DNA from: Promethearchaeota archaeon
Lineage (GTDB): Archaea; Asgardarchaeota; Lokiarchaeia; Sigyniarchaeales; SOKP01
Assembly (NCBI GenBank): GCA_019058245.1
Contig: JAHPZJ010000026.1
Span: 21,291 to 85,290 of the forward strand
DNA length: 64,000 bases
Direction of reading: 5' to 3'
Made by a program: the position numbers and the translations under genes. Under the pieces are notes generated by a model. It was given only the letters and a program-made list of their open reading frames with translations, ran no database searches and was not told where the DNA came from. Below are positions 1 to 64,000 of the stretch, in pieces. Positions within the stretch are counted from its first letter, which is position 1. Every line of letters starts with the position of its first letter.

Positions 1-3000
1 AACCTTTAGAAGTGTTAATCCATGTAAAAGGATCATTAATGAACTACTCCCAAAATCTTTTCTTTTTAAAAATGAAGTTCCTAATTTTAAATATTCGATT
101 GCTGCGTTTTTTAATTCCTGTGCTTTTAATAGATTCAATATTGATGAATAATAGCGTTTTCTCATTGGTTTTCTCTTACTATATATGATATCTTTTTCTC
201 TTTGAGCCTCTCCCTTTCTTGTTTGTATTTTTCCAAATCTTTGATCAATTTCTATTTGTAGTTTAGATTTTTCTCCAAATTTCTTCCGAAATATTTTATC
301 CGTGACTTTTTCTTCTTCAGTAATTATTTCATCTTTTATAATTTCTGCCTTTTCTTCTTTTAAAATCTCTTCTCCCATGTATTCATTTAATAATTCCAAT
401 TCTTCTTCGAATAAAGGAAGTACTTTAAAAAAATGTAGTGAATCTTTAAAATTTACCTCATCCTGAATTTCTTTTAATCCAATAATATATTCCAACAAGG
501 TTACAGCAAATGACTCCGAAAATAACTTTCCTAAACCAGATAATGGTTTTATAATTTGTTCTAATAGTTTTTTAGCATCATTAAATTTATCTTGCTTAAT
601 AAGGATTAGTGCTGCTACAGCTAAAGAAACACCTGCTAATCTATATTTATTCCTTAAATTAAATCGACTTATAGTATTCTTGTATATTTCAAATGCTTTA
701 TCATACTCTTCGTTCTTTAAATTACTTAAACCTTCACTAAAATATCTCTTCCTTAGTCCATTTCGTTCCTTTTTATCATTTTCTTTATCCAATAATGATT
801 CTCGAGCCCTTGTTTCAATGATTGAACCTTTCTCTTTTAATACTTCTTCTCTACGTGTTTCTTTAGCTTTTTCAGATCTGATGGCACTTTTTTCAGCTTC
901 TAAAACCTCTATTTTCTTATGAATTTCTGTTTTATATTCTTTTTTTACAATTTTATCGTTATAAATTTGTGCTAGATGCAAATTATCTAGTTCTATATAA
1001 ATTTCGGCAATTTTCTTATAAATTTTATTAAAAGTAATACCAATGCTTTCTTCCTTTTCCAAATATGAAGTATTTATATTTAATACTTTTTTTATAAACA
1101 TTTCTGCTTTATTAATTGACGATAGACTTCCTTCTTTTTCTAGAATACTCAAGACTTCACTCTTAATCACTTTAATGAATAATGCACTTATTTTTTTAGA
1201 TTGATCATATAGCATTTCATTTCGATATAACCTAATTGAATTATCAAATATCTTTTCTTTTAATATAAAATCCTCTGATTTTCTTAGTGCTTGTAATTTC
1301 TGATTAAATTTTGGGAAAATTCTTGTTAAATATCTTTTCTTCATATCTCTTGAAAGTTCTATAAAAAATGAAAAGAAGTCTTCAAATTTTAAACCTTCTA
1401 ATAGCTTATCTAAAGATATTGTAAGAATTTGATCGCTAATATCTTCTTTTCCAATCTTTTTAAGGTATTCAGCTCGATCTTTTAAGAGTTTTGCAGATTT
1501 AAAATATTTTTTCTGTTTTACAAGTTCTTCTGCTTTATTGATTTCTAAACTATTTTCTTCTGCAATTATATCAATTTCAGTTTTAACAAAATCTCTTAAA
1601 ATTTCAATTCCCTTATTTACATAATCTTCTACTTCTTTCTTTTTTAAGGCATTATATTTATCTTCTAATTCATCTCGAATTTTAGCAATTTGTTGTTTTA
1701 ATTCTCTTGAGATTAATTTTTCTATTAAAGTGGTAGCCACTTTAAAGTTATTGCTATCAAAAAAATTATTAATTAGTTTTTCCAAAGTAGAATCTAAATT
1801 TACCTTTTTTACTTTATAAGAAACCCATAAATTTTCTAGTTCATCGTAAGTATTTTTAGCAGCATGGTTTTTACGTTCACTTACTTGTATTTTTAAAATA
1901 GAGATCAATATTTCAGTTAACTTTTCAGTCAAAATTTTTAATTCTTCAAAAAGATCTTCTCGTTGGTATCGATTAACTGCCATATACAGTTGTTCTTTTG
2001 CTAATTCAATATTATTAATGCTAACTAAGTATTCAGCAGCTGCAGCAATTTTTTCTGCAATTTCTCTTAATATTACTAACACGTCTTTATGAGGAATGCT
2101 TTGAAGAATTCTAAAAGCATCTTCTATTTTACAGGCGGAGATCCAAGAATTTATTGCCAACTCAAAAGCTTCATTTATAAATTCCTTATCTAGTGATTCT
2201 ATACTTGACCATTGGGCTGCTCTCTCATAGTTTCTAGCGGCACGTTCATATTCATTCCGATTGAATAATTGATTCCCTTCTCTTATTATTGCCTCAGCAT
2301 ATAATTTTTTAAAATTTGATGATTTATTTCTATCAACTTTCTCTAGTATTTGACTTGCTTCTAAATATAAATTCATTTTAGAATATAGATATGCAGCTTG
2401 TTCACAAATTATGAAAAATTCCTCTTTATTGTAGATTTCAGCAATTAGAGCAGCTTTTCTAACCGCTTGGGCAGCATAATAATAATTTTGATTAGTAAAG
2501 TAGATATTAGCCATTTGAATGAATATAGGAAATCTCATCCAAGCGTTCTCTATATTTAATGGAGTATCACCGTTAATCATTGCTGAACATAATGATTGGA
2601 GTGCTTGATGAAAATATTTTGGAGAGAGATTAACAAAAGCCTCTAAGCTAGGAAAATTAACCCATATGTGCGTCAATAGCTCATTAACAGAGATTGGGAG
2701 TATTCCTTTGTTATCATAAAATATGATAATTGTGGGTATATCTCGCTTTACTGAAAAAATATCCGGAATTATCATTTCAAATAGTTCAGATTCTCCAATG
2801 ATGGTTGGATTTAAAAAATAAATGATTCCATCAACCATAGGAATAATTTCATCTAAATCAAAAGTAATATCTTTAATAGTGTCAATTTCTAATTCACATA
2901 TATTATCTAAAACTTTAACTTCTTTATACCATTTATAATAACTTTCTTGATCTTCACCCTCATCATCGAATGCACTTGAAACGTAAAAATTTATTAAATC

Positions 3001-3045
3001 AGGATCAAATCCAAGAATCAAACATCGAAAATAGAATGTTGACAT
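1..3045 (-). CDS. Large protein (>1015 aa, runs off the window edge): N-terminal degenerate small-GTPase-like domain followed by TPR/SNAP-like alpha-solenoid
   Basis: Not in the ORF track. ATG at 3045 gives MSTFYFRCLILGFDPDLINFYVSSAF...ICELEIDTI...VDGIIYFLNP...IPTIIIFY, then helical repeats (YYYAAQAVRKAALIAE, EYERAARNYERAAQW). I translated the N-terminal half and the last codons; the same frame reads sensibly at position 1 (...DFGSSSLMILLHGLTLLKV). Confidence 0.85.
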   Translation of the reverse strand, partial: MSTFYFRCLILGFDPDLINFYVSSAFDDEGEDQESYYKWYKEVKVLDNICELEIDTIKDITFDLDEIIPMVDGIIYFLNPTIIGESELFEMIIPDIFSVKRDIPTIIIFYDNKGILPISVNELLTHIWVNFPSLEAFVNLSPKYFHQALQSLCSAMINGDTPLNIENAWMRFPIFIQMANIYFTNQNYYYAAQAVRKAALIAEIYNKEEFFIICEQAAYLYSKMNLYLEASQILEKVDRNKSSNFKKLYAEAIIREGNQLFNRNEYERAARNYERAAQWSSIESLDKEFINEAFELAINSWISACKIEDAFRILQSIPHKDVLVILREIAEKIAAAAEYLVSINNIELAKEQLYMAVNRYQREDLFEELKILTEKLTEILISILKIQVSERKNHAAKNTYDELENLWVSYKVKKVNLDSTLEKLINNFFDSNNFKVATTLIEKLISRELKQQIAKIRDELEDKYNALKKKEVEDYVNKGIEILRDFVKTEIDIIAEENSLEINKAEELVKQKKYFKSAKLLKDRAEYLKKIGKEDISDQILTISLDKLLEGLKFEDFFSFFIELSRDMKKRYLTRIFPKFNQKLQALRKSEDFILKEKIFDNSIRLYRNEMLYDQSKKISALFIKVIKSEVLSILEKEGSLSSINKAEMFIKKVLNINTSYLEKEESIGITFNKIYKKIAEIYIELDNLHLAQIYNDKIVKKEYKTEIHKKIEVLEAEKSAIRSEKAKETRREEVLKEKGSIIETRARESLLDKENDKKERNGLRKRYFSEGLSNLKNEEYDKAFEIYKNTISRFNLRNKYRLAGVSLAVAALILIKQDKFNDAKKLLEQIIKPLSGLGKLFSESFAVTLLEYIIGLKEIQDEVNFKDSLHFFKVLPLFEEELELLNEYMGEEILKEEKAEIIKDEIITEEEKVTDKIFRKKFGEKSKLQIEIDQRFGKIQTRKGEAQREKDIIYSKRKPMRKRYYSSILNLLKAQELKNAAIEYLKLGTSFLKRKDFGSSSLMILLHGLTLLKV

Positions 3046-3240
3046 TTTTTCAATAAATCAATTATGTTTTTCACTTTATATTGTTTGATTAATTCTAGCT
3101 TGGTTATAAAGATTTTTTAACACATAAAATTAATATTATAAAACTTATGAAATTATTTTAAAAGAAAAGAAATCTTTTAATAATAATTAATTGAGTTTGG
3201 GAATTTATATTTTTGTTTCTAACATTTCGGTGATTACACA

Positions 3241-3903
3241 TTGAATTATGTAGAAAGGAATTATCAACTGATAAAAGCAAGAATGATTGAACAAATGGAG
3301 AAATCTATTGTATTAGGGAGAAAACTTATTGATACAGAATTAGATACGGGGTTTTTAAACTTTATAATTAATCCAATTGTAAAGGGTTTTTATGATTATT
3401 GGGCGAAAAACGAAGCAAAATCTGGGACATTAAAGCAAATTAAGATTACACTAGATGCAGGTAAGCATTTAGTTATTAATGGAAACACAGATCAAAAATT
3501 TAATAAAATTGTTGAGGAATATTTTCCTAAATATTTTAAAAATGATCAAACATCTCGTATGGGAGATAAAAAGCACAAGAATTTTGAAAGGTTTAGACAG
3601 AATGCTAAAGAAACTTTTATAAACTATTTAGAAGAACTTGTAACACTTTTAAGAGTAGAAGAAAGCGTTGATAATTATGGGGATTTATGTCGAATTGCTT
3701 TTAAATCAAAGGAAGTTGCTGAAGTGAATTTAATGAGACAATTAGATTTTACAGAAAAAGGAATTAAAATAGTTGAAGAAGACCCCTCAATTCTTAAAAT
3801 TCCAATAGGAAAGAAAATTATTGTAAAAGCACTTAGAAAAGGCTTTGAATTGACTAAAAAAGAATTTATTCACGGGCTCACTGATACGTACAACCAAAAA
3901 TGA
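3241..3903 (+). CDS. Hypothetical all-alpha protein, tandem paralogue A
   Basis: 220 aa, TTG start with GGTGA SD-like motif upstream. Colinear with the next ORF. Confidence 0.8.
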   Translation: MNYVERNYQLIKARMIEQMEKSIVLGRKLIDTELDTGFLNFIINPIVKGFYDYWAKNEAKSGTLKQIKITLDAGKHLVINGNTDQKFNKIVEEYFPKYFKNDQTSRMGDKKHKNFERFRQNAKETFINYLEELVTLLRVEESVDNYGDLCRIAFKSKEVAEVNLMRQLDFTEKGIKIVEEDPSILKIPIGKKIIVKALRKGFELTKKEFIHGLTDTYNQK

Positions 3904-3960
3904 TTAAATTTATAAAAAATTCTATTAATTATATATATTTTTTATTTTGGAGAATTAAGC

Positions 3961-4620
3961 ATGGAACTTATCGAGAGAAATTATAAAATATTAGAGAATA
4001 GAATGGTTGAACAGATGAATGTTTCCTTTAATGATGGAAAATCATTAATCGAATCAGAATTAGATGCCGGAGTTATTAATGCAATTGTGAAACCTATTGT
4101 AAAATCTTTTTATAAATATTGGACAGACAAAGATGCACGGTCTGGTACACTTGGACAAATTAAGATAACTTTAGATTCTGCTAAAGAAATATTGATGAAT
4201 GGGGATCGATCAAAAGAGCATTTCGAAAGGATTATTAATAGAAATTTTCCCATTTATTTAGAAAATGACCAAACTGATAGACAATGTAAAAAAAATCATG
4301 ACAAATATATAAAATTGAAGGATATAACAAAAAGAAGTTTTATAACTCAAGTAGAAGAAAGTATCTTATTCTTAAAAGTTGATGAGGATGTTAAAGATTA
4401 TGCTGAATTGTCAAGAGCAACATTTAAAACTAAAGAAAAGGCATACGAAGCTTTAAAGCGACAATTAGATTATAATGAAGAGGGAATATCAATCGTGGAA
4501 AAAGATGATTCAATATTAAAAGTTCCAGTAGGAAAAAATCTTATTCTAAAAGTTCTCAGAAAAGGATTTGAATTAACAAAACAAAAGCTAATTAAAGAAC
4601 TAGATCAAATTTTTAATTAA
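3961..4620 (+). CDS. Hypothetical all-alpha protein, tandem paralogue B
   Basis: 219 aa, GGAG upstream. Shares ERNY, PIVKxFYxYW, SGTLxQIKITLD, NDQT, RQLD, SILKxPxGK and LRKGFELTK with the previous ORF. Confidence 0.8.
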   Translation: MELIERNYKILENRMVEQMNVSFNDGKSLIESELDAGVINAIVKPIVKSFYKYWTDKDARSGTLGQIKITLDSAKEILMNGDRSKEHFERIINRNFPIYLENDQTDRQCKKNHDKYIKLKDITKRSFITQVEESILFLKVDEDVKDYAELSRATFKTKEKAYEALKRQLDYNEEGISIVEKDDSILKVPVGKNLILKVLRKGFELTKQKLIKELDQIFN

Positions 4621-4667
4621 GAAGATTCCTTATTTAAATTTTAGACAAAAAAGAGTAATAAATTATA

Positions 4668-5738
4668 TTGAATGAAATTCCTCAAAATCGAGAGGGAAAA
4701 AACTATTTACGCTTTATTTTTTTAAATTTATTGATTATAATTTTTATAATAATCTCCTATGTATATATTTCTGAATCTTTTGGTTCAATATCCAGTATTT
4801 TCATAAATAATCAAGAATTTTCTGTTCAATTTGGAATAACTCTTTTATTATTTACTTTATTTTCGATTTTAGCAGGACCTATACATGGAGTAATTTCAGG
4901 TTTCCTAGGTGAATTACTCTTTCAACTTGCATATTATAACAAAATTTATTTTGAATGGTGTTTCATTGTAGCTATATTAGGATTATTATCTGGAATCTAT
5001 AAATATCGTCCTATGAAATATTTTAATCCTCTTAACGTTTATTATACTTTTATAGTTTTAATTCTTGTATCTTGTATTATTTTTGGATTAATTGTATTAA
5101 TTCAATTTTCCCTATATTCAGGTCAAGAATCTGTGGAAGTTATAATAATCAATTATGGATTTAAATTTTTTCTCCAATCACTTATTTCAATTATATTTAT
5201 TGTTCCTATTTTATTGTTAATATATGATAGAATTTTCTCTAAAGAAGAAAAACATCTGTATTATATGATCTTAACCCACCATCCCGTTTCTGTCAGCGAT
5301 CACACATTCTATTTTAAATTTGGAAGAACAAAAATTTATTTCTGTTCAAGATGTTCAGGTGTAATTCTTGGAGGATTAATATCTATGTTTTCGACAGATA
5401 TGCTTTATAAAATATTACAGGTAGAAATTAGTGCAGAATTTTCTTTATTTCTCTGTATTGTTCTTCCAATACCTGGCTTAATTGACTGGGGCACACAAAG
5501 ACTCTTATTAAGAAAAAGTACTACCTCGTATCGTTTATTTACTGGATTTTTTATTGGATCAGCTTTACATTTCATGGGTTATACTTATAAATATTATTAC
5601 TATACATTTCTCATTTTGGTAATTTATTTCACAATATTTGGTATCTTAGTATTTTTTGGACACAAGAAGGAATTAAAATTGTTGAAAGAAGAAATGAATA
5701 ATTTTCCTAAAGAGATAGAATATAGAAAAGATGTCTGA
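4668..5738 (+). CDS. Membrane protein: ECF-transporter S-component-like domain fused to DUF2085-like domain
   Basis: N-half multi-TM with SILAGPIHGVISGFLGELL (S-component-like). C-half has HH...TF...CSRCSG...IDWGTQ...RLFTG (DUF2085-like). Confidence 0.65.
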   Translation: MNEIPQNREGKNYLRFIFLNLLIIIFIIISYVYISESFGSISSIFINNQEFSVQFGITLLLFTLFSILAGPIHGVISGFLGELLFQLAYYNKIYFEWCFIVAILGLLSGIYKYRPMKYFNPLNVYYTFIVLILVSCIIFGLIVLIQFSLYSGQESVEVIIINYGFKFFLQSLISIIFIVPILLLIYDRIFSKEEKHLYYMILTHHPVSVSDHTFYFKFGRTKIYFCSRCSGVILGGLISMFSTDMLYKILQVEISAEFSLFLCIVLPIPGLIDWGTQRLLLRKSTTSYRLFTGFFIGSALHFMGYTYKYYYYTFLILVIYFTIFGILVFFGHKKELKLLKEEMNNFPKEIEYRKDV

Positions 5739-6246
5739 TAAAATGCATAATATAATTTTTATTCATGGTCTTATCAGCTCGGGTGATGGTTTTAAAGGAC
5801 AACTATTAAGAAAAACATTACCTGGATGTTTAACTCCAAATTTTACACCATATAGTCCAGAAAAACCACTCAAAATATTATTCAAAGAACGTATGGCGCA
5901 ACTAATTCCAATCATTGAAGAAAAAATTAAGTGGATAATTATTGGCTCCAGTTTTGGAGGTTTAATGGCTACAATATTTACTTTAGAAAATCCAAAAAAG
6001 ATTTCTAAATTAATTTTACTCGCCCCTTATTTATCAACTCCTTTATTAAATCCAAAGATATATTCTCCTGTAAATATTCCAGTTGAGATTTTCCATGGAA
6101 AGAATGATAAAGTTGTTCCAGTTAAGCAAGCTCAGAAAGTAGCAGAAAAGCTATTTACAAATTTAATATATAAAAGGGTAAATGATGATCACACACTTAA
6201 AAAAACAGTTAAAGCTTTAAATTGGGAAAATATAATAAAAAATTAA
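5731..6246 (+). CDS. Alpha/beta hydrolase (YqiA-like esterase)
   Basis: FIHG oxyanion motif, GSSFGG nucleophile elbow, HGKNDKVVP acid motif, DDH His. Overlaps the upstream gene by 8 nt. Confidence 0.85.
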   Translation: MSDKMHNIIFIHGLISSGDGFKGQLLRKTLPGCLTPNFTPYSPEKPLKILFKERMAQLIPIIEEKIKWIIIGSSFGGLMATIFTLENPKKISKLILLAPYLSTPLLNPKIYSPVNIPVEIFHGKNDKVVPVKQAQKVAEKLFTNLIYKRVNDDHTLKKTVKALNWENIIKN

Positions 6247-6362
6247 TATCTTAACAATATTCTATTTTCAGATCATTTAAAAATTGGACTCCATTTTTTT
6301 TAAAATCATTTGTTAATATCTTTTAATTAGTAAATAATTATGAAAAAATTGGTGCTTTTAAT

Positions 6363-6848
6363 TTGGATTGGGAGAATGTTTTTAATAATATTGGATTCTG
6401 GTATGATGTATTTATCGAGTGGTATTTAGACCAGCCTATATATGGGCAAGTGTTGGCAATAATTGGTCTAATTGCATTATGTGCATTAGCAATAACTCTT
6501 GTTTATTATATGATTAAAGGAATTGCATATTTGCTGTATTATATGTTCAAGGGAATATACTTGCTTCTTAAGTATATTGGTTATGGCTTTTATAAGCTAA
6601 CTGAAGGTTTTTATTATTTGGTATCTGGAAAACCAAAACCATCGAAAAAGGAAAGTTCACAAAAAGATGTTCAAAATGATTATACAAGCGAATATCAATA
6701 TAATTTGGAATATTGTAGTGAATGTGGGAGAAAGATGTCTCAAAGAATGAAATATTATTTTGAAAAAAATGGAATAGCATATTGTGAGAAATGTGGAACA
6801 CGTCTTACCCAAAATCATGCCCTCAGAATTATATCTATCTCCCATTAA
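6363..6848 (+). CDS. Membrane protein with C-terminal zinc ribbon
   Basis: N-terminal hydrophobic helices; CSECG...CEKCG. Confidence 0.7.
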   Translation: MDWENVFNNIGFWYDVFIEWYLDQPIYGQVLAIIGLIALCALAITLVYYMIKGIAYLLYYMFKGIYLLLKYIGYGFYKLTEGFYYLVSGKPKPSKKESSQKDVQNDYTSEYQYNLEYCSECGRKMSQRMKYYFEKNGIAYCEKCGTRLTQNHALRIISISH

Positions 6849-6927
6849 TTAAGTTAAACATATTTTTAATCAAAAATAATTAAAGCAATAGAACAAAAAT
6901 ATAATTATAAAGGTGTAGTTAAACAAT

Positions 6928-8511
6928 ATGTCAAAAGTTTATGTTTGTAGAGAATGTGGATATGCATTCCCAGATGAACTTATTCACTTAATAGAAAATA
7001 ATATCCAAGTTTATTGTGAACGATGTGGATCACCTTTTATTATGGAAGGAGTTTCATTTAAACCCGCGACAACCCCATATCGAAGAATAAAAAAGTCCTC
7101 TATTCGAATATCTGAAAGCAAATCTTCTAAGATAGAAAAAGTTATTCAAGCTTTAAACAAAATATCTTTTATACCTTTTTTTATCTTTACAGTTATTATA
7201 CTTGGATTTTTAGCAGAATTAACTATTTCATGGGATATTAGGATCCTATTTAAGCGTCTTATACTTGGTCTAATAGGACTATCTTTCATAATTTATGATA
7301 GAACACGTATAACTCGAAAAGTAAGGGAGAAAAAATACAATGATATTTTTCTTGATGCATTCTGTTGGGGAATCTTAGGTTGCGTTCTATATGGGCTTGG
7401 TGTTATTCTTCTCATTAAGGGAATCTTTATTATTATCTATGTGATTACAGATTCTGAGAATGAATCTTTAAAAAAGTATGACTATGGATTACTTGCGAAA
7501 AACTCTTTGAATTACTTCTCTGCTAAAGCAGGCTTAGTAATCATACTTTTTGGATTATTTGGAATATATGCAAGTAGACTTTATTTACCTGAATTCGATA
7601 CTATAAATATAGATTTACCATTTGATATCCAAGTACCTGCAAGAATCTTCATTTTTCTTGGTTTCTTGATTATTTCATTAACAATTTTAATTATTGATAG
7701 TAGTTTAAAAAAGAAAACTGATGAAAAACAAGAATTTAAGGCTCTGGATGCAATTAAATATTTTATTTTGGGGATTTTTGGAGTATTCTTCTATTCAGCT
7801 GGTGTCTTCATATTATTCAAAGGGATCCTAATATTCTTTTTAATTTTTGGTAAACCAACAGAAGAGATTAAAAAAATACCAATAGAAGAAAAACAAATAT
7901 ATTATACTCCAACAGCTTCAACTCCACCAATAACTTCAAAACCTCCAATAACCTCTTATGAAAAAGTAGAAGAATTACAAAAAGAGAAAACAGAAGAGCA
8001 AATAGCTCAAATAACTAAAACAGAAGAAAAACTAATCAGTGTAGAACCTCAAAAAATTGAAGAAACCACAGTTAAAGAGTCTGAAAAAAGCCCGATAAAT
8101 ATAGATAAAAAAGAAAAGGCAAAGAGGGAAGAGGAATATAAATTAAAATTACATGATTCCCTATTACCTGTCAAAGATGAAAAGGATAAGAAATTAGTTA
8201 AAGAATATTTTTCAAAAATATTTTCAGTTCTTTCAAAGGACTTAAGGAAACAAATTCTCGATCTAAAAATTTCTAAAAAGGAAAAGAAAGAACTTTTGGA
8301 AGAACTTGCGTTCTTAACAAAAGAAGAACAAGTAAAATACATTGAAGCTGTTGTTAATTTATATAAAGAAATTCCAAAAAGATTAATTGCCAGAATTCGC
8401 AAACTTCCTAATGTTCGCCCAAAACATTATGATAAAATTTTAGATCAATTAAAATATATGGATTATGAAGAACAAATCAAATTTGTTCAATTCTTAGAGG
8501 AAAACGTCTAA
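6928..8511 (+). CDS. Zinc-ribbon multi-pass membrane protein with C-terminal helical cytoplasmic domain
   Basis: CRECG...CERCG at the N-terminus, duplicated TM block, Pro/Glu/Lys-rich linker, helical C-domain. Confidence 0.75.
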   Translation: MSKVYVCRECGYAFPDELIHLIENNIQVYCERCGSPFIMEGVSFKPATTPYRRIKKSSIRISESKSSKIEKVIQALNKISFIPFFIFTVIILGFLAELTISWDIRILFKRLILGLIGLSFIIYDRTRITRKVREKKYNDIFLDAFCWGILGCVLYGLGVILLIKGIFIIIYVITDSENESLKKYDYGLLAKNSLNYFSAKAGLVIILFGLFGIYASRLYLPEFDTINIDLPFDIQVPARIFIFLGFLIISLTILIIDSSLKKKTDEKQEFKALDAIKYFILGIFGVFFYSAGVFILFKGILIFFLIFGKPTEEIKKIPIEEKQIYYTPTASTPPITSKPPITSYEKVEELQKEKTEEQIAQITKTEEKLISVEPQKIEETTVKESEKSPINIDKKEKAKREEEYKLKLHDSLLPVKDEKDKKLVKEYFSKIFSVLSKDLRKQILDLKISKKEKKELLEELAFLTKEEQVKYIEAVVNLYKEIPKRLIARIRKLPNVRPKHYDKILDQLKYMDYEEQIKFVQFLEENV

Positions 8512-8513
8512 AA

Positions 8514-9407
8514 ATGTCGATGGAAAAAAGAAGAGAGCCCAGAGAAGATAAGAAAAAAGAAAAACTCCGAGATAGCTCATTTAGGCGTTTAGATTTTACA
8601 CCATTACAGGAAACAATTGAAGTAGAAAAAAGAGTATTAGAAAAAGAAGAAATTGTTGAAGAGCTAACTGAAATTGAAAAAGAAGTCTTAGATATTGCAA
8701 CTGAAATTTTGAAGTTAAAAAGATATGATACTGAATTTGAAATTGAATCAGAAAGTCAAATACAAAAGTATCCAATAATTGAGAAATTATATGCTAAATG
8801 TATTGCTAAACTTTCCTATAAGAAAGGATATAGCAAAGAGGAAATATTTTTAAATATTCGGAGTTTAGATGAAAAGAACTGGATAGTAACAAACGAAAGG
8901 CGTACTAAACTAGAAATCCTTACCAATGAAAAACTTGTTTCCATCCTTGAATTTATAAAAATTAATCCCGGAATTCATGCAAGAGATGATAAAATTGAGG
9001 CTGAACTAAACATAACTAGAACACCTTTTTTAAAACATGTAATGACTTTAGAACGCTTTGATCTTATTAGATCTAAGAAAATTGGCAAAACTCTTCATTA
9101 TTTTTTAAGTGATGTACCAGATGATTATGATAAATTCAAAGTTATTTTTCTGAATCCCTTGATCCCTAAAATATTGGAAGAAATCTTTAGGGATGAAGAG
9201 ATAACAGTCTCAAAAATAGGGGAAAATCTTGACATATACTCAGGTACTATTCTTTATCATATTAAAAAACTTAAGGATCTAAACCTTTTAAGAAGTGCTA
9301 ATAATAAAACTGGAAAAAAAATCTTTTTGATCAATATAGAACTCTTAAAAAAATATAATACGTTTTTTGATGAACCAGACTTTTCTCAACTCTTAAAAGG
9401 GCTCTAA
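8514..9407 (+). CDS. Archaeal tandem winged-HTH transcriptional regulator
   Basis: FIKINPGIH...HVMTLERFDLIRSKKIGKTLHYF, plus a second wHTH (SKIGENLDIYSGTILYHIKKLKDLNLL). Confidence 0.75.
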   Translation: MSMEKRREPREDKKKEKLRDSSFRRLDFTPLQETIEVEKRVLEKEEIVEELTEIEKEVLDIATEILKLKRYDTEFEIESESQIQKYPIIEKLYAKCIAKLSYKKGYSKEEIFLNIRSLDEKNWIVTNERRTKLEILTNEKLVSILEFIKINPGIHARDDKIEAELNITRTPFLKHVMTLERFDLIRSKKIGKTLHYFLSDVPDDYDKFKVIFLNPLIPKILEEIFRDEEITVSKIGENLDIYSGTILYHIKKLKDLNLLRSANNKTGKKIFLINIELLKKYNTFFDEPDFSQLLKGL

Positions 9408-9426
9408 ATTCTAATCAATTTTATAA

Positions 9427-10308
9427 TTACCTTTTTAATGCATTATTTATTAGAGGTAATACCTTTATCAATAATTTTATTGAGTTATCAATTCCATTCT
9501 CCATATCAGGATGAATTTCATTTGAATGGAGCAAATCATATTTAGGATTCCCTGGTAAATCCGAAACCGATAATACTGAAATTGTTTTTAAATTGTAGAT
9601 TTTACCAAGCAAAAATAATATAGATGATTCCATGTCTACGGATTGAACATTTATTGAAGATAATGCTCTTACAAAATCTAAACTTTCACAAAATAAAGCA
9701 TCAGTAGTCCATAAATTAGTTTCTTTAACCTTATTTGAAAAAAGGGTATTACCTTCATTTACAAACAATTCTCTTAACATTTCATTAGGTTTAGATATGA
9801 AAATAGTTTGATTTCCTGTAAATATATTTTGAAATTTACCCAATGGATTTGTAATTGACTGTAATTCATTAACTAATGATGGATTTTCTCTTAAATATTG
9901 AGGACTTGTTCCATCATCGCAAAAAGCGAATTTTGGAATTAAAATATCTCCTATATTAATTGAAGAGTTAACATTTTCAATTCCACCACACACATCAATT
10001 CTAATAATTATTGTTGTCTTACATCTTCTTAATGCTTCTACAGCCATCGCACAATTTGGAGCTCCAACTAAAGAACGAACTATGCTAACTTTGACATTAT
10101 TCAATTCCCCATTATAAACTCTTCCATAATTTCTTTTGTTCTGCAATTTTTGCAATAGTTTTTTCATTAAAGGCTTTATTGCAGGTAGAATTACTATTTC
10201 ATTAAGATTTGAGGGACTTGTCTCAAGTATCATCCTTACGATCTTTTCATCTACACTAATGAATTTTAATCCCACATTCAATAATTCACTTTTTATTCTG
10301 TTTAGCAT
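9427..10308 (-). CDS. Nucleoside phosphorylase family protein (PNP/UDP)
   Basis: VGAPNCAMAVEAL, IIRIDVCGG, DGTS, WTTDALF, VDMESS motifs. Confidence 0.85.
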   Translation of the reverse strand: MLNRIKSELLNVGLKFISVDEKIVRMILETSPSNLNEIVILPAIKPLMKKLLQKLQNKRNYGRVYNGELNNVKVSIVRSLVGAPNCAMAVEALRRCKTTIIIRIDVCGGIENVNSSINIGDILIPKFAFCDDGTSPQYLRENPSLVNELQSITNPLGKFQNIFTGNQTIFISKPNEMLRELFVNEGNTLFSNKVKETNLWTTDALFCESLDFVRALSSINVQSVDMESSILFLLGKIYNLKTISVLSVSDLPGNPKYDLLHSNEIHPDMENGIDNSIKLLIKVLPLINNALKR

Positions 10309-10485
10309 TTTAGATCATCTCATCATTTATTCTAATTAACCAAAATAATAATTTTAGTTATAATCTAAAAGTAGTATACTAATTACTTATATACTTATAA
10401 ATATAAAGAATATAATTTAATATCTTAATAAAATACATTTATTTATATAAACTAGTGAGAACATTGAGTTCATTGTGGTAGCTTT

Positions 10486-11778
10486 ATGAAAAATAGGTTT
10501 ATTATTGATAACAAAATCACAAATGAATTTGTTGAGACTTATACAAAAACAACTTATAGAATTGTTGGAGAACATAAACACTCTTCCATTAAACCATGTC
10601 ATTGGCTTGAACAGAGATTGATGACTGGAAGGGATAATCGAAATTGCTATAAAGGAGTTTTTGGAATAAAAAGCCATAGATGCCTGCAAAATACACCTTC
10701 ATTGCCCTTTTGTAACCATCAATGTGTTTTTTGTTGGAGAGATCTAGAATCTGGATCTCTCGGAAGTGAATTCATTGGAGAACCAGATGATCCAAAATTA
10801 CTTATTGATGAAATGCTACGACATCATAAAGATATAATTGAGAATCACTTACCTTTGAGACGTTATCTCGATAATTATGAAATAATGATTGATACCCTCT
10901 ATTATATGCTTATGAATAATCAACAAGAGCATACCATAAATTCTCTTAGTAATAAGATTCATGTATCAAAAAGTAAAATTGAACGAGCAATTATACTTCT
11001 AAAAAACCAAAAATATGTTAAAAGTATCGATGAAACCTTCAACAGTTTTAGATTAGAAGATGATATTAATTGTTGTATCCAATCTAGAGATGAACTCGAA
11101 GTATTAATTAATAGAACATTAACAACACCTGATGAGATAATACAAGCACATAGTGAAGCAATAATGCCAAATCATGCTGCAATTTCGCTGGATGGAGAAC
11201 CACTATTATATCCAAGATTATCTCAATTGGTCGAAGAATTTAAAAGAAGAAATATGACCACATTCATAGTTACCAATGGAACATTACCAGAAAAAATTGA
11301 ATTATTAGACCCTCTACCATCTCAATTATATATTACCTTACCAGCATCTAACGAAAATGTTTATAAAAAAGTTTGTAGACCTATGATAAGAGATGGATGG
11401 AATAAAATAAGAAATAGTCTAGAATTAGTAGATTCTTTATCATCTAGAACATTGGTTAGGCTAACAGCAATAAAGGATTTAAATTTAAATGATGAATTTA
11501 TACGTGAATACGCTAAGATTATAGAAAAGACAAACCCAAACTTTTTTGAAATCAAGGGGTTTACTTTACAAGCAAAAGCTTTATTAATTAGTGAAAGATT
11601 GAAATCATATAAAGAGGTTCAAGATTATTTTCCAGAATATGAATATTTAGAAAACTTTGCTGAAAAATTTGAAGAAATTAGTGGTTTTCCATTAATTTAT
11701 CGAAATAAACCAAGCAGAGATTTCTTATTTGCAGTAAATTGGGATCCTAATAAAGATCCTAAAATAACCAATCCATAA
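10486..11778 (+). CDS. taw1: tRNA 4-demethylwyosine synthase (radical SAM) with internal wHTH-like insert
   Basis: HSSIKPCHW, CYKGVFGIKSHRCLQNTP, CNHQCVFCWR, HAAISLDGEP, TTFIVTNGT, PSQLYITL. Confidence 0.92.
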   Translation: MKNRFIIDNKITNEFVETYTKTTYRIVGEHKHSSIKPCHWLEQRLMTGRDNRNCYKGVFGIKSHRCLQNTPSLPFCNHQCVFCWRDLESGSLGSEFIGEPDDPKLLIDEMLRHHKDIIENHLPLRRYLDNYEIMIDTLYYMLMNNQQEHTINSLSNKIHVSKSKIERAIILLKNQKYVKSIDETFNSFRLEDDINCCIQSRDELEVLINRTLTTPDEIIQAHSEAIMPNHAAISLDGEPLLYPRLSQLVEEFKRRNMTTFIVTNGTLPEKIELLDPLPSQLYITLPASNENVYKKVCRPMIRDGWNKIRNSLELVDSLSSRTLVRLTAIKDLNLNDEFIREYAKIIEKTNPNFFEIKGFTLQAKALLISERLKSYKEVQDYFPEYEYLENFAEKFEEISGFPLIYRNKPSRDFLFAVNWDPNKDPKITNP

Positions 11779-11814
11779 TAAGTGTAAGTTTACTAACAAT
11801 GAGTTATTAATTTG

Positions 11815-12444
11815 TTAGCTTTTTTTGATGGCTTGTTCTACGATTTTATTATATTGTTCTTTAAAATCTTCAATGTTTTCTACCATCTCTTTAAAAAATT
11901 CTAACCATCTTATTTCCGCTTCATTATGAAATCTCCAGTGTTTTAAAGGAAGTAAATAGAAAGGACTTAATTCATATAGATAATGAGATTGAACGAACTG
12001 TTCCCCTTCATCTGCCCTTTTGAACATTTTTTGTCTTTCTTCAATTTGATTCTCTATAGAATCCAATATGAATTTTTTTCCCTTAATCATACCAAATAGT
12101 ATTATAAAAGGAGTTAAGGCATCTATATCAAAAAAAATATCTTGTGTATAATTAAGAAAATAAGAAATTTGCTCTTGGAATTCTTTCTTACCCTTATTTA
12201 ACAATTTATAGATTGTTTGTTCGGGTCTATTACCTTTTTGTTTAGATCCTACTTCTCTGATAAATCCATCATTTTCGAGTTTTTTTAAAGTATAATAGAA
12301 TGATGCATTTGTGGCTTTAATATAGTGGTCATATCGCCATTCTTTTGCTTGGGAAATGAGCTCATAACCGCTCATAGGTTTAGGAATTGTATACATTACC
12401 CCTAATATGAACGTTTTAAGTGATGTAAACCTCTTTTTAGGCAT
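11815..12444 (-). CDS. PadR-family transcriptional regulator
   Basis: PMSGYEL...SFYYTLKKLENDGFI...GNRPEQTIYKL...GKKEF; C-terminal AEIRWL. Confidence 0.9.
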   Translation of the reverse strand: MPKKRFTSLKTFILGVMYTIPKPMSGYELISQAKEWRYDHYIKATNASFYYTLKKLENDGFIREVGSKQKGNRPEQTIYKLLNKGKKEFQEQISYFLNYTQDIFFDIDALTPFIILFGMIKGKKFILDSIENQIEERQKMFKRADEGEQFVQSHYLYELSPFYLLPLKHWRFHNEAEIRWLEFFKEMVENIEDFKEQYNKIVEQAIKKS

Positions 12445-12616
12445 ATTTTTGAACCAATATCTTATTCGAATCTATTATAGTTGATATTAAAAGAATGATT
12501 AATTTTAAATAGTTAAATTTAAATATTTAACTTTAATTATATAATATGATTAAAAATATTTAAAATTTTAGGCGATAAATTAGAAATGATAGAAAATGGT
12601 GGTGTTTTTTTAAAGT

Positions 12617-13153
12617 ATGGAAAAAAATCAAGATAGCACGAAAGAAAAGAATAAAAAATTCAGTATCAAAGATATAATATTTACAACTGTATTTACGCTA
12701 AGTTTTATTATTCAAATTGTTTTAATGTTCCTATTTTTTAACGAATTACAATTGATTGCATTAGTATATATTGGTTACATTATTTGGGGATTTAGTCTTT
12801 ATTTTGCCCTTATATCTTTTTGGACGTTCAAGAAGAGAGGAGGTGTAGAAAAGGGAAAGAGTTATCTAAATACAACAAAAGTAGTTGATAAGGGTCCATA
12901 TGCTATAATTCGCCATCCCCAATATTTAGGAGGAATACTCTTTAGCATTACTATTACCTTATGGACTCAGTTATTGATAAGTCTAATCCTTAGTATTATC
13001 ATTATAATATTAACTTATCAATGGACTTATTCCGAGGATAAAAAACTTATCGAAAAATTCGGCGAAGAATATAGAATTTATAGAGAAAAAGTACCTCGTC
13101 TTAATCCAATATTAGGTATAATTAAATATTTTTCTCAACAAAAGCTGAGCTAA
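12617..13153 (+). CDS. Isoprenylcysteine carboxyl methyltransferase (ICMT/PEMT) family membrane protein
   Basis: VVDKGPYAIIRHPQYLG and EDKKLIEKFGEEYRIYREKVPR. Confidence 0.88.
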   Translation: MEKNQDSTKEKNKKFSIKDIIFTTVFTLSFIIQIVLMFLFFNELQLIALVYIGYIIWGFSLYFALISFWTFKKRGGVEKGKSYLNTTKVVDKGPYAIIRHPQYLGGILFSITITLWTQLLISLILSIIIIILTYQWTYSEDKKLIEKFGEEYRIYREKVPRLNPILGIIKYFSQQKLS

Positions 13154-13177
13154 TATAATATAATTGACTTTATAATT

Positions 13178-13684
13178 TTGATTATTTGGATCGTTTTGAT
13201 GATATATTTTATGCGTTGGCTTATTTGGGCGATTAAGGCGAAAAGCAAATATGAAGTTGCTATGTGTTTAGCAATGACACTATATTTTACTAGTTTCCTA
13301 TTAAGTTTCTATTTTAAACAGTTTTATGATAACATATTATTATTTGTTTCCGGAATGATTTTGTGTGGCTTCGGAATATTCATTTTCATGAGTCAACTTA
13401 TAATTATGAAAAAGTTAGGTCAAGGTGAGCACTGGGAGGATACAAAAGTCCTTATTATAAAGGGATGGTTTAAATATATGCGTCATCCTATGTATTTTGG
13501 TTTAGCTATAGCAAATATTGGAATTATATTGGGAATGCCTACGCTTCTAACTTTAATTCTTACACCAATATCAATATTATTTTGTTTATTAAGTTCAATT
13601 TGGGAAGATTAGGCGAATTTGGAAAAATTTGGTAATGACTATGAAGAATATAAGAAAAACGTTAAATTATGGGGAATTATATAA
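13178..13684 (+). pseudogene. Second ICMT/PEMT-family gene interrupted by in-frame TAG at 13610-13612
   Basis: KGWFKYMRHPMYFG. After WED-TAG the frame continues ANLEKFGNDYEEYKKNVKLWGII-TAA, which is the conserved family C-terminus. Confidence 0.75.
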
Positions 13685-13698
13685 CCTCTAAATTTCCT

Positions 13699-14328
13699 TT
13701 ATTTTATTAAATGTTTCTGTATTATCTGATTTAATTTTCCCAGATTTGTTTTCTTTAAAGCTGAAAATTCTAAATATGGGTTGTTTATTTTATCTCCAAA
13801 TTTATGATTCTCAAGAGAAACAAGATTCAACCCAGATTGCTTAGCTGAATCGGCAAAGAGAGTAATAATTTTATTTTTATCAGAATTAGATAATTTATCA
13901 ATCTTGTTTATGATTATTAAGAGAGGAATCTTAAACTCTCTAAGAAAGCTAATTAATTCAAAGCTTAACGGAATAGTTTTCTTATTCTCAATAAGATATT
14001 TATTCATCTCATCTTCTATTCTGAGAATATTAATTACAACTAACCCAAAAAAGTAATCTGCATGGTTTTTCTCAATATGTAGTACAATCTGTTTTTTTAC
14101 ATGCTCTTCTCTCCGACGACTTGAGTGTGTCATGTATCCGAATCCTGGAAGGTCGACAATCTGATATGGAAGATTTCTATGTATAACTGGTTTAATTAAT
14201 AAAGTGCTACCGGGAGTTTTGCCAATTTTACCTTTAAATTTTCTAGGATTTGGCACCAGCAATCTTGTTATTGAGCTCTTTCCTACATTAGAATTTCCGA
14301 TCACTAAAAGTGTAGGTTTTGGGTTCAT
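13699..14328 (-). CDS. engB: EngB/YihA-family GTPase
   Basis: GNSNVGKSS, GKTPGST, DLPGFGY, NKID, FSALKKTN. Confidence 0.9.
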   Translation of the reverse strand: MNPKPTLLVIGNSNVGKSSITRLLVPNPRKFKGKIGKTPGSTLLIKPVIHRNLPYQIVDLPGFGYMTHSSRRREEHVKKQIVLHIEKNHADYFFGLVVINILRIEDEMNKYLIENKKTIPLSFELISFLREFKIPLLIIINKIDKLSNSDKNKIITLFADSAKQSGLNLVSLENHKFGDKINNPYLEFSALKKTNLGKLNQIIQKHLIK

Positions 14329-14352
14329 TTTTTCTGTTATTAAAAATCAAAA

Positions 14353-15243
14353 TTAAATATCAAGAAAATCCTCATCAAGAAAATCCTTAAACATTTTTTT
14401 TTTCTCTTTTTCTTTTATAACTGGTCTTGTGCTAATAGGTTCCCCTGCTTCTTCTAATATGTTCTTTAATGATTCAACATTAATATTAACTTTAAATTTT
14501 CCGTCTTTTAAAAATCGTACGATTTGCTTATTGTTTAAGTTCAATCTTAAAATATAACCTAAACCGAAGTAAAATTGATGTTCTGGAATTGGATCAATAG
14601 GTGATTTGCTTGTAACTTCTTTTAATACATCAAATAATAGCTGTTTTGAAGCAATATGGTCTTCAATATTGAATACTAAATAATAGAGGGCATGATACCA
14701 AATCTTATCACGTTTATTTTTGATATAATCTAAAAACTTCTCTGGTGTAATAACTTCTTCTGCTTCAAGCTCTTTTCTTTTTAATAGCTCCTGTTTTATT
14801 CTTTCTTCTAATTCCTTAGGAATACTCTGAGACGTTTCAATTTTTCCTTCTTGTTCAAATTCCGCTTCAACATCCTCATGTTTGACTGTTTCAATAGCTT
14901 CTTGCATTTCTCTCAATTCATCAAAATCAATCTCATCCATATCGGAAAAATCTGATATCATAGCTTCTTTAAATTCCTGTTCTTCTTTAAGTTCATCAAT
15001 AATTTCTGCTTCTTCAGATATATCTTCACTAATTATATTAACTTCAGATAATTCTTCACCTACTTTTACTTTCTCAATCGCTTCTTGTATTTCTTGAAGT
15101 TCTTCCATATCTAAATCCTCTAAATCAGAAAAGTCAGTTTCAAGTGCTTTCATATCTTTAATGTAAGTTTCTAAATCATCATTTTGGTCTTCACTTTCTT
15201 CACTTTCTTGTTTTTCACTTTCTTTTTCTTGATTTTCGTTCAT
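14353..15243 (-). CDS. Hypothetical protein: acidic N-terminus with internal repeat, globular (possibly wHTH-like) C-terminal domain
   Basis: 296 aa. Repeat DFSDLEDLDMEELQEIQEAIEKVK / DFSDMDEIDFDELREMQEAIETVK. Confidence 0.7.
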   Translation of the reverse strand: MNENQEKESEKQESEESEDQNDDLETYIKDMKALETDFSDLEDLDMEELQEIQEAIEKVKVGEELSEVNIISEDISEEAEIIDELKEEQEFKEAMISDFSDMDEIDFDELREMQEAIETVKHEDVEAEFEQEGKIETSQSIPKELEERIKQELLKRKELEAEEVITPEKFLDYIKNKRDKIWYHALYYLVFNIEDHIASKQLLFDVLKEVTSKSPIDPIPEHQFYFGLGYILRLNLNNKQIVRFLKDGKFKVNINVESLKNILEEAGEPISTRPVIKEKEKKKMFKDFLDEDFLDI

Positions 15244-15345
15244 ATTAATTTATTTAAGGTTTTTGATTACAATTTGTAATAACTATATAATTAAAGTATT
15301 AAATTCGTATAATTAAAATTGTTCTAAATATTAATAGACTTTAGT

Positions 15346-16056
15346 ATGGATAAAATTAACCTAGATAATTATAAAGGAATTATCTTTGATATGGATGGAG
15401 TTATATTTAATATTTCTGATGCAATTAGGAAAGCAGTCGATGATTCAGTGAATAAGTATCAACTCAATGTTAAACAAAATGAAGTAATGGAAGAGATAGC
15501 CCTCCTAATCGAAGAACTTCAAAATTATCCTGTACCAAAAATAATTCTTAATTCCTATAACCTATTAAAGGTACAATTCTTAGAAGGACTGAATTATTTT
15601 AAGAAATTGCGAATTGCAATTTTTATGTTTAATCAATTTAATAAGTATAAAGATGCAGAATCCTCAATATATGATGGAATAGATAAATTAGTATCAACAT
15701 TATCGAAACATAGGAAATTAGCTATATTAACAAACAATAAGAGTCAATATGCAGAAGAAATTCTAGATAAATTTGATTTATCAGATTTTTTCGGTACAAT
15801 AATAGGTTTTAATGATGTCTCAGAAGTAAAACCTAATCCTGAAGGAATTCTTAAAATTCTTGACAAATGGAATATAAAACCTGAAGAGGCAATTTTCATT
15901 GGCGATATGACAACTGATATCGATGCAGGTAAGGCAGCAAATGTCACAATGATTTGTGTTGCCAGCGGACTTGCTCAAAAACAAACTTTAAAGCAGCATA
16001 AACCCGATATTTTAGTAGATAATACAAAAGAATTGATTAAGCTTTTTTCTCTTTAA
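15346..16056 (+). CDS. HAD-IA family hydrolase (phosphoglycolate phosphatase-like)
   Basis: IIFDMDGV, ILTNN, KPNP, IGDMTTDIDAG. Confidence 0.9.
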   Translation: MDKINLDNYKGIIFDMDGVIFNISDAIRKAVDDSVNKYQLNVKQNEVMEEIALLIEELQNYPVPKIILNSYNLLKVQFLEGLNYFKKLRIAIFMFNQFNKYKDAESSIYDGIDKLVSTLSKHRKLAILTNNKSQYAEEILDKFDLSDFFGTIIGFNDVSEVKPNPEGILKILDKWNIKPEEAIFIGDMTTDIDAGKAANVTMICVASGLAQKQTLKQHKPDILVDNTKELIKLFSL

Positions 16057-16311
16057 TTAAAAACTTTAATATAGTTTTCAAAAAGAATTATTTTAATAAA
16101 TCTATTGTAGATATATCCAATGAAAAATTGAGTTAGTTTTTGAAGTAAAACGATTAATAATATTTATTAGGAATGTCAACAGAATATATTAAATAAAGAA
16201 AATCAGAGTATACAAAGATTTTTAAGACGTTTAAAAAGTATCATAAAAGTTTCATAAATAATAATAAAAACTATCTCCCTATATTAGTATTAAAGAATAA
16301 TCGATGATTCT

Positions 16312-17550
16312 ATGTCTTCAGACATTTCTAGTTTTATAAAAGTTATTTCAAAATTTTTAGATTTAAAATCTACAAAAATTGATAAATTACAAAAGATTGA
16401 CGATGTCCTAAAATTACATATCAACTCCTATAAATTTATTGATAAAGAAGAGGCAACTATAATTAAACAATTATTAGAAGTTACTACGATTTTAGATGCT
16501 TCTAAATTAAATAAAGAAAATCCATTTGAAGTCTTAACTGAAATTGAGGAAACTGATGATTCTATCGAGTTAACAGCTAACTTGGAGCAAAAAATTGAGG
16601 AACTTAAAGTAAAATATCCAAAACTTGAGGAGAAATTAAAAAAAACAGCGACAATTAGCTCACTTATCGCAAGTGTAAAAGAAGATAAAGAAGGAATTGA
16701 TATAGAAGCTCAAAAAGTACTTGTGGCAGGGCTCGATAATGCAGGTAAAACCGCTACCTTGTCGAAATTTGGAGGGCGTTTAGGAATAAGTGATATGATT
16801 ACTACTCACCCTACTAAAGGGGTTGTTCGAATGAAGTTTGGTACTTCTAATCTCTCACTCTATATATGGGATCTTGGGGGTCAACAAGAATACAGAGAAA
16901 GATACTTAGAAAATCCAGAGCAATATTTTCTACAACTTGATTTGTTAATTTATGTAATTGATGTTCAAGATCCAGAAAGATTTGAAGAATCTCTTGAATA
17001 TTTTGAAAAAATTATTGATGAAATTATTTTATTAGAGGAGAATCCATATATTATAATTTTTATTCATAAGTATGACCCTGACATAAAAAATGACCCAAAA
17101 ATACTCTTGAATATTGAACTGTTAAAAGATAATTTAAATGAATTATTCAAAAACAAAAAAAATGATTTTAATAATGAAACATATTTAACTTCTATATACT
17201 CATTAATTTCTCGAGAGCCTCAGTTCGCTAAGTATATTAAAAATCTTATGAGTGCTAATCATTCACTTTCAGATCCTACTGTACGAAAAGTTGAGGGTTT
17301 AGGAAAAACACTTGAAGAGACCTTAAATGCGGTCATTAGATTATCTGAAAGTATTTCATCACAACTCAATGATCTTGATAGTCGTCTTAGAGCGATAGAA
17401 TCGGGAGCATTTCAAGTCGCGCAAAGTGGAATTCCCATTGAAATCGCAAATCCAAATCAAACTGGAATTAGACCCCAAGAAAATACTCGATTAAGAGTCC
17501 TAAATGAATTGAAAGATTTATTTAGTAAGAGAAAAAGCTTAGATTTTTAA
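16312..17550 (+). CDS. Asgard Arf-related small GTPase with N-terminal extension and C-terminal coiled coil
   Basis: G1 GLDNAGKT, G2 PTKG, G3 WDLGGQ, G4 HKYD, G5 TSI. Confidence 0.9.
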   Translation: MSSDISSFIKVISKFLDLKSTKIDKLQKIDDVLKLHINSYKFIDKEEATIIKQLLEVTTILDASKLNKENPFEVLTEIEETDDSIELTANLEQKIEELKVKYPKLEEKLKKTATISSLIASVKEDKEGIDIEAQKVLVAGLDNAGKTATLSKFGGRLGISDMITTHPTKGVVRMKFGTSNLSLYIWDLGGQQEYRERYLENPEQYFLQLDLLIYVIDVQDPERFEESLEYFEKIIDEIILLEENPYIIIFIHKYDPDIKNDPKILLNIELLKDNLNELFKNKKNDFNNETYLTSIYSLISREPQFAKYIKNLMSANHSLSDPTVRKVEGLGKTLEETLNAVIRLSESISSQLNDLDSRLRAIESGAFQVAQSGIPIEIANPNQTGIRPQENTRLRVLNELKDLFSKRKSLDF

Positions 17551-17554
17551 TTTT

Positions 17555-18280
17555 TTACTTTTTGTTCTCTCTTAAAATACTCCTTAATTGTTTTTCAATT
17601 GCAAGCAAAAAAATTAAAACAAAAATAATTAATGAGAGTAAAAAATATCCTAAATTACTAATTAATAAAGGATTTATTTGTTGATAATGAATTTCATACG
17701 TTGAAAATTGTTCTAAGTAAGAAAGAAATAGAACTAGTAGTGGTCCCATCAGATAAATAGCAATTAAAAATCCTATTATCCCAAATATACTACCAAAAAT
17801 AACATCCGAAGGATAATGAACACCAAGCTGAATTCTTGAAAAACATACGATACATGCAAATCCTAAAAAAAGAATTGTAATGAATAGTGAATTTAGAAAA
17901 AAGAATCCAATCAAAAGTCCATTTGCTACAATATTATAAGCATGCCAAGATGGAAAGCTTCTTGAAATTGGCCTTCGTTCAAAAACTATAATTTTATCTT
18001 CTTTAAAACTTTCAAATGGTCTTTTTCTTTTTACAGCTTGTTTGATCACTAATATTAAGACTAAACCAATAAGAAATGTGGTAGAGATATAAGATAGCAA
18101 AAATGGATCATACCAGATTAACAAATAAAAGGCAATTAAATATAGCCAAATAGTTTCTCTTCCGAAAAAAGAAAAAAATTTTAAAATATAGGTAATTGGT
18201 TTGCCTCCCATTCCGTTGTATTTTAAAATAATTTTCTGATCCCATTGGTCAATTTTCTTTAAAATATTTGATATTTTCAT
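17555..18280 (-). CDS. PAP2-family membrane phosphatase
   Basis: KQAVKRKRP, SFPSWH, SRIQLGVHYPSD. Confidence 0.9.
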   Translation of the reverse strand: MKISNILKKIDQWDQKIILKYNGMGGKPITYILKFFSFFGRETIWLYLIAFYLLIWYDPFLLSYISTTFLIGLVLILVIKQAVKRKRPFESFKEDKIIVFERRPISRSFPSWHAYNIVANGLLIGFFFLNSLFITILFLGFACIVCFSRIQLGVHYPSDVIFGSIFGIIGFLIAIYLMGPLLVLFLSYLEQFSTYEIHYQQINPLLISNLGYFLLSLIIFVLIFLLAIEKQLRSILRENKK

Positions 18281-18305
18281 TACAATCTAAAAAAAAGCTT
18301 CTATT

Positions 18306-19100
18306 TTAAATACTATCTAAATATGAATACATCTCTAACAGTTTTGGGATCTTATTTTCAAAATATTGTAAAGAATGCGAATCGGATCCTACAAAAAAAC
18401 TTGCACCCTCATTCTTTAACTTTTTTACAACATTCAGAGAAGGAAAAGTTCTCTTTATAGGAAATTTTAATCCTGATATATTTACCTCTATTTTGATATT
18501 ATTTTTTATACATAACCGCCCTAAATCTATTACACGATTATCAGAGACATCGCAATCATCTTCTGGTTTAAATTCATTATTATTTATATATCGGAAAATT
18601 GTATCTATATGACATATGTTCTTAAAAATTTTAGAATTAATCATCTTTCTACTAACTTCAAAATAGTCGTCAATAATTTTTTTCATTGGCACTTTATCTA
18701 ATAAGCTTGATAACCGTTCTTTACTTGTAATCGGATATCCTTTAATCCACTCATGAATGGTTCCTCCAATAAAATCCAATTCTTTTTCATAATCATCCAT
18801 AAATTCCATTAATAGAATTTCTCTATCCTCATAATAATCCACTTCTAATCCACTTAAAATAAAATCGTATGTCTCTTTTAACTTATCAATTTCTTCAAGA
18901 TAATCATTAACTCTCCCATTGTGAAATGGATTATTCTTATTAATTTCTATGTAATAAAGCTCATAATGATTAAGAAAACAGACATTAATTTGATGCTCTT
19001 CAGCGACTAGAATGTAATCTTCAAAAGTAGGACCATCATCGGCAACATCCTCACTCCAACCCTTCGAGTGAACATGATAATCAGTATATTTATACTTCAT
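18306..19100 (-). CDS. PHP-family histidinol-phosphatase-like protein (HisJ/HisK)
   Basis: DYHVHS, GLEVDY, GTIH, CHID, GSDSH. Start moved to the ATG at 19100, which removes the overlap with the upstream gene. Confidence 0.85.
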   Translation of the reverse strand: MKYKYTDYHVHSKGWSEDVADDGPTFEDYILVAEEHQINVCFLNHYELYYIEINKNNPFHNGRVNDYLEEIDKLKETYDFILSGLEVDYYEDREILLMEFMDDYEKELDFIGGTIHEWIKGYPITSKERLSSLLDKVPMKKIIDDYFEVSRKMINSKIFKNICHIDTIFRYINNNEFKPEDDCDVSDNRVIDLGRLCIKNNIKIEVNISGLKFPIKRTFPSLNVVKKLKNEGASFFVGSDSHSLQYFENKIPKLLEMYSYLDSI

Positions 19101-19149
19101 AAATAAACAAGATGAATAATTTAGGAAAAGAAATAAAAATTTAGATATG

Positions 19150-21057
19150 CTAATTAATTGAATCTTCTTTATCAAAAAATACACGATAAAATAGCTCTCT
19201 TTCTCCCTCTTCTGGAGGAGTTATCTTAGTATATCCCCCTTTGTGAATAACACGAATTGTACCTTTGTTTTGAATATGGATATTCCCATAAAATCCTTTA
19301 ATCCCTTTTTCTTTAGCAATAATAATTAAGTGCTGGTAGAGAAAAGTTCCAATTCCTTTCTTCCTATAGTCTTCTCTAACTACGAAACTATATTCTGCCA
19401 TGTTAGTTTTAGGATTTAAATAATATGTTGCGCTTCCAATCATTTCCTCATTATCAATTTCCCCAATGAATGCTCCTAGTGAGAAGACATTATCATAATC
19501 AATATTTACTTCATTTTGAGTTTTTGAGTGTGTGAATTCTTTTCGAAGTTCAAAAAAACGTAAATATCTATCTCTTTCATTTAATGAGTAATATAACTCT
19601 TTAAGTGCCTGCTCATCAGTCGTTTTTACAGGACGAATGTTAACTTTTTCATTATCCCTTATTGTAAAAATAGTTTCATATTCAAAAGGATATAAGCAAA
19701 TTCGACCTTCCTCATCGCATGGAAGCATTTGATCTGAAAATATATAATTTAATCTCTTAGCCTCATCTAATAATGATTGTCGGAATTTTGGGTGTGCTAT
19801 GCAAATTAATTCAAGAACTCTTTCACGAATAGTTTTTCCATGAAGATAAGCAACGCCCCATTCAGTTACAACATAATGCACATCTCCACGAGACAGCAAT
19901 ATACCCGCTCCTTCATCTAAGTGAGGAACTATACGTGATTTTTCACCATCTCTAGATGTTGAGGGTATGATAATTATAGGTTTTCCTCCTTTAGAAAAAG
20001 CCGCGCCTCTCATAAAATCGATAGTTTCTCCTAAACCTGAATAAAAACTATAACCTTCTGTTGCGGCGTTTACTTGACCTGTTAAATCTATTTGTCTGGC
20101 AGAATTAATAGAAACCATCTTTTTATTCCTCCCAATTAATATTGGATTGCATACATAGTCAGATGGATAAAATTCTATATAGGGATTATTATCAACAAAC
20201 TTATATAATTTATGTGTTCCTAAAGCAAAACTAGTAATAATTTTTTCAGGATGAAAATTTTTCTTTCTACAAGTTAAAAAACCATCTTCAATAAGAGGTA
20301 TTATATTATCGGTAATGTAATGAGAGTGCATACCCAAATCTTTTTTATCCGATAAGAATGGTAAAACTGCATTTGGTAAATCACCAAATCCAATATGAAT
20401 TGTTGATTTATTTTCCACTAAATTCGCAACATTTCTTCCTATTCTTTCTGCAATTTCATCTGGTTTATCAAATTGAAACTCTAGTAGAGGAGTATCATTA
20501 TAAACAAAAAAATCAATTTCTTTCATATGTATAAAACTGTTCCCTAGTGTTCTGGGCATTTGAGGGTTAATTTCAGCAATAGTAATATAAGATGATTGAG
20601 CAATTGGTTTTGCTATATCTATATTTAGACCTAGAGAACAGAACCCATAAGGATCGGGAGGTGAAACTTGTATTAATGCTACATCGACATGTTTTTTTCC
20701 AGTTAAAAATAGAGATGGAATTTCACTAGTGAAAATTGGGGTATAATCCGCTTGGCCTTTGTTAATTTCCTCACGAAGAGTTTTACCTATAAATAAAGCA
20801 TTGTGTCTAAAAAGATCTTCAGCTTTATCCTTAAAATATTTCTCTGGGCCTATTGTTAAAAAGTGAAGAATCTCGGTATCAATTAGCTTTTCTGACTGTT
20901 TAATCAATTCTGATGTCAGTATTTGAGGTTCTGAACAACCAGAATCAATAAATACTCTATTTCCTGGAATAATTTTCTTTATTGCTTCCTCAGCTGTAAT
21001 TTCCTTGTCTTTCCACTTTTTTCTCCACTCTTCTACTATCACTTCAGAATTCATCAT
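19150..21057 (-). CDS. Acetyl-CoA hydrolase/4-hydroxybutyrate CoA-transferase-like domain fused to C-terminal GNAT acetyltransferase
   Basis: DVALIQVSPPDPYGFCSLG, IDLTGQV, DFMRGA, DVHYVVTEWG, IAHPKFR. GNAT part: RDRYLRFF...AEYSFVVREDYRKKGIGTFL. Confidence 0.9.
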   Translation of the reverse strand: MMNSEVIVEEWRKKWKDKEITAEEAIKKIIPGNRVFIDSGCSEPQILTSELIKQSEKLIDTEILHFLTIGPEKYFKDKAEDLFRHNALFIGKTLREEINKGQADYTPIFTSEIPSLFLTGKKHVDVALIQVSPPDPYGFCSLGLNIDIAKPIAQSSYITIAEINPQMPRTLGNSFIHMKEIDFFVYNDTPLLEFQFDKPDEIAERIGRNVANLVENKSTIHIGFGDLPNAVLPFLSDKKDLGMHSHYITDNIIPLIEDGFLTCRKKNFHPEKIITSFALGTHKLYKFVDNNPYIEFYPSDYVCNPILIGRNKKMVSINSARQIDLTGQVNAATEGYSFYSGLGETIDFMRGAAFSKGGKPIIIIPSTSRDGEKSRIVPHLDEGAGILLSRGDVHYVVTEWGVAYLHGKTIRERVLELICIAHPKFRQSLLDEAKRLNYIFSDQMLPCDEEGRICLYPFEYETIFTIRDNEKVNIRPVKTTDEQALKELYYSLNERDRYLRFFELRKEFTHSKTQNEVNIDYDNVFSLGAFIGEIDNEEMIGSATYYLNPKTNMAEYSFVVREDYRKKGIGTFLYQHLIIIAKEKGIKGFYGNIHIQNKGTIRVIHKGGYTKITPPEEGERELFYRVFFDKEDSIN

Positions 21058-21483
21058 AATTATATCTCAAAATTAAATTTTTTAATTATAAGTGCAATAT
21101 CTAATCTTTTTTTTAATTATTTCCCAACAATATAATGTTTTTGAAATTATAAATATATAATTTTTGGTAGAATTAATGACTTTAGCTTAATATAATGATC
21201 AGTAAAGACCAAATAGTTCAATTTGATACATAAAAAACATACCTATATACTTCTATTATCAGTTAGTCGAAGAAAAATTTCTATAATTATAATTAAATTA
21301 TAAGTAAAATGTTTAAATGGAATTATATACATTTCCCAATTGATTAAATTCTAATCATTTACACTAGAAAAATTTAAATGTAATGCATCAAAAAAAAAAA
21401 ATCTTTAAAATTATTGAAGAATTTATTAAAATTAGATATTTTAACAATTAAAATAAAAAGAAAATTTATTTAAGTGAAGAAAT

Positions 21484-23466
21484 TTGTCAAATAAAGATAA
21501 GAAAATGGAAAGCATTCTAACTGAGAATAGAATATTCGACCCAGTAAAACTGAACGAGAATTTTGCGAAGACTGGAATGTCTTTTGAAGAATATAAAAAC
21601 CTTTACAAAAGATCAATCGAAGATTTAGAAGGTTTTTGGGGAGAACAAGCTAATTCTCTTGATTGGTTTACTCCATATGAAAAAGTTTGGGAAAAAACCG
21701 ATTTATTTCCTGGCAAGTGGTTTAGTGGTGGTAAACTTAATGTTGCTTATAATTGTCTTGATAGGCATGTAAAAAATGGAAAAGGAGATCAAGTAGCTCT
21801 TATTTGGGAAGCTGATGAACCCGGACAAGTTAAATCTTATACTTATAAAGAATTACTTGCTGAAGTAAGTAAAACTGCTAATGCAATGAAAAAAGCGGGA
21901 TTAAAAAAAGGGGATAGAGTTACCATTTGGCTTCCTATGATTCCTGAATTAGCAATAATCATGTTAGCATGTGCTCGGATTGGTGTTATTCATTCAATAG
22001 TATTTGGTGGATTCTCAAAAGAAGCAGTGAAAGATAGAATTGAAGATTCAAATTCTCGATTATTATTTACTAGCGATGAAACCGCACGAGCTGGAAAATT
22101 TTATCCAAAAATGTCCGATGTAGTCCAGATTATCAATGATGTACCTACAATTGAACATGTAATTGTTGTAAAACGAACTGGAAGAGAAGTACCCCATACT
22201 GATAAAGATATTTGGTATCATGATTTTATAGAAGGAATGAGTGAGGAATGCGAACCTGAAATAATGGATTCTGAAGATACCCTATTCATTCTTTATACTA
22301 GTGGTACAACGGGAAAACCAAAGGGAGTAAATCATACAACAGCAGGATATATATTATATACATCTTTTACTCACAAACTTGTATTCAATTATCAAGATGG
22401 AGATATCTGGTACTGTACTGCTGATATTGGATGGATCACTGGACATTCTTATATTACATATGGACCTTTAGCTAATGGTGCTACAACTCTTATGTTTGAG
22501 GGAGTTCCAACTTACCCTGATGTTGATCGATTCTGGGATATTGTTGAGCGTCATAAAGTAACTCATTTCTATACGGCCCCTACTGCAATTCGTGCTTTAA
22601 TGAGATATGGTGATGAACCTGTAAAAAAACATGATCTTAGTTCCTTAAAAGTTTTAGGTACTGTTGGTGAACCTATTAATCCAGAAGCATGGACGTGGTA
22701 TCATCGTATAGTAGGTAAAGAACGTTGTCCAATTGTTGATACTTACTGGCAAACGGAGACTGGAGGTTTCATCATGACTCCTATAGCAACAGCCACACCC
22801 ACTAAACCAGGATCATGCTGTCTACCATTCTTAGGTATTAAACCTGTTATTTTCGATTTGGAAGGGGAAGAAGTTACAGAACCTCATGAAGGCGGATATT
22901 TTGCAATAGCAAGTCCTTGGCCTGGAATGTTAAGGGATGTTTGGGGCGATACTGAAAGATTTAAATCGACTTACCTTGAACGATATCCCGGTTATTATTA
23001 CACTGGTGATGGAGCACGACGAGATGAAGATGGATATTATTGGATTTTAGGTAGGTTAGATGATGTTATTAAAGTATCTGGGCATAGAATTGGTACAATG
23101 GAAGTAGAATCCGCTCTTGTGAGCCATCCTAGTGTTGCAGAAGCTGCTGTTGCGCCATTTCCACATAAAATCAAAGGACAGGCAATTTGGGCTTATGTAA
23201 CTCTTATGCAGGGCGTTGAGAAATCAGCTAAATTATCTAAAGAAATAAGAATGCATGTACGGCAAGAAATCGGACCAGTTTTTCAACCTGATGTTATTCA
23301 GTTCGCTGATGCATTACCTAAAACGAGAAGTGGTAAGATTATGCGTAGAATCTTAAAAGCTATCGCAGCAGGAACGGATATTGGAAATGTAACCACTCTA
23401 GCGGATCCCTCTGTAGTAGATGACCTACTGGAAGAACGGAAGAAAATGGATATTGAGACGGATTAA
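21484..23466 (+). CDS. acs: AMP-forming acetyl-CoA synthetase
   Basis: YTSGTTGKPKG, TADIGWITGHSY, VGEPINPEAW, DTYWQTETG, LPKTRSGKIMRR. Confidence 0.97.
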   Translation: MSNKDKKMESILTENRIFDPVKLNENFAKTGMSFEEYKNLYKRSIEDLEGFWGEQANSLDWFTPYEKVWEKTDLFPGKWFSGGKLNVAYNCLDRHVKNGKGDQVALIWEADEPGQVKSYTYKELLAEVSKTANAMKKAGLKKGDRVTIWLPMIPELAIIMLACARIGVIHSIVFGGFSKEAVKDRIEDSNSRLLFTSDETARAGKFYPKMSDVVQIINDVPTIEHVIVVKRTGREVPHTDKDIWYHDFIEGMSEECEPEIMDSEDTLFILYTSGTTGKPKGVNHTTAGYILYTSFTHKLVFNYQDGDIWYCTADIGWITGHSYITYGPLANGATTLMFEGVPTYPDVDRFWDIVERHKVTHFYTAPTAIRALMRYGDEPVKKHDLSSLKVLGTVGEPINPEAWTWYHRIVGKERCPIVDTYWQTETGGFIMTPIATATPTKPGSCCLPFLGIKPVIFDLEGEEVTEPHEGGYFAIASPWPGMLRDVWGDTERFKSTYLERYPGYYYTGDGARRDEDGYYWILGRLDDVIKVSGHRIGTMEVESALVSHPSVAEAAVAPFPHKIKGQAIWAYVTLMQGVEKSAKLSKEIRMHVRQEIGPVFQPDVIQFADALPKTRSGKIMRRILKAIAAGTDIGNVTTLADPSVVDDLLEERKKMDIETD

Positions 23467-23647
23467 CTCTATTTTTGTTTATTTTTTTCATTTTTTTAAA
23501 ATTCGATCATTAAAATTACATCATTATTTAGCACTTTTAGTTTATTAAGTCTCATAAAAAATAGCTATTCAAATATTTTTAGTTAGAGATATTTCTAATT
23601 TATAATAGAAAGAATAAAAAAAAATCAAAGGAATTTCGAAATATTTT

Positions 23648-25057
23648 TTACTTTCGACGATTTACAATCCTTTCAATAAGAATAATAATAATAACTATTA
23701 TCGCAATTGGAGGGAATATTAATAGAAATAACCTAAATACCCATAATTCTGCTATATGTTCAGCAAGTACAAACATCAATCCATCTATAAAAGTACTAAT
23801 CAAGGAAATACATGTAAATAGAAATAAAATATTGTTCATTTTATTATCGCTTAATTCCTGCAATCTTTCTTTACCTCTATTATGTAAATATTCAAATACA
23901 TCCAATTTTTCCATAAAAAAAGCTTCCATTTGAGAATTCCTCCAACTTTCAATAGATTGTTGGTATATAAAATGGGCAAATGGGGCTAAATTTTGTAAAT
24001 AATTCGATTTATTTACAGAATACAATTCCATTTCCATTCTTAATTTATTTATCCATCTAACAGCTTTTCTTACACGTCGCTTTTGTAATCCTTGATAAGA
24101 TGCAAGCTGATTCAAACGTCTATATAATATTTCATTAAAAACCTGCAGAGTACGCCATTCAATTTCCAAATATCTCAGTATCTCTTTAGCATAATTAAAT
24201 TCTTTATCATTTAATCCAGCCCATAAACTATTTCCCCATCCAATATGGACAAATCCATCTGTATCTTTTGCAAAATTTATACGACCTTCAGGATGACTAA
24301 CTTCGATAATTTTTCTCATAATCTCATCTATAGGCAATATATCCTGTTGATTTTTTTTGTTTTTTATAAGGACTATATGACCCCATAAGGGAATATCAGA
24401 TTGTTGATTACTAAACAATTCCTCATAGTTAATTATGGGTTTTCCAATATCTAATTCATCAAAAATCTCCTTAGATATTCTAAAAACATTTTTTCCAATC
24501 GATTCAGTTTCTTTTAATAGATCCGGAAATCGTACAATTTTATCTAGTAATTTTGCCATTATTTTTTTTGGTTCTTCCTCCTGTATTTTTATGAAATCTT
24601 GTGTAAATTCTATTTCTAGCTTACAATAAATCATTCCAATACCATATTCATGAAAACTCATGGATTCAAAAATAAGTAATGGAGGTGCTTTAAATATGTT
24701 CATTCCAATTATATCTAAAGGTAAAGTATATTTTTTTTTAACTTGAATGGTAATAATACTTTTATCTCTTTGAGTAGCACCACTTCCTCCTGTACCTGTA
24801 AATAAAAGCTCATCTATCTCACCATGGATCATTTTTTCATCTGTTTTCGCCCACTTTTTTATACTTTCGATTGGATTAACCTCATCCTTAAACTTTTCAA
24901 TTAAAATCTGGTCAGGATAAATTTTTTCTAGTTTTAAAAAGAGAAGTTTTCTTATTTTTTCATATTTTCCAATTAAAGTAGAATAATCAAAAACCATTCT
25001 TGAATTGAAAGGAGTGATAACATAAAAAGTATCTTTTCTATCATCTACCATTTCCAT
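23648..25057 (-). CDS. Hypothetical protein with CorA-like architecture (large soluble domain, long helix, two C-terminal TM helices)
   Basis: 469 aa, ending ...DNKMNNILFLFTCISLISTFIDG...FLLIFPPIAIIVIIIILIERIVNRRK. No GMN motif. Confidence 0.55.
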   Translation of the reverse strand: MEMVDDRKDTFYVITPFNSRMVFDYSTLIGKYEKIRKLLFLKLEKIYPDQILIEKFKDEVNPIESIKKWAKTDEKMIHGEIDELLFTGTGGSGATQRDKSIITIQVKKKYTLPLDIIGMNIFKAPPLLIFESMSFHEYGIGMIYCKLEIEFTQDFIKIQEEEPKKIMAKLLDKIVRFPDLLKETESIGKNVFRISKEIFDELDIGKPIINYEELFSNQQSDIPLWGHIVLIKNKKNQQDILPIDEIMRKIIEVSHPEGRINFAKDTDGFVHIGWGNSLWAGLNDKEFNYAKEILRYLEIEWRTLQVFNEILYRRLNQLASYQGLQKRRVRKAVRWINKLRMEMELYSVNKSNYLQNLAPFAHFIYQQSIESWRNSQMEAFFMEKLDVFEYLHNRGKERLQELSDNKMNNILFLFTCISLISTFIDGLMFVLAEHIAELWVFRLFLLIFPPIAIIVIIIILIERIVNRRK

Positions 25058-25312
25058 TATTGATTCACAATATTATAGTATATCTAAAATTTATTATTAA
25101 TAATTATATTTCTAATTAGTAAAATAATTTTGGAAAAAGAAAAGCACAAATTAATTAGAGTATTAATGAAAATTAGTAATAAGCAATCCCAAATTTCTTT
25201 ATAGATTTAGAACTATCTTTTTCATTAATATTAATAATTAATAAGGTCATAAATCTAATTTCTCAATTTAACAAAAAAAAAATGAAAATGGAAAGGTTCT
25301 TTTCTTATAAAA

Positions 25313-25861
25313 CTATGGTATTAAAAGGGGTCCTAAAAGAAAATACCATAAAAAGTATCCGAAAATACTACCTGAAAGAGCACCTACTAAGAAAGTTAAC
25401 CTAACATTCTTAGGAATTTTATAAAGAGATACTAAAAGTATAGCTATACTAATAAGAGCAAATAATATTAAAAATGTTTCTGGATGAATCTTAATTATAT
25501 CTGCCATTATATATTCATCGATAGTATTTGATGGAGTAATTAAATAGCTTATTAAGTTAAATATGAATCTTGCTCCCATTGATATGAAAATTAGACAGAT
25601 TAAGAAATTTATATTAAAGAAGTTATTTTCAAGAATTTTTCTACTATGGTTTTTATTATAACTAACTAATAGTATAATAAAAGGAATTATACATTGGATC
25701 CAAGTTGATAAAGGACCCCCTAGAATAAAAAAGAAATATAGTGATTCTTCATTAGCAGGATTGATGGAAGTAGTTGTATATGAATAATGGATTTGTGCTT
25801 CATATCCATTTATTATCGCAACTAGAAAATGCCCTACTTCATGGAGTAGAGTTCCAATCAT
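25313..25861 (-). CDS. Membrane zinc metalloprotease-like protein (M50-like)
   Basis: LLHEVGH and ILGGP plus TM helices. The frame stays open 35 codons upstream of the ATG, so the start may be earlier (possibly ATA at 25951). Confidence 0.7.
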   Translation of the reverse strand: MIGTLLHEVGHFLVAIINGYEAQIHYSYTTTSINPANEESLYFFFILGGPLSTWIQCIIPFIILLVSYNKNHSRKILENNFFNINFLICLIFISMGARFIFNLISYLITPSNTIDEYIMADIIKIHPETFLILFALISIAILLVSLYKIPKNVRLTFLVGALSGSIFGYFLWYFLLGPLLIP

Positions 25862-26322
25862 AGGAATAAATATAAAAATGCAGAATATTTTTACTATTAA
25901 AATTATATACTCATTATTCTCTATAGTTCTACTTGATATAGTTAAATTTATTTTTGAATCACTTTTTTACCCAAGTTCCAATATCATATAATAAATTTAA
26001 TTTTTCATAAACTTTTTTCCCATAAATCATCTTAACGTTAATTTTATTTTCCAATTTTCCATTCTATTGGTGCTTTCCAGATTCATTTTTTCTTTAATAC
26101 TCTCTGGAGGTGTTCAACCAAAAGCAATATGCAATGCCTCTATCCGCTTTGAAAACTTTCCACCCTCAGGTGTTCTAATAATATATTTAGTTCATATATA
26201 TCTAGTAGTAATAGTTTTTTTTTAAAAGTATAAACATAAATAAATCAATTTTTTTAAATATTTCAGAGATTTTTTGATTTTTCTTATTAGATATTCATTT
26301 TATTAATAGAAAGGTTTTAAAA

Positions 26323-27993
26323 TTGAATTTAGAGATTGAAGAATTATCTGAAAAAGTAAGAGGAATGGAATCTAAAGAAGCTGTGGAAATGCTAGTTTCA
26401 TTATTTTCTACATCAAAGAATGTAGAATTGAAAATAAAGGCCGTAGATCTTTTAAATGAGCATAATGATATTGGAAATAAAAGTTTTCAAGAAATAAAAA
26501 CTGTTTTTATAAAAGATCATCATCCTCGATTAAGGCTTAAATTAATTAACTTAATAGCACAATATCATCAATATGAAGGAAGTGATTTTTTAAAGGAACA
26601 GTATAAAAATTGTAAAGATGGAACAGTTCGAAAACATCTAATCAATAAAGTTGGAGAGAATAGTCTAAATGATTCAATATCGTTTCTTATCGAATCATTA
26701 AGTGATTCTGATTTTGAAGCAAAAAGAGAAGCAATAACCCTCTTAGGAAAAACTAATGCGGCTGAAGCACTAAAACCATTGATAGATATGTTTCATTTCA
26801 GGAATGCTGATATTTATAATGCTCTGATTAATTCTATTGTAAAAATTGGAAAGAAAGGAAACTTAAAACCAATACTTGAGTATGTAGATATAGAAGATCT
26901 TTATATTAAAAGAGAGATTCCTGTGATACTTGGAAAGATAAAAAATAAGGAGAGTGAAAAAGTTTTAATAAACCTTTTAAAAGATAGAGATGCAATAATA
27001 CGGAAAAATTCTGCAACGGCTTTAGAAAAAATAGTTGAATTGAAAAATATAAGGCATATTTTAGAATTATTAAAAGATGAAAATATTGAAGTAAAGAAAG
27101 AAGCTATACGAGTATTGGGTAATGTAGAGAGTAAGAGGGCTATCTCCCCTTTATTTGAAATACTCAAAGAAAATGACGTAAAACTAAGAAATCTTGCTAA
27201 AAATGCTCTTTTTAAAATTTTTGAAAAATATAAATCCTTTGATCCTATTTATGAAATAGTAAAGGGAAGAAACATTAATGCTAGGAGGGAAGCAATAAAA
27301 CTATTAGGAATATTAAAAGATGTTAATGCTATTGACTTTTTGATATCTATTTTCAATAGTAAAGTAGCAAGTTTACGAGGCTCTGCTTATAGATCACTTT
27401 TAAAAATTTTAGATAACAAAATTGACAATAAAATTCTTAATGCATTATCAGACAAATCTTGGCAAGTAAGAATGTTTTGTGTCAAAATCCTAGGTGAAAT
27501 TAAAGATTCACAAACATTAGATCAGATTTTTAGTTTAATTGAGGATGAACACGGGAGCGTTAGAAAATCAGCTGTTGATGCATTAATCAAATTTGAACAT
27601 GAAGAAGTATTAAATTTTGCAAACAACGCTCTGAAGAGTCCAAACTGGAAGACTAGAAGAGCCGCAGTTAAAATATTATTAAGAACTGGAAGTCAGGATT
27701 CATTAAACTCTCTGATTTCATGTTTAAATGATGATGATGTATATATAAAAAGCTGGGCTGCTATGGCATTAGGAAATCTTAAGGATATAGATACTATTGA
27801 ACCTTTTATCCAGCTTTTGAAAGAAAATGATGAAAAAATAAGAATATCTGCCGTAAAGGCTTTAGGTGAGATTGCAAATAAAGAATCAATTAAACCTCTC
27901 ATACAAGCATTAGGAGACGATAATTGGAATGTAAGAAAAGAAATTGAGAAAGCTCTAAATAAAATTGATCCTGATTGGATGAGCTATTTATAA
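26323..27993 (+). CDS. HEAT-repeat (PBS lyase-like) protein
   Basis: Recurrent LxDxxxxVRxxAxxALGxI units across 556 aa. Confidence 0.9.
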   Translation: MNLEIEELSEKVRGMESKEAVEMLVSLFSTSKNVELKIKAVDLLNEHNDIGNKSFQEIKTVFIKDHHPRLRLKLINLIAQYHQYEGSDFLKEQYKNCKDGTVRKHLINKVGENSLNDSISFLIESLSDSDFEAKREAITLLGKTNAAEALKPLIDMFHFRNADIYNALINSIVKIGKKGNLKPILEYVDIEDLYIKREIPVILGKIKNKESEKVLINLLKDRDAIIRKNSATALEKIVELKNIRHILELLKDENIEVKKEAIRVLGNVESKRAISPLFEILKENDVKLRNLAKNALFKIFEKYKSFDPIYEIVKGRNINARREAIKLLGILKDVNAIDFLISIFNSKVASLRGSAYRSLLKILDNKIDNKILNALSDKSWQVRMFCVKILGEIKDSQTLDQIFSLIEDEHGSVRKSAVDALIKFEHEEVLNFANNALKSPNWKTRRAAVKILLRTGSQDSLNSLISCLNDDDVYIKSWAAMALGNLKDIDTIEPFIQLLKENDEKIRISAVKALGEIANKESIKPLIQALGDDNWNVRKEIEKALNKIDPDWMSYL

Positions 27994-28049
27994 AGAAATT
28001 AAAAAACTTAAAAATAAATAGTAATTTTAAGACGGTTCACTACAAATTA

Positions 28050-28433
28050 TTATAATTTAATTAAGTTTTGAATGACTTCTTCTAATTGATTGAATATTAA
28101 GTTTATATTAGAAGTTTTTTTCACAATCAAAATTAAAAATGTTTTATCGTCACATTCATAGATTAGAATTGTTTTTTCTTCTAATTCGGTAATAATCTTA
28201 AGAATTCTTCTATTACCCATTGTTTCGCCAATACCTAATGCACTTTCTAAAACTGAAGCACACATAGAAGTGAAATTTTTGTTCTTAAATCCGTCTTCTG
28301 TAATTTCTGTAATTATACCCCCATCTCTATATGCATAAATTATGCATTCTAGATTTCCTTTTTGATTGAACTCAGTAAGAAGATCTTTTGCTTCTTTAGA
28401 CTTTTCCAGATTTGAATTACTCATAAAATTCAT
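28050..28433 (-). CDS. Roadblock/LC7 domain protein (divergent)
   Basis: IIYAYRDGGII...FTSMCASVLESA...FLILIV...NINLIFNQL pattern. Confidence 0.8.
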   Translation of the reverse strand: MNFMSNSNLEKSKEAKDLLTEFNQKGNLECIIYAYRDGGIITEITEDGFKNKNFTSMCASVLESALGIGETMGNRRILKIITELEEKTILIYECDDKTFLILIVKKTSNINLIFNQLEEVIQNLIKL

Positions 28434-28501
28434 TAAATTATATATTTCAGTTTCTGTAAATATAGATAATTAAATAAAACTATTTATTTATAGTAATATA
28501 T

Positions 28502-29917
28502 ATGGAAAAAGCGAATTCTCATAAAAAAATAATTCAATTAATAAAAAATTCGAATGATGAATTTATTGAAAACGAATTACGCCCATTTTTAAGAATTCCA
28601 AGTTATACACTTAATCAGGAAGGTATTAAGCAAACTAAAAACTTTCTAGTTTCTTATATCTCCGAATTTTGCGAAGATATAAAGGAATTTAAAGGTGAAA
28701 TTAATCCTTTAATCATTGCTAACGTTGAAGGAAAAATCAAAAATCCATTACTAATTTATATGATGTATGATACTCAGCCTATTAGTCAAGAAAATGAATG
28801 GCTTAGTAAACCTTTTGATGCAGATATTAAGATCTTATCATCTCCACTTGAGGAATTGGGCAATTGTATTATAGCTAGAGGAGCATACAATTCAAAATCT
28901 CCATTATTATGTTTTCTAAATATAATTAAAATTTTAAAAAATCAGAAAACTCTTCCTATCTCTTTATTACTACTATTTGATGGTGATGAAGAAAATGGCT
29001 CACCTTCTTTATTAAAATTCATTGAAAATGAGAAATATAAAAAAATTTTTAAAAATTGTAGAGATGCATATTATCCTGCCAATAAACAAGATCTCAAACA
29101 AAAGTCGGTATTAAAATTAGGTTATAAAGGAATTTTATCATTGACAATAAAAATTTCATCAGAAAATAAAGAACCGCATTCCGCATTTAGTGGAATGATT
29201 CCTAATCCCGCCATCGATTTAATTTCTCTACTTAATACCATTTATTCTAATAATCAATTCAATATTGATAGTTTGAGACATGTTTATATACCTACAAGTG
29301 AAGAACAATCTCTGTTGGAAGATCTCTATAAGAAAATTAACATTGAAGATATAAAAAAAAAAGCTGGTATAATACAAACGATTGAAAAAGATCCTAAGAA
29401 AGCATTCACTAATTATCTGTTTAATCCCACTTTTAATATATCTACCTTAAAATCGGGATTTTTAGAAGAAGGAATAAAAAATTATGTACCTAATCAAGCT
29501 ATATGTAATATCGATATTAGATTTGCTCACGATATTTCAAATAAAATAATTTTTAAGGAAATTAAGGACAAGATTGAGATTTTTGCTAATAGGACAAATT
29601 CTCAAATTGAAATATCTAAAAATATTGGATATGATAGGTCTCGAGTAAGGATTAATTCTCCTCTTGTTAAGAGTCTTATTAAAAGCGCAGAGTCTTTAGG
29701 ATTTTCAACTGAAGTATGGCCTATAAGTGCCGCAGCAGCACCTTTGAGTAAAATTCAAAAAGAATTAGGATTAGATTTTATTACAGGCGGATTAGGGATT
29801 GGGGGGTTCGCCCATTCAGCGAATGAATTTATTCAATATGACTCAATTATTAACACACGAATTTCAAATTATCATTTCCTTAATATATATTCAAATCTTA
29901 TTACACAACAATTATAA
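28502..29917 (+). CDS. M20/M25/M40 family metallo-hydrolase
   Basis: MYDTQP, IARGAYNSK, DGDEENGS, GYKG, DIRF, AHSANE. Some metal ligands are substituted. Confidence 0.85.
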   Translation: MEKANSHKKIIQLIKNSNDEFIENELRPFLRIPSYTLNQEGIKQTKNFLVSYISEFCEDIKEFKGEINPLIIANVEGKIKNPLLIYMMYDTQPISQENEWLSKPFDADIKILSSPLEELGNCIIARGAYNSKSPLLCFLNIIKILKNQKTLPISLLLLFDGDEENGSPSLLKFIENEKYKKIFKNCRDAYYPANKQDLKQKSVLKLGYKGILSLTIKISSENKEPHSAFSGMIPNPAIDLISLLNTIYSNNQFNIDSLRHVYIPTSEEQSLLEDLYKKINIEDIKKKAGIIQTIEKDPKKAFTNYLFNPTFNISTLKSGFLEEGIKNYVPNQAICNIDIRFAHDISNKIIFKEIKDKIEIFANRTNSQIEISKNIGYDRSRVRINSPLVKSLIKSAESLGFSTEVWPISAAAAPLSKIQKELGLDFITGGLGIGGFAHSANEFIQYDSIINTRISNYHFLNIYSNLITQQL

Positions 29918-29918
29918 T

Positions 29919-31085
29919 TCAATCAAATAATCCTGCTATTCCCCTCATTTTTGTTTTTATTGCATTATTAGGACATAATTCCGAACAACATAGACAAGAA
30001 ATGCATTTTTTCCTTAAGAATATAGGATAATTGCCTTTTATAAATTTTATTGCTTCTGCAGGACAAATTTCAGCGCATTGACCACATTTTACGCATCTCT
30101 CCTTTATTAGATTGGGTATTTTTTTTATTATTTTATATCCTACATGTCCCGTCATGAAACTAATAACACTTGTAAAGTTATTTCCAGGGACATTAAATTT
30201 AGGAGTCTGATTCTTAGCCTTTTCAAGTGGAACTCCTAAGATTTCTATTTCCTTCAAATTTCCAACCCCTAATTTTCGGTCCATCGCATTTTTAACATGA
30301 GATACGATTTTTGTTTTAACCTTACCAATTTCCAGCGCTACACAATCTAAAGCTAACTCATCTGTTCCCGCAAGAATTAAATCCCATTGTTTCATCGATC
30401 CTCCTCCTGGACCAAACCTTCCCTCCATTATGTTTTGCAAATCATATATGATCAATCTATTTGGTTTGTTTTTTACAACCCATGAAAAATTATCCGCAAG
30501 AACTTCTCCAAATTGTTCAGCAGTTTTCCCTAATAAATGGTATTGAGCTTTTAGCCCTCCCTGAATAATTCCCCAATAATTTTTAATTGCTCCTGTCATT
30601 GTTGCTTCTATATGAGATTTTAAGCGGGGTAAATTAATTAATATATCACATTCTTTAACAGCCTTAGCAACATGTATTTGTTTCAAACGTAAAGCACCCT
30701 CTATCTTTTCAATTATCGGTGTATCACTTTCGAAATCAACGAGTTTTATACCATATTTCTGACAAATTTCAAGTAAACCAATTTTTTCTCCTACATCAGT
30801 AGCAGATTTTCCCTGTTGTCCCGGAGAATCTCCAACAGAAACATTCTCCATAGAAACTCCCTTCTCCTTCAGATAAGAAATTACACCTTCTACAAAACTT
30901 GGTTGAGTACATGCGTTTTTCTTTGAAGTAAGCAAGTTTGGCTTAAGAAGTATTTGCTTTGAATTTTTAAAATTAAATGATAAATTATCTTCTATTAATT
31001 TAATAGCCTCAACTACTGCTTTAGGAATTGAATCAAAATCTTTTACATTTACAATACTTACTTTAGTTAACATCGTTAGACTCAC
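29919..31085 (-). CDS. DUF362 protein with C-terminal 2x[4Fe-4S] ferredoxin domain
   Basis: LLKPNL, GDSPG, INLPRLKSH, TGAIKN; CVKCGQCAEICP and CISCLCCSELCP. Confidence 0.9.
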   Translation of the reverse strand: MSLTMLTKVSIVNVKDFDSIPKAVVEAIKLIEDNLSFNFKNSKQILLKPNLLTSKKNACTQPSFVEGVISYLKEKGVSMENVSVGDSPGQQGKSATDVGEKIGLLEICQKYGIKLVDFESDTPIIEKIEGALRLKQIHVAKAVKECDILINLPRLKSHIEATMTGAIKNYWGIIQGGLKAQYHLLGKTAEQFGEVLADNFSWVVKNKPNRLIIYDLQNIMEGRFGPGGGSMKQWDLILAGTDELALDCVALEIGKVKTKIVSHVKNAMDRKLGVGNLKEIEILGVPLEKAKNQTPKFNVPGNNFTSVISFMTGHVGYKIIKKIPNLIKERCVKCGQCAEICPAEAIKFIKGNYPIFLRKKCISCLCCSELCPNNAIKTKMRGIAGLFD

Positions 31086-31525
31086 TAAATCTCTTTTCCA
31101 TAAATATCATAATTAACTTTATTAACCTTGTTTAAAATTATTAAAGAATTTTATAAAATTTTATTTATTTAATAAAAATGGTATTTTATTAGATTATATT
31201 AGTATAAAATAGATTTCTCCTTTAAATTAAAACTTTTGAATCTGGGAAAAAATCTCAGAAGATTAAAAATATATTAGAAAAGAGATAAAAATTAGTTTTT
31301 TCATTTCATCTTTAATCATTATTAGATTAATTTTTCTTTATAATGATTTTTTAATATTTTCAAGTAAAATCTTATTCATTATTATAATTATCTAATAACA
31401 ATTATTTTTATAATTCTAATATATTATATTTATTAAAAAAAAATCTATTATTTCAAAAAAAAGAATTAAGATCTATCTTTTATTATAGATTTAATATATA
31501 TATATTCAAAAAAAATTTTAAACGT

Positions 31526-32068
31526 ATGATAAAACCTTCAAAATTCCTATTTAAGATTGTGTTTTTCGGGGATGGAGGCGTTGGTAAAACTACGCTAATA
31601 AACCGATATTTAACTGGTGTTTTTAGAGGTGATTCGGAAATTACGATAGGAGTTGACTTTCACGTAAAAAAAATCGATATTGATGGAAAACGAGTTAGTT
31701 TGCAAATATGGGATTTTGCTGGTGAAGATAGGTTTAGATTTCTTATGCCTAGCTATGTTGTAGGTGCTGCTGGAGGTATCTTTTTATTTGATATAACAAG
31801 ATACACCAGTCTAAAGAATTTTACCGATTGGATTGAAATTTTTAAGCAAGGTTATAAAGGAGATACAAATCAATACCCAGTTCTTATGGTAGGAAGTAAA
31901 TTAGATCTAGAATATAAAAGAGCAGTTTCTAGGGAAGAAGCGTTTGAATTAGCTAAAAAGAATAATCTTTTTGGTTATCTTGAATGTTCTGCGAAGAGTG
32001 GTGAAAATGTTAAGGATATATTTGAAGAAATTACTAGATTAGCAATGATGAAATCGGGATTATTATAA
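31526..32068 (+). CDS. Rab-like small GTPase
   Basis: GDGGVGKT, TIGVDF, WDFAGEDRF, GSKLDL, ECSAK. No C-terminal Cys. Confidence 0.93.
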   Translation: MIKPSKFLFKIVFFGDGGVGKTTLINRYLTGVFRGDSEITIGVDFHVKKIDIDGKRVSLQIWDFAGEDRFRFLMPSYVVGAAGGIFLFDITRYTSLKNFTDWIEIFKQGYKGDTNQYPVLMVGSKLDLEYKRAVSREEAFELAKKNNLFGYLECSAKSGENVKDIFEEITRLAMMKSGLL

Positions 32069-32090
32069 CAAAACCTATAACAAAAATAAA

Positions 32091-32954
32091 TTAATTTTTA
32101 ATAATTTCACTTAAATCATTAATGACTAAATCAGGAATTAAGTTTATATCAAAATTTTCAGAATTTCTTGACTTAATTTTTAAATCTTCAATCATTTTTT
32201 GAGAAGTTACCCCTGTTAATACTGCTATAGATATAATCCCAGCGCGATTTCCTGCCAAAATATCGGTATTCAACCTATCCCCAAAAATACACGCATTTTT
32301 AGCAGATACACGAGTATCATTTAATATCATCTTTATGCCAAATGGTTCGGGTTTTCCAAATATTCTTTCTGGATTCGTATTTGTACAAGTTATTAGAGCA
32401 TTTACCATTGCACCTGATCCAGGTTTGAGTCCCCGGGCAACAGGTAATGTAGAATCTGTATTTGTGGCATAAAATTTAGCTTTTCCTTCTAAAATACATT
32501 TTTGAGCAATTGCTAATTTATGATAGTTAAAATCTCTATCAAGTCCAACAATTACAAAATCAATTTCCTTAATGTTTAATGGTTCAGTAATAATCTTATG
32601 ACCAAATGATTGTAATTCCTCTCGTAAACCTCTCTCTCCAATAACAAAAATTTTCGCATTCCTTTTCAATTTTGTAATTTCCGCAGAAGTAATTGAAGCA
32701 CTTGTATAAAAATCAGAAGCATTAGTATTTATCTTAAATTTTTTTAATTTCTCTACATATGTCTTCCTTGTTGCCGTAGAATTATTAGAGTTATAGATAA
32801 CTCTAATAGATTGTTCTTTAAGTTCATAAATTATTTTGTCTGCGTGAGGGATCAATGCATCCCCTCGGTAAATTACACCATCTAAATCAAATATGGCCAG
32901 TTTTATATTTGAAAGTTTATCAATTAATTTTGGCATAGGGCAAACTAAAACCAT
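32091..32954 (-). CDS. HAD-IIA (NagD-like) hydrolase
   Basis: FDLDGVIY, SNNS, ATNTD, FGKP, GDRLNTDI. Confidence 0.9.
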   Translation of the reverse strand: MVLVCPMPKLIDKLSNIKLAIFDLDGVIYRGDALIPHADKIIYELKEQSIRVIYNSNNSTATRKTYVEKLKKFKINTNASDFYTSASITSAEITKLKRNAKIFVIGERGLREELQSFGHKIITEPLNIKEIDFVIVGLDRDFNYHKLAIAQKCILEGKAKFYATNTDSTLPVARGLKPGSGAMVNALITCTNTNPERIFGKPEPFGIKMILNDTRVSAKNACIFGDRLNTDILAGNRAGIISIAVLTGVTSQKMIEDLKIKSRNSENFDINLIPDLVINDLSEIIKN

Positions 32955-34093
32955 CCTACTGGTAATCCTAATAAAAATATAAATAATTGTATGCCTATAG
33001 GTATAAAAATCGGATTTAAAATATTATCAGCCACATATTTTGGAAAATAATCAGTAATGAAGAAAATGATAGCCCCGATTATTGCATAGATGGGGCCTAC
33101 GAGAATTAAACCGATGACATATGCTACAATCATTCCTGCTAAAAATCCTTCAATGGATTTAGTATCCTTACTTCTTACAGTCACTTTATGCTTTCCATAC
33201 CTTTTTCCAATTAAAGCTGCTGCTGCGTCCGAAAGACATGCTATAAGAAGCCCTGCAAAGAAAGCCAAGATAACTATTATCTTTGCCATATAAAGCATAT
33301 ATGAAAAGATGATTCCCGTAAGAATATATATTTGTGGTCCAGTTGCATTTATCTCTTTATTTCTTAACATAGAATGTGTTAAATAGTTGAAAACTGAGTA
33401 TTCTGGGCCCCATATAATTCTAATAATGTCAGATATTATTGCAAACATTAATGAACCAATTAATCCCATCATTATTAGATAATCTATAGCTTGAAAGTCT
33501 CCTGAACTAAATGGATATAACGAAAGTGGACCCCATATAATTTCATAAACTGGAGGAAATTGATTGAATACAACGATTACAGTATCATTAATTATACGAG
33601 CTATTGGATGCAGAAGTGTAAAAAAACCGAAATAACCTAAAATAAGGAGAAAACCCATCAAATGAAAGCTTTTTCTTATCATTTCTTTTTTAACAGGTAA
33701 TTCTTCACGATATGGGCTTGTATTAGATAGTTTTTCGATATACCGTTGTAAAGAATGTTTTTTTCCTACATTACTCTCCACTTTATTTTTATCAAAATCC
33801 ATTTTCTTTATTAATTTCTTAACTATCGTAAAAAAGATAAAATTGATCATTAAATTAATCCAAATCCACCATACCATAAACCCATTATATGGATATGGAA
33901 AAAATCTAACAAGAGAATTATAATATCCAAAAATTAAAAAACAAACTCCACAAATTATTGTAGAAATTCCCCCATATCTATTTTTTCCTTTAAATCCCTT
34001 TCGACCAATATAAATCATTATAATCATTAAAATAAAGAAAGAAAGAGATAATGTTATATTATAAAGATTATCTATAACAGCCCAATAGTCCAT
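32945..34093 (-). CDS. Dolichol/phytol kinase-like membrane kinase (CTP-dependent)
   Basis: RKSFH, LRNKE, DAAAALIGKRYG, KSIEG, DN motifs. Confidence 0.85.
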   Translation of the reverse strand: MDYWAVIDNLYNITLSLSFFILMIIMIYIGRKGFKGKNRYGGISTIICGVCFLIFGYYNSLVRFFPYPYNGFMVWWIWINLMINFIFFTIVKKLIKKMDFDKNKVESNVGKKHSLQRYIEKLSNTSPYREELPVKKEMIRKSFHLMGFLLILGYFGFFTLLHPIARIINDTVIVVFNQFPPVYEIIWGPLSLYPFSSGDFQAIDYLIMMGLIGSLMFAIISDIIRIIWGPEYSVFNYLTHSMLRNKEINATGPQIYILTGIIFSYMLYMAKIIVILAFFAGLLIACLSDAAAALIGKRYGKHKVTVRSKDTKSIEGFLAGMIVAYVIGLILVGPIYAIIGAIIFFITDYFPKYVADNILNPIFIPIGIQLFIFLLGLPVGWF

Positions 34094-34158
34094 GATTAAT
34101 TCAATATAGAATTTTCTTAATTAAATAAATAATTAATAATCTAATAATTATTTTAGCT

Positions 34159-35217
34159 TTGATAATGACTCCTCAAAATAATAATTTCGTTAATGTATTA
34201 TTAAAAGAATCACACTCACCCATTCCAATATATTGCACTGGATACCCTGAGATAGAATTTATCGATAAATATATCAAATGTTATAAAATAGAAACTAACG
34301 ATAAGGAGCATTTGTTAAATTTTAAAAATTATGATATCATTAAAAAAATGGGCTTTGATGCTATTTCTCTCTGGGATTTTCGACGGGGAGAAGGTGGGTA
34401 TTTATTAGATGATCAGAGAAAAGTAGATGGATGGGGACGAATTTATAAAAGAGATTGGTATTCATGGGATGGCGTTTTTAAAGATGAGAAAACTTTAGAA
34501 GATTGGCAGTATTTAAAAATTCCCTCTAAAGAAAAATTAAAAAATTTAAAAGACTTTTTAGCTAAGGAAAAACAGGATTTAGCATACGTTATCTCATTAC
34601 CCGGTCTTTTTGAAAAAACTTGGCAATCAATGGGGTTTTATTATTTCGCTAAATGCCTAAAGAAAAATATTAAATTTGTGGAAAGTGTAGTTTCATTTTT
34701 CTCGGATTATCTGCAGAAATTAATTAGAGCACTTCAAAGTACTGGAGTTGAAAATTTTTTAATAGCTGACGACTATGGTTATAAAAATAGAACTTTTATT
34801 TCTAAAGAAAGATGGCTTCATCTATTTTTTGAAAAATATAATAACATTGTTAACATTATTCAAAAAGAAAAACAGAATTTAATATTACATTCTGATGGGT
34901 ATATCTCTGAAATGATTAGAATATTTATAGATTTAGGATTTAATGGCGTTCAAAGCCTAGAACCTAATTCGGGAGTAGATATTTTTTCTCTTTTTAAAAA
35001 ATTTAAAGATCAGATCTGCTTTATTGGTAATTTAGATATCTCTCTATTATCTTTTGGAACTCCAGAACAGGTAAGAAATTATATTATTAAATTAATTAAA
35101 AAATCAAAAAAATATAATTGTTTTTTAGCAATTTCTCCAACACAACAAATTAATTCAAAATGTAAGTCTGATAATATAAAGACAATGATAGAAACAACTA
35201 AAAATTTTTATTCATAA
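34159..35217 (+). CDS. Uroporphyrinogen decarboxylase / MtaA-CmuA methyltransferase family protein
   Basis: DGWGR, IADDYG, LHSDG, SLEP, CFIGNLD. Confidence 0.85.
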   Translation: MIMTPQNNNFVNVLLKESHSPIPIYCTGYPEIEFIDKYIKCYKIETNDKEHLLNFKNYDIIKKMGFDAISLWDFRRGEGGYLLDDQRKVDGWGRIYKRDWYSWDGVFKDEKTLEDWQYLKIPSKEKLKNLKDFLAKEKQDLAYVISLPGLFEKTWQSMGFYYFAKCLKKNIKFVESVVSFFSDYLQKLIRALQSTGVENFLIADDYGYKNRTFISKERWLHLFFEKYNNIVNIIQKEKQNLILHSDGYISEMIRIFIDLGFNGVQSLEPNSGVDIFSLFKKFKDQICFIGNLDISLLSFGTPEQVRNYIIKLIKKSKKYNCFLAISPTQQINSKCKSDNIKTMIETTKNFYS

Positions 35218-35314
35218 TTTAAAAAGGAACTAATATAGTTATATATATTAACAATCTTATATTTTTTTAAGTTGTATTTAATTCAGAAATTCAATTATAG
35301 AAAGGATTATTATC

Positions 35315-35731
35315 ATGATTATATCTAAAAACGAGATAAATATCCTCGCTATTGTTAACATAATTTTAGTATTTGTATATTGGATAATTGATATTTTACA
35401 TATAATTTTTAGTTCTTTGGATTTTTTTATTCCTATTCCACCATTTTATTTTATATTCATGTTTGCTTCTTCATTGTTAGTATTTCTTAAACATGTAGAA
35501 GCTGCGGTGACATTACAAATAGTGGGAAGTATTATACATATATTCGGAACTTTAGGTTTAGTAGGCGTTTATTCGGCGTTTTCGAACCAAACTTTTTTGG
35601 AATATATATTGAATAATCCATTAAGTATATATTCAATTTTTTTAATTTTTGGATTTTGGATTATTGTTGTTGGATTTATAATATTCTTAAGAAATCAAAA
35701 TCCTCCTTTAGATCAATATACATCAATTTGA
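35315..35731 (+). CDS. Small four-TM hypothetical membrane protein (apparently inserted)
   Basis: 138 aa hydrophobic ORF lying between two copies of the upstream gene's 3' end. Confidence 0.65.
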   Translation: MIISKNEINILAIVNIILVFVYWIIDILHIIFSSLDFFIPIPPFYFIFMFASSLLVFLKHVEAAVTLQIVGSIIHIFGTLGLVGVYSAFSNQTFLEYILNNPLSIYSIFLIFGFWIIVVGFIIFLRNQNPPLDQYTSI

Positions 35732-35737
35732 AAAAAT

Positions 35738-35923
35738 AATCTTAATATCTCTTTTCTAGCATTTGAAATCCCATATCAAGTAAAGCAATCTATTATCAAA
35801 TTGATAAAAAAGTCAAAAAAGTATAATTGCTTTTTAGCTATTTCTCCAACACAACAAATTAATCAACACTGTATACTCCAAAATATTAATGCCATGATAG
35901 AAACCACTAAAATATTTAAATAA
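35738..35923 (+). pseudogene. Orphaned second copy of the 3' end of the 34159..35217 gene (direct repeat of 35029..35217)
   Basis: Translates NLNISFLAFEIPYQVKQSIIKLIKKSKKYNCFLAISPTQQINQHCILQNINAMIETTKIFK*, versus NLDISLLSFGTPEQVRNYIIKLIKKSKKYNCFLAISPTQQINSKCKSDNIKTMIETTKNFYS*. Confidence 0.9.
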
Positions 35924-36145
35924 TAATTATGATAATTACTACAAATAGAGACTTTTTAAAAATAATAACAGTTCTTAAGGTATTTTTTTACAAAAATTTC
36001 AAAAATTAATTAATAAAGAAATAATAATATAATTTATTAGAATTTACAAAATAAAAAAAAATAAATAAAATTAAAATAAGTTAATTATATCTAATATTAT
36101 ATAAGGAAATATACCTTTCGTATATCCTCAAAATTATTAAAAAAA

Positions 36146-36523
36146 ATGATGAATTTGGAACCAACTACTGAGAACTTAGATGATATATTGAAAAAACTGC
36201 TAGCAGCAATACCAGAAGTAAAAGCTGCTGCAATTGTTTCTGCTGAGGGTTTACCCATCGCATCCGCATTACCTCAAGGAGTAGATGAGACGAGGATAGC
36301 CGCTATGACTGCTGCATTACTCTCCTTAGCTGAAAGGTCAGTTATCGAGATGGAGAAAGGTGAGTTCGATCAATTATATGTTAAGGGGAGCGACGGGTAC
36401 CTTTTAGTCTTACAAGCTGGTCCCAATGCTGTATTAACTGTTTCTACAACGAAAGATGTACGATTGGGCTTAATATTTTTAGACTGTAAACGAACCTGCG
36501 AAAAGATCGCAAAATTAATCTAA
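36146..36523 (+). CDS. Roadblock/LC7 (MglB-like) protein
   Basis: AAAIVSAEGLPIASALP...RIAAMTAALLSLAER...QLYVKGSDG...LGLIFLD. Confidence 0.93.
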   Translation: MMNLEPTTENLDDILKKLLAAIPEVKAAAIVSAEGLPIASALPQGVDETRIAAMTAALLSLAERSVIEMEKGEFDQLYVKGSDGYLLVLQAGPNAVLTVSTTKDVRLGLIFLDCKRTCEKIAKLI

Positions 36524-36670
36524 TTAAATTACAATCACATTTTCACTTTTTGAGATTTTTTAATAAATTTTATCATATTTCTCCAATTCTTTTTATGAAA
36601 AAAGCCTTAAATTGGTCTTAATAAAATACAATTTAAATAGATATGTATATTATAATCTTTTGAGATCTAA

Positions 36671-36949
36671 ATGCCAAAAAAAATATGGAAGTACCCAATT
36701 AATACTCAGGAAGTAAATTTTGTACTTGAAATGCCAGAAGGAGCGAAACTATTAAACTTTGATGTTCAAAGAGGTATTCCTACATTATGGGTATTAGTAA
36801 ATCCAAATAATAAGTATGAGAATAGATTTTTCCGATTTATTGGTACTGGAGATATTATCGAAGAAGAAGATGATTTAAACTTTATTGGGACAATCCAAAT
36901 GGCTGATGGTACCCTAATTTTTCATTTATTTGAGGACATAAAAGATTAA
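36671..36949 (+). CDS. Small beta-rich protein of a phage-associated family (DUF7352-like)
   Basis: IWKYP...MPEGAK...LWVLV...GTG...FIGT...IFHLFE pattern, recalled from memory. Confidence 0.6.
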   Translation: MPKKIWKYPINTQEVNFVLEMPEGAKLLNFDVQRGIPTLWVLVNPNNKYENRFFRFIGTGDIIEEEDDLNFIGTIQMADGTLIFHLFEDIKD

Positions 36950-37017
36950 AACATAATGACAAAAAAAAAAAGATATTCAAATTCCTTTTACATGCTTTCT
37001 TCTTAATATCACTAGAA

Positions 37018-37821
37018 CTATAGATTTAATTCTTTTATTACTTCATTTACTTCATAATTTTCATGGACAATCATATACAGACCTTTAACAAATTTCGTAG
37101 GATCATCTGCTTGAAAAACATTTCTCCCATATGCAACACCAGCTCCTCCTACCTCTATTGATTGTTTGGTTATTTCCAAGATTCCTTTAATATCTTTTTT
37201 TTCTCCTCCTGCAATTATGACTGGAGCCATACACCCATCAACAACTTCTTTAAAAGAGTCCGGATCACCGGTCCAATTTGTTTTTACGATATCTGCTCCT
37301 AATTCCGCTGCGATTCTTGCAACTATCTTAACTAATTCGACATCATGCTCATTTTCTATATTTTCACCTCGTGGGTACATCATAGCTATGAGTGGCATTC
37401 CAAGATCTCTACATTCTCTTGATACACTTCCTAGTATTTCAAGCATTTCGGGATCTGATTTGGTTCCAATATTAATATGGATTGAAACTCCATCTGCCCC
37501 AAATTTGACTGCCTCTAGCACTGAATTTACCAAAATTTTATAATTTGAATCAGGACTTAATGCAGTTGAACCTGATAAATGCAGAATTAAGCCAATATCT
37601 GGACCATAACCCCTATGGGCATATAAAGGGATGCCAACATGTCCTAAAACAGCGTTAGCACCACCTAGAGCTACTTTATTTACTATCTCACCTAAGCCTT
37701 TATCGAGTCCCTTAATAGGGCCCAAAGTTAATCCATGATCCATTGCTATTATAATAGTCCTTTTTGTCTCTCTATTGATTATTCTTTCTAACCTAATTTT
37801 TTTACCTATATATCCAGACAT
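37018..37821 (-). CDS. DhnA-type class I aldolase (probable 2-amino-3,7-dideoxy-D-threo-hept-6-ulosonate synthase, or FBP aldolase)
   Basis: AMDHGLTLGP, HLSGST, AMMYPRG, ELGADIVKT, GRNVFQ. Confidence 0.9.
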   Translation of the reverse strand: MSGYIGKKIRLERIINRETKRTIIIAMDHGLTLGPIKGLDKGLGEIVNKVALGGANAVLGHVGIPLYAHRGYGPDIGLILHLSGSTALSPDSNYKILVNSVLEAVKFGADGVSIHINIGTKSDPEMLEILGSVSRECRDLGMPLIAMMYPRGENIENEHDVELVKIVARIAAELGADIVKTNWTGDPDSFKEVVDGCMAPVIIAGGEKKDIKGILEITKQSIEVGGAGVAYGRNVFQADDPTKFVKGLYMIVHENYEVNEVIKELNL

Positions 37822-38037
37822 TTTAAATTCAACTCATATTTAAATTCCATCAGTAAAGAATATTAAAAAAAGTATTAGTATCTTTAATAACTCTCTCTTT
37901 TCAATTTTAAGTTTAGTACTAAAATTAATTATTTTTCAGATTTATATTAAAGCAAAACCACAAACTATTAATTTTTTATTTCATTTGTACAATTACTAAA
38001 CTTCAATAAAATTCACAAATTATGCGGTTATATTCAT

Positions 38038-38640
38038 ATGTTTAGACTCTACACCATCGAAGGAAAGATTGAGATCCCCCCCTTTTTATTTGACCAAGAA
38101 AAAGATGTCAGTGCAAGGATAATACTTTCAGAAGATTATGAAGGGATAATTACTCATGATTATGGATTTATAATAGCAGTTGTAGATGTTCTTGAGGTAG
38201 GAAAGGGGATCATCATACCTGGTAACGCCAATACTTTTCATGAGGTAATTTTTACTATCCTTACTTTCAAGCCAACAGTGTCAGAAGTAGTAGAAGGAAC
38301 TGTTGTTGAAATTGTTGATTTCGGTAGTTTTGTACGTTTAGGGCCGTTAGATGGATTAGTCCATGTGTCTCAAATTTGTGACGATTATATCTCTTATGAA
38401 CAAGTGGGAAATCGATTTATTGGAAAAGAAACAGGAAAAATCTTAGAAGTTAATGATCAAGTTAGAGCAAAGATAATCGCGGTTTCTTTAGGTACAGGAA
38501 GAAGCGGAAAACTTGGCTTAACTATGAGGCAAAAATTCTTAGGAAAAGAAGAGTGGATTGAAAATGATATTGAAGAAACTTATAGTGAAAAGGAAATGAA
38601 ACCCGCTGAATCAAATCAAGATGAAGATGATTCAACATAA
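38038..38640 (+). CDS. rpoE1: RNA polymerase subunit Rpo7 (E')
   Basis: EVVEGTVVEIVDFGSFVRLGPLDGLVHVSQ, LTMRQKFLGK. Confidence 0.96.
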   Translation: MFRLYTIEGKIEIPPFLFDQEKDVSARIILSEDYEGIITHDYGFIIAVVDVLEVGKGIIIPGNANTFHEVIFTILTFKPTVSEVVEGTVVEIVDFGSFVRLGPLDGLVHVSQICDDYISYEQVGNRFIGKETGKILEVNDQVRAKIIAVSLGTGRSGKLGLTMRQKFLGKEEWIENDIEETYSEKEMKPAESNQDEDDST

Positions 38641-38666
38641 TTAAAATACAAATGGAGTGAATAATT

Positions 38667-38855
38667 TTGAAAGAAAAAGCATGCAAAAATTGCCATTTAA
38701 TTACTAAAAACGAAACTATTTGCCCTAAGTGCAAAACACATACTCTAAGCGAAGACTATACTGGAGAGGTAATTATAATTAATCCTCAAGAGTCTAAGTT
38801 CGCTGAGTATCTCAAGATTCATTTTCCCGGTAAGTACGCTTTAAGGGTGCGTTAA
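38667..38855 (+). CDS. spt4: Transcription elongation factor Spt4 (RpoE'')
   Basis: ACKNC...CPKC...PGKYALRVR, directly after rpoE1. Confidence 0.95.
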   Translation: MKEKACKNCHLITKNETICPKCKTHTLSEDYTGEVIIINPQESKFAEYLKIHFPGKYALRVR

Positions 38856-38953
38856 ATTTTAACTAAAAGCAACGGGTTATTCGTTATAATTGTACTTATA
38901 AAAATTCTAAAGTAAATGTTATATAACACTCTTTCTTTATATTCTTGATTTAA

Positions 38954-39541
38954 ATGGAATATAATTTACGAATTCCTCATGAAAAAAGGCATTTATTTAC
39001 AGAGCCTCTTGATATTTTAATTGCAGGTTCTCGAAAGGAAACTATTTCTCAAGTGGAAAATATTTTCCAGGATTATGCAAGAACCAAAAAAGTATTTAAC
39101 TTTTATATTGTGGGGGATATTGTTGCTAAAGATTTTTTATCTAACTCTTTTTTAAAAAAATTCATAAAAATTTGTATTATTGATGAAAAAACACAGAGAA
39201 CTCATATTAACTTAGAATTTGAGGAATTTTTTGAACATACTATTGAATTTCAAAATCCTGATGGAACTATAAATAAAGACTGCTGGAAACTATTTAGAGA
39301 GGTTATAAAATCTGAGAAAAAAACTTTAATTAAAGTAATAGATGGAGAAGAAGATTTATTAATACTCCCTCTCATCCTCGAAATTCCTCTTTTAGTGGGA
39401 ATTAAAAATTTTGCTTTCTATGGTCAACCTCCTATTACAGATTCTAATTTTATGATTCCTGAAGGAATTGTAATTGTTGATATTGATGAAAATAGCCAAG
39501 AAAAAGTTAAAAAGATTATTTCTACAATGGATCAATTCTAA
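38954..39541 (+). CDS. GTP-dependent dephospho-CoA kinase (DUF359)
   Basis: VGDIV, DEKTQR, NPDGTI, DGEEDL, YGQP; conserved archaeal position after spt4. Confidence 0.9.
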   Translation: MEYNLRIPHEKRHLFTEPLDILIAGSRKETISQVENIFQDYARTKKVFNFYIVGDIVAKDFLSNSFLKKFIKICIIDEKTQRTHINLEFEEFFEHTIEFQNPDGTINKDCWKLFREVIKSEKKTLIKVIDGEEDLLILPLILEIPLLVGIKNFAFYGQPPITDSNFMIPEGIVIVDIDENSQEKVKKIISTMDQF

Positions 39542-39691
39542 CATTTTAATTATCTTTCAAAAATTATTATATAGGTCAAATTTACATTAAAAACCAAAAT
39601 TTTATTTTTTATATATTCTTTTGAATGTTATATTATAGTAATTTTTGTTTTTTGTAGAAATAATTTGCTGTAAGAAGGCAGTACGTTTAAA

Positions 39692-40045
39692 ATGACGTTA
39701 AATATTGAAATATTGGATGAAAAAAAAAACCCGTTAATTGACCGAACAGAATTAACAGTTAGAATCGATCATTTTGGAGAAGGAACTCCAAATAGGTTAG
39801 AAGTGAAGAAAAAGATTGCTGCCTTACAAGGTAGTGATGAAAAATTAACAATAATAAAAAAACTCGATACCCATTTTGGAGCATCTCATGCTATTGGTAA
39901 AGTATATATATATGAAAACTCAAAAGATCTAGCCTATTTTGAACCGTTTCATATTCAAGTGCGGAATCTTGAAAAAGAAAAAAGAACAGAAATTTATCAA
40001 TTGAAAAAAAGACATGAATCTTACAAACATCTATTTGAATATTAA
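39692..40045 (+). CDS. rps24e: 30S ribosomal protein S24e
   Basis: NPLIDRTE...TPNRLEV...THFG...IYEN...EP. Confidence 0.95.
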   Translation: MTLNIEILDEKKNPLIDRTELTVRIDHFGEGTPNRLEVKKKIAALQGSDEKLTIIKKLDTHFGASHAIGKVYIYENSKDLAYFEPFHIQVRNLEKEKRTEIYQLKKRHESYKHLFEY

Positions 40046-40059
40046 TTATAATGTATTAA

Positions 40060-40278
40060 GTGAAAAATGAAATGAATTCTTCAGATTATTATAAAATTGA
40101 AGGGGGAAAGTTAGTTAGAACTCATAGGTCTTGCCCAAAATGTGGACCAAGCTATTTCCTTGCAGATCATTATGATAGATGGTCATGTGGAAAATGTGGA
40201 TACGCTGTATTCAAAAGAAAAGGACAAACGAAAGCAAAAGCTACAAGAAGATCTCCTCGAAAACGCTCAAAAGCGTAA
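40060..40278 (+). CDS. rps27ae: 30S ribosomal protein S27ae with basic C-terminal tail
   Basis: CPKCGPSYFLADHYDRWSCGKCGY. Confidence 0.95.
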   Translation: MKNEMNSSDYYKIEGGKLVRTHRSCPKCGPSYFLADHYDRWSCGKCGYAVFKRKGQTKAKATRRSPRKRSKA

Positions 40279-40384
40279 AAAAAGATTGGATAATTTATAA
40301 AATCTATAGTTGAAAATTCTTCCCCCTACATTTCAAAGATATACCTTACCTTTACCTTAAAACCTAATAGTCTAAATTGAAAAT

Positions 40385-41401
40385 TTGGCGAAATTAATGA
40401 AGAAGTTATGTTTAGGTATTGAATCCACTGCTCACACCTTTTCAATAGGAATTATAGATTTTGAAGGAAATGTTTATAGTCTGATAAATGATATTTATGT
40501 CCCTGAAGAAGGTGGACTCCATCCTGGATTAGTTAGGGATCAACATTTAAACAATTTTATGAAAATAGTGAATAGAGCTTTGACAGAAGCTAAAATATCT
40601 ATAAAAGACATTAATTTGATTGCATTCAGTCAAAGTCCTGGTTTAGGACCTGTTTTAAAAATTGGTGCTTGGGTTGCACGTATGTTAAGTCAATTAGTTA
40701 ACATTGAAATCGTAGGAGTAAATCATTGTATTGCTCACATTGAAATTGGACGTTTAAAATGTAATATTAAAGATCCCCTTAGTTTATACGTATCAGGTGG
40801 GAATACTATAGTTAGTGCTTTTGAATCCGGAAGATATCAGATTTTTGGTGAAACTCTTGATTTAGCTATTGGCAATATGATAGACTCTTTTGCTCGTGAT
40901 GCAGGTCTAAACCATCCTGGTGGTCCAAAAATAGAAAAACTAGCATTGAATTCAAATAACTATATTCAATTACCTTATGTTGTAAAAGGTATGGATCTAT
41001 CATTTTCTGGTCTTTATACTGCTGCAAAATATCTTCTCCAATCTGAAGACTATGGTATCAAATATAACTTAAATGACGTTGCCTATTCTTTGCAAGAAAC
41101 TGCTTTTGGAATGTTAACTGAGGTTACTGAAAGAGCTTTGGCTCATACAGAAAAAAAAGAGGTACTTCTTACAGGAGGCGTAGCAGCAAATAAAAGGTTA
41201 CAATCTATGATAAAATATATCAGTAAGGAGCATGATGCGAGGTTTGAGGTGGTACCTTTAAAATTTGCAGGAGATAATGGAGCAATGATTGGTTGGACAG
41301 GAATTTTGAGATATCAAGCAGAGGGAAGGCATGAAATCAATGAAACTTTTATCAAACCTAAGGAAAGAATGGATCATTTTACAATTCCATGGAGGACTTA
41401 A
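40385..41401 (+). CDS. kae1: tRNA t6A threonylcarbamoyltransferase Kae1
   Basis: GIESTAHT, VNHCIAHIE, LYVSGGNT, GGVAAN, DNGAMI. Confidence 0.97.
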   Translation: MAKLMKKLCLGIESTAHTFSIGIIDFEGNVYSLINDIYVPEEGGLHPGLVRDQHLNNFMKIVNRALTEAKISIKDINLIAFSQSPGLGPVLKIGAWVARMLSQLVNIEIVGVNHCIAHIEIGRLKCNIKDPLSLYVSGGNTIVSAFESGRYQIFGETLDLAIGNMIDSFARDAGLNHPGGPKIEKLALNSNNYIQLPYVVKGMDLSFSGLYTAAKYLLQSEDYGIKYNLNDVAYSLQETAFGMLTEVTERALAHTEKKEVLLTGGVAANKRLQSMIKYISKEHDARFEVVPLKFAGDNGAMIGWTGILRYQAEGRHEINETFIKPKERMDHFTIPWRT

Positions 41402-41407
41402 AAGATA

Positions 41408-42082
41408 TTGAGTTCTGATATTAAAAAAGAAAAAGTCATTAAGAAAGGAGCTGAAGCAACTCTTTATTACGGGCATTGGTTTGGGAAAGAAGTAATATTT
41501 AAGTATAGAATTCCAAAGAATTATCGCATAAAAGAATTGGATAAGGCAATAAGAACGGAGAGAACATTAAACGAAGCCAGAGCATTAATAAAAGTAAAAA
41601 CATATGGGATTAATGTACCTCAAGTTTTTGAGATTGATTTCGTTAATTCCACAATAGTTATGAAATATATTAAAGGTAATAGATTAAAAGATATTTTATC
41701 AAATTTGGATGATAATATGAAAAAAAATTATTTTAATGATATTGGCAAAGCAATTGCAACTCTACATAGAAATGGTCATGTACATGGTGATATAACAACA
41801 AGTAATATAATAATATCTCCTGAAAATCAAATTTTTCTCATAGATTTTGGGTTGCATGAGTATTCAGATACAATAGAGGATAAAAGTGTAGATTTACATC
41901 TCCTAAAAAGAGTTTTAATCTCGTCTCATGGCAAAAATTATAAATATTGCTTTAATGCCTTTCTTGAAGGATATAAGTTAGAATATGAAAAGATAAAGAA
42001 TAAAGAATATGAAAAGATAATTAAAAACATTGATATTGTTGAATCTCGTGGAAGGTATATAAGACCAGAAGCTAGATTATAA
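41408..42082 (+). CDS. bud32: KEOPS kinase Bud32
   Basis: KGAEA, HGDITTSN, IDFGL, EDKSVDL, RGRY. Confidence 0.96.
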   Translation: MSSDIKKEKVIKKGAEATLYYGHWFGKEVIFKYRIPKNYRIKELDKAIRTERTLNEARALIKVKTYGINVPQVFEIDFVNSTIVMKYIKGNRLKDILSNLDDNMKKNYFNDIGKAIATLHRNGHVHGDITTSNIIISPENQIFLIDFGLHEYSDTIEDKSVDLHLLKRVLISSHGKNYKYCFNAFLEGYKLEYEKIKNKEYEKIIKNIDIVESRGRYIRPEARL

Positions 42083-42200
42083 AAATTATCTATTATAGTT
42101 AATTTTATCTAAAAGAAGGAAAAATTCTTAAAATATTTTCAACTAGCCTATTAATTTAGGTTAGAAAGTGTTCATCAAATTAAATAAATTAACTAAATAG

Positions 42201-42229
42201 TGTATATCTGATATACAATGCTTTAAATA
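42201..42229 (+). promoter_or_regulatory. Perfect inverted repeat TGTATATC-T-GATATACA next to TATA-like TTTAAATA; putative operator and promoter of the RHH gene
   Basis: 8-bp arms at 42201-42208 and 42210-42217, TTTAAATA at 42222-42229, and a partial direct repeat ATATACATGCTTTA at 42254-42267. Confidence 0.5.
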
Positions 42230-42388
42230 CTCTAACTCATACCAATTAAGTTTATATACATGCTTTACTTATATTATTATATTGGAAAGAGTAAATATGT
42301 AAAGGGTACGGAATATTTCTACATTCTAATTTATTTTTGCCATATAAAATAAGAGGATTTTAGAAAGAATATTCGTGGAGGTAATTAA

Positions 42389-42598
42389 ATGACAGACACA
42401 GAAAAATCAAGCAAAAAGAAGAAAATGGTTAACATTACCATTAATTTACCCGAGATTTATGATGAAAATATTAAGAAACTAATTGGTATGAAGATTTGTG
42501 CATCCCGTAGTGAGGCAATAAGGACCGCATTGCGTGATTTTCTTCACAATGAATATAAAAATCTTAAATTATTAGGATTCTTTAGAGAAACCTCCTAA
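42389..42598 (+). CDS. Ribbon-helix-helix (CopG/MetJ/Arc) DNA-binding protein
   Basis: NITINLP...SRSEAIRTALRDFL; strong SD GGAGGT. Confidence 0.9.
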   Translation: MTDTEKSSKKKKMVNITINLPEIYDENIKKLIGMKICASRSEAIRTALRDFLHNEYKNLKLLGFFRETS

Positions 42599-42692
42599 AT
42601 ATTCAATCTTTCTATATTTACTCTTAGTTAAGATTTATAACACTAGTTTACTTACTAATTTATTATCCTTAAGAACTGCTAGGAGAATTCAA

Positions 42693-43280
42693 ATGCTATT
42701 ATATCTCGTAACTGAATCTGGATCTTTAAGAAAAATTAATAAAGTAGATTTTAATGAAACTAAAGTTTTTCTAATTGATGATATTAAAACTTTATATTTA
42801 TGGTTCGGATTAAAAGCTTCTGAGAAAAAAAGAAAATTAAGTATCGAGAAAATAGAAAAGTTAAAAGTTCAGAAAAAAAAATCTCCAGAACTTATAGTTT
42901 TAAATCAAAATGAAGAATATGGTTCCTTTTTAGCAATTATGGACATTTTAAAAAAAGGCTTGAAAACTGGTGAAACTATTGAAAAGAGACCAGAATTAAA
43001 AATTCGCTTTAAGGATACCCAGGAGCTCATAGAAGCGGGAATGGATCCAGATTTTGAAGGTGAAGTTACTATTGCAGCACATGATCTTGCTCAAGAAAAC
43101 CATACTTATGAGGATTTGTGTAGAAAACTTGCGGAAATACAAATGAAGTTTATAAAAGAGAATGCTTCTGAAAAAGAAATAAAGAAAAAAACAGAGGATA
43201 TTTATAAATCCTCCTCAACTTACGAAGAACTTTGCTGGTTGATTGCTGAATTAAGTAATTTATTAGATAGAAAATCCTGA
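42693..43280 (+). CDS. Asgard single-domain gelsolin with C-terminal helical X-type domain (1DGelX-like)
   Basis: KVFLIDDIKTLYLWFGLKAS...LNQNEE...F gelsolin core; twin YEDLCRKLAE / YEELCWLIAE helices. Confidence 0.8.
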   Translation: MLLYLVTESGSLRKINKVDFNETKVFLIDDIKTLYLWFGLKASEKKRKLSIEKIEKLKVQKKKSPELIVLNQNEEYGSFLAIMDILKKGLKTGETIEKRPELKIRFKDTQELIEAGMDPDFEGEVTIAAHDLAQENHTYEDLCRKLAEIQMKFIKENASEKEIKKKTEDIYKSSSTYEELCWLIAELSNLLDRKS

Positions 43281-43795
43281 TTTGAATTGACTGTTTTACA
43301 TTTTATCGTAATTGATGTATCTTCTTTATAAAAATTGATATGTTTATTAAAAAGTTCATTAATAGCTTTTATATAAATTCCATTTCTCCCAACTGCTATA
43401 TGATATATATTTAAATCCTTCAAGAAACAAATGATAATCTCATATTTTCCTTCTTTATTATTTATTTCTATTCCAATATCATATATACACAAATCTGGAA
43501 ATAGATTGAAAAGTAAATTTAATAAAATGTTATCAAACCTAATTATTGAGATTTTTTTTACAATTTTATGTCTTAAGGAGTTTAAATAGGTTCTTGCTTC
43601 AAAATAATTATCCTGTTTTACAAAAAGAAATATAAACTCATTATCTTCCACTTTTATGATAACTATATGTGAAGGCTCTATTTTTGTCTTATCATAGAAA
43701 TATTTGTATAAGTTGAGCTCATAATTAGAATATTTTATATTATCAAAAGTTAATACTTGATAGAGAATTAAATCATCGAGAATCGTGTAAAACAT
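43220..43795 (-). CDS. Divergent NusA-like KH-domain protein
   Basis: IAVGRNGIYIKAIN KH GxxG loop and archaeal NusA-like layout. Overlaps the 3' end of the gelsolin gene. Confidence 0.6.
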   Translation of the reverse strand: MFYTILDDLILYQVLTFDNIKYSNYELNLYKYFYDKTKIEPSHIVIIKVEDNEFIFLFVKQDNYFEARTYLNSLRHKIVKKISIIRFDNILLNLLFNLFPDLCIYDIGIEINNKEGKYEIIICFLKDLNIYHIAVGRNGIYIKAINELFNKHINFYKEDTSITIKCKTVNSNQDFLSNKLLNSAINQQSSS

Positions 43796-43897
43796 ATAAT
43801 AGTATTTTAGAATGTATTTTTAAAGTACGAGAAAATCCATAACAACAGCTTATTCAAAAAAAACTTAAATTTAAGTTTTATATTATGATAAGTTCAT

Positions 43898-44455
43898 CTA
43901 TTTAATCAAATTATAAAATTTAGCAAGTAAAAAAGCATTAATAGTTGAGCTATGTATAATATCACCATTATTGATCAATTTATGTATTTCTTCAATGGAG
44001 AATTCATATACTGAAATTATTTCATTTGGATCTATAGGTTTTGAATTCTTTTTTTCCACCTTAGCAAAATATAAGTAATTCCAAACAGTATTAAGAAAAG
44101 ATATTCTTGTTTTTCCTAAAAAAGTAATGCTTTCAACCTTATATCCTGTTTCTTCTTCTGTTTCTCTTATTGCTGCTTCCTCAGGTTTCTCACCTTCATC
44201 GATCATACCACCAACAGTAGTTTTTGTTTTTAATTGCCAAGGATAAGGATAAGCATCCACAAGAATAATTTTACCATCAGCAGTTTGGCAAATAATTGTG
44301 ACAAAATCCCTTCCTTCAATAACAACATATTCTACTTGCTGACCGTCTGGTCTTAAAACTAAATCATTTCTCAAACCAATAAAACGATTTCGAAATATAA
44401 CTCTTTCTTCTAATTGTTTCCATTTATAATCTTTTCGAGACATATTAAAATTCAA
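43898..44455 (-). CDS. NUDIX hydrolase (ADP-ribose pyrophosphatase-like)
   Basis: GGMIDEGEKPEEAAIRETEEETGY. Confidence 0.92.
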   Translation of the reverse strand: MNFNMSRKDYKWKQLEERVIFRNRFIGLRNDLVLRPDGQQVEYVVIEGRDFVTIICQTADGKIILVDAYPYPWQLKTKTTVGGMIDEGEKPEEAAIRETEEETGYKVESITFLGKTRISFLNTVWNYLYFAKVEKKNSKPIDPNEIISVYEFSIEEIHKLINNGDIIHSSTINAFLLAKFYNLIK

Positions 44456-44510
44456 TGATTTAATTGAATATAATTCTATTTATCAAAAAAAAAACTTTAC
44501 ACTTTAAACT

Positions 44511-46235
44511 TTACACTATGAGACTTACTCCAATTGCATTCGAAATTACAGCAGCAAAAAATATTTGAACTATAGTAAATGATATCAGAACCACTGGATA
44601 GAACGCCTTTACATTTTGAAATATCTTAGTATTTTGAATAATCATTAAAAGAAGAATTATATACATAAATAAAACAGAGGGTAAATAAGACAGTTGACTT
44701 GTTAATGTCATCAATGTTATCATCAGGATAATTGCGGTGATTATTAACACCCTATTTTTCGATTTTTCTGATTTTAAAATTTTTAACTTTGGATAAATAA
44801 CTTTTCTTAAAAGTATTTCTATTGAGAGAAATACTGGAAGAAAAAGATAACTTAACATAAAATCAACAACGAAATTTGATGGCCAAATAAAACCAAAAGG
44901 ATAATAAAAAGAAAATAGCATATAAATAGCTATAAAATAACTAGCGCATACTAAAGTAAAAATCAAATAACTTGATTTAAATTGGTTTCTGATATTTAAT
45001 TTTAAGGTATTTAAATATTTTCTATCTTTTGTCTTTTTTAAGAATTTTAATATACTAATCACTGTGAAAGTTCCAAGCATGAGGATTGAACCATAAACAA
45101 TACCCACCAAACCGAAAAATTTCTCAAATAATACCCAATTCAGTAAAAAAGCTCCAATAGATCCGATTGTCGAAATTACTAACTTTTGTTTATTTAAAGT
45201 ATTAATTGATTTGTTGCTATTAAAATAATTAATATTTTCAAGTTTTTTTTCGTTTCGAAAGAACAATTGACTCGATATTGAAATTAAGGAAATAACGCTT
45301 ATAAAAATAACAATAATGTTTATGAAAATTATTACATAATTATAATAGAATGTAATAGATATGCGTCCATTAATATTAGGCGTTCCAAAAAAATGATTTT
45401 CAAACCAATTTATTGATTCAATTAGCACCCCATCTGAGAAAAGTTGGTGTCCTCCACCTAATAAAAAGCCTTCTATTGGAATTACTGTACAATTTGTTAA
45501 CTCTTGGGCTTTTAGAGCATTATCTGTGAAATCCAATGCTTCATCATCAACATGCATGATAACTAATAAATTTTGAGTATTCTGTTCATTCAGTAAATTA
45601 GCTGGAATATAATCTATAAATTCCTGGTTATAGGTAAATCCATACTTAGGAGGTGAAAAATTTACAAGGGGTGCTAGAGCAACTATTACTTGAAAGCGTG
45701 GATCTAATGCTTGATTCATAAGGACGACCATCCCACCAAGCGAATGACCTATAAGGCCAATTTGAGATTTGTTAACATCATTATAAAAAGAAAGTGTTTC
45801 TAATTTATCTAATAAATTAGAACAATCCTGAGCTAACGCGGGAATACCATTATTGGAATTTATATTATTTATATTCCCTCCACTCTCACCATGTCCTTGG
45901 TAATCGAGAGCTGCAACATAAAAACCTCTCTTTGTAAATTCAATAGGAATTCTTAAATCGAAATCTCGTTTAGATCCAATACCATGGCAATATATAACTA
46001 AAGGTTTTTGTTCCTGAAAATCCAATTTCTTGGTGGGATAATATAAATTTGCATAGAGTGTCGCCCCAGATGATTCAAAATTGATACGTTCATATCGATT
46101 ATAACTCTGAGTTCTATTTAATTGTAAAATTGTTAATGTTATAAATAGAATAATGATAAAAACTAAAAGTTTTTTAAGATGACAATAGTCCTTGTGTGTC
46201 ATCTCATCAACAATAATAAACTCAGATTTTACCAA
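44511..46235 (-). CDS. Membrane-anchored alpha/beta hydrolase with multi-TM C-terminal domain
   Basis: N-terminal TM, YCHG, DYQGHGES, GHSLGG, then several TM helices. Confidence 0.85.
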   Translation of the reverse strand: MVKSEFIIVDEMTHKDYCHLKKLLVFIIILFITLTILQLNRTQSYNRYERINFESSGATLYANLYYPTKKLDFQEQKPLVIYCHGIGSKRDFDLRIPIEFTKRGFYVAALDYQGHGESGGNINNINSNNGIPALAQDCSNLLDKLETLSFYNDVNKSQIGLIGHSLGGMVVLMNQALDPRFQVIVALAPLVNFSPPKYGFTYNQEFIDYIPANLLNEQNTQNLLVIMHVDDEALDFTDNALKAQELTNCTVIPIEGFLLGGGHQLFSDGVLIESINWFENHFFGTPNINGRISITFYYNYVIIFINIIVIFISVISLISISSQLFFRNEKKLENINYFNSNKSINTLNKQKLVISTIGSIGAFLLNWVLFEKFFGLVGIVYGSILMLGTFTVISILKFLKKTKDRKYLNTLKLNIRNQFKSSYLIFTLVCASYFIAIYMLFSFYYPFGFIWPSNFVVDFMLSYLFLPVFLSIEILLRKVIYPKLKILKSEKSKNRVLIITAIILMITLMTLTSQLSYLPSVLFMYIILLLMIIQNTKIFQNVKAFYPVVLISFTIVQIFFAAVISNAIGVSLIV

Positions 46236-46483
46236 AACAGTTGTCCGGTTTTTTGAAATAATTTATTTTTACTTCTCTAAATTTCAAACTTTGTGAAACC
46301 CATAAATTAAATAGAAAATAAACTATTTAAATGTTTTCACGAAATTTGAAATATCACTTAAAATAGTTACTAATGATATTTAAAAATCAATTACTATTTT
46401 AGTACACTTAAATTCATTTTTAATAGAATAAATTAAAATATAGCTAACGTTAGTATTTATTAATAATTTAATGCGAAAATATT

Positions 46484-48151
46484 ATGAAGCTGATTAAGGG
46501 ATTTACTGCTGAACCAGAAGGAAAAGAGAATTATCAGTTAAATGTTATTAATTTTATGAAACATGCAGTTAGAAATTATGCAAGACAAGAAATTGTTAGT
46601 AGAAAACTTGATGGTAGTCTTTTTCGATATACCTATAAGGAATCATATGAAAGAATGCAACGATTAGCAAATGCATTAGAATCGATTGGAGTAAAAGTGG
46701 CTGATCGTGTTGGAGTATTAGCATGGAATACACACCAGCATTATGAGATATATTATGGGCTACCAGGAATGGGTGCTGTAATGGTTACCTTAAATTTACG
46801 TCTTGCTTCTCAGGATTTAACATATATTGTTAATCATTCTGGAACAAAATATCTAATTGTCGATGAGGATTTAATTCAAATAGCTGAGAATATAGCAGCT
46901 TCATGTGATAATATAAAAGGTTATATTATTATTACTGATAAGGATCTAAATGATATTGAAACAAATTTAGCACCTCTCTATAGTTATGAAGATCTTTTGA
47001 AGAAAGCATTACCAGAATATAAATGGTTAAATTTAGATGAAAATTCAGCTTATGCTGCTTGCTATACAACAGGAACTACTGGTAAACCCAAAGGTGTTTA
47101 TTACTCACATCGAAATTTGTATTTACAATCAATGATGTTTGCGGCTTATTTTTCATTTACCGTAAATGATGTTGTTTTACAGTTAGTACCTATGTTCCAT
47201 GTTCTGGGTTGGTCAATGCCGCATGCAGCTACGTATATTGGTGCTAAGTTAATTTTCTCTGGAAAGTGGAATTTGAATGATGTTGAGGATCTTACAAAAA
47301 TTATGGTTCAAGAAAAGGTCTCTCTGACTGGAGCTGTTCCAGCTGTTTTTATGGCAATGCTAGAAGTTATTAGAAATTTGGAAGAAAAACCAGATTTTTC
47401 TCATGCTCGCTTGATTTGTGGTGGTTCTGAGCCTCCAATTACATTAATGCGTGGTTTTTGGGATGAAACAGGAGGAGAAATAATTCATTCTTATGGTTCT
47501 ACTGAAGCTATGTCAAATAGTACACTAAACTCGTTTAAACCATGGCTTAAGAAAGAACTCTCAGAAGAGGAACTATGGCAACTTAAGAAAAAACAAGGTA
47601 TAATCGTCTCAGGGCTTGATGTAAAAGTTGTTGATGAGGAAGGTAATGAAGTTCCTTGTGATGGAAAAACTTCAGGAGAGGTTCTTTTTCGTGGTCCTTG
47701 GATTACAAATAGCTATTATAAATCACCTCAAACAAGTAGTAGTTTTACTGAGGATGGATTCTTTAGAAGTGGTGATGTTGGCTGTCTTGACTCAGAGGGA
47801 TATCTCAAGATTACTGATAGAATTAAGGATGTAATTAAAAGTGGTGGAGAGTGGATTAGTTCAATTGATATGGAGAATTCATTGGTATCACATCCAGGGG
47901 TTCTTGAGGCAGCAGTTATAGGGATTCCTCATCCAAAATGGGATGAAAGACCTTTAGCTTTAGTTGTTTTACGAGAAGGATTTCGATCTATAAATAAAGA
48001 GGAAATATTTGGACATCTTACGAAAACATTTGCTAAGTGGCAATTACCTGAAGAGATTTTATTTGTAGAGTCAATCCCTAGGACTAGTGTAGGGAAACTT
48101 GATAAAAAAACAATGCGAATTCAATATCAAGATTTGTATACAAAAAGTTAG
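46484..48151 (+). CDS. Fatty acyl-CoA ligase (AlkK/DmdB-like ANL enzyme)
   Basis: YTTGTTGKPKG, VPMFHV, YGSTE, DVIKSGGEWISS, PRTSVGK. Confidence 0.92.
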   Translation: MKLIKGFTAEPEGKENYQLNVINFMKHAVRNYARQEIVSRKLDGSLFRYTYKESYERMQRLANALESIGVKVADRVGVLAWNTHQHYEIYYGLPGMGAVMVTLNLRLASQDLTYIVNHSGTKYLIVDEDLIQIAENIAASCDNIKGYIIITDKDLNDIETNLAPLYSYEDLLKKALPEYKWLNLDENSAYAACYTTGTTGKPKGVYYSHRNLYLQSMMFAAYFSFTVNDVVLQLVPMFHVLGWSMPHAATYIGAKLIFSGKWNLNDVEDLTKIMVQEKVSLTGAVPAVFMAMLEVIRNLEEKPDFSHARLICGGSEPPITLMRGFWDETGGEIIHSYGSTEAMSNSTLNSFKPWLKKELSEEELWQLKKKQGIIVSGLDVKVVDEEGNEVPCDGKTSGEVLFRGPWITNSYYKSPQTSSSFTEDGFFRSGDVGCLDSEGYLKITDRIKDVIKSGGEWISSIDMENSLVSHPGVLEAAVIGIPHPKWDERPLALVVLREGFRSINKEEIFGHLTKTFAKWQLPEEILFVESIPRTSVGKLDKKTMRIQYQDLYTKS

Positions 48152-48206
48152 AGTTATGAGTTTTTACTCTATTTTTTTATTAAGGTTTTTTTAGTAAATA
48201 AGAGTT

Positions 48207-48452
48207 TTATCTACGTCCCCGAATTTTGCGAGCTTCTCGTTCTACTTCTCGTAGAATAACAATATCATCCATGCGAATTGGACCTTTCACATTACGAGTG
48301 AGAATTCGATTTCTATCTGGACCTTCAAGAATACGTACTTTTATCTGAGTAATCTCCCCTGTAAGTCCTGTTCGACCAATTATTTGAATTACTTGTGCTG
48401 GAATCGCTAAATCTTGTACCGAAACGCCTTTTGATTTGTCTAATTTAACCAA
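48207..48452 (-). CDS. rps28e: 30S ribosomal protein S28e
   Basis: [13 protein letters not shown]...RNVKGP...LREVEREAR. Confidence 0.96.
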
Positions 48453-48470
48453 AGATTATCACCAAATTAA

Positions 48471-48842
48471 TTACTTTTTGATTTCTTCTAATTTTTTTGT
48501 TAGATCTTGTAATGCATTTTCATTTCCAGTACCTGCGTTTTCAATCGCAATTGCACTCGAAGATACGTTAATTTTTACAACATTTCCAAGTTCTTTTTTA
48601 GTTGAGAGATAACCATATGGAATTCCTTTTTCCTCACATAAAAGTGGTATATGGAATAAAATTTCTGGTGGACTCACGTCTTCTGCCATAACGACTAATT
48701 TTGCTTGAACTCTTTCAATTGATTTAGTTACTTCATTCATACCTTTTCTAATCTTCGAATCCCTTGTTTCTGCAATGGTGGTTAACGTATTCTTTAGTTG
48801 ATTTTTTAACTTTTCAGGTATTTTAAATTTTACATAAGAAAT
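48471..48842 (-). CDS. rpl7ae: 50S ribosomal protein L7Ae, apparently initiating at ATT
   Basis: The frame extends upstream of the track start: (I)SYVKFKIPEKL...KIRKGMNEVTKSIER...AEDVSPPEI. In-frame TGA lies 3 codons above the ATT; SD-like AGGAGATGA upstream. Gives 123 aa. Confidence 0.92.
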   Translation of the reverse strand: MSYVKFKIPEKLKNQLKNTLTTIAETRDSKIRKGMNEVTKSIERVQAKLVVMAEDVSPPEILFHIPLLCEEKGIPYGYLSTKKELGNVVKINVSSSAIAIENAGTGNENALQDLTKKLEEIKK

Positions 48843-48847
48843 ATTTA

Positions 48848-48903
48848 ATCATCTCCTTCAAATATACTTTTTTTAAGATATATTTTCATAAATCATCGAT
48901 TTA
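48848..48903 (-). promoter_or_regulatory. Putative tandem kink-turn L7Ae autoregulatory element in the rpl7ae 5' UTR
   Basis: mRNA AAAUC-GAU-GA-UU-UAU-GA-AAAUAUA-(loop)-UAUAUUU-GA-AG-GA-GAU: two 3-nt bulges, each followed by tandem G.A/A.G pairs. The 3' strand is the SD. Confidence 0.7.
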
Positions 48904-49150
48904 TTGTAAGAAAAGTAATTATAGAAATTAAATAAAATTTTTCATTTAGGTAAAAAACCTAAAAATTCTAATATATCAACAAAAAAAACATATAAAAATT
49001 TTATTCTAAATATAGGGAATTAAATAGAAAAGCTTATTTTTTATGAATTATTTATTAAATTGGATATATTATATTTTCTAAGTTAAATTGATTTATTTAA
49101 CAAAAATATTAAAATCGTAAAATAATTTAACTAAATGGAGGAGATCAACC

Positions 49151-49351
49151 ATTATTATACCAATCCGCTGTTTTAGTTGCGGGAAATTAATCGCTCATAT
49201 TTATAAGCCGTATCTTGAGATGATAGAAAAGGGTGAGTCTTCTGAAAAAGCATTTAAAGAATTAGGAATCGAGCGATTCTGTTGCAAAAGAATGGTGGTT
49301 TCGCATGTTGACTTGATTGATGAACTACTCAAGTTCCCTCGATTACAATAA
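49151..49351 (+). CDS. rpoN: RNA polymerase subunit Rpo10 (N), apparently initiating at ATT
   Basis: Not in the ORF track. (I)IIPIRCFSCGKLIAH...LGIERFCCKRMVVSHVDLIDELLKF. No ATG/GTG/TTG between the in-frame TAA (49118-49120) and this ATT; GGAGGAGA upstream. Confidence 0.95.
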   Translation: MIIPIRCFSCGKLIAHIYKPYLEMIEKGESSEKAFKELGIERFCCKRMVVSHVDLIDELLKFPRLQ

Positions 49352-49390
49352 CATAACTTTTTTTTAATTAATAGAAAAAGAAACTAAAAT

Positions 49391-49582
49391 TTACTGTTTC
49401 CCATAGTAGGAAGTCCATCTTGTCTTTCTTGCTTTCTTTTTGTAGTTTATCATTGACTTCCGGCATTTATTAGTGCAGAAATTCAAAACAGTACCATCTT
49501 TCTTTACAAACATAACGCCTCGACCGATGGGAATGTCGTAACCACAAAAACTGCATTTTTTTACTTTTACCATTATTTCCAC
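49391..49582 (-). CDS. rpl24e: 50S ribosomal protein L24e
   Basis: CSFCGYDIPIGRGVMFVKKDG...FCTNKC...RWT. The start may be the ATG at 49573. Confidence 0.95.
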   Translation of the reverse strand: MEIMVKVKKCSFCGYDIPIGRGVMFVKKDGTVLNFCTNKCRKSMINYKKKARKTRWTSYYGKQ

Positions 49583-49602
49583 TCTTAAGAATTGATTAAA
49601 TT

Positions 49603-50001
49603 TTATTCCTTCTTAAAAATCTCAACTTCTCCGTATTTTATCACTTTCATGTTAATTAAGGTCATATCATGCGTAATTTCGTCTCCGCGAACAGTTCTTC
49701 TTCTTTTCTCTCCTTTTCTTTGAGGTTTATAACCAATACTTCTTTTTGATACTAAGATTTTCTTTTTTACTGGTCCATGAACACCTTTTCTCATCGGAAA
49801 ACCACTAGTATCACTCCCACCAGTGATTTGAAATTCATAATTTGCGAATCCTATTAGTCCCCCCTTAATAATATCTCCGATTTTCATCCCTTCAAATCTA
49901 AACTTCTTCTGATCAATCTCAATTACCTTAGACAATCCTTTTCCGGGACCCTCGTTCCCACCACTTATATTAAATTTGTATACAATTTTTTCAGAGGACA
50001 C
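49603..50001 (-). CDS. rps6e: 30S ribosomal protein S6e
   Basis: ITGGSDTSGFPM, GEKRRRTVRG. Confidence 0.95.
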   Translation of the reverse strand: MSSEKIVYKFNISGGNEGPGKGLSKVIEIDQKKFRFEGMKIGDIIKGGLIGFANYEFQITGGSDTSGFPMRKGVHGPVKKKILVSKRSIGYKPQRKGEKRRRTVRGDEITHDMTLINMKVIKYGEVEIFKKE

Positions 50002-50177
50002 GATGCATCAAAATATCGAACTTAAAAAAACAAGATTAACTTCTAAAATGCATATTTTCATAAAAATTTTATGGAAAAGTTATATTTTGAATTAGTTCCT
50101 AAATAAATAAAGATAAAGAAATTTATTTTAGTGAATTACCTATTTAATTTATATAAGAAATTATTAGATTTTCCTAT

Positions 50178-50972
50178 ATGCAAATATTTGAAGTAGTGGA
50201 ATTATCAGAATTCCCTTATATGGAAACAATGGAATTTAATCAAGGGCAGGTAGTTAGTGATATTTTAAATGAGATTAATAATGAAAAAGTATTTTTGCTT
50301 GTAGATCATGATACTAAACGGATTTGGACGTTTAATGGTTCAAAGAGTCCCTTTAAAATACAAATTTATGGAGGAATTTTAGCTGGTAAGCTACGTCAAC
50401 AATTGAAATTATTTTATAGAATATATTCCTTGAATAGGTATTCCAAAGAAGATAAGGAATTTCAGGAAATATTAGAAAAATCTATTGGTGGTGGTAGAGC
50501 TAAACCAATCGAAAAAAAAGATTTCCCAGAACCAACCCCAGATAAATATGTTGCTGATATTTCTCTATCAACCCCAAAAATAAATAATGCCTTAGAATAT
50601 ATTAACCAGTTTCCCCAACCAGAAAATCTCATACGAAGATTTATGATAATAAGCGGAACAATCTTTTCAGATGAAAAAATTACAGAATCTTTTGTTAAGG
50701 AAGAAAAAACCACAATCAATCCCAAACAATTAGGGCGATTAAACACAGGTTTTACATTCTTTCAAGATCATAACTATTCGACTCGATTAATTATAAAAGA
50801 ACGAATTATCCAAGGAATCGAATTATATGTTGATAAAGATGATAAATCTCCTTCTATAAAAATTGAAATACCTTTAATATTTGAGGAAAAATTCAATAAT
50901 CCCGGTTCTATAGAATCATTAATTAATGCCTTTCAAATCCCAAAAAAATTGCCTGAAGAAAGCGAAAAATAA
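50178..50972 (+). CDS. Protein with divergent N-terminal gelsolin-like domain and unknown C-terminal domain
   Basis: EKVFLLVDHDTKRIWTFNGSKS...AGKLRQQ...EDKEFQEIL resembles the gelsolin core. Confidence 0.55.
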   Translation: MQIFEVVELSEFPYMETMEFNQGQVVSDILNEINNEKVFLLVDHDTKRIWTFNGSKSPFKIQIYGGILAGKLRQQLKLFYRIYSLNRYSKEDKEFQEILEKSIGGGRAKPIEKKDFPEPTPDKYVADISLSTPKINNALEYINQFPQPENLIRRFMIISGTIFSDEKITESFVKEEKTTINPKQLGRLNTGFTFFQDHNYSTRLIIKERIIQGIELYVDKDDKSPSIKIEIPLIFEEKFNNPGSIESLINAFQIPKKLPEESEK

Positions 50973-50979
50973 AAAATGA

Positions 50980-52350
50980 ATGAGATCGAAACAGATAATT
51001 AAGATGCTTCTCTTAATTAATCCTAGAACTTCTAAACCATCAGAAATTCGTTCAAGGTTTTTTAGAGAACCTAACTTAGGATTATTATATTTAGCAGCAA
51101 TCTTAGATTTAAATGATATTCCTGTTGAAATCTTAGATCTTGAACAATTTATAGATTTGAACGAGTACGAGTTAGAAAATTTAATTTATGAAAGAATAAA
51201 TGATTTCAAGATTTTTGGTATAACATGTCTTACAAATACATTTCATTTAGCTTTAAATATTGCGAGAATAATAAAAAATTACAATAGAAATAATTATATC
51301 ATTTTAGGTGGACCTCACGTTTCATTTATGTACGAGGACATTCTAATAAATGATAAAAAAACTGAAGATTTAATTGATTTTATTTGTATTGGAGAAGCAG
51401 AGACTTCATTTTTAAAGTTGGTAAAATTCTTAAGATCTCAAATTTTAAATGAAGAAAGTATAAAAAAAAATGACAACCAATTACAAACTATTAACGGACT
51501 TGCTTATATAAATTCCAATGGTAAATTATCTATAAGGCAAGCTATGGATGAAATTAACCTAGATTCTTTACCTTTACCTGCCCGTTATAAATTATCTCAA
51601 GAAAATTATTATTATAATGTGGCAAATATTATTGTTAATCGAGGATGTCCTAATCAATGCTCATTCTGCTCAAGACAAAATTTATTTAAAAAGATTAGGA
51701 TTAGAAGTATCAAATCAATTTTAGAGGAAATAAGAGATATCCAAGCTCTACGGACTTATTCTCATATCAATTTTTATGATAATATAAATATTGATAAAGC
51801 ATTTTTTATAAGTTTTTGTAAAATGTTTATTGAAAATGAGATTAAAATACCTTGGGGATGTGAACTACGCGTAGATACAATTGGATATGATGAGGCACGT
51901 CTACTAAAGAAAGCAGGATGCCAATTAATAGCAACTGGGATTGAATCCGCAAATGAAAAAGTACTCAAAACTAATTTTAAATATCAGGATCCAGAAAATG
52001 TTAGATTTGGAATTATAAATCTAAAAAAACAAAATATTCCCATTCAAGCTTATTTTATAATAGGATTACCTGGAGAAACTGAACAAAGTGTTTCTCAAAC
52101 AATTGAATTCATAAAATCACTCCCTTTTGATAAAAATGATGACTTAAACTATTTTGTGGCAACACCTTATCCTGGCTCTCGTTTATGGGATGAGCAAGAC
52201 TATTTTAATATTAAAATATTTGAGAAAGATTTTACTAAATATGATTGTAATCATATAATCTTCACAACTAAAGAGTTGAATAAAAGAAAATTAGAAGAAT
52301 TGTATTCAAAAACAAAACAAATTGAAACGATATATCATCGTACTACCTAA
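50980..52350 (+). CDS. B12-binding domain radical SAM protein
   Basis: PNLGLLYLAA, GGPH, GEAE, RGCPNQCSFC, GIES, IIGLPGET, PYPGS. Confidence 0.92.
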   Translation: MRSKQIIKMLLLINPRTSKPSEIRSRFFREPNLGLLYLAAILDLNDIPVEILDLEQFIDLNEYELENLIYERINDFKIFGITCLTNTFHLALNIARIIKNYNRNNYIILGGPHVSFMYEDILINDKKTEDLIDFICIGEAETSFLKLVKFLRSQILNEESIKKNDNQLQTINGLAYINSNGKLSIRQAMDEINLDSLPLPARYKLSQENYYYNVANIIVNRGCPNQCSFCSRQNLFKKIRIRSIKSILEEIRDIQALRTYSHINFYDNINIDKAFFISFCKMFIENEIKIPWGCELRVDTIGYDEARLLKKAGCQLIATGIESANEKVLKTNFKYQDPENVRFGIINLKKQNIPIQAYFIIGLPGETEQSVSQTIEFIKSLPFDKNDDLNYFVATPYPGSRLWDEQDYFNIKIFEKDFTKYDCNHIIFTTKELNKRKLEELYSKTKQIETIYHRTT

Positions 52351-52358
52351 ATAAAATA

Positions 52359-52709
52359 ATGAATAAAAGATGGTGTTTACCAATTCCTAGTGATTTCACA
52401 GAAAAAATTATTCGAATAATTAAAAATATACCAAACGGAAAAGTTCTTACTTATGGATTTATTGCTAAATTAGCAGGGAATCCGAGAGCTGCTAGACAAG
52501 TATCATGGATTTTGCACTCCTCAAGTAAAAAATATAATCTTCCATGGCATAGAGTAATCAACTCAAAAGGAAATATAGCTTTAAACTCTATTGAGGATCG
52601 TGAATATCAAAAAAGTCTATTAGAACAGGAAGGGATTGTGATAACAGAAGGATTTAGAGTCGATCTTAAAAAATATCTATGGAAAATCGAATCTATTAAA
52701 AAAATATAA
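52359..52709 (+). CDS. Alkyltransferase-like (Atl) MGMT-family protein
   Basis: IPNGKVLTYG...AARQV...PWHRV (Trp in place of the catalytic Cys). Confidence 0.9.
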   Translation: MNKRWCLPIPSDFTEKIIRIIKNIPNGKVLTYGFIAKLAGNPRAARQVSWILHSSSKKYNLPWHRVINSKGNIALNSIEDREYQKSLLEQEGIVITEGFRVDLKKYLWKIESIKKI

Positions 52710-52790
52710 GTTAAATTTTATTTTAAATAATTTTTTAGTTGAAGATGATTCGTTAATAGTCTTATAATCTTGCTATTTTTATCTGTCCTT

Positions 52791-53924
52791 TCAAAAAAGC
52801 TTAAATCGAGCAGCTGTTGATTTTGTAATTTCTAAAATATTATTTATGTCTTTTTGAGAAAAATTTGGAGTATAATAACTAGGTTCATGCAAATTCCTAA
52901 TATAGTACTTTTTAACTGAGTTGAATTTTTCTGTTTTTAGTTCAAGGTGTTCGAGAATTTCATCTATTACTGTTCCTGGAGTTGTACATAAATCATGGTA
53001 TCTAACAATAAGAGATGCTTTTTTTAGATTCTTATTTGCATCAAGTTGATTAGCGAGAAAATTATATATAGATCTCCAATAATACGCCCATCCTTTTACA
53101 TAATCCTCTTTAATACGCCATAGTCTACGAATTTTATGGATAATTTCTTTATTTCCCACATTTATACATAATTGATGATGACCAAATTCATTATGTCCTG
53201 AAATTCTAAGCCAATCTGTTAAAAGGGGATGTTGTTTTTCCATCCTTAAAATTAGGTTTGTTTGCTTAATCAGTGAAGCAATATGCCTTATTGGATCACG
53301 AATTATAATTAAAAATTTTGAATCTGGAAAAAGACGAAGTAAATATTCTAATCTTGTTACATGGTAATTATTTTTAGTTAGATAACGAGAACCTTTTTGA
53401 TTAAAAATGAGTTTTCGAATGTGAGTTCTATAAAATCTCTCAAATTTAGGATTGGAAAAATCTAAATTTAAAACTTTTGAAATATTTTCGTTATGATTGT
53501 TATCTAAGAATTTTCGCCAAAGTATCTCTTCTATAGCTTCAGGGCTTTCACGTGAAACGATAATTCCATCCTTATGAAACCGTTCAAAAGGTTTAGTATA
53601 AATGTTAATTTTATCAGCAATCAAACTAAACCAATATGGGAGATATGGCATAAGAATATGCTTATATCGGTGCGTTGAGACATCTGAATGTTTGCTTAAC
53701 ATTTCTAAAATTATTGTTGTTCCTGCACGAGCAAGACCAGTAATATAAATTGGTTTCTCGATTTTTATTTTATCTATTTCATTATATAGTGCAAATGTTT
53801 CTAACTTATCGAGGAAAAAAGAAAATGATTTAAATCTATCAAAAAATTTATTTACACCATAAGCAGCATATCCTAATACAGGAAGTTTAAATGAATTGTT
53901 TTCTTTTGATTTTATTCTTATCAT
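52791..53924 (-). CDS. Sulfotransferase family protein
   Basis: PIYITGLARAGTT, KNN, IRDP...S PAPS-binding motifs. Confidence 0.88.
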   Translation of the reverse strand: MIRIKSKENNSFKLPVLGYAAYGVNKFFDRFKSFSFFLDKLETFALYNEIDKIKIEKPIYITGLARAGTTIILEMLSKHSDVSTHRYKHILMPYLPYWFSLIADKINIYTKPFERFHKDGIIVSRESPEAIEEILWRKFLDNNHNENISKVLNLDFSNPKFERFYRTHIRKLIFNQKGSRYLTKNNYHVTRLEYLLRLFPDSKFLIIIRDPIRHIASLIKQTNLILRMEKQHPLLTDWLRISGHNEFGHHQLCINVGNKEIIHKIRRLWRIKEDYVKGWAYYWRSIYNFLANQLDANKNLKKASLIVRYHDLCTTPGTVIDEILEHLELKTEKFNSVKKYYIRNLHEPSYYTPNFSQKDINNILEITKSTAARFKLF

Positions 53925-54123
53925 TAGATTATATTTAGCGTTGTTCCAGAATTTTAAATTTTCATTTATTTTTACTATGAAAATTTAAATTTTACTTAGA
54001 TAATGAGTATTTTAAAGTTATAATTATTTTAGTTTTCAAATATTATATAAACATCATAAAATTTGATATTATATTTAATTGATAAACATTATATTTTATA
54101 TTGAAATTGTTAAGTGAATTAAA

Positions 54124-54972
54124 ATGAATGAAAATAACTCTAATTCTTGGATTAAAAAATTAATTATTCTGGGAGTATTCATCTATGTTATTATATTAAC
54201 AGCAGGATTAGATTGGGCAGCAGAGCATTCAGAAGTCGGAATTACTATGCGATTTGTATGGTTAATTGGTTTAATAAGTCTAGGATTAATATTACCTATT
54301 GGATTTATGTATCTTGCAGGTAATAATGAAACTGAAAGAAGAAAATCTGATAAGAAATGGTTCATAATAGCTATTATTTTATTCTTGGTTGCGAATGGAA
54401 TACCAATCGTGTTTTACCTGATACTCGGAATTTCACCAGGATTTTTCTTATATGTGCAATTAATATTGTTTGGATTAATTCCCGCTTTTTTTATTCAACC
54501 AAAAGATTCCAAATATAGAATTCTGATCCTACTCATTCTTTTTGCCACTATAATAATTCCTATAGGAATTCTTGTAAACTTCACTATTAATGATTTATGG
54601 TATGCTGGAGTAACTGATAAAACTATGTATTATCTATCTTTCTGGGGGCTTTTAATGACATTTTTTTATCTTATTATTGCTATAGGTTTCAAAATGGGTG
54701 GATCAAGTAGAAGGGATGGCTGGAATGTCTTTGTCGCAGGAACACTTTTACAATATAGCACTCTTGAAGATTTCTTTTATTTCTTTTTAAATGGACAACC
54801 TTTACCTGGAACTTGGCCTTGGATGAGCAATTTTGTTATTAATTTAGAGGCTTTATTTGGTCATATTCCTACAGATTTAGATCTATTAATTTTCTGCTTA
54901 ATAATATCAATTATCGCCGTTTTTATTTTATTTGATGGACATGGGTATATCTGGAATAAAATTAGGTCATAA
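54124..54972 (+). CDS. Hypothetical multi-pass membrane protein
   Basis: 282 aa with several TM helices and LEDFFYF...PGTWPW. Confidence 0.7.
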   Translation: MNENNSNSWIKKLIILGVFIYVIILTAGLDWAAEHSEVGITMRFVWLIGLISLGLILPIGFMYLAGNNETERRKSDKKWFIIAIILFLVANGIPIVFYLILGISPGFFLYVQLILFGLIPAFFIQPKDSKYRILILLILFATIIIPIGILVNFTINDLWYAGVTDKTMYYLSFWGLLMTFFYLIIAIGFKMGGSSRRDGWNVFVAGTLLQYSTLEDFFYFFLNGQPLPGTWPWMSNFVINLEALFGHIPTDLDLLIFCLIISIIAVFILFDGHGYIWNKIRS

Positions 54973-55290
54973 TTGCATATATCTCTTATATCTTTTTTTT
55001 CTATTATTATTTAATGGACAAATCTATTTTCTCATATGAAATAAGGTTATTAGATTTAAAATCATAAAAAATCAATTTTTCAAATCAACTTTTATTATAA
55101 GAACTTGGATTTGGAGCATTTTTTTAATTTACTTAATGTTTATTAATTGAGATATTCAATTAATAAATAATTATATTAATAGAAGAATAACTCTAGATAA
55201 TTGGAGATAATATTATCTCAAAAATACACTATTATAAATAAAAAATATCTACAAATTACTCAATTAATTAAGAAGTAGAAGATTCAAATT

Positions 55291-56592
55291 ATGCCAAAAA
55301 GTGAGTATTATATCGGAGAAGCCTTAGTTGGAGATCCAAGTGACCCAAATTTGGCACATATAGATTTAATAATTGGGTCTAAAGATGGACCTGTTGGGGT
55401 TTCATTCGCAAATGCACTTAGCACGCCTTCTAAGGGTCATGGTGGGTTGTTAGCAGGAATTCGACCAAATCTACTTGCTAAACCAGTTTCGCTTATTGTG
55501 CCTAAGGTCACTCTCGCTAAAATGGAGGATGCAAGTAAAATATTTGGTCCTGCACAAGCGGCAGTTGCTAAAGGTATTGCGGACGCAGTGGAAGAAGGAA
55601 TTATACCAATGAATAAATTAGAGGATTGGCTGATAATTGCTAGTGTATATATACATCCTGAAGCCAAGGATTATAGAAAAATCTATCAGTATAATTATGG
55701 TGCTACAAAATTAGCAATTCAGAGAGCTTTAAGGAAATATCCCCCTATTGAAAAAATATTTTATGACAAAGATCGAGCAAAGCATCCAGTAGCAGGGATT
55801 AGAGTACCAAGGCTCTGGCGTCCGCCCTATGTACAGGTAGCATTAGATCATCCTGCTCTAGAAAAGCAAATTAAGGTAGTTAAAGAATTACCGAAGAGTG
55901 ACCGAATTATATTAGAAGTAGGTACTCCATTTCTTAAGAAGTATGGTGTTGAATCAATCAAGCAAATTCGAGAAGTCGCAAAAGATAAATTTATTGTGGC
56001 TGATTTAAAGACGTTAGATGTTGGCAAATTGGAGGTTGATTTTGCATTTGACGCAACTGCTGATGCCGTGGTAGCAAGCGGTCTAGCTGCAACAGCATCT
56101 CTGGATAAATTTATACTAGAAGCACAGAGATTAGGGATTCATGCTTTCGTCGATACAATGGAAGTTTCAAATCCTATTGAGAAATTAAGCTCTTTAAAAC
56201 AAACACCAGACGTGGTTATAATTCATAGAGCTATTGATGTTGAACAATCTGCAGCCGGAGGTCAGTCACCTGATGCCTCTCAAAAAGCCAGGTGGGCATT
56301 AGTTCCAAAAATCAAAGAATTATATACTAATCAAAAGAAAGCTTCAGGAAGAGATAGAGTGTTAGTTGCAGTTGCAGGAGGTATCGAACCAAGTACAGCA
56401 GCATATGCTATACAACAGGGAGCAGATATCTTAATAGTAGGAAGATTTATAGCTAGTGCGAAAGATGTTGAATTTGCTATGAGAAGAATGCTCGGAGTTC
56501 TTCCTGGATATCAAGATATCGATCTTAAAAGAATTCACTCTGAAGATGATGATAATACTGTTGAAAAGTCAGGAGGTCCTAAATGGGACTAA
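55291..56592 (+). CDS. fae-hps: Bifunctional formaldehyde-activating enzyme / 3-hexulose-6-phosphate synthase
   Basis: IGEALVG, AHIDL, FGPAQAAVAK, YNYGATKLAI; then QVALD, EVGTP, ADLKTLD, VAGG, VGR. Confidence 0.95.
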   Translation: MPKSEYYIGEALVGDPSDPNLAHIDLIIGSKDGPVGVSFANALSTPSKGHGGLLAGIRPNLLAKPVSLIVPKVTLAKMEDASKIFGPAQAAVAKGIADAVEEGIIPMNKLEDWLIIASVYIHPEAKDYRKIYQYNYGATKLAIQRALRKYPPIEKIFYDKDRAKHPVAGIRVPRLWRPPYVQVALDHPALEKQIKVVKELPKSDRIILEVGTPFLKKYGVESIKQIREVAKDKFIVADLKTLDVGKLEVDFAFDATADAVVASGLAATASLDKFILEAQRLGIHAFVDTMEVSNPIEKLSSLKQTPDVVIIHRAIDVEQSAAGGQSPDASQKARWALVPKIKELYTNQKKASGRDRVLVAVAGGIEPSTAAYAIQQGADILIVGRFIASAKDVEFAMRRMLGVLPGYQDIDLKRIHSEDDDNTVEKSGGPKWD

Positions 56593-56633
56593 TCTAATTT
56601 TTTTAGATCTCGTTTTTATCTATATTTTTTAAT

Positions 56634-57878
56634 TTATTCTAATCTGAATATTTTGTCATTCTTTTTAACAGGATTATCAACTATTATTCCAACGGCAATT
56701 CTATCTTTTTTAGAGGAAACAAATGGTGTTTCGGTTAAATTTTTCTTTTGCTTAATCTGAATGGAGCTAATATTTTGTCTTAAATATGAATCTGTATGTG
56801 TTCCAATAATGAAAATTTCATCATTTAATTTTAGTTTCCCTGATGTTAGAAGAATTTTCGCAGCATTTTTTTCTGGAAAATAATTTATAACCTTTCCAAT
56901 CTCAACTTTTTTATAATTTGAGATATTTCCATCAAATTTCCTTTCTATTTCACTGCCTTTTGGCAATCCAAAGTAAAATCCAGTAGAAAATCCGCGATTA
57001 TATACTTTAATCAAGCGTTTTAACCAATTTTTGACTTTTTCTTCTGTGAAATCATTGTCATAATATGCTTCAATGGCTTCTTTATAACATTTAGTCGTTT
57101 CTTCAATATAGATTGGATCCCTCATTCGACCTTCGATTTTAAAAGCATCTATTTTTGCATCAATTAATTTTGGGATATGTTCAATCATACAAAGATCTTT
57201 TGCGTTAATAAAGAATACTCCATCATACAGCAACTCATTATTTTGATCATCATAAACACGCCATTTTCTTCTACATGGTTGAACACATTTCCCTCGATTT
57301 GCGGAATAATCTTGGGATTCGCAAATTTCAGCAGAAAAATAACATCGCCCTGAAATTGAAGTACACTGAGCCCCATGGATAAAGGTTTCAATTTCAGCTT
57401 TCCTTACAACATTTTTAATTTCTTTAATTTGTTCTAGTGATAATTCTCTCGCTAGAATTAATCTTTGAGCTCCAAGTGATTCATAAAATAGTGCTGTTTG
57501 AGAATTAGAAATGCTTGCCTGAGTAGAAATATGGACATCTAAACCCTTTTCTTTTGCAATTTGAATAGCACCTATATCATGGATAATTACAGCATCAATT
57601 TCCGACTCTACGGCTTTATCTAATATTTGTTCTAAAAGCGGAATCTCATTTTCATAAATTATTATATTAGTTGTCAGATATGCGTTAATATTATGATTAT
57701 GACATGTTTTCACGATATCATTTAGATCTTCTAGTTTAAAATTATCGCTAAACATTCTCATGTTAAACGATTCAATACCAAAATATACAGCATCAGCTTT
57801 TCCTAATACAGCATTTAAAGACTTATAGTTTTTTAATGGAGCCATTAATTCTACTCTTTTTTCAAAGTTATTTGTCAT
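56634..57878 (-). CDS. Peptidase U32 family protein (RNA hydroxylation type)
   Basis: ELMAP, HISTQ, LARELS, HGAQCTSISGRC, NRGKCVQPCR, KIEGR. Confidence 0.92.
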   Translation of the reverse strand: MTNNFEKRVELMAPLKNYKSLNAVLGKADAVYFGIESFNMRMFSDNFKLEDLNDIVKTCHNHNINAYLTTNIIIYENEIPLLEQILDKAVESEIDAVIIHDIGAIQIAKEKGLDVHISTQASISNSQTALFYESLGAQRLILARELSLEQIKEIKNVVRKAEIETFIHGAQCTSISGRCYFSAEICESQDYSANRGKCVQPCRRKWRVYDDQNNELLYDGVFFINAKDLCMIEHIPKLIDAKIDAFKIEGRMRDPIYIEETTKCYKEAIEAYYDNDFTEEKVKNWLKRLIKVYNRGFSTGFYFGLPKGSEIERKFDGNISNYKKVEIGKVINYFPEKNAAKILLTSGKLKLNDEIFIIGTHTDSYLRQNISSIQIKQKKNLTETPFVSSKKDRIAVGIIVDNPVKKNDKIFRLE

Positions 57879-58117
57879 TCTAAATTCCTCATTTAAGGAT
57901 ATAATTCTATAATTAATTAAATTTAGACTGGTTTATATATTTCGTAATGATAACCTTGGAACTTTTATACCAAAAATAGTCCTTAAGACTTGATTCAGTT
58001 ATTTTTCAAAGAAATTTTATTTTGGTATTAAAATTATCAATCTATAAAGCCTTCTAATTTGGCTTAGAAAACCATTATCATAAGGTGAAAAAGCTTTTTT
58101 TAAAAATTTGGTTTTCA

Positions 58118-59323
58118 TTATCTGTTTCTTCCGAGTTTTTCATGACTATCAACCCACTCTTTAGCATAATGAGCTCCCATTAGAGAAATCTCACCTGCTA
58201 GGGCTGTAGCAGCAATGATTTCTGCAAGTTTTTTGACTTTTCCAGATCCATAACAATCCATAACCTCAAGACACTCTTTTTGTGTAGCAAGACCAGTACC
58301 TCCTCCAAAAGTAGCTACTATCAAGGATGGAATCGTAATTGAACAGTATAAATCACCTTCATTTATCCTCTCTGAAAACAGTACTCCTGCTGAGGATTCA
58401 GCAACATTAGCAACATCTTGACCTGTAGCGATAAACATAGCAGTAATACCATTTGCAGAATGATACGTGTTACTGACTGAACCAGCCATAAAACTTGCAA
58501 TAGTAGTTATTTGTAATCCACGTTGAAGCACCTGAGAACTTGATCTTAACTGGGTCTTAAGTATAAATTTAGGAATAACTGCCTCAGCAGTTACACGTTT
58601 ACCTCGTGTCCTAAGCATATTGATTTTTGAAGCCTTTTTATCCGTAGCAAGGTTAGATTCAAGAAGATAATGATTGATCTCATGGGGATAATTTGATCTT
58701 ATCCATTCACAAGCAAAAAAAGTGGCTTTTGTTGTCATGTTTTGACCCGCCGCATCCCCAGTATGGTAATTGAAACGGAGAAATAAAAATTTATTTAATG
58801 GATATTGTTCAATATCCCTGAGTTTTCCGATTCGGGTCGTTTTTTCCGCTATATTTTTGATTTCATGAAAATTTTCTTTGATCCATCTTCCAAAATTTTT
58901 AGCCTCACGAGCATTTTTAAAGATAAAAACAGGTGCCCTTTGCATGACATCATCACTAATCGTGGTTGTTGCTCCACCACATTCATATAAAATTTTCATT
59001 CCTCTATTATAACTTGCAACAAGGCTCCCCTCTGTTGTTGCCAAGGGAACATAAAATTCTCCCTGAGCATATTTTCCATTCACTAATAATGGTCCTGCAA
59101 TCCCAATTGGTACTTGAGCCGCACCGATAAAATTTTCAATGTTACCCTTTAATTTTTCAGTTTCAATGGTGTAATGATTTATATTCTTTATTTGCATTCC
59201 AGTTTTTTCAATAACAAAATCTTGTCTTTTTTTAATCATCTCGGGAGAATTGTTTCCAGATTTAGCGCGAGGTATAGTATTATTCATTTTATTTCGCTCT
59301 AATTCATTTACCTGATTATACAT
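58118..59323 (-). CDS. hmgA: Class I HMG-CoA reductase
   Basis: IENFIG, PLATTEGSLVAS, TGDAAGQNM, ATGQDVA, GGGTG, AGEISL, H...GR. Confidence 0.93.
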   Translation of the reverse strand: MYNQVNELERNKMNNTIPRAKSGNNSPEMIKKRQDFVIEKTGMQIKNINHYTIETEKLKGNIENFIGAAQVPIGIAGPLLVNGKYAQGEFYVPLATTEGSLVASYNRGMKILYECGGATTTISDDVMQRAPVFIFKNAREAKNFGRWIKENFHEIKNIAEKTTRIGKLRDIEQYPLNKFLFLRFNYHTGDAAGQNMTTKATFFACEWIRSNYPHEINHYLLESNLATDKKASKINMLRTRGKRVTAEAVIPKFILKTQLRSSSQVLQRGLQITTIASFMAGSVSNTYHSANGITAMFIATGQDVANVAESSAGVLFSERINEGDLYCSITIPSLIVATFGGGTGLATQKECLEVMDCYGSGKVKKLAEIIAATALAGEISLMGAHYAKEWVDSHEKLGRNR

Positions 59324-59890
59324 TCTCTAAATCACCAATAACTATGAATTTTCACCAATTAATCATTTAATTAGATCATCTTTTATTTAAATAATCAACA
59401 GAAAATATTAATATATTTAAATGTTATACAACAAAAAATATGATTAGTAATATGATTTATTTAAAATTAATAAATTATATATGGAATCCCACTATTTTAA
59501 CAGAAAATATTTGTTTGTGAGTAAAGAAAATTTATTTAAAATTAATTATTAAAAAAATTATATATTTTTATTAAAAAAAGAATACAGCTCTTTTTAGATT
59601 ATTCTAAAGGATTAGAAGAGATTGAACGACGGTTCATTCATTAATTTTTTACAGATCTTAACTTTTCTGATTCTATAACTAATTTAAATAGGCTTTATAT
59701 TTTTATTAGGATGATTTAAAATTACAATTGTATTATATAGAATGCTCTCTTTTCATAGTCGGTTTTACTTTTATTATTAATGATAATTATGAGGCCATTA
59801 GATCACTCTATAAAGAAAAAACTAAGAAAAATATAATATTTATTTCTTTTCAACTTTTCATTGAGTTTTGGTTGATCTTTTCTGCCAAGA

Positions 59891-62146
59891 TTACTTTATG
59901 GGGCGGCTGTTTGCCTGGAATATAGGACCTATAAATTGACTGTAAAGTTTTGAGTAACCTTCTTGATTAGAAACAACTGCGATCATTTCTGCTTCAGTAT
60001 CTGTTGCTGGTGCTAAAATTACTTCCTCAGCATCTCGAGTTACTGCAAAAAACTCTCCAGCGGTTTGTAATTGCCGAAATTGTATGTTTCCGAGCTGTTT
60101 CATTTTGCCAATAATGCCACTGAACTTTTGCAAATCCCAATGTGAAGTGAGCATAAACCTCACTGCCTTTTTCTGAAACGCATATTCAGAAACAACTTGT
60201 AATATCTCAGGGACAACATATGGAGTAACTATAATAATTGATGATTTTACGCGGTATACAGCATCTTTAATAGCAGCAACCATTGCATCTTTTCCAACTA
60301 CGGGCCAGGTGGTTACTTTAGAAATTTCGGGAATTGCATTAGAGGAGGTTTGAATATCCTTTAATTTTTCCTCATTAGTCTCTGCTAATTCAGTACCGTC
60401 ATCAATAGAATTCATAAATTGTAATGTAAAATCTGCAATTGCATCTTTTAAATTTTGAATAGTATCTCTTGTAGTATTCGATAGACTATTTTGAAGAGTT
60501 TTTGCGTTTTGTTCATATTTGGATTTGTGATCAGTTAGCATATCACTTAAATTTGTATTCATATCTTTAGCTTCAGAATCCCATAATCTAATTTCACTAT
60601 CAATTTTATCTGAACAATCTCGTTTCCCATTAGTAAAATTCATGTCAACATCTCTAGTCCAATCCGTATTCATTCTTTTAACTTCAACATCAAAATCAGA
60701 GTAGTGTTTTAAGGAATTATCTTTATGAGTGTTAATAGCATCATCATATTGCCTTTGATGTGTTTTAAGTGAGTTTTCTAAGGAATCTTTTAGCTTCAAA
60801 TTGGTATCAGAGCAATCTTTTACTCCTGTTTGTAATGTATCATCAACTTCTCCAGATAAATCAGTAGCTAAGGTTTCTAATTGAGCATCAACAGTTTCCT
60901 GGGCACGGTAATCAAGATCATTAGTTTCTGTAGCAAGACCATCATTTTCTTTAGCCATTATATCTGTTAGGTCAGATTTAATTTGATCTGCGGTTGAACG
61001 AGTATTTGATACATAATCATCACATGATTTAATGAAATCTGGTTTCATTGGTTCTGTATATGTTAAAACATTTTGAATTGTAGTTTCATGTCGAGCTTTA
61101 TATTTTTTCTTTTTTCCCATCCATAAAAATCCCTTTTTGGCCATATCTTCAGAAAAGTCTGTGAATCTATTTGCATGCTCAAGCAAATTATCGATTAAGG
61201 TTAAAGTCATGCTTTTAAAGTCATTTGTTTGGTCTGTTAATGTTCTGTGTCTTTCATCAACCATTGCTTTTAAGTCTACTTGTAGAGAATCTGTAGTATT
61301 TTTCAAATGATTCATATGTTCTTTCAATAAATTTGAAATTTTTGCTTTTAAATCAGAAATAACTTTATCCATACGTTCTAAATATTTCTCCAGAATTTGC
61401 TCCATTTTAGGTTTAAGTTGATTTGCAGTATTTTTATGCCTTTCAACGTGTTCATCCAATTCCATCTTTAACTCTTTTTCTAAATTTTCAACTCTAGTTG
61501 AAAAATCAAGTAATAATTTTGAAATTAATGAAGTCAAGTCATCTTTAGTTTTATTAACTTCTGTTTCGTTTTTATTAACAATTGAATCAGAAATACTTTT
61601 TAGATTTGAATTTAAATTATCCATTATGGAATGTATATTAGACTCCAATGTTTTAGAAGTCTCAGTAAACCGATTAGTAGCACTATCAATCCTATTTTTT
61701 TTATTATTATTTTTTGAATCAGAATCTTCAAAAAAAGCAGTAATTTGAGTATCAACAGCATTTTCAACTTCTCCAATGCTTTTATCCTGAATTGCTTCAA
61801 GTTTTTCAAAACGATCTGACTGATCACTCAAAATTGCATCCTTTATTTTCGCAATCTCATTTCTAAAGTTTTCTGATTCATTGGTAAATAACTCAAAGTA
61901 TGGTTGAAGAGGTATATATCTATTAATAATTCCTTCAATCTTTTTGAGAAAACCTTTCTCAACTAACCAATTAGTAATTTCTGTTACAGTTTCATATGAT
62001 AAATCTTCATGCTCCTCAGCAAGAGTCATATATACTTCAGAAGTAGTTGCTCTAGGAACTCTTAAAAACACTAAATAGATATTAATATGATCCTCAGTAA
62101 AACCATATCGCGTAAACACTTCTTTAGTGAAATCTTTTAACGACAT
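59891..62146 (-). CDS. TrmB-like protein: N-terminal wHTH, ~520-aa coiled coil, C-terminal TrmB/PLD-like domain
   Basis: YGFTEDHINIYLVFL...WLVEKGFLKKIEGIINRYIPLQP at the N-terminus; WPVVGKDAM...SSIIIVTP...RDAEEVILAP at the C-terminus; long helical middle. Confidence 0.8.
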   Translation of the reverse strand: MSLKDFTKEVFTRYGFTEDHINIYLVFLRVPRATTSEVYMTLAEEHEDLSYETVTEITNWLVEKGFLKKIEGIINRYIPLQPYFELFTNESENFRNEIAKIKDAILSDQSDRFEKLEAIQDKSIGEVENAVDTQITAFFEDSDSKNNNKKNRIDSATNRFTETSKTLESNIHSIMDNLNSNLKSISDSIVNKNETEVNKTKDDLTSLISKLLLDFSTRVENLEKELKMELDEHVERHKNTANQLKPKMEQILEKYLERMDKVISDLKAKISNLLKEHMNHLKNTTDSLQVDLKAMVDERHRTLTDQTNDFKSMTLTLIDNLLEHANRFTDFSEDMAKKGFLWMGKKKKYKARHETTIQNVLTYTEPMKPDFIKSCDDYVSNTRSTADQIKSDLTDIMAKENDGLATETNDLDYRAQETVDAQLETLATDLSGEVDDTLQTGVKDCSDTNLKLKDSLENSLKTHQRQYDDAINTHKDNSLKHYSDFDVEVKRMNTDWTRDVDMNFTNGKRDCSDKIDSEIRLWDSEAKDMNTNLSDMLTDHKSKYEQNAKTLQNSLSNTTRDTIQNLKDAIADFTLQFMNSIDDGTELAETNEEKLKDIQTSSNAIPEISKVTTWPVVGKDAMVAAIKDAVYRVKSSIIIVTPYVVPEILQVVSEYAFQKKAVRFMLTSHWDLQKFSGIIGKMKQLGNIQFRQLQTAGEFFAVTRDAEEVILAPATDTEAEMIAVVSNQEGYSKLYSQFIGPIFQANSRPIK

Positions 62147-62471
62147 ATATTTATCTCCATCGTTATAATAAATATTTTTTTATATTATTCAAATTAAAAT
62201 AAATTTAAGATAAATCTCTTATTAATAATTTAATCTGAAAATGTTTAATAATATTTTCAAAATTCTGGAATTAAAATTTAACGTTCAAGGAAATCTCTTT
62301 AATTAAGAATACTTGGAATTTAATGTAAGATTAGATTTATAATATATAATAATTAAAACTTTTAACCCAGTTTTATTAAAATTCATTAATTTAATTGGGA
62401 AATTTTATTCCTCAATGCTTTTTATATCACACACGTTTACTAACTTAAATCAATTTAAGTGTGAAAAAAAA

Positions 62472-63182
62472 ATGAAAAAACTAAGTAAAATTCTCATTGG
62501 AATTTTTACTTTCGCAATTTTGTTTACATTATTCAACATTAATACTGTATTAGCACAACCAGATGCACCTGTTCCAGTGAACCAATCAGGAATGTATCCC
62601 TATCGGATGCAAGCACAAAATAAGACAGCATATCAATTCCAAAATAGAACAAGGTTAACATTGAATTCAAATGTGACAATTGAAGGATATATGAATTGTG
62701 ATAATCTCCCACAGAATGGAGATAAACAATTTGAAATTGAACTTGAAGCTGAGAGAACCCTTCAAATGAATATGACCTGTACTAGAGAAGAAGAACAGTT
62801 AGGATTACAATTAGGTAATACATATCGCGTGAGGAATAGAAATCAGAATTTATCATACCAAGAAGGATTTTGTATCAGGATTCAAACAAATAAATCAGGA
62901 GAAGAACAAATCAAATCAAAGCTTAAAATACAAGCGAATGATGAAAATCAAGGTGGAACATGGGCTTTTTATAATGAAACTCAAGGAGAATGGGAATCAG
63001 TAGCAACAACTTTACAGGCTGGTTATTTGGTTTGTGAAACAGACCACTTTTCTTACTGGACAATACTTATACCTGAAGCTGCGACTGATAATTCAATTCC
63101 AGCTTTCACAGGAGTAGGATTAGTTATAGTAATATCAGTTATTGCCGTGGTTTTAGTTGTATATCTTAACAAAAGAAAGTAA
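62472..63182 (+). CDS. Secreted/cell-surface protein with GPS-like HFS motif and C-terminal anchor
   Basis: Signal peptide MKKLSKIL...VLA (ATG at 62472 preferred over the track start), several NxS/T sequons, CETDHFSYWTIL, IPAF + TM + KRK. Confidence 0.75.
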   Translation: MKKLSKILIGIFTFAILFTLFNINTVLAQPDAPVPVNQSGMYPYRMQAQNKTAYQFQNRTRLTLNSNVTIEGYMNCDNLPQNGDKQFEIELEAERTLQMNMTCTREEEQLGLQLGNTYRVRNRNQNLSYQEGFCIRIQTNKSGEEQIKSKLKIQANDENQGGTWAFYNETQGEWESVATTLQAGYLVCETDHFSYWTILIPEAATDNSIPAFTGVGLVIVISVIAVVLVVYLNKRK

Positions 63183-63245
63183 AATAATTCAAAAATTTTT
63201 TTTTTTTAAATTAATATATTGAATAAAGAATTTGAATGGATTTAT

Positions 63246-64000
63246 TTGATTTTAACAGGATCTAAGAAAAGAAAAAAGTATATCATTGGCATTGTGCTAA
63301 TTTCATTAATATTTTTACTTGAAAATAATATATTTTTTGTTAGTGGAAAAGGAAGAAAAGAGAACATCCCTGATAATAAGATCCATGATTCTATTAAACC
63401 TAAAGAAAGGGTTTCTTATGATTTGCTGAATAATAATACGTTTGAAATTTCCTCAGATGTATATATTGATCTTAATATTGACTATCAAAATAACATTTCA
63501 TTTCGTCAAACTTATTTTATAATTAACAATTCTCTTCCAATTACATTAAATATTTCAATCAAAACAAGTTTGCAAAGTTTTGGATTCACTCAATCACCTC
63601 AAGAACCACAAAAAAGAAATTTTAAATTTCAATTTGGATATAATTGTATTTTTAGGATAAGAACGAATGTCTCAATTACTAACTTAACTATCAGATTTAG
63701 AAAAATTCAAGAGTATGGACTTGATCCAAACCTCTCGTATTCTTCTACTATATATGAAGCTAGTCAAGAGTCATGGAATTTAATTGAGACAATAGAGAAA
63801 ATTAATGAGTCTGACTCTGAAAAATACATCGAGAGCTCGATTACAGAACTTCAACAAGATACTGATTATTACTTTACTCTCTTTGAATTGGAAACCATCA
63901 AACAAGATTGGACATGGGTAATAATAACTGTTTTACTAATAGCGATTGGGATTATAGCTTTTGCAGTTCTTATCTCAAAGAAAGATTATTTTCAATATTT
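63246..64000 (+). CDS. Partial membrane protein with extracellular domain related to the upstream gene (runs off the window)
   Basis: Not in the ORF track. Open from TTG 63246 (or 63219): hydrophobic leader, ...YNCIFRIRTN...YEASQESWNLIET...YYFTLF, TM WVIITVLLIAIGLLAFAVLI, then SKKDYFQY. Confidence 0.75.
   Translation, partial: MILTGSKKRKKYIIGIVLISLIFLLENNIFFVSGKGRKENIPDNKIHDSIKPKERVSYDLLNNNTFEISSDVYIDLNIDYQNNISFRQTYFIINNSLPITLNISIKTSLQSFGFTQSPQEPQKRNFKFQFGYNCIFRIRTNVSITNLTIRFRKIQEYGLDPNLSYSSTIYEASQESWNLIETIEKINESDSEKYIESSITELQQDTDYYFTLFELETIKQDWTWVIITVLLIAIGIIAFAVLISKKDYFQY

Follow-up and report, generated by a model that had tools for sequence, protein, structure and literature searches.

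A CoA-transferase-acetyltransferase fusion with a rebuilt catalytic center, encoded divergently from acs in a lokiarchaeial genome: a candidate acetylation switch of acetyl-CoA synthetase

The analyzed window, a stretch of 64,000 nucleotides from a lokiarchaeial genome (Promethearchaeota archaeon, assembly GCA_019058245.1, contig JAHPZJ010000026.1), contains a fusion gene located head-to-head with acs, with a spacer of 426 bp between the two (Table 1). The product of acs scored 959 bits on TIGR02188 and kept the acetylatable Lys in the motif PKTRSGK, as stated in the initial annotation of this DNA. A second ligase, with the motif PRTSVGK, had earlier been placed at 46484 and is indeed present in this part of the window; 13 of the 15 AMP-forming ligases in the genome carry the PX4GK target motif, and this one counts among the 13 that may serve as further substrates. 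A divergent acs was found upstream of the fusion gene in 59 of the 63 testable Lokiarchaeial loci. An Rfam scan of positions 18000-26000, including the divergent intergenic region, gave no credible match. The PHP/HisJ-like phosphoesterase gene, which follows approximately 50 bp downstream of the fusion gene on the same strand, is probably co-transcribed with it; this neighbor is kept in 71 of 76 Lokiarchaeial loci and was not found in any of 20 loci retrieved from the other Asgard families. The fusion/acs locus itself has no adjacent deacetylase gene, and the four SIR2 and two HDAC matches in the genome are all located on other contigs.

Table 1. Features of the fusion/acs locus and of a second ligase gene; positions are those of the window.
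Feature	Position	Strand	Basis
Fusion gene P0001, 635 aa: CoA-transferase-like domain, linker and Pat-type GNAT	19150..21057	-	ORF, Pfam, AlphaFold2
4-Hydroxybutyrate-CoA-transferase-like domain, residues 10-435, full fold, rebuilt catalytic center	19753..21030	-	PDB 9vag, Foldseek, dN/dS
Pat-type GNAT domain, residues 447-620	19198..19719	-	Pfam, PDB alignments
His221 codon, replacing Gln of the QXGhG active-site loop	20395..20397	-	alignment; loop: PMC11659651, PMC3180442
His246 codon, replacing the catalytic Glu nucleophile (4HB-CoAT E238, AarC E294, ScpC E286)	20320..20322	-	alignment
Cys303 codon, replacing the internal oxyanion-hole Asn (AarC N347, ScpC N339)	20149..20151	-	alignment; PMC4876117
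Glu344-Thr345 codons	20023..20028	-	alignment; PMC4876117, PMC11659651
AT-rich divergent intergenic region, common to the fusion gene and acs	21058..21483	.	ORF coordinates
acs, the only AMP-forming acetyl-CoA synthetase of the genome, 660 aa; Lys618 in PKTRSGK (codon 23335-23337)	21484..23466	+	TIGR02188, synteny
PHP/HisJ-like phosphoesterase gene, likely start ATG at 19100	18306..19100	-	synteny
Second AMP-forming acyl-CoA ligase with PRTSVGK	about 46610..48115	+	motif

Pfam profiling of the fusion detected PF02550 (4e-60) and PF13336 (1e-26), which make up the accessory domain, and the GNAT family PF00583 (1e-12); the accessory domain is not a homolog of the NDP-forming acyl-CoA synthetases as in the type I/II Pats. 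The CoA-transferase-like domain matched the solved 4-hydroxybutyrate CoA-transferases 9vag, 3eh7 and 3gk7 with E-values of 1e-119 to 1e-100 (HMMER), and Foldseek placed 2oas on the AlphaFold2 model of the protein (pLDDT 90.6, pTM 0.86) with a TMt of 0.95 and an rmsd of 1.5 A. Both the two-domain alpha/beta fold and the sequence homology place the domain in class I (Cat1/4HB-CoAT), and its modeled CoA-transferase fold is complete. With 247.6 bits it remained under the cut-off (674.8) of the NCBIfam equivalog TIGR03948 for butyryl-CoA:acetate CoA-transferase. The GNAT domain found its best matches among Pat-type proteins, namely PatZ (9it0, 2e-16) and Streptomyces lividans PatA (4nxy, 5e-14), and further matches in Sulfolobus Pat (3f8k, 6e-10) and 4orf (2e-5). 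Its alignment with PatZ, PatA and SsPat covers the pre-GNAT segment, the Glu of the AE strand and the RxxGxG motif: Glu555 (codon 19393-19395) in AEYSFVV aligned with AEFAVLV of PatZ, and the acetyl-CoA P-loop reads RKKGIG (residues 565-570). In the Pat definition this motif is R/Q-x-x-G-x-G/A, and the strand Glu is proposed as the catalytic base (PMC8556138). The domain is accordingly classed as Pat-type, in agreement with the Pat-like C-terminal GNAT recognized initially, and the two CoA-transferase-GNAT fusions of the genome were the only Pat-type GNATs found in it.

The fusion translation contains DLGMHSHYITDN and YSGLGETIDF. In the HMMER alignments with 9vag, 3eh7 and 3gk7, His246 occupied the column of the Glu in G[IV]H[ST]E, and GLGE aligned with G[FTV]GGQ, which confirmed against characterized 4-hydroxybutyrate CoA-transferases that the HSE/HTE Glu is missing and that GxGG reads GLGE, both noticed before. 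The change at the center goes beyond that description, with five residues replaced: Q221H, E246H, N303C, G344E/D and Q345T. With the residue roles taken from PMC4876117 and PMC11659651, Glu344 takes the place of the Gly of the external oxyanion hole (AarC G388), described as strictly conserved among active class I enzymes (PMC4876117), and Thr345 that of the CoA-contacting Gln (4HB-CoAT Q337). E286/N339/G380 of Escherichia coli ScpC aligned to H246/C303/E344 of the fusion, with the same spacings as E294/N347/G388 of AarC. Replacement of the nucleophile and of both oxyanion-hole residues rules out canonical class I CoA-transferase chemistry in the fusion at the sequence level.

The five replaced residues were near-invariant across 127 orthologs: position 246 was occupied by His in 122, Tyr in 4 and Leu in 1, position 344 by either Glu (70) or Asp (57), Cys303 was present in all 127, and the motif string NKHHC[ED]T in 115. 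The fusion kept 54 of the 58 other family-conserved positions, and at the 85% conservation level only positions 246 and 344 departed from the family. The dN/dS ratio was 0.048 for the CoA-transferase-like domain vs. 0.053 for the GNAT, i.e., purifying selection on the former is as strong as on the latter. The substitutions at the center are evidently neither chance nor sequencing error. Simple decay to a pseudo-enzyme was rejected because the changes are confined to catalytic-center positions and invariant, with a dN/dS of 0.05. The "pseudo-enzyme sensor" of the initial annotation stood in so far as the canonical chemistry is lost together with the nucleophile and oxyanion residues, but it proved too simple for a center that is rebuilt, invariant and under strong purifying selection; the invariant His/His/Cys/acid/Thr set may serve to bind a ligand or a metal, or may form a new catalytic site.

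The contexts of distant homologs were obtained from genome searches and one metagenome scan. All sampled Asgard families with the fusion also have Acs. The two genes were linked in family f9 (in all six fetched loci and in approximately 16 of 22 by coordinates) and in f18; no acs linkage was found for the f2, f20 and f24 homologs or for paralog B, a second fusion on another contig of the same genome (C10), which keeps the Glu. The linked genes occurred in three arrangements (adjacent divergent, divergent with MFS/ARPP genes in between, and convergent) in lineages only 41-47% identical, and the acs linkage of the fusion is strongly conserved. Linkage to acs was also seen for fusions that retain the Glu, in two other Asgard families and 7-9 metagenome loci, and a Glu-less bacterial lineage of the Desulfobacterales type (P0143, 14 loci) had no such linkage. 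Co-occurrence of Glu loss and acs synteny, proposed as a test at the outset, was rejected as a general rule from these contexts: since Glu-retaining fusions are linked, while the Glu-less bacterial lineage is not, and an unlinked Glu-retaining paralog exists, the association with acs extends beyond the Glu-less fusions and, judged from the tree, probably predates the loss of the Glu. Among 80 loci of the wider family the neighbors were ADP-forming acyl-CoA synthetase (ACD) in 25, Acs in 11 and HDAC in 10, including operons with the order ACD>fusion>HDAC and, in several of the 10 HDAC-containing loci, an HDAC gene directly downstream. Such operons with ACD, an HDAC-type deacetylase and acs support a role of the fusion family in reversible acetylation.

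Paralogs A (the fusion beside acs), B and f2 formed a single clade in the IQ-TREE phylogeny (SH-aLRT 99). A duplication in a Loki-type lineage would have produced paralog B with an intact transferase center and paralog A, which would have kept the acs linkage and lost the transferase chemistry. The sister protein P0124, whose gene was not found in five sampled genomes, has Phe/Ser at positions 246/303 and Asp at the GG glycine. At least twice independently, in Loki group A plus its sister P0124 and in P0143, Glu loss is paired with an acid at this glycine, and many fused lineages repeatedly show the Asn-to-Cys change at position 303. The independent-pairs test gave few independent contrasts between fusion and Glu loss.

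In bacteria, the classic example of metabolic control through protein acetylation is the reversible acetylation of Acs. In Bacillus subtilis, acsA is divergent from acuABC, which encodes the GNAT acetyltransferase AcuA and the HDAC-type deacetylase AcuC (PMC8556138). The fusion locus resembles it in the divergence of acs from an acetyltransferase gene, followed in relatives of the fusion by an HDAC-type gene, but AcuA belongs to a different GNAT subfamily and is not fused to a further domain, and the window lacks an adjacent deacetylase. The GNAT is homologous (E 2e-16) to those of Salmonella enterica Pat, E. coli PatZ/YfiQ (9it0, 9isq) and S. lividans PatA (4nxy), in which the GNAT is likewise joined to a large domain that derives from an enzyme but no longer has its catalytic residue, and whose known target is the PX4GK Lys of Acs, also carried by the Acs of this locus. 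Their accessory fold, however, is that of an NDP-forming acyl-CoA synthetase instead of a class I CoA-transferase, and the fusion is archaeal (Asgard), with its center rebuilt and not just one residue missing; its combination of domains is absent from the type I-V Pat scheme (PMC8556138). In type III Pats (mycobacterial cAMP-GNAT of M. tuberculosis/M. smegmatis, 4orf; actinobacterial ACT-GNAT, PMC6434083) an N-terminal ligand module controls a C-terminal Pat-type GNAT acting on acyl-CoA synthetases, but these sensors are small, in contrast to the enzyme-derived module of approximately 435 aa in the fusion. The 4-hydroxybutyrate/butyryl-CoA:acetate CoA-transferases AbfT (3gk7), 2oas and RipA (3qli) have 40-50% identity to the fusion domain and TM values of 0.92-0.95, while the fusion domain is GNAT-fused and lacks the nucleophile Glu, both oxyanion residues, the QXGhG Gln and the CoA-contacting Gln.

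The fusion most likely switches acetyl-CoA synthetase off by lysine acetylation, and we consider it on balance probable that it is a Pat-type lysine acetyltransferase acting on Acs with the rebuilt CoA-transferase pocket as a ligand-binding regulator. The catalytic Lys618 of Acs is the probable target of the GNAT, perhaps together with other AMP-forming PX4GK ligases; its acetylation would block adenylation and would be reversed by the sirtuins or HDACs of the genome. The rebuilt pocket, for which we infer a sensor role, would no longer turn over substrate, but would bind CoA, acyl-CoA or another ligand and set the GNAT activity, whereby acetate activation would be tied to the acyl-CoA/CoA state. 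A Glu-to-Ala mutant of AarC is inactive, yet binds CoA and an acetyl-CoA analog with the site closed (PMC4876117), and the inactive N-domain of Pat binds acetyl-CoA and regulates the GNAT (PMC8556138). On the other hand, CoA binding by the fusion pocket may itself be altered because Thr345 replaces a Gln that hydrogen-bonds CoA, and the invariant His/His/Cys/acid set looks more like a built metal or catalytic site than a passive pocket. Since the Glu-retaining relatives are also acs-linked, Acs regulation does not require catalytic loss; the abundance of ligases with the target motif means that Acs may not be the sole or main substrate, and the synteny among close relatives partly reflects inheritance. 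Sulfolobus Pat, a homolog of the fusion GNAT, acetylates the chromatin protein Alba, which also counts against Acs as the target.

The N-terminal domain might still be an enzyme with a relocated or new nucleophile, making the protein bifunctional instead of a sensor with an effector, which we regard as unlikely. The carboxylate of Glu/Asp344, or a Cys303-His246-acid triad forming an acyl-S-enzyme, would then serve in CoA transfer, in acyl-CoA hydrolysis or in donating an acyl group to the GNAT. Five invariant new residues at the old reaction center with a dN/dS of about 0.05, the independent pairings of Glu loss with an acid at the GG glycine and the recurrent Cys at 303 are in favor of it, and in 1997 Mack and Buckel reportedly converted glutaconate CoA-transferase to a hydrolase by an E-to-D mutation. 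ThnP, also with a family-I-like fold and active without the canonical Glu, has a Glu at a topologically similar place; it is a demonstrated enzyme that is not GNAT-fused (PMC11659651). The nearly equal use of Asp and Glu at 344 (57 vs. 70) is, however, unusual for a precisely placed nucleophile, the external Gly lost here is described as invariable in active class I enzymes (PMC4876117), His246 is replaced by Tyr/Leu in five orthologs, and the triad is not ancestral because P0124 has Phe/Ser at 246/303. The same five orthologs and a sister lineage without the Cys and the second His also speak against a metal site formed by His221, His246, Cys303 and Glu/Asp344, although this near-invariant ligand set is typical of Zn sites and maps within a few angstroms of the AarC/4HB-CoAT reaction center (PMC4876117, PMC11659651, PMC3180442). 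Such a site, either purely structural or binding the CoASH thiol, in which case the protein would read CoASH against acyl-CoA, appears quite unlikely. Tentatively, the old center may have become a new site (His221/His246/Cys303/acid344/Thr345), either an acyl-accepting Cys-His-acid triad or a metal/thiol site telling CoASH from acyl-CoA.

It is similarly improbable that the N-domain is only a dimerization or stability scaffold and the GNAT acts physiologically on something other than Acs (further acyl-CoA ligases, ACD, chromatin proteins or a small molecule), with the acs neighborhood reflecting co-regulated acetate metabolism or inherited gene order. While 4HB-CoA-transferases are dimers (PMC3180442), PX4GK is present in 13/15 ligases, ACD is the commonest neighbor in the wider family (25/80 loci vs. 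11/80 for Acs) and paralog B as well as the f2, f20 and f24 homologs are unlinked, a mere scaffold would have no need for an invariant rebuilt active site, and the acs linkage persists in three arrangements across such divergent lineages. In relatives, the HDAC genes immediately behind the fusion gene point to proteins and not small molecules as the acetylated targets.

No paper on a CoA-transferase-GNAT fusion was found in a limited literature collection, which is no proof of absence. The locus points to a widespread, uncharacterized class of Pat-type acetyltransferases with a CoA-transferase as accessory module, which appears intact in some lineages and rebuilt in others; the published type I-V scheme does not cover this class. 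A single genome with intact-center and rebuilt-center paralogs provides a natural comparison of how an enzyme domain turns into a regulatory or newly functional one, and would also reveal the coupling of acetate activation to the CoA pool in these syntrophs. A Cys-His-acid acyl-accepting triad, if true, would be a new chemistry in the CoA-transferase fold, which might feed or gate the GNAT. If the old center has indeed become a new site, acetate activation in Asgard archaea would be controlled via an undescribed kind of metabolite-reading acetyltransferase.

The gene of P0001, a CoA-transferase-like protein fused to a Pat-type GNAT, and the acs gene, encoding P0002, are arranged head-to-head and separated by a 426-bp AT-rich spacer, in a window with about 28% G+C, whose nearest protein relatives are in Lokiarchaeota/Promethearchaeota MAGs. 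With 959 bits on TIGR02188, P0002 is a genuine acetyl-CoA synthetase of the AMP-forming type; it has Lys618 in the motif PKTRSGK and is the single Acs in the genome (3.09 Mb, 76% complete). Its listed start is a TTG, with an in-frame ATG 7 codons downstream (21484–21505); since the relatives align from residue 1–3, the upstream TTG may be real. The neighboring PHP/HisJ-like gene would run into the fusion gene if it began at the GTG listed as its start (19184). The ATG at 19100 is likelier because its relatives align only from residue 22–29; the product scored 82.9 bits on TIGR01856, under the cut-off of 90.2. The small GTPase and HEAT-repeat genes are eukaryote-like Asgard genes with no relation to the fusion/acs finding.

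Genes around the fusion/acs pair and fusion genes at other loci
Feature	Sequence	Position	Strand	Remarks
Arf/Rag-like small GTPase	window	16312–17550	+	additional N- and C-terminal regions
PHP/HisJ-like phosphoesterase	window	18306–19100	−	~50 bp downstream of fusion gene
P0001 fusion	window	19150–21057	−	635 aa
P0002 acs	window	21484–23466	+	660 aa
HEAT-repeat protein	window	26323–27993	+	556 aa
Paralogue B	G000, contig C10	89123–90937		
Paralogue B	L002	1450–3372	+	
Tandem fusion, copy	L105	6007–7824		
Tandem fusion, copy	L105	8014–9828		

Pfam searches placed PF02550 and PF13336 at residues ~10–435 of P0001 and the GNAT at residues ~447–620. The AlphaFold2 model was confident (pLDDT 90.6, pTM 0.86), and its N-domain superposed on 2oas with a TM-score of 0.95 and an rmsd of 1.5 Å. 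The HMMER alignments with solved 4-hydroxybutyrate CoA-transferases (E 1e-119 to 1e-100) confirmed the loss of the catalytic Glu proposed in the initial annotation, with His246 lying under the Glu of G[IV]H[ST]E, as well as the altered GxGG motif, where GLGE is aligned. Judged from the alignments, the changes in the centre are larger and more orderly than that annotation had seen. Residues were mapped by aligning P0001 to ScpC of E. coli, which is closely related to the well-studied AarC: E286, N339 and G380 of ScpC, whose spacings of 53 and 41 residues are identical to those of AarC E294, N347 and G388, align with His246, Cys303 and Glu344 of P0001. In AarC the first acts as nucleophile, the second provides the carboxamide of the internal oxyanion hole and orients that nucleophile, and the third is the glycine of the external oxyanion hole, for which strict conservation across the superfamily is described (PMC4876117). 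Furthermore, His221 stands where the mobile active-site loop QXGhG has its Gln (PMC11659651; PMC3180442), and Thr345 in place of the Gln equivalent to Q337 of 4HB-CoAT, which hydrogen-bonds CoA (PMC11659651).

Conservation was compared between 127 orthologues of P0001 (group A) and 108 Glu-retaining relatives. Group A retained 54 of the 58 positions conserved at ≥85% in the latter and differed outright at this level only at 246 and 344, while the string at 216/217/221/246/303/344/345 read NKHHC[ED]T in 115 of the 127 orthologues. By pairwise comparison (NG86, 348 pairs), the transferase-like domain had a dN/dS of 0.048, the GNAT one of 0.053 and the linker one of 0.139; with synonymous sites near saturation (dS ~1.2), these ratios are approximate. 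Decay of the transferase-like domain was rejected on the basis of the retained positions, the near-invariant new string and the dN/dS of this domain: the centre has been rebuilt precisely and is strongly constrained. The Asn-to-Cys change at position 303 (internal oxyanion hole) recurs across many fused lineages and is also present in Glu-retaining fusions (e.g., strings DGQECGQ and DGHECSQ).

The fused GNAT had been correctly recognized as Pat-like: its best solved relatives were PatZ (2e-16), S. lividans PatA, Sulfolobus Pat and mycobacterial Pat, with the alignment spanning the pre-GNAT segment, the strand Glu (Glu555 in AEYSFVV, aligned with that of AEFAVLV) and the acetyl-CoA loop (RKKGIG). 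In this genome, Pat-type GNATs were found only in the two fusion proteins; as candidate deacetylases, four matches to SIR2 and two genes of HDAC type are encoded elsewhere in it.

Among 80 Lokiarchaeial loci (70–96% identity), acs was divergent upstream of the fusion gene in 59 of the 63 with sufficient flank, and in 71 of 76 the fusion gene was followed by a co-oriented PHP/HisJ-like gene; the latter gene was not found in 20 loci from other Asgard families. One locus (L056), labelled 'Candidatus Nanopelagicaceae bacterium' and encoding an 84%-identical group A protein, is probably a mis-binned Lokiarchaeial contig. The homologue from family f9 (45–47% identical) was divergent from acs in all six loci that were fetched and, where coordinates were listed for both genes, in some 16 of 22, with MFS transporter and ARPP-1 genes in between and an H+-pyrophosphatase adjoining; in one f9 genome (L105), a Glu-retaining fusion adjoining acs is tandem-duplicated. 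In family f18 the fusion gene and acs adjoin each other in convergent orientation, and in f2, f20 and f24 no acs was found within ~6 kb of the fusion. Acs was present in every sampled family having the fusion, and five sampled families had Acs without it.

The co-occurrence of Glu loss with acs synteny, suggested as a test in the initial annotation, failed as a rule, with counterexamples both ways: the acs-linked f9 and f18 proteins retain Glu and GGQ, and in a Desulfobacterales-type lineage with Gln and Gly-Asp acs was absent nearby in 14 loci. Paralogue B, the second fusion of the same genome (53% identical), has the Glu (GVHSEVFSDG) and GGQ intact and sits between TatD-like and HhH-GPD genes, not near acs. 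Glu was kept in 61 of 101 fused representatives and not in 40, a distribution for which the tree demands no fewer than 18 changes. One clade (IQ-TREE, SH-aLRT 99) united paralogue B and the f2 proteins with group A and its sister P0124; all of its members except group A and P0124 retain Glu. In the simplest history, an ancestral, probably active CoA-transferase-GNAT was already an acs partner and was then duplicated in the Loki-type lineage, after which copy A stayed beside acs and rebuilt its centre. There were also 16 unfused proteins without Glu, mostly in one clade. A clade of unfused members (P0228, P0235, P0237, P0240, P0242, P0252, P0256, P0259, P0261, P0265 and P0271; ~425–440 aa) has Gly at the nucleophile position and, in most, His at the internal oxyanion-hole position (DGQGHGQ), seemingly a further non-canonical active site within this family. 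Longer fusions were represented by P0127, P0128, P0177 and P0200 (~960 aa) and P0160 (1013 aa); the first two have ~340 additional N-terminal residues, while P0160, P0177 and P0200 run past the C-terminus of the match.

On balance, we lean slightly towards P0001 being a Pat analogue, whose GNAT would acetylate Lys618 of Acs and perhaps also other ligases, since PX4GK is present in 13 of the 15 AMP-forming ligases of the genome, and whose rebuilt pocket would hold a ligand without turnover. The latter has two precedents: AarC with its Glu mutated to Ala is inactive but can still close around CoA and an analogue of acetyl-CoA (PMC4876117), and in Pat the GNAT is regulated by an inactive N-domain to which acetyl-CoA binds tightly (PMC8556138). 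Possibly, the His/His/Cys/acid set instead provides a relocated or new nucleophile, as ThnP demonstrates that activity can persist without the canonical Glu (PMC11659651); however, the alternation of Asp and Glu at position 344 and the Phe/Ser at 246/303 in the sister lineage argue against a strict catalytic role. The same set might also represent a metal or thiol site, or a plug.

A CoA-transferase module does not figure in any of the types I–V into which bacterial protein acetyltransferases are classified (PMC8556138). No published study of the CoA-transferase-GNAT architecture was found in the literature searched, and databases name such fusions only 'GNAT family N-acetyltransferase' or 'acyl-CoA hydrolase/GNAT'. 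Clustering of the neighbors around 80 metagenomic fusion loci revealed an ADP-forming acyl-CoA synthetase (ACD) in 25, Acs in 11, an HDAC-type deacetylase in 10 and a DRTGG/AAA_26 protein in five. The ACD neighbors carried SHTGSLAG, which presumably holds the catalytic His. An operon in the order ACD, fusion, HDAC was recurrent (L143, L144, L145, L146 and L147), its HDAC sometimes having a response-regulator receiver domain, and was followed by a convergent acs in L143 and L145, resembling the logic of AcuA/AcuC. This arrangement among the fusion relatives supports a role in reversible protein acetylation at the acetate/acetyl-CoA node.

Follow-up and report, generated by a model that had tools for sequence, protein, structure and literature searches.

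Probable AUU start codons at rpl7ae and rpoN, and an apparent class of Shine-Dalgarno-led AUU, AUA and AUC starts, in a Promethearchaeia genome

The window analysed here is a 64,000-nucleotide stretch of DNA from a Promethearchaeia genome (29% GC; assembly 76% complete). Two divergent genes within it, rpl7ae and rpoN, lie among ribosomal protein genes. The features of the locus, in window coordinates, are as follows.

48207..48452, minus strand: rps28e, downstream of rpl7ae, with a TTG start behind a Shine-Dalgarno (SD) sequence
48471..48842, minus strand: rpl7ae (L7Ae/eL8), 123 aa when read from ATT (TIGR03677, PF01248)
48840..48842, minus strand: AUU start codon of rpl7ae, aligned with ATG in 23 relatives
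48848..48857, minus strand: SD of rpl7ae, AGGAGAUGAU, 5 nt before the ATT and also the 3' strand of the kink-turns
48848..48900, minus strand: hairpin of two tandem kink-turns in the leader of rpl7ae, a candidate L7Ae operator (pattern and pair counts)
48928..48943, minus strand: putative BRE/TATA of rpl7ae, implying a leader of ~65 nt (sequence inspection)
48955..48974, plus strand: presumed decayed remnant of the ATG-type rpoN promoter (39 nt before rpoN in relatives), with a degenerate TATA
49016..49150, plus strand: block of rpoN promoter, ~85-nt leader and SD, with a BRE/TATA-like motif at 49027-49046 (alignment, nhmmer)
49136..49146, plus strand: SD of rpoN, UGGAGGAGAUC, which matches the anti-SD at 10 of 11 positions
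49151..49153, plus strand: AUU start codon of rpoN, where 41 of 75 genomes have an aligned ATG
49151..49351, plus strand: rpoN (Rpo10), 66 aa, without an intron in the window (NF003089 profile)
49391..49573, minus strand: rpl24e, with an ATG start; ATA or ATC in 9 relatives
49603..50001, minus strand: rps6e, with a GTG start

Both genes encode a required N-terminus that no in-frame ATG, GTG or TTG precedes. In-frame stops lie 2 codons (TGA) before the ATT of rpl7ae and 10 codons before that of rpoN. The first canonical codon inside each gene is Met35 of L7Ae (48740) and Met24 of Rpo10 (49220), the latter past two of the four zinc cysteines. In profile searches, L7Ae residues 3-122 match positions 1-117 of TIGR03677 and Rpo10 residues 2-62 match positions 1-61 of NF003089, the parts before Met35 and Met24 included. 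The L7Ae match is full-length (E 6e-38), scores 129.4 bits, just under the cut-off of 134.6, and is above the Pfam cut-off for PF01248; Rpo10 scores 91.9 bits, above its cut-off of 79. A preliminary description of this DNA had placed ATT at the family initiator methionine of each gene, behind a strong SD and a nearby in-frame stop, and had expected automated annotation to go wrong there. All of this is borne out: the ATTs stand at 48842-48840 (minus strand) and 49151-49153 (plus strand), each SD matches over 9-11 nt and ends 5 nt upstream, and a gene caller limited to ATG, GTG and TTG would clip L7Ae to 89 aa and Rpo10 to 43 aa. As judged from sequence, rpl7ae and rpoN almost certainly begin at AUU, not AUG, in this Asgard archaeon. 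An ATC start considered for rps6e was rejected, as the alignment of relatives puts the start at the next codon, GTG.

The ATTs are not sequencing errors, since other genomes carry non-canonical codons at the same starts (ATT or ATA in 39 others at rpl7ae; codons other than ATG, GTG or TTG in 30 others at rpoN) and both codons are unchanged in the assembled contigs of four runs, two of which may be the source of the window DNA; the remaining pair comes from a study that also produced one of these. One could nevertheless envision that the ATTs are not starts at all, but arise from assembly error, are bypassed by frameshifting from upstream ATGs, or are edited to AUG in the RNA. Out-of-frame ATGs do lie 10 nt (48852) and 16 nt (49135) upstream, opening frames of 9 and 13 codons, and the window codons are known from contigs rather than raw reads. 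Still, dozens of independent assemblies show the same state. The ATG at -10 belongs to the SD itself and in 4 relatives its frame runs into a stop ahead of the gene, any ATG lies within 30 nt at just 11 of 31 non-canonical rpoN loci, and editing would need to convert ATT, ATA, ATC, GTC, GTT and TTC alike. We regard this explanation as extremely improbable.

The predicted pairing of the two SDs with the anti-SD is strong, at -11.5 kcal/mol for rpl7ae and -15.3 kcal/mol for rpoN. The 76%-complete assembly lacks the genes for 16S rRNA, initiator tRNA and aIF1, for which those of relatives were used. A canonical anti-SD was seen both in one member of the genus and in further families of the order; both SDs are complementary to the 16S 3' end of that genus member, at the spacing of AUG genes. 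An altered anti-SD as the cause of AUU use was rejected given these canonical 16S ends. The initiator tRNA genes of the family, again from relatives, are also canonical (A1-U72, three G-C pairs, CAU anticodon), base modifications being invisible in DNA, and an altered initiator anticodon was not seen among them. A scan for sigma-70 promoters gave matches at chance level, under a model that is irrelevant to archaea. Several of the family initiator tRNA genes (L339-L346, L349) carry inserts in the D arm, anticodon loop, variable region or T loop. These are probably introns, and may explain why a tRNA scan finds few tRNAs.

We compared the window with 75 loci of related genomes, 76 Promethearchaeia (Loki) genomes in all. 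In the 63 genomes aligned at rpl7ae, the start codon is ATT in 35, ATA in 5 and ATG in 23. At rpoN (n = 75) it is ATG in 41, ATA in 14, ATT in 11, ATC and TTG in 3 each, and GTC, TTC and GTT in one each; the middle position of this triplet is U in 75 of 75. On a tree built by a quick method from eight neighbouring genes, which include both genes minus their first codons, rpl7ae switches between AUG and AUH (AUU, AUA or AUC) once, in a well-supported clade of 48 genomes, and none of the 40 ATT or ATA genomes returns to ATG. rpoN switches 18 times. Among Asgard archaea outside the order, ATG or TTG is the usual start of the 30 rpoN genes with the best scores, and three from one family have ATA or ATC. 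rpoN genes with ATA or ATT behind an SD also occur in five records labelled Odinarchaeota, Thermoplasmata, Nanoarchaeota, Woesearchaeota and Bathyarchaeia (L136-L140), found with a search seed that favours Ile-start genes and so giving no estimate of frequency.

These comparisons bear on the proposal, made in the preliminary description, that the two genes are co-tuned by AUU through their common intergenic region, coupling ribosome and RNA polymerase output. The genes are divergent and both start at AUU in the window, and both are non-ATG in 14 of 62 genomes. However, the other genomes hold every remaining combination (rpoN ATG with rpl7ae ATH, 26; both ATG, 12; rpoN non-ATG with rpl7ae ATG, 10). 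Across the 13 independent pairs of genomes with different rpoN states, rpl7ae has the same state in 12, shows the opposite change in one, and in none changes the same way. The two genes can be as close as 147 nt or as far apart as 9 kb, and several genomes do not have them as divergent neighbours. In addition, the nearest relative (L128) has ATG at rpoN, nearby ribosomal genes start at ATG, GTG or TTG, and the two genes appear to have separate promoters, with the rpoN leader block a late replacement. Since the states do not change together, the distances vary and the genes are sometimes not divergent, the coupling is largely refuted by the relatives, and we consider it very unlikely; being unsupported, it is of no importance in itself. 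What stands of the earlier description is the AUU starts, the truncation and the relevance of aIF1 stringency. The rpl7ae-rpoN intergenic region is also an insertion hotspot (L066, L071, L089, L105, L129 and others), with pairs of ~780-aa membrane proteins and other long ORFs, among which no integrase was recognised by eye.

What does vary with the start codon is the strength of the SD. An SD of -6 kcal/mol or lower precedes all 31 non-canonical starts of rpoN and all 40 of rpl7ae, against 1 of 41 ATG starts of rpoN and 7 of 23 of rpl7ae. For rpl7ae this link represents a single evolutionary event; for rpoN it recurs in 16-17 of the 18 pairs that are independent (p ~3e-4 by a sign test). In most rpoN genes of the ATG type, a BRE/TATA-like motif starts 38-39 nt upstream. 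Because this is the distance expected of a leaderless transcript, the ATG-type rpoN genes, nearly all of which lack a strong SD, are probably for the most part transcribed without a leader. At other rpoN loci a similar motif lies farther upstream, with a leader and an SD. The block at 49016-49150 is common to six relatives scattered over the tree, which are the training rows of the nhmmer model itself, and has no second copy in the genome (alignment and nhmmer). The rpoN gene tree conflicts with the species tree for some rows, with weak support. Given a block shared by scattered genomes beside a decayed older promoter, and this disagreement between trees, the leader, SD and codon of rpoN appear to be swapped together, as a unit, by recombination.

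The rpl7ae leader carries a different kind of element. Two stacked kink-turns close an AU-rich hairpin; each has a 3-nt bulge ending in U followed by tandem G.A/A.G pairs (four GA in all, invariant), and they are separated by a 2-bp linker, with a stem of 7-8 bp and an outer helix of just 2-3 bp. The SD lies inside the fold. The pattern fits 62 of 63 genomes and has a single match in the window genome, and the GA pairs and bulge U are invariant in a 42-row alignment. In that alignment 90.8% of cells are paired and 4 pairs show two-sided change, better than in slid controls; more distant families keep the same GA and bulge frame with stems of wholly different paired sequence. Rfam gave no match for the rpl7ae-rpoN intergenic region. 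The element is most likely an autoregulatory operator in which putative binding of L7Ae acts on a buried SD. Autoregulation of L7Ae through a leader kink-turn has been shown in other archaea with single kink-turns (Daume 2017, PMC5539422; Huang 2019, PMC6298567). As far as the accessible text of these papers describes them, those operators share the 3-nt bulge, tandem G.A pairs, weak stem and buried SD directly before rpl7ae, and unlike them the window has two kink-turns, 2 bp apart, in an arrangement found across the order. Lokiarchaea are not mentioned in the main text of either paper. ATG-type genomes also carry the double kink-turn, which therefore predates the switch to AUU.

AUU initiation, which the preliminary description noted as rare in bacteria, is not rare in this genome. 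An unsupervised start model that allowed any codon, applied to 2494 ORFs, assigned 72.6% of starts to ATG, 11.4% to TTG, 5.1% to ATT, 4.5% to ATA, 2.0% to GTG and 1.1% to ATC, with near-cognates leading the remainder; two initialisations converged. In a controlled rerun with 12 allowed codons, decoys among them, Bacillus phage G (30% GC, 371 ORFs) showed 1.2% ATH versus 11.7-13.5% in equal-size subsamples of the genome, the SDs of the phage being stronger and its starts thus easier to call. Chunks of relatives gave 5.3% (two genus members) and 6.3% (two sister-family genomes) in the same run. A test free of any start model agrees for the window genome: in ORFs with no ATG, GTG or TTG for 30 codons, the codon positioned by the SD is ATH in 29 of 44, compared with 11.5% inside genes (p 3e-16), and the ATH codons peak 4-6 nt from the SD, like ATG and TTG. 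On the relatives' chunks alone this test was not significant (p 0.06-0.2). In 15 of 16 hand-picked genes, including uL16, IleRS, two Ras GTPases, ThiF and Usp, a Pfam domain begins before the first ATG, GTG or TTG. Orthologs of model-called ATH starts, where they could be mapped (n = 17), were few and mixed, with ATG, GTG or TTG in 6, ATH in 6 and other codons in 5. The existence of a class of AUH-start genes is firmly indicated by these patterns, and by model estimate about 1 in 9 of the genome's starts (~11%) appear to be at AUU, AUA or AUC. ACG, CTG and GTT starts also appear (G000 C13:442260(-), C13:282286(-), C28:129142(-), in strand coordinates, C22:1870(+) and L288); one ACG is common to G006, and one GTT aligns with the ATG of an ortholog.

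The reading that we favour, and consider probable, is that SD anchoring allows the normal initiator tRNA to start at AUH. The long SD would pair with the canonical anti-SD and keep the codon in the P site, where the CAU anticodon would pair with the A and U and a third-position mismatch would be tolerated. Such leniency would be lineage-wide, with ~11% of genes in the window genome and ~5-6% in the sampled relatives, and no two-gene circuit. For a given gene, a strong SD with a weak codon may be interchangeable in expression with a weak or absent SD and AUG; because of this, ATG could drift to ATA or ATT wherever the SD is strong, and in a 29% GC genome AT-rich drift would fill the class. rpl7ae and rpoN would have reached AUU independently, each gene with its own leader: rpl7ae in one switch together with a lengthened SD, its regulation most likely exerted by L7Ae on the double kink-turn that buries the SD, and rpoN in frequent flips because its whole promoter and leader block gets replaced. 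The permanence of ATT or ATA at rpl7ae is not strongly predicted by drift, yet is compatible with it.

The overall stringency of start selection is probably set by aIF1, the gene of which was found intact in 22 of the 24 genomes of the genus. In all 20 of these genus members that are readable (L032-L054), aIF1 starts at ATT directly after an in-frame stop, leaving no earlier alternative, and this ATT is invariant while a nearby internal Ile codon varies. The aIF1 start is TTG, GTG, ATA or ATG in sister families and mixed in other Asgard families: three lack any ATG, GTG or TTG before the zinc knuckle, and most of the others read have ATG or GTG available. Loss or decay of aIF1 as a cause of AUU use was rejected, as the gene is intact in the genus and its absence from the assembly, where its flanks are missing too, is uninformative. 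Sulfolobus aIF1 discriminates against AUU in vitro, and IF3 and eIF1 regulate themselves through weak start codons (PMC4705826). Because Sulfolobus aIF1 rejects AUU complexes and IF3 and eIF1 self-regulate in this manner, feedback of aIF1 through its own AUU start, like that of infC, is plausible.

A stronger version holds that the AUH genes form a condition-responsive regulon, in which the AUU-controlled level of aIF1 shifts about one tenth of the proteome, rpl7ae and rpoN included. This is compatible with SD-anchored initiation and differs in claiming active regulation rather than static tuning. The invariant aIF1 ATT beside a variable internal codon, the three further families without a canonical aIF1 start, and the infC and eIF1 precedent (PMC4705826) are consistent with it. 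However, the confident AUH genes are functionally mixed (ketopantoate reductase, aldo-keto reductase, Usp, CoA transferase, HIT, GTPases), rpoN has moved out of or back into the set 18 times, stringency would be steadied instead of varied by a homeostatic aIF1 loop, and canonical codons are available at aIF1 in most other families. We therefore consider such a regulon unlikely. A related and slightly less doubtful proposal, which we offer tentatively, is that AUH codons are regular SD-dependent starts for about one tenth of proteins across Promethearchaeia, among them core components of translation and transcription, with AUU-initiated aIF1 as a dial that shifts this class against AUG and leaderless genes. 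If so, it would represent fidelity-based global translational control in archaeal relatives of eukaryotes.

Known AUU starts in bacteria include that of infC, encoding IF3 (Butler 1987; reviewed in PMC4705826), and, according to the accessible part of its report, that of Enterococcus ebpA (PMC4447247). Like these, as far as that report describes ebpA, the genes here have AUU in place of AUG behind an SD, and as in infC the gene of a fidelity factor, aIF1 in this genus, itself starts at AUU. Unlike these rare single cases in bacteria, apparently ~11% of genes are involved here. The infC comparison also fails for the two genes of the window: the codon is not conserved (ATT in 11 of 75 at rpoN; 40 ATT or ATA against 23 ATG at rpl7ae), conservation being seen for aIF1 alone, and start fidelity is controlled not by L7Ae or Rpo10 but by a factor encoded elsewhere. 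A review of archaeal initiation lists AUG, GUG and UUG only (Schmitt 2020, PMC7531240), and SDs have been called rare in Lokiarchaea (PMC7531240; PMC12993045). The coexistence of SD-led and leaderless mRNAs with canonical anti-SD and initiator tRNA is as described there, and the SD spacing is that of the Pyrococcus abyssi EF1A model mRNA (PMC6237735); what differs is that a single gene alternates between AUG without an SD and AUH behind one. The ATT start of Kariarchaeon AtubA, termed rare (PMC13394414), was the only published Asgard case that we found. Among searchable papers, which exclude most subscription journals, we found none that reports AUH starts on a genome-wide scale in archaea. 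Our analysis adds the repeated covariation of SD and codon at rpoN, the refutation of the coupling, and a controlled estimate of AUH use.

If AUH is the start of ~300 genes per genome, many proteins of Loki-type Asgard archaea are missed or clipped in standard annotations, here for example uL16, IleRS, small GTPases and a ThiF/E1-like enzyme. Lists of eukaryote-like genes would be affected by such misannotation, which may also be one reason why SD use has been described as rare in these archaea. rpoN offers a natural experiment, repeated ~18 times, in which start-codon leniency depends on the SD, and it makes testable the long-standing question of how e/aIF1 came to select AUG stringently as eukaryotic scanning evolved.

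Other loci show related variation. For a gene at window positions 37972-38637, the codon aligned with the start is ATG in 12 relatives and ATT or ATC in 16, and the SDs of the ATT and ATC group are stronger. In a sister-family genome (G032, L156), a gene whose N-terminus resembles, by eye, that of RNA polymerase subunit A' has an apparent ATC start behind an SD. Finally, rpoN is interrupted at codon 51 by an insert of 30-31 nt in ten relatives (L110, L126-L134), scattered over the tree with 10 changes. The insert contains stop codons and a bulged hairpin, is absent from the window copy, and is likely an mRNA intron of the tRNA type. In L126 a downstream ORF has a LAGLIDADG-like motif (by eye), and in L134 the 3' end of rpoN is repeated.
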